From IMG/VR virus record IMGVR_UViG_3300032272_000063, positions 1 to 26,128 of that record: a stretch of 26,128 nucleotides of DNA. One strand, 5' to 3'. Shown in pieces: positions 1 through 26,128 of the stretch; positions within the stretch are counted from its first letter, which is position 1; each line of letters opens with the position of its first letter. The translations under genes and the position numbers were made by a program. Under the pieces are notes generated by a model. The model was not told the DNA's origin. It searched no databases and saw only the letters and a program-made list of their open reading frames with translations. The stretch is from a virus. Taxonomy: Duplodnaviria; Caudoviricetes.

Positions 1-486
1 ACATTTGCTTACGCTGCAAATCAGAACGGTCAGAATCCATGTCCAACAGGGTACGCAACGTACAACATAATCGGCGCGGTGCCCCACACGCACGCGGACT
101 TTTCTGTGGAACCGGGTGCAGTCCCCGGTGATGTGGAGATAACATACGTGGCCCATACTGCGGTCACAGTGTCTGTAAATGTGTACCACATAGATGGCGC
201 CAGAATGATCATAGACCTGTTCAATGTAAAGCGTACATTAAACGGGAGAAAACCTTTTTACGATATAAATGCATCTCTGCTCAGTTTTTCCGGTTTGCGG
301 GATCTGTCTGGTGTACGCGATGCACAATACCAACCCCGCTACCAGGCGGATTATGTTTTTAATTACCGTACCAAACTTGTTGACCCCGGTCCGTTAGACG
401 AGTCTAACAAAGTGGTTGATAAATTATCGATTAACGGTACAATAGAAAATGACGACGTTGAGATTATCGGATGGGATAATCTGTAA
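1..486 (+). CDS. Putative neck/tail-terminator protein (5'-truncated)
   Basis: Frame is open from base 1 (TFAYAANQNGQNPCPTGYATY...). Lies directly upstream of the sheath gene; the ANQNxxxP..Y.T motif resembles myophage neck/terminator proteins. Confidence 0.55.
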   Translation, partial: TFAYAANQNGQNPCPTGYATYNIIGAVPHTHADFSVEPGAVPGDVEITYVAHTAVTVSVNVYHIDGARMIIDLFNVKRTLNGRKPFYDINASLLSFSGLRDLSGVRDAQYQPRYQADYVFNYRTKLVDPGPLDESNKVVDKLSINGTIENDDVEIIGWDNL

Positions 487-507
487 CAGATTTTAGGAGG
501 TCGCTAA

Positions 508-1986
508 ATGGCTTTAGGTGTACAAATTACAGATCGCGTGGACGTCCAGGCGCTGTTGCAGACTGCGGTTGTAGTCCCCGCATCCCTGCGTAAAGCGGTA
601 TATTTTATCGATACAGATGAAATCCCACTGGATAGACGATACGTGGAAGTTACAAAATCCGATTTTGCCGATACGTTGCTTAGCACTGGGTACCCGTATG
701 CATTTGCAAATCTGCATTTTCAACAAAAAAGAGTTGCTGCATCCTTGCAAATCGCCCGATGGGCTCAGACTGCGTCCAATCCTTATTGGGTCGCGGGTGA
801 CCATGAGACCACATTGGCCACATGGACAGCAATCACAGACGGCTCGATTCGGGTCGTTGACGTGGATACTCCCGCGAATGAAGATGATGTAACCGCAATC
901 GATTTTTCCAGCATGACGAACATTAGCCAGCTGCCCACAGTTTTGACCAATGCTGTACAGGCTGTTGTAGCGCCAAATGTTGTCGGGCTCGATACAGCTG
1001 TATGGTCATACGATGTATATGGCCGGTTGGTCATGACCATGCCGGGGACGGGAGCCGCTGCAGTTTACGTGACAATGGAGGCGGTATCCCCCGCATCAGG
1101 TACAGATATCTCGACACTGTTGGACACAACAAACGAAACGGCCGTTGAAGGCGTTGACGCGGAATCTATTGGCGATGCAATTGATGCATTGAGAGCGGTT
1201 GACGACACCGGTGTTTTTTACACCGCCAAGTTTACCACCGCTACTGACGAGGCCCGTGCAACTGAGATGACCGCGATGGCATCCAAAGTCGAAGCGATCC
1301 CGAAGTTTGCTGTGGTCACTGCAGACGATACTGATATTAAAAACAGTTCTGTAGACACGGACATCTTCAGCGATTTGCAGGCCCTCGGGTACAAGCGGAC
1401 CATGGGCATTTATTATGAAAACATCAGTGACCGCTCTAAAATGATTCCTGAAGCAGCTGTACTTGGTTGTGTTATTCCTGGGGAAGAGGGCTCAATCAGT
1501 TTTGCTCAGGAAGACCTTACTGGCGTGACAGAATCCGGATACACCGCGTCCCTGTCGAAAACTTTGACGGACGTTGTAACCGGCAAAGGCGGCAATGTCA
1601 TTGAAGCGGTCGCTGGGTTTACATATCTTTACGACGGTTTGACTTTCGGCGGCGAAGAACTGCGGATTATGGTCGGGCGTGATTGGTTTACCAATACCAT
1701 CGCCAGCGCGGCATTTAGCTATCAAATGAATCAACCGCTAACAGCATTTGACAATGTGACCATTACCGCGATTGCAAACATCGTTTTGGAAACTGGTGAG
1801 GAAGCAATCCGCCGACGCATTCTAGTCAATACAGTCGAGAGACCATTCACAGTTACTCCACCTGATGCGGATGATTTTACACAGGCGGAAAGAGCCTCTC
1901 ATTATATGCAACTTCCGGATTTTTTCCAGGGGTATCTCAACAGCAGCGTAACGGATTATCAGATAATCGGTACCTGGACAATTTAA
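508..1986 (+). CDS. Contractile tail sheath protein (DUF3383-like)
   Basis: 492 aa with GGAGG SD. Motifs 'YPYAFANLHFQQ...LQIARWAQTA', 'GYKRTMGIY' and 'GRDWF'; lies before the tube gene. Confidence 0.8.
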   Translation: MALGVQITDRVDVQALLQTAVVVPASLRKAVYFIDTDEIPLDRRYVEVTKSDFADTLLSTGYPYAFANLHFQQKRVAASLQIARWAQTASNPYWVAGDHETTLATWTAITDGSIRVVDVDTPANEDDVTAIDFSSMTNISQLPTVLTNAVQAVVAPNVVGLDTAVWSYDVYGRLVMTMPGTGAAAVYVTMEAVSPASGTDISTLLDTTNETAVEGVDAESIGDAIDALRAVDDTGVFYTAKFTTATDEARATEMTAMASKVEAIPKFAVVTADDTDIKNSSVDTDIFSDLQALGYKRTMGIYYENISDRSKMIPEAAVLGCVIPGEEGSISFAQEDLTGVTESGYTASLSKTLTDVVTGKGGNVIEAVAGFTYLYDGLTFGGEELRIMVGRDWFTNTIASAAFSYQMNQPLTAFDNVTITAIANIVLETGEEAIRRRILVNTVERPFTVTPPDADDFTQAERASHYMQLPDFFQGYLNSSVTDYQIIGTWTI

Positions 1987-1997
1987 GGAGCTGAGCA

Positions 1998-2417
1998 ATG
2001 GCAGACTATAAACCCTTCGACCCGGAAAAATTTACCGCCATGTTTGGCGCTCACAGTGTCCGTGGGTACGGTGAAGACGCAATGGTAGAGGTCACTTTCG
2101 ATTCAGATTTTGGCGAAGTCCACAAATCCGTGGACGGTGAGAACCGTCACGTCAATCTCAAAGATCGCGCGGGAACTATCACGGTAACCCTGGGCCAACA
2201 TTCTGCATCCAATGCGGTTTTTACTACACTGGTTGCGTCAGGTGTGCCCTTCCCTGTCACCCTGATCGACAAGTCCAGTGTAGGGGATACTTTCTTCGCA
2301 GGGTCCACTAAAATCAAGACTATGCCGTCATTTACCAAACAAAAATCCAACTCAGAAAACGTTTGGGTATGGCAATTTACCCGGGGCACAATGACCCTGG
2401 CAGGAGCATTTGAATAA
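1998..2417 (+). CDS. Tail tube protein (DUF3277-like)
   Basis: 139 aa with AAGGAG SD. 'FDPEK...GTITVTLGQHSASN...WVWQF' is typical of this tube family; follows the sheath. Confidence 0.8.
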   Translation: MADYKPFDPEKFTAMFGAHSVRGYGEDAMVEVTFDSDFGEVHKSVDGENRHVNLKDRAGTITVTLGQHSASNAVFTTLVASGVPFPVTLIDKSSVGDTFFAGSTKIKTMPSFTKQKSNSENVWVWQFTRGTMTLAGAFE

Positions 2418-2869
2418 TGAGTAAGAGGGCGAAAATTACTGATATTATTTTTGATGTACCCGGCGCGGATGGCCCGATAAAGTGTGAGCTTATCCCGCTA
2501 AAACAGCGAGACGCCGGGCGCGTTTTCCATACATGTGCGGGGCAATTGTTATCCGCGATCTCCGGTGCTGTAGGCGCCAATGGGCAGGAGGCCCAGGTTG
2601 CGGCGATTGCCGGGACACTTGGTAAAAATGATTACGATCTGATTTGGGACCTTGCGGAATCTTTATGCAAGGACGCGATAATCGGGGGTAAAGAAGTTCG
2701 CTCTTTGGAAGACATTGACGAGATAGCAGAGACCCCCTGGATTCTGTACATGATAATCTTCCATGGGGTTAAGGGTAATTGGCCCCGGGTTTTTTCCGAA
2801 CTGGGGACGAAGCTCGGCGGTTTCGCCTCCCGGATTCAGGATCAAATGAAGACAACCATCGGAGGTTGA
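2417..2869 (+). CDS. Tail assembly chaperone (G-like)
   Basis: 150 aa, TAATG overlap with the tube gene, canonical position between tube and tape measure. Confidence 0.65.
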   Translation: MSKRAKITDIIFDVPGADGPIKCELIPLKQRDAGRVFHTCAGQLLSAISGAVGANGQEAQVAAIAGTLGKNDYDLIWDLAESLCKDAIIGGKEVRSLEDIDEIAETPWILYMIIFHGVKGNWPRVFSELGTKLGGFASRIQDQMKTTIGG

Positions 2870-3048
2870 CAATTCCGCCGTGGGAGGCTGAGATCTGTTC
2901 AGTCGCCCGCTTTTTTAACTCCGACCCTGACGCCGTTGGCAACTGGACGGCACCGGAATTTTTGGACAGGCAGGAATACATGTTTTATCAAATACATCTC
3001 GACCAGCTGGAGATAAAACGAGCCGAAAGGGCGTCCAATGGCCGGTAA
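2779..3048 (+). CDS. Second chaperone ORF (T-like), probably reached by -1 frameshift
   Basis: Open -1 frame that overlaps the chaperone 3' end and fills the gap to the tape measure. No early ATG; GGGTTTTTT run at 2787-2795. Confidence 0.5.
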   Translation: MAPGFFRTGDEARRFRLPDSGSNEDNHRRLTIPPWEAEICSVARFFNSDPDAVGNWTAPEFLDRQEYMFYQIHLDQLEIKRAERASNGR

Positions 3049-4888
3049 TTATGTAGAGGAACTGGTCGCTTTTCTTGGATGGGAAGTTGATTCCAAAGAC
3101 CTTGAATCCTTCGAAGACCAAACCAAATCTGTTACAGATACGATAAAGGGTGTCGCCGCTGCTGTCGGTGTCGCCGCCGTTGCGGTGTCTGCGTTTGTCA
3201 CGGTCGTCAATAAAGCCACTGCAGTACAGACCTTTATGGCCCGCGCCAACGAAGTCAATGCCCAGGCGGTTGAGGACTGGGGTCGGATGTTGTCCGCCGT
3301 TGGCGGGTCCGTTGAGAGTGTAACGAAAAACTTCGTATTCCTTAACAAGACCATGGGGGCCATTAAATCCGGCGCCGTGTCCGCTACGATTGTCCAAAAA
3401 GCGTTAAAAAGCGTCAATATTGAGCTGAGTGAGTTCAAGAAATTAAACGCAGAGGAACAGTTCAAGACAGTACTGCAAGCTGCGAAAGATGTGGAAGATG
3501 CCCAGGTGGGACAGGCCGCAGCGGTCGCCCTCCTTGGCCGGGACGCAGGCAAGACCGTTGGTTATCTCCGGACCCAAATGGATTCCATTGAAGATTTACT
3601 GGCAGTTCAGGCAAAGATGAATCTCCAGACCGATGAAGGCCGGGAGGGTGCAATCCGGTTCTTCGGGGCGCTCGACCATCTGGAAGCCGCTGTGGATTCG
3701 ACCAAGGAATCTTTAGCAGGTCTCATTGGCGCCGGCGTGGCGCCTTTGCTTGAAAGTACTCGCGACTGGATTGCGGAAAACTCTGAACTTATAAAAGTCA
3801 ATATCGCGCTATGGGCAGACCGGATTACGAAGGCCCTCACATGGCTGGCCAGTGGGATCCGTTGGCTGATCACATGGGTCAAACGGTTAGTAGACCTCAT
3901 GGGCGGACTGGAGAACGCTACCAAGCTGGTAGGTCTCGCAATCGCTGCGATGATCACAGCCAAAACACTGATTGCCTTTGTCAGTTTTGCAAAAGCTGTG
4001 AAAGCCGCAACATTGGCAACCACGCTTATGAACGCAGCTATCGGGCTTACCCCCCTGTTGATCGCCGGGGTCTTAGCGCTCCTGTTTTTATTGGGTGAGG
4101 ACCTATATCATTTTTTCACTGGCGGGGAATCTCTCCTGGGTGAACTCGGTGACAAAATAGCTGAGTTCGCGCACATGAACGTGCGCCCGTTTATCGCGTC
4201 TTTGCTGGGGATGACCCCGGAGGAATTTGACCTCGCCCTTGTTAAAATTGTCGGGTCGATTACAGATTTTTTTACGAAGACGATCCCCAGTCTATGGCAG
4301 GCTGGGGTTGACGCAGTTGAAGATATTATCACCTGGGCAGTTAACGACCTGTGGCCGATTATAAATCAAATATTTGATTTTTATGTGGATGTATGGGGTC
4401 GAGTCCTCAGTTTTATCGGTGACGTTGCCGTGCGAATTAAAGACACCATCATTGGTGCCGTGACCGGGGCAATCCGGGCAGTTTCCGGATTGCTTCAAAA
4501 ACTCCCTGGCGGTGATGCGTTAGCAGGGCTCCTATCAGGGTCCGAATTGCTTCAAAAACTCCCTGGCGGTGATGCGTTAGCAGGGCTCCTACCAGGGTCC
4601 GAATTGCTTCAAAAACTCCCTGGCGGTGATGCGTTGTCAGGATTACTCCCTGGTTCCGGCGGCGCTCCCGCAGGCGCGGGCCTTGGCGCGTCGGGTGCAG
4701 CACGCGCGGCCGCCGCGTCTGTAGTAAACAGTAACTCGACGCGAACTACCGGCGTTAATCAGAGCAATGTATTTAATGTAACTCAGTTACCCGGGGAATC
4801 TGGCGAGGGTTTTGCCCGTCGTGTTAAGGATGTCCTTGGGTCCGAAATGAGTCGTGCGGTTACCGCGTCTGCCAGTGGAGTTGAGTGA
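3038..4888 (+). CDS. Tape measure protein
   Basis: 616 aa, Ala/Gly-rich helical protein with hydrophobic segments. N-terminus 'VEELVAFLGWEVD'; follows the chaperones. Confidence 0.85.
   Translation: MAGNYVEELVAFLGWEVDSKDLESFEDQTKSVTDTIKGVAAAVGVAAVAVSAFVTVVNKATAVQTFMARANEVNAQAVEDWGRMLSAVGGSVESVTKNFVFLNKTMGAIKSGAVSATIVQKALKSVNIELSEFKKLNAEEQFKTVLQAAKDVEDAQVGQAAAVALLGRDAGKTVGYLRTQMDSIEDLLAVQAKMNLQTDEGREGAIRFFGALDHLEAAVDSTKESLAGLIGAGVAPLLESTRDWIAENSELIKVNIALWADRITKALTWLASGIRWLITWVKRLVDLMGGLENATKLVGLAIAAMITAKTLIAFVSFAKAVKAATLATTLMNAAIGLTPLLIAGVLALLFLLGEDLYHFFTGGESLLGELGDKIAEFAHMNVRPFIASLLGMTPEEFDLALVKIVGSITDFFTKTIPSLWQAGVDAVEDIITWAVNDLWPIINQIFDFYVDVWGRVLSFIGDVAVRIKDTIIGAVTGAIRAVSGLLQKLPGGDALAGLLSGSELLQKLPGGDALAGLLPGSELLQKLPGGDALSGLLPGSGGAPAGAGLGASGAARAAAASVVNSNSTRTTGVNQSNVFNVTQLPGESGEGFARRVKDVLGSEMSRAVTASASGVE
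4484..4654 (+). repeat. In-frame 57-bp tandem repeat x3 in tape measure (SELLQKLPGGDALAGLLxG)
   Basis: Units start at 4484, 4541 and 4598 and are near-identical at DNA level. Confidence 0.95.
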
Positions 4889-5559
4889 TGCCTGACATTA
4901 TCAGTGTAATAAAAGACCCATCAAAACTCAAAGATTTATTTGGCTCAACACCTGTGACAATAGGTAATATAAGAGTTGATGTATTGGTTTATGAAGTACC
5001 TATTTTTGAATGGGATATACCCACACAACGGGTCGATGTCGGTGTTGATGTTTCGGACTCAAGATACAAAAAGCCTGTTGGAGTGACCTTGGACTGTGAA
5101 TTTCTTGACCCGGATTTTTCGATAACCAATGTTGTCAAATCGGCTGTGTCAGATTTCGCCGGCGGTGCGGGATTTGACGATGAGTCGTGGGAGACAAAAC
5201 GGGATAAGTTGATTGACCTGGCAGACAGGAACGAACTGATTACAATAATCACACCCAGCACATTCGACTACTCAGATATGATGATCGATGCATTGCAGCC
5301 CGACTTCAATCCTCAAAATGGCGAGGGATTCTTTTTCCGGGTCTCTGCGAAACACGTTGAGCAGGTGTCTTCTGAGGTCCAGAGTTTTGACCAGGGGCTT
5401 TTGCCTGATGAGTTAAAGAGAGATAAAGACGCTCAATCCAAAACAAAACAGGATAAAACAAAAGACCTGGGTACAAAAGCGGCGAAGAATCCAACAGAAA
5501 AGAAAAGCTCGATACTGAAAAATCTTTATGACAAGGGCCTCGCAGCGTTTGGTGGTTAA
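4885..5559 (+). CDS. Dit-like/tube-initiator baseplate protein
   Basis: 224 aa, GTGA overlap with the tape measure. 'IPTQRVDVGVDVSD' resembles the N-terminal motif of Dit-like proteins; position supports the call. Confidence 0.55.
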   Translation: MMPDIISVIKDPSKLKDLFGSTPVTIGNIRVDVLVYEVPIFEWDIPTQRVDVGVDVSDSRYKKPVGVTLDCEFLDPDFSITNVVKSAVSDFAGGAGFDDESWETKRDKLIDLADRNELITIITPSTFDYSDMMIDALQPDFNPQNGEGFFFRVSAKHVEQVSSEVQSFDQGLLPDELKRDKDAQSKTKQDKTKDLGTKAAKNPTEKKSSILKNLYDKGLAAFGG

Positions 5560-5561
5560 CT

Positions 5562-5882
5562 ATGGCAATACGTGAGATACCAATTACGCCCAGTAAACAA
5601 TTCATTTTGAGTATAAATCTTGACGGTCACGATATAGATCTCCTGTTTCGTTGGAACCTCACTGGGCTATATTGGACTTATAGTTTATCAGGACAATCCC
5701 TTACAGAGAAAGTCAACGGCGCCGCTGTGGTCAATGGTATTAATCTGTTGCGCCCGTATGCGATCCGCGAATTGGGTGAGCTGTGGTGCGTGGATGGGAC
5801 AGACCTCGGGGAAGATCCGGACTTCGATAATTTTGGTTCCCGTTGGTCTCTGCTGTACGTCGAAAAAGGGACCGTGTTGTGA
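5562..5882 (+). CDS. Small baseplate (plug-like) protein
   Basis: 106 aa, 'EIPITP..QF..I.LDG....L.FRWN....YW' pattern; synteny. Confidence 0.6.
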   Translation: MAIREIPITPSKQFILSINLDGHDIDLLFRWNLTGLYWTYSLSGQSLTEKVNGAAVVNGINLLRPYAIRELGELWCVDGTDLGEDPDFDNFGSRWSLLYVEKGTVL

Positions 5883-6766
5883 GTCTGTTATTTGACAGGC
5901 GAACTGAGTTGAGATTACTTACCCGTGGGCAAGAGATAAACCTTACTGATTACGATATGTCCTTTGATGTTTTGGCCACATCAAAAAGCGAGCCAAACAC
6001 TGCAAAAATAACAATATATGGGCTGTCCGAAAGCCAAAGAAAATTATTCGGCCCAGGGTTACAGGCTATTGAATTTCGCGCGGGATACAAAGAGGCCCTT
6101 GGTACGATTTTCAAAGGCACCTGGGACCCGGAAAAATCCTATGCAACCCACATTAAAACTGGGCCAGTATGGCAAACGGATATCGAAACAGGCGAGGGGC
6201 TGAAAGAGGTACAAGTAGCCTTTATCAATCGCTCGTACTCTGCTGGTACTCCCCTCGCCACTGTGATCATGGATATCTCCGGTCTATTTGGGGTCCCGGT
6301 ATTGATGGAGTTTACCCGGCCTGAGACGCTATTATTCGCTGCTACATTTACCGGACGGGCGTCCAAGGTACTTGATGACCTGGCGTGGTCCTTTAAGTTC
6401 GATTGGTCTATACAACATGGGTCCCTGTTCGTAACAGAACGCGGTGAACCAGCGGCGGCGGCGGGGGTTGCTACCATCCTGTCGCACAGCACCGGCTTGA
6501 TTGGTGATCCAGTTGTGACCACCGACGGGATCGAGTGCAATACCCTTATGTTGTCCACGATGAAACCCAAGGGGTTAATCAAAATTCAGGATGATTCCGT
6601 TCCCGGGAAAATTGAACAGCTGGCTATCCGGGCGAAAAATAAAAAGTCAAATAAATTGAGATCCGAAATTTCCGATTCCGGTATTTACGTAGTCGATGAA
6701 ATCCAGTATTATGGAGATAACCGTGGCGGAGACTATGGTTGCAAAGTAAAGGCGCTTTTCCAATGA
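5879..6766 (+). CDS. Baseplate hub protein
   Basis: 'PNTAKITIYGLS..R...IEFRAGY...GTIFKG', 'WSIQHG' and 'TGLIGDP' motifs. Start moved to the GTG at 5879 (GTGA overlap with the previous stop). Confidence 0.7.
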   Translation: MSLLFDRRTELRLLTRGQEINLTDYDMSFDVLATSKSEPNTAKITIYGLSESQRKLFGPGLQAIEFRAGYKEALGTIFKGTWDPEKSYATHIKTGPVWQTDIETGEGLKEVQVAFINRSYSAGTPLATVIMDISGLFGVPVLMEFTRPETLLFAATFTGRASKVLDDLAWSFKFDWSIQHGSLFVTERGEPAAAAGVATILSHSTGLIGDPVVTTDGIECNTLMLSTMKPKGLIKIQDDSVPGKIEQLAIRAKNKKSNKLRSEISDSGIYVVDEIQYYGDNRGGDYGCKVKALFQ

Positions 6767-7254
6767 GAAATGAAACAATAGAATCTGGATTGAAAACGAT
6801 ATTTCGGGAACTGCTTGCCGAAGTAAATACATCGTTTGTTGGTATTATTGTTTCTTTTGACGGGAAAAACAGAGTATCCATTCAACCGGCTATTAAATTT
6901 AAACCCACGGGAGGGGAAGAACAACCCTTACCCATTTTGGAGGATGTGCCCCTGATTTTCCCCGGCGGGTCTACAATGAAAATGACCTGGACCCCCCTCG
7001 CTGGTGATGCGGTGATCGTAATCTGTGCTCAACGGGCGATCGACAATTGGAAGACTTCCGGTGGCCTGGTATCCCCGGGTAATCTCAGGAGATTTTCCGC
7101 GTCTGATGCGGTCGCAATCCCTGGGCTTGAGTCATTCGCTACGGCCGTTCCAGTTGGTACGAACCCTAAAATAGAGGCCTTAACCGGCGGCGTTATTGAG
7201 TTCACACCCACTGGGTCCGTTACGATTAACGGGCATCTTGAGGTATTGATATGA
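6763..7254 (+). CDS. Baseplate spike protein (Gp138-like N-terminal OB domain)
   Basis: 'VSIQPAI...LPILEDVPLIFP...GD.V.VI..QRAID.W...RRF..SDA.AIPG'. Start at the ATGA overlap at 6763. Confidence 0.75.
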   Translation: MRNETIESGLKTIFRELLAEVNTSFVGIIVSFDGKNRVSIQPAIKFKPTGGEEQPLPILEDVPLIFPGGSTMKMTWTPLAGDAVIVICAQRAIDNWKTSGGLVSPGNLRRFSASDAVAIPGLESFATAVPVGTNPKIEALTGGVIEFTPTGSVTINGHLEVLI

Positions 7255-7628
7255 CTCTAAAACTGGCTTTTACTAACGCGGGTACAATTGAGCATGCTCC
7301 GGGGTCGCTAATCTCTGGTGGTACATTCACAATTACAACGCCGCCGGATTTAAAAATATCCATACTAAACCTGGGTGTATTTTTTAACCAGATTGCGTTT
7401 ACTTTTACTGGGGGCAACGCCGCTGGATTTACTCCGGGATCTGTCGCTGGCGGTGGAACGATAGCGTCCACAGCCCTGTATGTAAAAACAAGCGCCGGGT
7501 TTATCCTGCGGGAAGATGATACAGGCACCCTCAATGCTATTGGGGCAATCCCTGGCGGTGGTACGGGCCCAGTGGCGGGCACGGTAATCCTCGGGGATCC
7601 AGGGCAAACGAAGTGGAGCGCTGAATGA
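7251..7628 (+). CDS. Small Gly/Thr-rich virion protein, possible spike tip
   Basis: 125 aa with ATGA overlaps at both ends; lies between the spike and the gp25-like gene. Confidence 0.45.
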   Translation: MTLKLAFTNAGTIEHAPGSLISGGTFTITTPPDLKISILNLGVFFNQIAFTFTGGNAAGFTPGSVAGGGTIASTALYVKTSAGFILREDDTGTLNAIGAIPGGGTGPVAGTVILGDPGQTKWSAE

Positions 7629-7984
7629 GTGTGGATATATCATTTGAAGATGGTGACATGGGTTTGACGGATACAGGAGACCTTGCCACGATTAACGACG
7701 GGGACCAGGTGGCGTCTCACGTTAGCGCGCGGCTCAAGATGGTGCTCGGCGAGGACTATTTTGACACTCAAAAAGGAGTCCCATGGTTCGATGCTATGTA
7801 CACACTGGAGACTTCTTATGAGCAAAAATCGGCTATACTTAGGCAAACGATACTAAGAACCCCGGGTGTGTCTCGGCTTGTGTCATTTTCATACGGGATT
7901 GAGCCCGGTTTGAGACAGGCTATTGTAACTTACCACGCGGAGACTGTTTACAGTACTGCGGTATCCGATGAGGTTATCATATGA
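7625..7984 (+). CDS. Baseplate wedge/sheath initiator (gp25-like)
   Basis: 'RLKMVLGEDYFDTQKGVPWF...ILRTPGV' motif; precedes baseplate J. Confidence 0.75.
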   Translation: MSVDISFEDGDMGLTDTGDLATINDGDQVASHVSARLKMVLGEDYFDTQKGVPWFDAMYTLETSYEQKSAILRQTILRTPGVSRLVSFSYGIEPGLRQAIVTYHAETVYSTAVSDEVII

Positions 7985-9174
7985 GTTATGTTGATGAAAC
8001 CGGTATCTATTTAGATACTTTTGATGAAGTGAAAACTGAGTTTATAGATGACCTCAATGAGATTTTTGGAGAGGGCGTCAACACGGATAACGCCGCACGT
8101 TTTGGCCAGCTGACAAATATAATCTGCGAGAGAGTGGCGGACCAGAATGAATTAGTGCAGCTTGTCGCAAACAATCAGGATCCAGTGTCAGCTATTGGCG
8201 TATGGCTGGAACAGATTGTGCGAATCAACGGCATTGATAAAAATGAGGCGGAATACTCAACCGCCACCGTACAGATTACCGCCAGTGGGTCCGGCACAAC
8301 TGTACTGGCTGGTGATACAGTGGAAGACCCTGCAGTGGGTGAACCTTTTGCTATCGAGTCAGATACGACGGTTGCGCCATCCGGTACAGAGCTGGTTACC
8401 GCAACGGCGGTTAACCCAGGGGCGATTGAGGCCGCGTCCGGGACCCTCACAAAAATAAACAATCCCCGATACGGCTGGGCCTCTGTTACCAACGTCGCAG
8501 ATGCGTCCCCCGGAGCGCTGGAAGAAACAGATGCAGACCTAAGGATCCGCCGCGAACTGGCAGCCAATCAAACGGGTAACAGTTCGCCCTCTGCTATACA
8601 TCGTAGACTAGCGGATATTGATGGGGTGACCGAGGTCAGTGTACTGCAGAATACTGATGATACCACCGACTCGCAGGGGATACCACCTCACAGCCTGTGG
8701 GCAATTGTAAACGGTGGCGTGGAATCTGTCGTAGGCCAAACATTATTTGAAAACGTGGGCGGGGGCGTTGGTTTTTATGGCAACAACACATACAATTATG
8801 ATGACCCAATCACAGGTGACATCTGGCCGGTCACCTGGTCCTATGGTGTAGAAGTGCCTATTTACGTTACCGTCCGCACCCGTAAGAAAACGGGGTACCC
8901 TGGTGATGGGGATGCACTGATGAAACAAAATATTGTTGATTTTTTCGATGGTAATTTTACTGTCAATGGATCGGTAATCCCTGCGTTTGGTCTGGGCGAT
9001 GATGTTGTGTCCTCCCAAATTTACACCCCGGCCAATGTTGTTCCTGGGCATGAGATCGTGGAAATACTGATTAGTAAAACAGCGTCCCCAACATCCAGCG
9101 ATACTATAGAGATTGTGCCGGATGAATACGCAGGTACGGAACTTGCTAAGATATCGATTGTGAATGTGGTATGA
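7981..9174 (+). CDS. Baseplate J/gp47-like protein
   Basis: 397 aa; 'A.GVWLEQI', 'EETDADLRIR' and 'GIPPHSLWAIVNGG' motifs. Confidence 0.85.
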   Translation: MSYVDETGIYLDTFDEVKTEFIDDLNEIFGEGVNTDNAARFGQLTNIICERVADQNELVQLVANNQDPVSAIGVWLEQIVRINGIDKNEAEYSTATVQITASGSGTTVLAGDTVEDPAVGEPFAIESDTTVAPSGTELVTATAVNPGAIEAASGTLTKINNPRYGWASVTNVADASPGALEETDADLRIRRELAANQTGNSSPSAIHRRLADIDGVTEVSVLQNTDDTTDSQGIPPHSLWAIVNGGVESVVGQTLFENVGGGVGFYGNNTYNYDDPITGDIWPVTWSYGVEVPIYVTVRTRKKTGYPGDGDALMKQNIVDFFDGNFTVNGSVIPAFGLGDDVVSSQIYTPANVVPGHEIVEILISKTASPTSSDTIEIVPDEYAGTELAKISIVNVV

Positions 9175-9773
9175 CAACCCTGGCCACAAGGAAAATGGTC
9201 TATCGTATCATAGACCAGTATCGGGATGCCCCAAAATGGGTGGCTTTTATCGAGGCCATAGGTAAACGTTTTGATGATACAGATGCCATAATTGATCACT
9301 TGCTATTCGGAAGATTTTTGGCGACTGCAGAAAATTTTGAACTGGACCGGATCGGGCAATTGCTCGGATATCCGAGGCCCTATGAAACTAATCCTGACAT
9401 TATTTTCGCATACAAGGCCGCAGCGGATCCCGTAAACGACCAAAACAAAGGATATGGTACCCTGTCTGACCCCGCCGCCGGCGGGTTATATACCTCGCTC
9501 TTTGGTCTGGATTCCGAGGATCTAGTGGACGATGAAACCTATCGTGAGTTGTTGTACATCCGTTCCCGGGTTATGAACCTGGGCCCTTCAATACCAGAAC
9601 TGTATACCTGGATAACGGAATCCTTCGGTGTTGGGTGCGCTATCACCGTATCGGATGTAATGCATATCCGGATCGAACTGGACAGTGCAATCAGCGTTCA
9701 TCAACGAAATTTGATCGAATATTTTGGCCCCACTTTGCCTGGGGTAAATGTTTTGATACTAAACTGGGAGTAA
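9171..9773 (+). CDS. Baseplate wedge protein (DUF2612-like)
   Basis: 'IIDQYRDAPK', 'TAE..ELDRIGQLLG..R' and 'DDETYR' motifs; follows baseplate J. Confidence 0.75.
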   Translation: MTTLATRKMVYRIIDQYRDAPKWVAFIEAIGKRFDDTDAIIDHLLFGRFLATAENFELDRIGQLLGYPRPYETNPDIIFAYKAAADPVNDQNKGYGTLSDPAAGGLYTSLFGLDSEDLVDDETYRELLYIRSRVMNLGPSIPELYTWITESFGVGCAITVSDVMHIRIELDSAISVHQRNLIEYFGPTLPGVNVLILNWE

Positions 9774-9777
9774 TACC

Positions 9778-10488
9778 ATGGGAGCTGGAATTGATCTTTT
9801 ACGGGTATGGGCAAGTGCTGGCAGCATAGCAGTACCATCAAATGCAAAAATAGACCTTGGGTGGGTAGCGGGGGAACAACCGGCCGTTGAGTGGGAAAAT
9901 GAGCGGATGAACTCCCGGGATACAAGGGTCAATGAGATCGTAACGTATTTAAATAATGGGGTCCCCCTGGCGGATGTCGTAACCATTCAATCAGACATCC
10001 TATCCATTATCGGAACACCGTATAAAACAACTCAGGCCGCATCCGAACATTCTGCAAGTGGATTAACTGGGGACATACAGACCCATAAGCTCAGATATGA
10101 CGGGTTCACGAATTCACTCACCACAACGGGGTCTACTGTCACCACAGGCCGGTGGGTATCAATCGACCTCAGTGCAAAAACCTGGTCCATTACCAAGACA
10201 ATGGACACTAATTACAGCTTGTTCCGGATGGACGGTGCCGGGCTGGAGATAGCAACACCAGCGGGTGCATCCACTCGCCTAATAGCTCCAACGGTAACAC
10301 ATGGAGGCGTTGGGGAAGCATACTCTATACCAGCGGCATGTAAAATGGATTATCTTCCTGCCAGTGGAAATCTGTTAGTCGATAATATAGAGGTGCCCTA
10401 TATTGGGACATCTTTTGGGGGCGACGCACACGTGGAATTGACTGTGTACGTGTGCAGTGTTACCGCAACGGCTCCGGAAGTCCCCTAA
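9778..10488 (+). CDS. Short tail fibre / receptor-binding protein
   Basis: N-terminal 'WA..G....P...KI.LGW..GEQP..EWEN' fibre-anchoring motif; last gene of the tail module. Confidence 0.6.
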   Translation: MGAGIDLLRVWASAGSIAVPSNAKIDLGWVAGEQPAVEWENERMNSRDTRVNEIVTYLNNGVPLADVVTIQSDILSIIGTPYKTTQAASEHSASGLTGDIQTHKLRYDGFTNSLTTTGSTVTTGRWVSIDLSAKTWSITKTMDTNYSLFRMDGAGLEIATPAGASTRLIAPTVTHGGVGEAYSIPAACKMDYLPASGNLLVDNIEVPYIGTSFGGDAHVELTVYVCSVTATAPEVP

Positions 10489-11930
10489 ACTTTCAATAGG
10501 TCATTCCCGCGTCTGGAATCCCGATATTCTCGCAAGGCGTCCAATAAAGATTTCTGCTTTCTCTCTTTTGCGGTCAAGGACCTTGCAACGGCCTCGTCAA
10601 CTGTCCCTTTGGCTATGGGTATGTGTATGCGCACCTGTTCACGAGCACCGCGCCGGTGTAACCGTTTATTGAGTTGCAAAAAGGACTCTAGAGAATTGGT
10701 CAGTGTGTACCAAAACAAATCAGACCCGCCTGCCTGCATGTTGAGCCCATGGCTCATACTGTCCGGGTGCACTGTGAGTAGTGGCAATCCCCCGGTGTTC
10801 CACTGTTTGAGGATCTCCACAATCTCCGTGGGGTCCGTGTCGGATCCGATATTTGGGATTTTTGGATATTTCTTTCGTATCGCTACTAGATCGTGTTTGA
10901 AATAGTACGCGATTAAAAGGGGCTTGCCCTGCAATTCGTCGATGACATTTTGCAGACACTCAGTCTTTGTGTCGTGTACATGATGGACTTTGCTTTTGTC
11001 TTCGGGGTCATAGTGTTGCCCGCTGGCAATCTGGCGACATAGCAGATATTTCGCACTTGCAGATAGCGATGACACCGTGCCAGTCAGGTCCAATTCTGCG
11101 AGCATGTCTTTTTCGATACTGCGGTAATAAGACGCAGATTTTTCCGGGAGCGTGAGCATTATCTTGTTGATTACCAGTGGAGGCAACTCAGCAAATTGTT
11201 TTTCATCAAATCTGATTACAAACGGCGCTACCCGTTTCCGGACCGCATCGGCCGCACCCCGCTTTGGCTCCCATGTGTTGTACTGGGACGTATAAGTATT
11301 CGATACGTCGAAATATCGTTTTCGGTACTCTGTGATGTTTTTGCCCAGGGAGGCTCCTGAATCCAGTAGGTAAATTTGTGACCACAGGTCCATAATCCCA
11401 TTAGGAGTTGGGGTGCCTGTCAAAATCACACGGCGTTTAAATAGTTTGTGATATTTTTTCAAGGCTTTGAATCTCACAGACCCCTGGTTTTTATATTTGC
11501 TGGACTCATCAATGATCAGCATATCCCATGGCATATCTACGGGGGGTCCGGATTTCCGCTTGAACCATTGCTCGGGAAAAAAGGAAAAAAGATAATCCGT
11601 TGCCTCAGGATTAACCAGGCAAATGTCGGCTTTCGGCTCGACCACCTCCTGGAAAATAGACTGGGCTTTTTCGCCCCCGTGTAAAATCCGGTGGGTCAGC
11701 CCGTTGAACTGGTCCCATTTCTGGATTTCATTGGGCCAAACATCATAACACACAAGGCGCGGCGCAATAATCAACGCGCGTTTGACCTGCGCTATGTTAC
11801 GAAGCAGGGAAAACGCAGCAAGGGTCATAGCCGTTTTACCTCCCCCCGGATCTGCAAACACTCCGCAATGGGGGTGGTCGCACATGAATCGGATTCCTGC
11901 TTTCTGATAGTCAAGTGCTTTGTATCTCAT
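10485..11930 (-). CDS. SNF2-like superfamily 2 helicase
   Basis: Motif I DPGGGKT, motif II IIDESS, motif III LTGTP, 'HGLNMQ', motif VI 'QLNKRLHRRG'. Confidence 0.9.
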   Translation of the reverse strand: MRYKALDYQKAGIRFMCDHPHCGVFADPGGGKTAMTLAAFSLLRNIAQVKRALIIAPRLVCYDVWPNEIQKWDQFNGLTHRILHGGEKAQSIFQEVVEPKADICLVNPEATDYLFSFFPEQWFKRKSGPPVDMPWDMLIIDESSKYKNQGSVRFKALKKYHKLFKRRVILTGTPTPNGIMDLWSQIYLLDSGASLGKNITEYRKRYFDVSNTYTSQYNTWEPKRGAADAVRKRVAPFVIRFDEKQFAELPPLVINKIMLTLPEKSASYYRSIEKDMLAELDLTGTVSSLSASAKYLLCRQIASGQHYDPEDKSKVHHVHDTKTECLQNVIDELQGKPLLIAYYFKHDLVAIRKKYPKIPNIGSDTDPTEIVEILKQWNTGGLPLLTVHPDSMSHGLNMQAGGSDLFWYTLTNSLESFLQLNKRLHRRGAREQVRIHIPIAKGTVDEAVARSLTAKERKQKSLLDALREYRDSRRGNDLLKV

Positions 11931-12169
11931 GTCAAAAGGAACCTAATAATTTCGGATAGAACAATAAATATCCAGATGTTTCGTATGTCCTTGCTTCGTT
12001 TTAAGGACTCCACGGCGGACCTCTGTCTCACGCTTGCGACCATCTGACAGACGTTAAGCAGATTGGTATTGTAACTCCGGGTGGTCATTTTTTCGAATGG
12101 GTGCCCAGGAGAAAACCCCGCCTTTTTTAAAAATATGGACAGCTCTTTTTCTATTTCTTTCTCATGCAT
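11927..12169 (-). CDS. Hypothetical protein
   Basis: 80 aa, AAGGA SD, ATGA overlap with the helicase start. Confidence 0.5.
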   Translation of the reverse strand: MHEKEIEKELSIFLKKAGFSPGHPFEKMTTRSYNTNLLNVCQMVASVRQRSAVESLKRSKDIRNIWIFIVLSEIIRFLLT

Positions 12170-12298
12170 TTTTAAAAATCCTTTCTCCAGAAAAACAAAA
12201 GGGTAAACTCATCGGTTTGAGAAAATACTGAAACTCCACTATTTTGGGTTAAAAACACTCAAATTGAAATTTTAGAATTGCCGATGAGTCCACAGTTT

Positions 12299-12586
12299 TC
12301 ATTTTTCTAAAATCCTTTCCAGCCAATTTTTGGCATCCTCAAAGTTATCAGTCCATGCAGCACGGTGGCCATTATCGACCAGCCATGACAAATATCGATC
12401 CTGACCCTCTCTCAGCCTCTTTCCCAGGCGTTTGAATTCCATGTACACAGTAAAACCATTGGGCATCATGATAGCCCTGTCCGGGGCGTCCGGGTCCGAA
12501 GGGTCAACCATTTTGACCACTTTGCAGCCTTTTGACCGTGCGTATTCGGCAAACCTGCGCTCGATTGGTGACTCAAGTTGAGGCAT
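12299..12586 (-). CDS. VRR-NUC domain nuclease
   Basis: 'LESPIE...G..VVK....APDR.......YMEFKR.G..L...Q' PD-(D/E)xK pattern; start at MPQLE with GAGGA SD. Confidence 0.85.
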   Translation of the reverse strand: MPQLESPIERRFAEYARSKGCKVVKMVDPSDPDAPDRAIMMPNGFTVYMEFKRLGKRLREGQDRYLSWLVDNGHRAAWTDNFEDAKNWLERILEK

Positions 12587-12950
12587 TTGATTTTTGTTCC
12601 TCTGCCCACTGGACAACTTCGACCCAATGGAAAAATACCGGCTTTTTAAGATGTTTCGCTTCCTGTATTTCCCCGATGGTGCCCTCAGATTTTGCCCAAT
12701 CGCCTACAATCAGGAGCGCGTCACACCGTCGCATAATCTCCATTGTGGATTCGATCCAGTATTGATCCGGCAATCCAAGTTTATCATGGGGGTTCCCATT
12801 GCTGTGAGGGCAAATAAATCCGATCGAATTAACAGCCATTCGCGCCGCGTTTTGTTCCGCAATCATTACATTGTGATCGACCTTGCCCCGGTAAGGGCCT
12901 GCTACGTAAACGAGTAAATCAGTGTGCATTTTTGTGTTTCCTGTTGTCAT
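12573..12950 (-). CDS. Nucleoside 2-deoxyribosyltransferase-like protein (DUF4406/DUF1937-like)
   Basis: 'VYVAGPY...ICPH...RCDAL....W.KSEG..GE..EA....KPVF' pattern. Confidence 0.7.
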   Translation of the reverse strand: MTTGNTKMHTDLLVYVAGPYRGKVDHNVMIAEQNAARMAVNSIGFICPHSNGNPHDKLGLPDQYWIESTMEIMRRCDALLIVGDWAKSEGTIGEIQEAKHLKKPVFFHWVEVVQWAEEQKSNAST

Positions 12951-14878
12951 TTCCTAAACCTCTTACCTTCCCAACCTTCGGCGGCCAGGGGGAATCCTTT
13001 CGCCCATGGAGGTAATTGTGTTATAATTTCAACCATTTTATCTACATTGTAAAAATCTGTGTCCGGAGTCTCACAAACAATCTCATCATGTACAGTCATC
13101 GCAATTTCCCAGTTGGCTCTTTTCGAGATGGCCAGCATTGAATGTCTAAGCAAATCAGAACATACCCCCTGGATAATATTCTCCACGATTTTCCCACCCC
13201 ATGAACTGGTACGAATCCATTTTCCTGAGGTGCCCGAAACAGTGCTGTATGTGATGCCTTCACCGTGGTCAATCCGACAATCCCAGTAATGTATTTCTCG
13301 ACCCGATAGTAATCTGCACGCGATAACACGGGGCTTTTTGCGATAGAAGGTAATCCCATATGATGTGTGCGGTTTGCCCGTCACAATCGCATTTTTAAAA
13401 GCGGTTTCAAGACCCCGCCACATTTTCGGCACTTTTGCAAATCTGGACCGGTACGAGTCCACCGCTTTTTGTGCCAAGGCTATGTCAACGTCCGCTTGCT
13501 CCGAGAATCTTTGGGCGCCCATACCATAACCTAAGCCGAGTATCGCCGTTTTACCAACGAACCTTTCGAAATCCGTTATCTCTGAGAGGGGCTTTCCAAA
13601 AATCGTTGTGGCCATTTCCTTGTATATATCCGCGCCGTTGCGCATCATCTCAACAGTCACCCGTTCACCGGCCAGCCAAAGGACTCCCCGGGCTTCCACA
13701 CTTGCAAAATCCGCCGCTACGAATTTGCTTCCTTTGGGTGCCACGATTGCAGATCGTACCAGGTCGCTGAGTACCTGCATTGGACTGTCAAATCGGTATT
13801 TTAAATACTTCAAGTCCTGTCGTTTTACCGCTCTGGTTACGTGCTCCTGATCATCGTCCTCAATTTTCAACGCCCCCCGAGGTAAATTCTGCGGCTGGAA
13901 TCCTTGCCCGGCCCATCGGCCGGTAGATGCTTTATGAAAACAAAAGGCGTCTCTGATTCGGTTGTCATCACGGTCAACTTGCGCGGCTGCCTTTTCATAT
14001 TTCGCAACACTGGACATCCCAAGAAGTTGGCGAATTTCAAAAACTTTGCGAACTACATCGGGTATGTTACTCTTTTTCAGCAGTTCGATAACCGCTGCTT
14101 TATCCGTGCTCTGCATTCGCACCCCATGAGATAATGCAAATTGTTTAAACCGGGCATGCTGGTTCGGGGTTTGGATAAAACCACCAGTAATCTCAGCCAG
14201 TTCTTTTTTCGCGTCCTCCAACAATCCCCGGGCCATTATGACAGCGGCGTCTACCAACTCAACGTCGATACAAAAACCACTGTGATTAATCTGTTTGTCC
14301 AGTTCAAAAATGAGACGATCCACTTTTTGTATTGTTCCAAGGTCCTGCAGGATTGCATTGGTTGCAATTACATCCTGTTCACAGTAATCCACAAGCCTAT
14401 CAAAGTCCTCATCAGTCCAATGATATCTCGCAGGATTCGCTTTTGATGGCTTGCGGGGCTTGCACATTTTCATCATCAGTTTATGCCCTGTTTTGTCTTT
14501 TTCCTCTCGCCCCAAAATAGTGGAAACCCCTGCCAACGATGCTGGAAGCGCCCAGGTAAGAGCAATAGCTTTTGTATCCTGCCAATTTTTGAGAGGCGGC
14601 TTTGGTAGATTAAATTTTCGTGCCAGGTTGTTCGCCCACATCGCAATTTCAAAAAATGCATTATGTGCAACCCATATCGGGTTCTGTTCATACCGGTCTA
14701 CAAACCACTCAGGGGCCTCCCCAAATGGGTCAACTCGCCAGGTGCGAACAGACTTCGAGACCGAGTCCCAAACGGACACGCAAAGAATTTCCGTTTCCGG
14801 ATGTTTTGAATAGTTCCACGCGCCAACTTTCCCAATATCCGCCGGGCTTCGTGTCTCGAAATCTATTACACAGTACAT
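12947..14878 (-). CDS. Family A DNA polymerase with 3'-5' exonuclease domain
   Basis: ExoI 'IDFET', 'AHNAFFE', 'YCEQD', 'TGRWAG...QNLP', motif A 'ADFASVEAR', motif B 'R..GKTAILGLGYG', motif C 'VHDE'. Confidence 0.95.
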   Translation of the reverse strand: MYCVIDFETRSPADIGKVGAWNYSKHPETEILCVSVWDSVSKSVRTWRVDPFGEAPEWFVDRYEQNPIWVAHNAFFEIAMWANNLARKFNLPKPPLKNWQDTKAIALTWALPASLAGVSTILGREEKDKTGHKLMMKMCKPRKPSKANPARYHWTDEDFDRLVDYCEQDVIATNAILQDLGTIQKVDRLIFELDKQINHSGFCIDVELVDAAVIMARGLLEDAKKELAEITGGFIQTPNQHARFKQFALSHGVRMQSTDKAAVIELLKKSNIPDVVRKVFEIRQLLGMSSVAKYEKAAAQVDRDDNRIRDAFCFHKASTGRWAGQGFQPQNLPRGALKIEDDDQEHVTRAVKRQDLKYLKYRFDSPMQVLSDLVRSAIVAPKGSKFVAADFASVEARGVLWLAGERVTVEMMRNGADIYKEMATTIFGKPLSEITDFERFVGKTAILGLGYGMGAQRFSEQADVDIALAQKAVDSYRSRFAKVPKMWRGLETAFKNAIVTGKPHTSYGITFYRKKPRVIACRLLSGREIHYWDCRIDHGEGITYSTVSGTSGKWIRTSSWGGKIVENIIQGVCSDLLRHSMLAISKRANWEIAMTVHDEIVCETPDTDFYNVDKMVEIITQLPPWAKGFPLAAEGWEGKRFRK

Positions 14879-14885
14879 TAGTTAT

Positions 14886-15542
14886 CTATTCCCCAAAATC
14901 CGCGAATGGATCCGCTTCATCTGATTTTTTCGCAGTTGCAGGAAGGTCGAGATCACCGAGGTCATCCCCTGTTTCCTGTTTGCCGGCGCCATTACCAAAG
15001 GGCTCCATGTCGGCAATTTTCTGGACAAGGCGGAGCGAGAACCCCGCGCCTTCGAATTCGCCTTTGTATGCGTATACGTCAAACTTCACGCGGACAACGC
15101 AACCAGGGTAGATTTCCCGTGGGTTCGTGATTGGGATCAGATTACCTTTGGCATCTTTGGCCGCTTCGAATACAGCGGGCAGGTCACGTTTGTTGTTGGC
15201 TTTAATTACCCAATGGCCTTCATACTCCGGGTATTTTTCCGGGTCGAATTCATCCGCCTTACGCATCGGGTTACGCCATTTAAAAGGGACTTTCCCCTGG
15301 AACTTCGCATTCATGGCGCTCTTGATCATCCTGGCAAGCTCCTTCGCCATTGGGTCCCCATAGGGCACGAGCAAGGTAATCGAACATTCCGGCTTCCTGT
15401 CAGGAAAGCGCTCACTCGATTTGAGCTCGAAAATCTCAGGGAAACTACACCGGTATGCACCCGTTACAATCGTTGTTTCGCTCAATTTGTTATAAGGTAC
15501 TTTCGCCTGTAATGCTTTCAGTTCTTCATTTTCATTTGTCAT
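14886..15542 (-). CDS. Phage single-stranded DNA-binding protein (DUF2815-like)
   Basis: 'RCSFPEIF', 'YPEYEGHWVIKA', 'IYPGC.VR', 'LVQKIAD.EPFG'; acidic tail ending DFGE. Confidence 0.85.
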   Translation of the reverse strand: MTNENEELKALQAKVPYNKLSETTIVTGAYRCSFPEIFELKSSERFPDRKPECSITLLVPYGDPMAKELARMIKSAMNAKFQGKVPFKWRNPMRKADEFDPEKYPEYEGHWVIKANNKRDLPAVFEAAKDAKGNLIPITNPREIYPGCVVRVKFDVYAYKGEFEGAGFSLRLVQKIADMEPFGNGAGKQETGDDLGDLDLPATAKKSDEADPFADFGE

Positions 15543-15737
15543 TTTTTATTTTCTCCATTTTCATAAATCTGTGTAATTTTTCTTTGCACCCCTCGCAAAG
15601 GTCCCAGGGTTCCTCAAATTCGCCATGGGGAGCCCCGAGACCCGTGTGTTTTCTTATCCGTAGTCCTTCTCCCCCTTTGACCCTCTCCTTTCTTTTTGCA
15701 TTACCTTATCACAGCGGTCACAATGTGTTCGTTGCAT
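15532..15737 (-). pseudogene. Small CxxC...CxxC zinc-finger gene split over two frames (pseudogene, sequencing error or -1 frameshift)
   Basis: GAGGTG SD, ATG at 15737, MQRTHCDRCDK... stops after 27 aa. The -1 frame continues ...PWDLCEGCKEKLHRFMK... to TGA at 15532. Confidence 0.6.
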
Positions 15738-15739
15738 AG

Positions 15740-16975
15740 TTACACCTCGTCAATCCCGTCCAATAAATTTTTAATTTCCGGGCGTTTATCTGTATCGGGT
15801 GCCCATGTAGCTTTCCCTTTCGGCTTTGAGATAAACCGAGCAAGGTCTACTTTTGGTACCTGTTTATCCAATTGGGACAAGGGGCCAATTTTCTTCTGCC
15901 AAATCTCCCAGCCATTTTCCTCTGCAGCAAGCTCTAAACCCTCTGGATCCGATATTGCCCGGCGTGTTCGTGACTCGACCAATTTAAACCCGGGGAGATT
16001 TTCCCCCCGCTCCATTCGTGCCAGTCCTTCCTTTCTAACGTTGCCAATGTACTTCTCCACAATTGCCCCCTGGGCCATTACCCACGCAATCTGTTCGTTA
16101 TTCAATTCACCGACGGCTATCGGCGCCACGGGCTCCTTTCCAAAATCCGGGAGGTCCGGGAGGTCCTTGTTAGCTGTGACCAACAGGGCCTGTTTTTGCA
16201 ATGGGCAGTTTGCCGACCCTTTGCACCATTGACACCAATCACCGGAACAATAATCCTCCGGGTTCTGCGATTTCATAGGTACCACTTCGCAGTCTGACAC
16301 CGCGCGCCACACATACCCTGAGTAGTCTTCCAGTTCCAAAGTTGACGTTTTGCACGTCCTTACTGGTCGCGAATCAGTAAAGTCATTCGGTTGCACAATT
16401 GCAAGAGTCCAGTTTCTAACGTATCCCGCTGATTTGCAGTTTTCCAGGATGCCAAGGGCATAGATCATCAATTGAGTATTGTTATCAATATCGACGTGAG
16501 TTACCCCGTTTTTGTAGTCAATAACACACGCCCAGTCCCCATCAATGATCACAACGTCCGCAGTCCCACCCACTTTATCCGGGATCAGTACTGTTTTCAT
16601 TTCGGTAAAAAGTTCGCCATCTGGATGTTGGTCCATTATTTTGATAACGAGGTCAACGCACAATTCACAATCCTGCATCATTTTATCCGTGATCGGGATC
16701 GTGTAACCATTCGAGTCTTTTTCGCCGGGTTTCAACCACCGGGAAAAATCCCCTGAGGTATCCAACAAGGTGGTAACCCCTGCGAATGAGCTGGCGTTGT
16801 TCATATTTTCTTCCAAACAATGCTCAATCATCGCATGTACTGCAGTACCTACCCGAGCGGCGTCGCCCGAGGGTTGTACTGGTGCCATTTTCTCCAGTTG
16901 CCAGCTGCCCGGGCAGTTAATCCAGCGTTTGGACCCCGATGCGGAAAACGGGAAATGTTTGTTTTGATCGCCCAT
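15740..16975 (-). CDS. Cas4-like PD-(D/E)xK exonuclease (DUF2800-like)
   Basis: 'H..FSASGSKRWINCPGS', 'GT..H', 'GTAD', 'IDYKNG', 'NTQLMIYALG', 'IVQP', 'C.WC.....CP'; start at MGDQNK. Confidence 0.9.
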   Translation of the reverse strand: MGDQNKHFPFSASGSKRWINCPGSWQLEKMAPVQPSGDAARVGTAVHAMIEHCLEENMNNASSFAGVTTLLDTSGDFSRWLKPGEKDSNGYTIPITDKMMQDCELCVDLVIKIMDQHPDGELFTEMKTVLIPDKVGGTADVVIIDGDWACVIDYKNGVTHVDIDNNTQLMIYALGILENCKSAGYVRNWTLAIVQPNDFTDSRPVRTCKTSTLELEDYSGYVWRAVSDCEVVPMKSQNPEDYCSGDWCQWCKGSANCPLQKQALLVTANKDLPDLPDFGKEPVAPIAVGELNNEQIAWVMAQGAIVEKYIGNVRKEGLARMERGENLPGFKLVESRTRRAISDPEGLELAAEENGWEIWQKKIGPLSQLDKQVPKVDLARFISKPKGKATWAPDTDKRPEIKNLLDGIDEV

Positions 16976-16976
16976 T

Positions 16977-17555
16977 TTAACAGAAATCCGACATATCGAT
17001 GGTTTCTGACTTCCCCCCTTTGTCATTTTTAAGCGCTTCAATTGCAACCGAGACTTTACCCGGGGGGATCGTCCCCGGATGATCCGACCCGGTATTTTCC
17101 AGCAATATCTGTTTTGTGCGGTCAATTCCCCATTGTCCCACGTGTTTGGTAACAGCTTCCTTGAGGTCCACCAGTGAGTACACCTGACCAGCGGGTGGTT
17201 CCTCATTGGTTTCGTTCCTTAAGGCCTCCACTGCTTTTGGAGTACCTTTGCGTTGTCGGCGTTTTGTCCAAAGACCATCCTGTGTTTTTGTTTTTGTAGA
17301 GGCGTGCAACTCAGCATTCCATTCGGCGCCATCAGCATCTACTTCCGGGGTACCACCTGCGTCCACCTCTGGAGCATTTTCTTCCAGGGGGCTTTGTTGC
17401 TCAGGTTGCTCTATCGGCGGAGCTTCCTGTTTGGGCACAGGTGCTACCTGTGGTTGTTGTGCTTTTTGCTGCGTTGCAACGTTTGCCTGCAGCAAAAGGT
17501 TGAGTGTAGCGCGGTCCTGCGCTTTTTCCGTGTCCAGTTGTACCGTTAAAATCAT
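16977..17555 (-). CDS. Conserved phage protein preceding DUF2800
   Basis: 192 aa, P/Q/E-rich linker and 'D..G..W...LH..TK....DG.W.KRR' motif; AAAGG SD. Confidence 0.65.
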   Translation of the reverse strand: MILTVQLDTEKAQDRATLNLLLQANVATQQKAQQPQVAPVPKQEAPPIEQPEQQSPLEENAPEVDAGGTPEVDADGAEWNAELHASTKTKTQDGLWTKRRQRKGTPKAVEALRNETNEEPPAGQVYSLVDLKEAVTKHVGQWGIDRTKQILLENTGSDHPGTIPPGKVSVAIEALKNDKGGKSETIDMSDFC

Positions 17556-17848
17556 CGTTTTTTACCTTTCGTTTGTTGACCCCATCCACCTACATTTTCG
17601 GGGCCAAATTGTTTTTGTAATGGTTTAATACACACAGGGCATAAATTCACCCGGCGATTTTGTACATCCGTGAAAATATCCTTCGCAGTAAGCGATCTGG
17701 CTTTACTTTTTATCCCCCAAATTTTTGATTCTTTCTCTGTCCGTGGGCGCAAAAATACATTTTTCGGCAATGAAATTGTAAGGACGCCCGACTCCGCCCC
17801 GCAGGAACCACATTTTTCTGTTCTGTTTTTGATTATTTTCTTACTCAT
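17552..17848 (-). CDS. Hypothetical protein with two CxxC motifs
   Basis: CGSC...CPVC; AAGGATAGG SD; ATGA overlap with the next gene. Confidence 0.55.
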   Translation of the reverse strand: MSKKIIKNRTEKCGSCGAESGVLTISLPKNVFLRPRTEKESKIWGIKSKARSLTAKDIFTDVQNRRVNLCPVCIKPLQKQFGPENVGGWGQQTKGKKR

Positions 17849-17934
17849 TATTGAACCTATCCTTTACCAATTAAAAGACCCAGTGCCGCATTCCCAGGGG
17901 GAGGGGTGCGACACCAGGGGCGCATTATTGCGCA

Positions 17935-18672
17935 TTAAAATTTGCTCAGGGTTTCCCATGCGAGTTTAACCACCGCCGGAACTTGTCCGTTGCCAATGGC
18001 GCCAACCTGGTCCACGTAGGAATCCATCCCATGCTCCATTCCAAAACTGACGGGCGGGGCTTGTAGCCAAAACTCAGGGCATTCTCCTGTAATTCTTTGC
18101 TGTATCGCCGACGGCCTGTCCGGGATATCCCCCAGCCCCTTTTGCCCATGCTCTTTGTGGGTGCAGGCAATCCAAAGGCGCTTGCGTTGTATTGGTCCAC
18201 CACAGGCTCTTGCACCCAGCACACCCCATTGCGCATCATACCCCACTGAGGCCAAGTCACGGAGGACGGTACCAATCCCCCTTTTAAGTAGGGCGGGACT
18301 GTTCTCCACAAGCACATGTCTAGGTCCCACCTCGCTAATAATTCGGGCCATGTGGTACCACAATCCGCTCCGTTCTCCTGACAGTCCCGCCCCTTTTCCT
18401 GCGGCGGAAATGTCCTGGCAAGGGAATCCACCTGTAATGATGTCGACTTCATCCCGCCACGGGCGCCCGTCAAACGTTCGAATGTCATCCCAAACAGGAA
18501 AAGGTGGTAAGATTCCGTCAAGCTGCCTTTGCAGTAAAACGGCCCGGGGATATTCTTCAATCTCGACGGCCGCCACTGTTTTCCACCCGAGCAACAGTCC
18601 CCCAAGTATTCCCCCGCCGGCACCGGCAAAGAGGGCGAGCTCACGCAATCCCGTTTTTTGATGTAATACCAT
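17935..18672 (-). CDS. DNA (cytosine-5) methyltransferase, alpha-type polypeptide
   Basis: Motif I 'LFAGAGG', IV 'GGFPCQDIS', VI 'VENS', VIII 'QRKR', X 'IGNGQVP'. Short (245 aa) with no clear motif IX. Confidence 0.9.
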   Translation of the reverse strand: MVLHQKTGLRELALFAGAGGGILGGLLLGWKTVAAVEIEEYPRAVLLQRQLDGILPPFPVWDDIRTFDGRPWRDEVDIITGGFPCQDISAAGKGAGLSGERSGLWYHMARIISEVGPRHVLVENSPALLKRGIGTVLRDLASVGYDAQWGVLGARACGGPIQRKRLWIACTHKEHGQKGLGDIPDRPSAIQQRITGECPEFWLQAPPVSFGMEHGMDSYVDQVGAIGNGQVPAVVKLAWETLSKF

Positions 18673-18677
18673 GTCAT
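17946..18677 (-). CDS. Alternative-frame ORF within the MTase gene, putative beta subunit (motif IX-like)
   Basis: 243 aa with no stop along the whole MTase gene. ATG overlaps the upstream stop (ATGA); 'PSVLEWSMGWIPTWT' resembles motif IX. Confidence 0.6.
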   Translation of the reverse strand: MTWYYIKKRDCVSSPSLPVPAGEYLGDCCSGGKQWRPSRLKNIPGPFYCKGSLTESYHLFLFGMTFERLTGARGGMKSTSLQVDSLARTFPPQEKGRDCQENGADCGTTWPELLARWDLDMCLWRTVPPYLKGGLVPSSVTWPQWGMMRNGVCWVQEPVVDQYNASAFGLPAPTKSMGKRGWGISRTGRRRYSKELQENALSFGYKPRPSVLEWSMGWIPTWTRLAPLATDKFRRWLNSHGKP

Positions 18678-18994
18678 CGTTCGACTGTTATTTTTGGTAC
18701 AAAGGGTATACTATCAAGTCCCTCTCTGTAATCATATGGCAGGTCGTTTATATCGATGACCCGCACTTGTAATACTGATAGTATCTGTTCAGGTGTAAAC
18801 ACCGTCCCTGCCAATGCTTCGAGTAAATTGGTTACTAAACCCTGCAAGTTGTCTAACTTTACCCCAGTAGACTCCATCACCCCCGGGTATGAGTATCCAT
18901 CAACTGGGATTGCCTGTTCTACGAGGTCAGACAATAACACCTTATATGCTCCGTCAAATATAAAGTTCATTTTTTTCTCGCTCTCATTCGCCAT
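18674..18994 (-). CDS. Hypothetical protein
   Basis: 106 aa, overlaps neighbours in the same operon. Confidence 0.6.
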   Translation of the reverse strand: MANESEKKMNFIFDGAYKVLLSDLVEQAIPVDGYSYPGVMESTGVKLDNLQGLVTNLLEALAGTVFTPEQILSVLQVRVIDINDLPYDYREGLDSIPFVPKITVER

Positions 18995-19310
18995 TCAGCC
19001 GGTCTATCTCACATCGTAGCAATGCATCCGCAGACGTTGCCCGTTCATCGATTAAATTTCTTCGGAGTCCAATAATGACGCTCTGCAGATCGGCATTTCC
19101 CTGTTCCAGTTCGCCGATATACAGCTCCGCATCCGTGTCAAAAACGAATGTTTCAATTTCTTTTTCAATAATTTGGACCGGGGTGTCCTGCACAGCTGCA
19201 TCATAACCCTCATCATATACAGACTCACAGCCAACGGATGATGACTCATAACCTTCACAGGCGATTGACATCATCGAAACCAGAATTGCGATAGCGATTA
19301 ATTTTTTCAT
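18984..19310 (-). CDS. Putative lipoprotein
   Basis: MKKLIAIAILVSMMSIA-C signal peptide with lipobox-like Cys18; AAGGA SD. Confidence 0.6.
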   Translation of the reverse strand: MKKLIAIAILVSMMSIACEGYESSSVGCESVYDEGYDAAVQDTPVQIIEKEIETFVFDTDAELYIGELEQGNADLQSVIIGLRRNLIDERATSADALLRCEIDRLNGE

Positions 19311-19339
19311 TTTGTTCCTTCTTTCTTTTTTTTTGCTTT

Positions 19340-19525
19340 TTAAAATATCGGAATACTGTGCTTATTAAATTTTCTCACCGCATCACTCGGAACCCATGAT
19401 TCTATGTGACCCCGTAACATAAGGATCACACCCTCAGGGCCAATTTCCTTGATAAGAAAGTTAAAAATTTCTTCGTTTGTATAGGCCTCTTCATCCTCAT
19501 CGATGATTCCTTTTATCGTCCGCAT
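19340..19525 (-). CDS. Hypothetical protein
   Basis: 61 aa from MRTIKG; starts just after the upstream stop. Confidence 0.5.
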   Translation of the reverse strand: MRTIKGIIDEDEEAYTNEEIFNFLIKEIGPEGVILMLRGHIESWVPSDAVRKFNKHSIPIF

Positions 19526-19526
19526 T

Positions 19527-19799
19527 CTATCTTGCCCCGAAACCAACGGTGTTTACCGCCATGTTGTGGATAATTTTCGCGTCTCTCTCACCAAATCCAA
19601 TACCGAGTGAATTGCTATGGCCGAAACAATCAACAATCAATTCGCCATCAGGGCGGGTGGTGAACTGTACAAAGGCCGCACTTGTTACATTACATGCGCC
19701 AAGCTCTTTTCTAAGGGCATCCCTCATCTGGACATGCTCAATAGAAGGAGGAAACAAGACGTACTTTATTTTGTCAAACATGATGTATTTAAATTCCAT
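19527..19799 (-). CDS. Hypothetical phage protein
   Basis: 90 aa 'KYIMF....VLFP....H......SAAFV......CFG.S.SL'; GGGGGTG SD. Confidence 0.6.
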   Translation of the reverse strand: MEFKYIMFDKIKYVLFPPSIEHVQMRDALRKELGACNVTSAAFVQFTTRPDGELIVDCFGHSNSLGIGFGERDAKIIHNMAVNTVGFGAR

Positions 19800-19802
19800 A
19801 TC

Positions 19803-20060
19803 TCACCCCCTGCCATTCGAAAGAAAAGGACTATCCATTTTGATGCTCAGTTTAACGGACGTCCCCGGAATGCTGAGTACCGCAATTCTACCCGTGGGAG
19901 ACAGGAGTCCCGTATACCTGCGTTGTGTCTGACAGTCCATAAATACAACATACTCGGGACCACTCCAGCGTTCGCCGTAAGTTGTAGCTGTGAACAAAAA
20001 TCGGAAGTTGTCACCCTCTACCAGATACACATTTTTGATATATTTTTCAGCGTTCCCCAT
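19803..20060 (-). CDS. Hypothetical protein
   Basis: 85 aa from MGNAEK with AGGAG SD; first gene after the sigma54-type promoter. Confidence 0.6.
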   Translation of the reverse strand: MGNAEKYIKNVYLVEGDNFRFLFTATTYGERWSGPEYVVFMDCQTQRRYTGLLSPTGRIAVLSIPGTSVKLSIKMDSPFLSNGRG

Positions 20061-20115
20061 TTTTCTATCTCCTGTTTTATATTTTCTATTTTGCTGCGTT
20101 ACACCATGATAACAA

Positions 20116-20132
20116 TGCAACGCGTGTGCCAG
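20116..20132 (-). promoter_or_regulatory. Sigma54 (-24/-12) promoter
   Basis: Minus strand CTGGCACACGCGTTGCA = TGGCAC-N5-TTGCA with exact GG-N10-GC spacing. Intergenic, about 55 nt upstream of the ATG at 20060. Confidence 0.7.
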
Positions 20133-20181
20133 TTTTAAAACCGCGTGTTTACTGAGTTTCCAAAATGGTCGAGACACTTGA

Positions 20182-20274
20182 CTATGCAAAGTTTGCATAG
20201 CAAAATGGAGAACTCAGTAAAATAGCCTCGTAAAGTATGCAAAGTTTGCGAGGCTGGTACGCAAATTTTTCATA
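20182..20274. promoter_or_regulatory. Three related palindromic boxes, putative activator/operator sites
   Basis: CTATGCAAA-G-TTTGCATAG (20182-20200, perfect), TATGCAAAGTTTGC (20236-20249), TACGCAAATTTTTCATA (20258-20274). Confidence 0.6.
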
Positions 20275-20365
20275 TCTCATTGCCCCACGAGTCCCACCAC
20301 TCTTTTTTATCCCGCGCAAATAGTTCGATACGAGGCACGTATCCCATAAGATCGGTAGTTGCATT

Positions 20366-22831
20366 TCACATATCCCCGTCAACGTCTATGCCTGCCAGCT
20401 CGGCGCCATAGATTATCAATTTGTTACCGGCCCCGTTGCGTATTGGGATCCCTGTTGACTCCAAAGATTTGCGAAACGACGGCTTGGTCATGGGCCTATC
20501 GAGTCCCTGTTCCTGGCACCAAAGACGGAAATGTGAGTACGCATCTCGAAACAGTACCGTGTCCCCATCGTTACCTGTGGTTTTGAACATTGAGTGCGTC
20601 CACATCGCAACGGGCGATCCCTGAGATGCCCACCGGCGTTTTTCATTGTTTATTGCCCCCGGTGGATCCCAGTGACCACGGGACCGGAGCCTTTGCAGTC
20701 CCTCGATAGCACTTCGCAAAATGCCGGACATCTCGCTCCGGATGATTCTTCGAGACAAGCCACGGTCCTGCTTTGCCGGCGCGAATGTCCGCCCGAAATG
20801 AATCACCTGCGCTCTTCTGGTCATGCCATGACTGACGTCCGATGTGGATGGGAGCTCATTCGATGCCATCCACACGATTATGGTATTCTCGAATCTAAAT
20901 GTTTTTTCAAATTTGGGATTGGCAGTAAGTGTTTTATTCTCCGATGTTTTCTTCAAAAACCCATCGGGTAGCTTGTACTTCGTATTCAAGTCTTCATCGA
21001 TCATCATCAATTTGCCAGGAAGGCAGGCCATCCCATGCTTGTCGCTCACAATGTCCGGTATTGCAGCGCAAAGGACATGGTCCCCCAAAAGAGCGGACAG
21101 GATATTAAGCAATGTCGTTTTACCGTTGGCGCCCTCTCCGGTCAGCAACACCCACGTTGCTATGTCCTTCCTTGGCTGTATTGTATACCCAATTAACTCC
21201 CAGAGGTGTTGGACCACTAACTCCGGGTCCGACGAATTGGCAAAAACCTCCATGAGAAATTTATCAAATCCAGGGCATTTTGCATCAGCGTCCCATGCAA
21301 CTGGCAGACAACTGTTTAGCAAGGAAGCCGGGTCATGTTTCTCAAGTTCAAAATTGCCTGTTTTTGAGTCAATATGCAGTTCCCCATTTTGGCAGTTAAT
21401 AATGGTATGGCTATTAGACCCACTGTATCCATAAAATTCAATTTCGGACGCAAGCCGGGCTTTCAACAGTTTTTCCGACTGGGCAATCATACCCGATATA
21501 GTTGCCCGCGATTCAGGGTGTTGAGCTAGCCATTCCTGCGATGCTTTTAACAGATAATGCTGTACCATGTTTGAAGCCAATGGGCGCCAGTGGGTAGCCG
21601 CATATACCCAAAATAACTGGTCCGCAGCATGGGTGATTCGGTCGTCAGACTTGAAATGCTTAGTTAATACAATGTCAGTTACTTCGTAAGCAGGATCATT
21701 CGACCCTATGGAATCTCGTTTATACAGGACCATCTGGTCCCGAAGGTCGGATATTTTAAACCTTGTTTTCCTCGATATGATAGATAGAAATCTGTTCTTA
21801 TCGGGCTTCGATACATTCGCCAGCATTTTGAAAACCGACTGCAGGTCCACAAGCGTTGCATTGCGCGGCAGGTTATTTACCTGTTCAAAAATAAAGGATA
21901 CTGGACACTGTTGGAAATCACGGCCGTCGTGTACGATATCTCCAACAGTGTCCGGTAGGTTGACAGGCAACTCAGGGATTGTATCGGCTTCCTCTTGAGT
22001 TGTTGGGGCTGGTATGGTACCGCCCCGTGCAGTCACAAAATTAAACAGCGTGCCCGCTGTAATGTTTCCTTCTTTACCCGATTCCAGCGAGTTCCACCGT
22101 TCTGTTATTTCATCGCCGGCGGTTGCGTACTCCGGATCACTGGTGGACCACTCCAAAAATTCCCCGAGGGCACCACCACCACTTGCATCGTGCACGGATT
22201 GCATCAATTGCAGCCAGGTTTCATGGTCCCGAAAGTCCTCGGGAATGAGCTGTTCCAGCATCCCTTTAATCTGAGAGTCCGTGGCTTTTTTTAATCCTGT
22301 ACTCGATAGGGTGGTATCGCCAATGTTCTTCGCAATATCGTCCAGAAGCCATTGGGGCGCAGGCACGGGACCACTCCCCCAGGGGGATTCCTTAACAAAT
22401 TCATAGGTACCCCCGGACGGGTGATTTGCCCCTGCGGTGAGAACCTGTGCACCAATAGATAAAAAATCAATACCCTTGTATATACTGTCCAACTGTTTAT
22501 GTGTTTTTAGTCCAGCGGGTTTCGTTGTATATACATGGATTCCCCCGCCGGGAGTTTTCACCATTGGAAAATCCTGCCCGATCTTCACACCATTTTCTTT
22601 AGCGTACCGGTTCGCTATCTTCCGGAACCCCTCCAGTCCGCCTTTTCTGGGGTCAACATCAATGACTAGATGGTCAGCGTCCAGAACCCAGCCGAAGGAA
22701 CATCCCGGATATCTGTCTAACTGTTTTTGAGTTGTAAGTGCCGCCCTGGTCCAGTCTCTGGACATAGGTTTTTTAGTACCTTTTGTTAACGGCGTTAGGC
22801 GATACCCTCTTGACAAATAATAATTAATCAT
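20366..22831 (-). CDS. Bifunctional Prim-Pol + PriCT-2 + D5/P4-type SF3 primase-helicase
   Basis: 'KKP...W', 'VIDVDPR..G', 'KTPGGGIHVY', 'D...WL...Q..H.....F.EWS...EY', Walker A 'GEGANGKT', 'IDED', 'SNELP', 'RRAQVIHF'. Confidence 0.92.
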   Translation of the reverse strand: MINYYLSRGYRLTPLTKGTKKPMSRDWTRAALTTQKQLDRYPGCSFGWVLDADHLVIDVDPRKGGLEGFRKIANRYAKENGVKIGQDFPMVKTPGGGIHVYTTKPAGLKTHKQLDSIYKGIDFLSIGAQVLTAGANHPSGGTYEFVKESPWGSGPVPAPQWLLDDIAKNIGDTTLSSTGLKKATDSQIKGMLEQLIPEDFRDHETWLQLMQSVHDASGGGALGEFLEWSTSDPEYATAGDEITERWNSLESGKEGNITAGTLFNFVTARGGTIPAPTTQEEADTIPELPVNLPDTVGDIVHDGRDFQQCPVSFIFEQVNNLPRNATLVDLQSVFKMLANVSKPDKNRFLSIISRKTRFKISDLRDQMVLYKRDSIGSNDPAYEVTDIVLTKHFKSDDRITHAADQLFWVYAATHWRPLASNMVQHYLLKASQEWLAQHPESRATISGMIAQSEKLLKARLASEIEFYGYSGSNSHTIINCQNGELHIDSKTGNFELEKHDPASLLNSCLPVAWDADAKCPGFDKFLMEVFANSSDPELVVQHLWELIGYTIQPRKDIATWVLLTGEGANGKTTLLNILSALLGDHVLCAAIPDIVSDKHGMACLPGKLMMIDEDLNTKYKLPDGFLKKTSENKTLTANPKFEKTFRFENTIIVWMASNELPSTSDVSHGMTRRAQVIHFGRTFAPAKQDRGLSRRIIRSEMSGILRSAIEGLQRLRSRGHWDPPGAINNEKRRWASQGSPVAMWTHSMFKTTGNDGDTVLFRDAYSHFRLWCQEQGLDRPMTKPSFRKSLESTGIPIRNGAGNKLIIYGAELAGIDVDGDM

Positions 22832-22855
22832 GCGTTCCTTGCAAAACAGTTAGCT

Positions 22856-22884
22856 ATTGTGACAGTGTACATGTATCTTGTCAA
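22856..22884 (-). promoter_or_regulatory. Sigma70-type promoter for the primase gene
   Basis: Minus strand TTGACA-N17-CACAAT with extended TGn; AAGGA SD before the ATG at 22831. Confidence 0.7.
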
Positions 22885-22897
22885 ACCAAAATTATTA

Positions 22898-23038
22898 TCA
22901 TTTCACATCCCGCAATTGGTCCCGCAATCGGTCCTGCAATTGGACCCGCAATGGGTCCTGCAATCGGCCGTACAATTGCATATCCAATTGGCCCCACAAT
23001 CGGGTCCTCAATTGGCTGTTGATCTCATATGGTCTCAT
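22898..23038 (-). CDS. Cassette mini-gene 1 (46 aa, 8 tetrapeptides)
   Basis: MRPYEINSQL RTRL WGQL DMQL...RDVK; ends in in-frame TGA TAA TAA. Confidence 0.6.
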   Translation of the reverse strand: MRPYEINSQLRTRLWGQLDMQLYGRLQDPLRVQLQDRLRDQLRDVK

Positions 23039-23295
23039 TTCACATCCCACAATCGGTCCTGCAATTGGCCCTGCAATTGGCCCCACAATTGGCCCTGCAA
23101 TTGGCCCTCCAATTGGCCATACAATTGGTCCCGCAATTGGTCCCACAATTGGTCCCGCAATTGGTCCCGCAATTGGTCCCACAATTGGTATCGCAAGTGG
23201 TCCTGCAATTGGACCCGCAATTGGTACCACAATTGGTCCCGCAATTGGTACCACAATTGGTCCCGCAATCTAATATTGATCTCATATGGTCTCAT
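23035..23295 (-). CDS. Cassette mini-gene 2 (86 aa, 18 tetrapeptides)
   Basis: MRPYEINIRL RDQL WYQL...QDRL WDVK; ATGA coupling. Confidence 0.65.
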   Translation of the reverse strand: MRPYEINIRLRDQLWYQLRDQLWYQLRVQLQDHLRYQLWDQLRDQLRDQLWDQLRDQLYGQLEGQLQGQLWGQLQGQLQDRLWDVK

Positions 23296-23456
23296 TTCAC
23301 ATCCCACAATCGGTCCTGCAATTGGCCCAGAAATTGGTCCCACAATCGGTCCCACAATCGGCCATCCAAAGGTTTCCACAATTGGTCATACAATTGGTCA
23401 TACAATTGGTCCTCCAATCGGTACCTCAATCTAATATTGATCTCATATGGTCTCAT
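23292..23456 (-). CDS. Cassette mini-gene 3 (54 aa, 10 tetrapeptides)
   Basis: MRPYEINIRL RYRL EDQL YDQL...WDVK; GGAGG SD and ATGA. Confidence 0.65.
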   Translation of the reverse strand: MRPYEINIRLRYRLEDQLYDQLYDQLWKPLDGRLWDRLWDQFLGQLQDRLWDVK

Positions 23457-23653
23457 TTCACATCCTCCAATCGGCCCCGCAATCGGCCCCGCAATCGGCC
23501 ATCCAATTGGCCCCGCAATCGGCCCTGCAATCGGCCCCGCAATTGGACCCGCAATCGGCCCCGCAATTGGACCCGCAATTGGTCCCACAATTGGTCGCGC
23601 AATCGGTCCCGCAATCGGCCATCCAAATGGCTGTTGATCTCATATGGTCTCAT
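23453..23653 (-). CDS. Cassette mini-gene 4 (66 aa, 13 tetrapeptides, Arg-rich)
   Basis: MRPYEINSHL DGRL RDRL...RGRL EDVK; GGAGG SD and ATGA. Confidence 0.65.
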   Translation of the reverse strand: MRPYEINSHLDGRLRDRLRDQLWDQLRVQLRGRLRVQLRGRLQGRLRGQLDGRLRGRLRGRLEDVK

Positions 23654-23778
23654 TTCACATCCTCCAATCGGTACCACAATTGGCCCCACAATTGGCCCCA
23701 CAATTGGTCCCGCAATTGGCCCCCCAATTGGTCCCGCAATTGGCCATACAAATGGCTGTTGATCTCATATGGTCTCAT
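23650..23778 (-). CDS. Cassette mini-gene 5 (42 aa, 7 tetrapeptides)
   Basis: MRPYEINSHL YGQL...WYRL EDVK; GGAGG SD and ATGA. Confidence 0.65.
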   Translation of the reverse strand: MRPYEINSHLYGQLRDQLGGQLRDQLWGQLWGQLWYRLEDVK

Positions 23779-24023
23779 TTCACATCCTCCAATTGGCCCC
23801 GCAATTGGCCCCCCAATTGGACCCGCAATTGGTCCCCCAATTGGACCCGCAATCGGACCCACAATCGGTCCTGCAATTGGCCCCGCAATTGGACCCGCAA
23901 TTGGTCCCACAATCGGTCCCACAATCGGCCATCCAAATGTTTCCACAATTGGTCATACAATTGGTCATACAATTGGTCCTGCAATTGGCCATACAAATGG
24001 CTGTTGATCTCATATGGTCTCAT
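23775..24023 (-). CDS. Cassette mini-gene 6 (82 aa, 17 tetrapeptides)
   Basis: MRPYEINSHL YGQL QDQL...RGQL EDVK; GGAGG SD and ATGA. Confidence 0.65.
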   Translation of the reverse strand: MRPYEINSHLYGQLQDQLYDQLYDQLWKHLDGRLWDRLWDQLRVQLRGQLQDRLWVRLRVQLGDQLRVQLGGQLRGQLEDVK

Positions 24024-24208
24024 TTCACATCCTCCAATCGGTACCGCAATTGGCCCTGCAATCGGCCCCACAATTGGCCATACAATTGGTCCCGCAATTG
24101 GTCCCGCAATTGGCCCCCCAATTGGACCCGCAATTGGACCCGCAATTGGTCCCACAATTGGTCCTGCAATTGGTCGTGCAATTGGCTGTTGATCTCATAT
24201 GGTCTCAT
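24020..24208 (-). CDS. Cassette mini-gene 7 (62 aa, 12 tetrapeptides); junction has a 10-bp duplication
   Basis: MRPYEINSQL HDQL...RYRL EDVK; GGTCTCATAT duplicated at 24201-24210. Confidence 0.5.
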   Translation of the reverse strand: MRPYEINSQLHDQLQDQLWDQLRVQLRVQLGGQLRDQLRDQLYGQLWGRLQGQLRYRLEDVK

Positions 24209-24214
24209 ATGGTC

Positions 24215-24283
24215 TCATTTCACATCCTCCAATCGGTCCCGCAATCGGCCATACAAATGGCTGTTGATCTCATATGGTCTCAT
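24215..24283 (-). CDS. Cassette mini-gene 8 (22 aa, 2 tetrapeptides)
   Basis: MRPYEINSHL YGRL RDRL EDVK; GGAGG SD. Confidence 0.55.
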   Translation of the reverse strand: MRPYEINSHLYGRLRDRLEDVK

Positions 24284-24297
24284 TTCACATCCTCCAA

Positions 24298-25473
24298 TCA
24301 GTCAAGAAGATCTCGTACAATATTGTTTACATGGTCTACTTCCCTGCCGTTCCAGACGCGGGTTACCCCGTTGAAAGTGTGCACTGTATTATGCTCAGGG
24401 TGTGTGATACAGCCTTCGCTATCTGTTACAATACATTGATATCCTTCGAAGTCATATACATCCCCCGTGGCGATGGTGTGGCGGATCACGGTGTTCTCAT
24501 CCTGTAATTGCCTGTCGGCTCTCAGAGTTCCACCTTCCGGGAGTTTCAACAGGAATTCCATATGCAGATCACCCTGTTGCCGCTGGTCCAAAAGGCCCCC
24601 ATTATTGTGGACACCGTCCAGAATAGCAGGTTTCCAGTTACCTGTTCTGGTCCCGGAGCGCCAGTTAAGAGCCTCCTGAACTGTTGAGCATTCATTGTCG
24701 ACCCCTTCGACATGTACTTTGCCTGTTGACGGACAGGTCATTTGCAAAAACACGGCTTTGTTGCCTTCGAAAAGATGACCCAAATCCATTAGTTTGTACG
24801 GACCCTGGGGGTTATCACTTGCTTTAACAGCGTCCATTATACCGGCGCCATCAGTTGCGCGGTGTAGTCCCATTCGTCGCAATACAACGGCCCTCTCATC
24901 TACATTTTCGATGGACAAAACTTCCGTAGGGTCCAGTTGATCCGCAGGTGTGGTAACCCACCTGGCATCCACTTTTATATCCCACAGAGCATACATACAG
25001 GACCCATCTGCATACAGGATAGCCGGCCCATTTTCATTATGCAGCATCATATCCCTTGTCCCGGGGTAATCATTAATTATGTGATGCTCAATTGGGGGGT
25101 CCATTATCGCAAAATCGTGATTGTTGAAAAATGCGATAAAACATTGTGTCAGCCCCACTGTTTTATTGAGCTCCTGTTTCGCCTGGTCTAATTTCGGGTC
25201 CGAGCTGAACAGTTCTTCAAATGCCATAAAGTCCTTGTGCGCCCGGAGAGCGAAACTCGTATCAAAAATAGAGTAATCCAAGCCTATAGCACGTAGTTCC
25301 CGCATCCCCCGCACACTATGCATTTTTTTCAGTTTGACCCCGGTCACTTCTTTTACATACGCACGAGTTTGTTTTTCAATAAAAGGGACATCATTCTCCC
25401 CATAAAAAGTATCAAGCCCGGACTTAACGCAACGTGCAGCTGTTTCATCGATCATTTTTTCTGTAATTTCCAT
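24298..25473 (-). CDS. DUF6745-like protein fused to a C-terminal 'QGD...HPEH...REVD' domain
   Basis: 391 aa from MEITEK (AAGGA SD). Motifs 'LHNENGPAILYADG..MYA..I.V', 'IENVDERAV..RRMG', 'LQMTCPSTG..H..GV..C.TVQEALNW', then 'RQQGD...HPEH...REVD'. Confidence 0.7.
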   Translation of the reverse strand: MEITEKMIDETAARCVKSGLDTFYGENDVPFIEKQTRAYVKEVTGVKLKKMHSVRGMRELRAIGLDYSIFDTSFALRAHKDFMAFEELFSSDPKLDQAKQELNKTVGLTQCFIAFFNNHDFAIMDPPIEHHIINDYPGTRDMMLHNENGPAILYADGSCMYALWDIKVDARWVTTPADQLDPTEVLSIENVDERAVVLRRMGLHRATDGAGIMDAVKASDNPQGPYKLMDLGHLFEGNKAVFLQMTCPSTGKVHVEGVDNECSTVQEALNWRSGTRTGNWKPAILDGVHNNGGLLDQRQQGDLHMEFLLKLPEGGTLRADRQLQDENTVIRHTIATGDVYDFEGYQCIVTDSEGCITHPEHNTVHTFNGVTRVWNGREVDHVNNIVRDLLD

Positions 25474-25555
25474 GAGTTTTTCCTTCTTTCCTGTTTTTTT
25501 GTTTATGTCTTTATACCTGTATATACCGTCAAAGTATTCATTCCACATCATGCAA

Positions 25556-25630
25556 TCAGCCCTGCAATTGGCCATACAATTGGTCCCGCAATTGGCCCCG
25601 CAATCTAACATTGATCTCATATGGTCTCAT
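25556..25630 (-). CDS. Cassette mini-gene 9 (24 aa, premature TGA)
   Basis: MRPYEINVRL RGQL RDQL YGQL QG* LHDVE*. Confidence 0.45.
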   Translation of the reverse strand: MRPYEINVRLRGQLRDQLYGQLQG

Positions 25631-25815
25631 TTCACATCCTCCAATCTGTAATGCAATTGGTCCTGCAATTGGCCATACAATTGGTCCCACAATTTGCCCC
25701 GCAATTGGCCCCGCAATTGGTTATATAATTGGTCCCGCAATTGGTTATATAATTGGTCCTGCAATTGGTACCGCAATTGGCCCCGCAATCTAATATTGAT
25801 CTCATATGGTCTCAT
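25627..25815 (-). CDS. Cassette mini-gene 10 (62 aa, 12 tetrapeptides)
   Basis: MRPYEINIRL RGQL RYQL...HYRL EDVK; GGAGG SD and ATGA. Confidence 0.65.
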   Translation of the reverse strand: MRPYEINIRLRGQLRYQLQDQLYNQLRDQLYNQLRGQLRGKLWDQLYGQLQDQLHYRLEDVK

Positions 25816-26024
25816 TTCACATCCTCCAATCTGTAATGCAATCGGCCCTGCAATTGGCCATACAATTGGTCCCACAATTTGCCCCGCAATCGGGTCCCCC
25901 GTCGGTCCCACAATTGGCCCCGCAATTGGCCCCGCAATTGGTTATATAATTGGTCCCGCAATTGGTCATACAATTGGTCCCGCAATTGGCCCCGCAATCT
26001 AACATTGATCTCACATGGTCTCAT
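25812..26024 (-). CDS. Cassette mini-gene 11 (70 aa, 14 tetrapeptides)
   Basis: MRPCEINVRL RGQL...HYRL EDVK; GGAGG SD and ATGA. Confidence 0.65.
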   Translation of the reverse strand: MRPCEINVRLRGQLRDQLYDQLRDQLYNQLRGQLRGQLWDRRGTRLRGKLWDQLYGQLQGRLHYRLEDVK

Positions 26025-26077
26025 TTCACATCCTCCAATTGGCCCCGCAATCTAACATTGATCTCATATGGTCTCAT
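26021..26077 (-). CDS. Cassette mini-gene 12 (18 aa, 1 tetrapeptide)
   Basis: MRPYEINVRL RGQL EDVK. Confidence 0.5.
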   Translation of the reverse strand: MRPYEINVRLRGQLEDVK

Positions 26078-26128
26078 TTCACATCCTCCAATCGGCCCCG
26101 CAATCGGCCCTGCAATCGGCCCTGCAAT
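26074..26128 (-). CDS. Cassette mini-gene 13 (partial, start beyond window)
   Basis: ...L QGRL QGRL RGRL EDVK*. Confidence 0.55.
   Translation of the reverse strand, partial: LQGRLQGRLRGRLEDVK

What the first reader, a model, noticed from the sequence alone, without database searches (positions are those of the whole stretch)
24298..25473. DUF6745-like gene inside the array lacks its usual repeats, which appear as separate genes
Seen: the only large gene in the array has the LHxxxGPAxxYxDG / ENxxxR / CPSTG..EAxxW motifs but no internal repeat. From my recollection of the family, many DUF6745 proteins carry an internal (V/L)-(W/R)-(D/G)-Q tetrapeptide tract upstream of the LHxxxGPA motif, and the flanking mini-genes encode that kind of tract. 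Inference: a split system in which the variable module is supplied in trans as many versions, or a cassette reservoir that recombines into a DUF6745 gene, giving one constant core many specificities.
Basis: partly seen in the sequence, partly recalled or inferred. Interest (0 to 1): 0.85.

Follow-up and report, generated by a model that had tools for sequence, protein, structure and literature searches.

The report
Split DUF6745 with detached repeat mini-genes
An uncultured phage carries a repeat-less DUF6745 gene inside a chain of at least 12 tiny overlapping reading frames, each a different free-standing copy of the four-amino-acid repeat that related phages build into that protein; the split recurs in unrelated phages, and the small proteins likely act as interchangeable partners of the one constant core, possibly against host defences.

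Summary
Confirmed and extended. The gene at 25473-24298 (minus strand, 391 aa) has the stated motifs, a weak DUF6745 hit (22 bits, cut-off 27) and no repeat. It lies inside at least 12 ATGA-chained mini-ORFs of form MRPYEIN-(Lxx[Q/R])n-EDVK. That is the tract many DUF6745 proteins carry internally, at a point mapping to residues ~63-71 here. In viral contigs found by a core motif, 8 of 10 repeat-less cores have separate repeat ORFs, against 0 of 15 repeat-bearing cores (Fisher p 4e-5). A 30%-identical fused relative (L350) sits inside its own seven-gene array of a different repeat. Split forms are scattered over the tree. The cassette-reservoir idea is disfavoured: the gene has no homology to the array, and complete split genomes hold one core only. 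Best reading: variable helical peptides supplied in trans to a constant core (0.5). Binding, expression and function are untested; the complex predictor was unavailable. The nearest studied analogue, Tweety gp54, is not homologous. Six paper searches found no description. This scan noted the architecture before on other DNA (41 notes, at least 31 genomes).

The parts
24298..25473 (-). Repeat-less DUF6745-like gene (P0001, 391 aa): core fused to a companion domain
   Evidence: AlphaFold2 mean pLDDT 94.7, pTM 0.89 with no peptide present
24619..25473 (-). DUF6745-like core (residues 1-285): N-terminal helical domain, LH-x3-GPA beta unit, EN-x3-R helix, CPS-x4-HxEGV strand region
25261..25287 (-). 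Short linker (about residues 63-71) at the place where relatives carry the internal tetrapeptide tract
   Evidence: alignments
24298..24612 (-). Fused companion domain (about residues 288-391), beta-rich, with invariant G301, D302, H332, H358, H361, D391 and near-invariant Q299, Q300, D380, E378; a metal site is inferred
   Evidence: conservation over 27-28 aligned fused relatives; the separate-gene form matches phrog_27831, P0001 itself does not at E<=0.01
26074..26128 (-). Mini-ORF cut by the window end; the array continues beyond the contig
26021..26077 (-). Mini-ORF, 18 aa
25812..26024 (-). Mini-ORF, 70 aa
25627..25815 (-). Mini-ORF, 62 aa
25556..25630 (-). Mini-ORF, 24 aa, ends early at a TGA in a degenerate junction; 82 nt separate it from the core gene
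24215..24283 (-). Mini-ORF, 22 aa; its junction begins at the stop codon of the core gene
24020..24218 (-). Unit with a 10-nt duplication at its start: a 7-aa ORF from 24218 and a 62-aa mini-ORF from 24208
23775..24023 (-). Mini-ORF, 82 aa (weak match to phrog_3311, E 0.008)
23650..23778 (-). Mini-ORF, 42 aa
23453..23653 (-). Mini-ORF, 66 aa, Arg-rich (net charge +11)
23292..23456 (-). Mini-ORF, 54 aa
23035..23295 (-). Mini-ORF, 86 aa
22898..23038 (-). Last mini-ORF, 46 aa, before the primase-helicase gene
24284..24297 (-). Example of the constant junction: GGAGG 7 nt before an ATG that overlaps the previous stop (ATGA); 10 of 12 listed starts have GGAGG, 2 have GTGGG

Best explanation
This is a split form of a phage DUF6745 module: the constant core and its companion domain are one gene, and the variable four-residue repeat that relatives carry inside the core is encoded by a chain of overlapping mini-ORFs that are likely co-translated and likely dock, one variant at a time, on the core's N-terminal helical domain, which would give one protein many interchangeable surfaces, possibly to engage variable host defence proteins. 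Shown: the anatomy, the homology of repeat and tract, the mutual exclusion across phages, and coding-type variation in the 12-nt unit. Predicted: the tract is a pair of helices projecting from the N-terminal domain. Inferred: translation by coupling; diversification by slippage and unequal exchange among 12-nt units; docking on the core; a metal-dependent activity of the companion domain; a counter-defence role, by analogy only.
For: (1) Same repeat inside relatives and in the mini-ORFs: prophiGD102-1 gp38 is the only phage record hit by a window peptide (E 8e-8). (2) Mutual exclusion: 8 of 10 repeat-less cores have separate repeat ORFs against 0 of 15 repeat-bearing contigs read whole or nearly whole (p 4e-5, or 2.5e-4 for 7 of 10), and 0 of 41 in flanks of up to 8 kb. 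(3) The one other viral locus found with a motif of the fused subfamily (L350, 30% identical) has 2 mini-ORFs before and 5 after its core, with other caps, an L-x-x-S repeat and no DNA similarity to this array. (4) The tract-pattern scan gave three more pairings: G002, G003, G034/G035. (5) Split cores need 7 label changes on a quick tree, at least 3 forced by well-supported branches, and in two cases the detached repeat type matches the internal type of the sister cores. (6) Coding signature over 127 units: position 1 is TTG in 123; position 2 uses CGG, TGG, TAT, CAG and GAG but never TAG (13 expected if bases were independent); 0 stops in 512 codons against 2 and 8 in the other frames. (7) In a model of relative P0105 the tract is helical at pLDDT 55-76 on a core at about 95. 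(8) Tweety gp54 has the same 12-bp, frozen-third-position pattern, and its repeat number tunes escape from a prophage defence.
Against: P0001 folds at pLDDT 94.7 without any peptide, so nothing shows a vacant site. Repeat-less cores without detected mini-genes exist: complete LMM01, and G037 and G039 (18% and 20% complete). Mini-gene sets without a core were seen in G001, G004, G005, G009 and G010 (all 3-30% complete). In G003, G010, G034 and G045 the mini-genes are dispersed among other genes, up to about 28 kb from the core in G034, which fits a role independent of the core equally well. The ten repeat-less cases are not independent (three form one clade), two were recognised only by eye, one is cut by a contig end, and I chose the 15 controls and tuned the detector on known tract types. 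Units are copied from one another, so the TAG count overstates its independence. Tweety gp54 shows no homology to the core.
Confidence: 0.5

Rival explanations
1. The peptides are real proteins of the same pathway but act on their own, for example as decoys or titrators of a host protein, or as self-assembling helices, without binding the core. In fused forms the tract is merely tethered.
For: The core folds alone. The internal tract is the least confident part of the fused model and tolerates 7 to 45 units. Mini-genes are dispersed in several phages. Each array has its own caps, with no cap shared between phages that could be a docking motif.
Against: Mini-genes were never found beside a repeat-bearing core (0 of 15 and 0 of 41), although extra free copies would be useful there too under this model. 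Here, in L350 and in G043 the core or companion gene sits inside the array.
Confidence: 0.27
2. The array works at the DNA or translation level: the repeats are recombination joints and ribosome-delivering spacers that shuffle or couple early genes, and the peptides are incidental.
For: Silent sites are frozen, which shows DNA-level homogenisation. The C-terminal cap encodes the next ribosome-binding site here and in G003/G010. Dispersed copies abut unrelated genes.
Against: The varying bases are almost all amino-acid-changing, stops are avoided, and the residue set copies the internal tract. Between this array and G001 the cap differs by silent changes at Pro and Tyr. Diverged arrays (G002, G044) keep the residue pattern after the DNA repeat has become irregular. 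This model does not explain the link to loss of the tract from the core.
Confidence: 0.11
3. The array is a silent cassette reservoir that recombines repeats into a DUF6745 gene.
For: The 12-nt units are recombinogenic, near-identical blocks recur between units, and the genome is only 58% complete, so a second, repeat-bearing gene cannot be excluded here.
Against: No junction or cap sequence in the core gene, and one chance 7-mer only. Complete split genomes G034, G038 and G045 each hold one repeat-less core and no recipient. Units carry their own starts and stops. No joint into the core gene among the contigs of run X1.
Confidence: 0.06
4. The mini-ORFs are a neutral or decaying remnant of a tract that was excised and then amplified by slippage.
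For: One unit is truncated and one has a start duplication; G044 holds diverged copies.
Against: More than 2 kb of intact, coupled frames in a small phage; the same outcome in many unrelated phages and repeat types; stop avoidance.
Confidence: 0.06

Closest known systems
DUF6745 proteins (Pfam PF20530, phrog_31813) with an internal tetrapeptide tract, e.g. Mycobacterium phage prophiGD102-1 gp38 and MW202476 UOF77368.1
   Same: Core motifs and fold, the neighbouring companion, and in gp38 the same L-x-[DG]-Q repeat.
   Different: There the tract is internal, the companion is a separate gene and no free repeat ORFs were found in the whole genomes. Here the tract is absent from the core and present as 12 or more ORFs, and the companion is fused. 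No function is published.
Microcystis phage Ma-LMM01 gp174 with gp175 (phrog_31813 with phrog_27831)
   Same: Repeat-less core with an adjacent companion; best Foldseek match (E 1e-11, TM 0.46). It is the only cultured lytic phage group found with the module.
   Different: It has a non-repetitive insert at the tract site and no mini-genes in the complete genome.
Mycobacteriophage Tweety gp54 (PMC2884959, PMC9262239; passages read)
   Same: 12-bp unit with invariant third positions and variable first and second positions; tetrapeptide repeat of variable number; changes in number give escape from the Phrann gp29/gp30 defence.
   Different: The repeat is AAxx and lies inside one protein; its flanks do not match DUF6745 profiles (best E 0.19); no free mini-genes are described.
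Bordetella phage BMP-1 bbp36 VR2 (known to me only from the passage in PMC2884959)
   Same: Variable-number repeat in a non-essential phage gene.
   Different: 24-bp element inside one gene, function unknown; not compared by sequence here.

Membership tests
DUF6745 (PF20530) | Score above the Pfam gathering cut-off of 27 bits | tested here: not met
   22.1 bits, E 1e-4, residues 143-211; 22.7 bits. Relatives P0123, P0124, P0127 and P0128 also fall below; fused relatives P0148 and P0261 pass. So it is filed as DUF6745-like.
DUF6745 (PF20530) | Homology to proteins that pass the cut-off, over the core | tested here: met
   A profile built from P0001 and its hits finds cores at E<1e-40 that pass PF20530; Foldseek to LMM01 DUF6745 E 1e-11; Atlas best three hits DUF6745.
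DUF6745 (PF20530) | Internal tetrapeptide tract (common, not part of the Pfam model as far as tested) | tested here: not met
   No period-4 signal; short linker at residues ~63-71.
Companion family (phrog_27831) | Direct profile match | tested here: inconclusive
   P0001 has no hit at E<=0.01. The link is transitive: a profile of the fused domain hits the G003 companion at E 1e-5, which hits phrog_27831 at E 1e-18.
Tweety gp54-type tunable counter-defence protein | Homologous N- and C-terminal domains | tested here: not met
   No match of gp54 to four DUF6745-side profiles, best E 0.19; no cluster F phage among the hits.
Tweety gp54-type tunable counter-defence protein | 12-bp tetrapeptide unit with frozen silent sites and variable coding sites | tested here: met
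   against the passage
Tweety gp54-type tunable counter-defence protein | Repeat changes give escape from a host or prophage defence | not testable with these tools
   Needs a culturable phage and host.
Silent-cassette gene conversion systems (definition recalled) | An expressed recipient gene sharing homology arms with unexpressed donor cassettes | tested here: not met
   No shared junction or caps in the core gene; single repeat-less core in complete split genomes. The missing 42% of this genome was not seen.
CRISPR array (definition recalled) | Constant repeats separated by unique, non-repetitive spacers of even length | tested here: not met
   The stretches between junctions are themselves 12-nt repeats, unit lengths run from 53 to 257 nt, and all are open frames. 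Rfam was not searched.

The most novel reading that the evidence does not exclude
Phages have repeatedly turned one variable protein segment into a multi-gene repertoire. A constant DUF6745 effector with a metal-site domain is aimed by any of a dozen co-expressed, quickly reshuffled helical peptides, so that a single phage particle carries many specificities at once against host defence proteins. That would be an adaptor-library strategy for counter-defence that needs no reverse transcriptase, recombinase or phase switch.
Probability: 0.25. Interest if true: 0.92.

Novelty: categorically new. Interest (0 to 1): 0.74.

Why it matters
It links two unexplained, widespread phage features, tetrapeptide-repeat mini-ORFs and DUF6745, into one system with fused and split states that interconvert. 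It also makes a long-standing puzzle testable: what the variable tetrapeptide tracts of phage proteins do. The only studied case (Tweety gp54) tunes escape from a bacterial defence by repeat number. In the split form each variant is a separate short gene that can be cloned and tested with one core. If the peptides aim the core, this is a new way of generating many specificities from one gene. The class 'categorically new' rests on the architecture; the function is not established.

Tried and rejected
Fold searches of the P0001 model: no Foldseek PDB match at E<=0.001; VIA-align best Z 6.1 (rmsd 3.9, 74 aligned, N-terminal helices only) and 4.6 (rmsd 3.4, 70 aligned). The companion domain was not folded alone, so its fold is barely tested. 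No solved relative by sequence; no Atlas hit for residues 288-391. Searches for close relatives with context: none in viral contigs by protein; only the window itself in metagenome contigs; none in species genomes (0 of 27 motif matches were homologues). So the neighbourhoods of P0003, P0004 and most fused relatives, and the host, are unknown. No RNA holder listed. Most stand-alone matches of the tract pattern in giant-virus bins and similar contigs were other-frame reads of unrelated repeats without a start codon; I set them aside by eye, and only 2 of the 32 records searched had a core. Eighteen of the 86 core-motif loci belong to a group with a different N-terminal domain and 16 were truncated; both were left out of the 10 versus 15 comparison, as was L218 (degenerate internal tract). 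The 425-aa (P0002) and 440-aa starts of the gene are other-frame reads of the upstream unit and were rejected. G001 looked like the missing half of this genome (array start, terminase, head genes ending where the window begins), but there is no overlap and run X1 covers only its array part: unresolved. The careful tree and the one-clade test did not finish. Promoter scan of the array region: 6 sites against 6.6 expected. Paper searches that found no description: (Tweety papers only); subscription papers are mostly outside that library.

Full report
Setting. The window is a 26,128-base linear virus record, 58% complete. It has contractile-tail genes on the plus strand, and helicase, family A polymerase, SSB, exonuclease, C5 methylase and primase-helicase genes on the minus strand. 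The only run listed as holding it is a sediment metagenome; the host is unknown. The finding lies upstream of the primase gene, and the contig ends inside the array.

The gene. Pfam DUF6745 matches residues 143-211 at 22.1 bits, under the cut-off of 27. Homology to the family is nevertheless clear. A full search gives 1923 relatives at E<=1e-3. A profile made from them finds cores at E<1e-40 that pass the Pfam cut-off. The AlphaFold2 model (pLDDT 94.7, pTM 0.89) matches the DUF6745 protein of Microcystis phage LMM01 at E 1e-11. A profile of it hits within the locus in 69 of 86 loci found by a core motif, nearly always as a separate neighbouring gene. Among 27-28 aligned fused relatives G301, D302, H332, H358, H361 and D391 never vary; a metal site is my inference. 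No solved structure matched convincingly, and this domain was not folded alone.

The array. Four complete mini-ORFs and one cut frame precede the gene; eight follow it. They are 18-86 residues long, begin MRPYEIN (once MRPCEIN), run through L-x-x-(Q/R) units and mostly end in DVK. Each stop overlaps the next start as ATGA, and 10 of 12 listed starts have GGAGG seven bases upstream. Over 127 units position 1 is TTG in 123 and silent positions hardly vary, while position 2 takes CGG, TGG, TAT, CAG, GAG and others, and position 3 GAC, GGC, GTC or TAC. TAG never appears at position 2, where independent bases would give 13. The frame has 0 stops in 512 codons, against 2 and 8 in 500 in the other frames. 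Units are copies of each other, so this is suggestive, not a formal test. Contigs of run X1 reproduce 24270-25594 and 19500-23042 exactly and break into short pieces over the array. That run may be the source of the window, and it does not confirm unit order.

The tract in relatives. Mycobacterium prophage prophiGD102-1 gp38 carries the same L-x-[DG]-Q repeat inside its DUF6745 protein and is the only phage record hit by a window peptide. All 117 new proteins listed carry such a tract, but my query profile contained it. Two less biased counts differ. Among the 150 representatives nearest P0001, 22 were fragments; of the other 128, 97 had no tract and 31 had one. One of the 31 is a false call, and a few short tracts fall under the threshold. 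Among 86 viral loci found by a core motif, 41 had a clear tract, 1 a degenerate one, 10 none, 18 belonged to a group with another N-terminal domain, and 16 were truncated. Tracts come in several types (LxxQ, VxxQ, VxxS, LxxS, AVxS, ATxA, LxxN). The insertion point maps to about residues 63-71 of P0001. In a model of relative P0105 the tract forms two helices at pLDDT 55-76 on a core at about 95.

Co-occurrence. I read the whole contigs of all 10 repeat-less cores. As controls I read 15 repeat-bearing ones, chosen by me mostly for completeness from the 33 handles I had; four came from the tract-pattern scan, and two were read to 40,000 of about 40,300 bases. Eight of 10 repeat-less cores have separate repeat ORFs: G036, G038 and G041 one long ORF adjacent to the core, G040 two, G042 four, G043 at least four, G044 one clear and several diverged, G045 about a dozen. 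None of the 15 controls has any; two hits in G061 are its own tract across the circular junction. Fisher p is 4e-5, or 2.5e-4 for 7 of 10. G036 and G038 were recognised by eye, G041 is cut by the contig start, and these three form one clade. In flanks alone the control count is 0 of 41. The two exceptions, G037 and G039, are 18% and 20% complete. LMM01 is a complete exception with a non-repetitive insert. A motif of the fused subfamily found one other viral locus, L350. Its core is 30% identical to P0001 and lies inside an array in the same way, two mini-ORFs before and five after, with different caps, an L-x-x-S repeat and no DNA similarity to this array. On a quick tree of 64 cores the split label needs 7 changes, at least 3 forced by well-supported branches. 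G040 (ATxx peptides) is sister to ATxx-tract cores, and G045 (VxDQ) to VxSQ cores. The careful tree and the one-clade test did not finish, so repeated splitting or re-fusion is likely but not proven.

How it most likely works. Shown: a constant core and a variable module exist either as one chain or as separate genes, and in my sample never both. Inferred: the chain of coupled starts makes all peptides together with the core; slippage and unequal exchange among 12-nt units renew them; each peptide takes the place of the internal helical pair on the N-terminal domain. I put this at 0.5. The peptides may instead act alone on the same target (0.27): the core folds without them, and in some phages they are dispersed. 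A DNA-level or coupling role (0.11) does not explain the residue pattern or the link to tract loss. The cassette reservoir (0.06) lacks homology arms and lacks a recipient in complete split genomes G034, G038 and G045, though 42% of this genome is unseen. A counter-defence role rests on analogy alone.

What is known. A full-text search for DUF6745 returned 0 papers, and searches returned none describing this arrangement. For these I saw only search listings and abstract openings, and most subscription papers are outside the library. The nearest studied case is mycobacteriophage Tweety gp54. In PMC2884959 (passages found by term; supplements not read) its 12-bp unit has invariant third positions and variable first and second positions. 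In PMC9262239 (one passage) mutants that escape the Phrann gp29/gp30 defence differ in repeat number. I did not read the primary study cited there. Gp54 does not match DUF6745-side profiles, so it is an analogue, not a family member. That look-up also shows that this scan noted the same architecture in 41 findings on at least 31 other genomes, some reporting a docking model. Those are unchecked notes and are not counted as evidence. Nothing earlier was found on this sequence or its look-alikes.

Verdict. The architecture has no described counterpart that I could find; its function remains inferred. Interest 0.74.

Noticed in passing
window 17935-18672 and 17946-18677, minus strand: A C5 cytosine methylase ORF (245 aa, Pfam E 4e-31) is overlapped almost end to end by a 243-aa ORF in another frame of the same strand. 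This recalls two-subunit methylases encoded in overlapping frames (recalled, not tested).
   Followed up: no
window 22856-22884, minus strand: Best promoter-like site of the region (10 of 12, with TG) lies just after the last mini-ORF and points to the primase gene; the scan as a whole is at chance level.
   Followed up: no
L006/L159 (G001) 1-340: A contig with the start of a near-identical array (cap differs by silent changes), divergent from terminase and head genes that end where the window's genes begin; sister phage or missing half, unresolved.
   Followed up: partly
G040:C1:3111-3383: The ATxx-type mini-ORF reads as an L-x-G-N tract in another frame of the same strand, and both types occur as internal tracts elsewhere, so repeat types may arise from one another by frame change.
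   Followed up: no
L190, L191, L195, L197, L198, L202, L204, L207, L214, L220 and 8 more: A group of 18 phage loci keeps only the C-terminal half of the core, with a different N-terminal domain, mostly an upstream companion, and no repeat or mini-genes in the fetched flanks.
   Followed up: partly
G034:C1:29895-30971: Complete 60-kb phage with a short core lacking the C-terminal half, directly behind two mini-genes, and further mini-genes at four other places; no companion found by my profile.
   Followed up: partly
G044:C1:131723-132970: Six overlapping small ORFs with a shared MKL- start behind the companion gene, in which the repeat has mostly decayed; such families would be missed by repeat detectors.
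   Followed up: partly
L186 7092-8120: A tract-bearing DUF6745 gene broken by a frame change at the end of its tract: either an assembly error or an intermediate on the way to a split.
   Followed up: no
G052:C1:10767-11366: An A-x-x-A tetrapeptide tract inside another, non-DUF6745 protein, similar in build to Tweety gp54.
   Followed up: no
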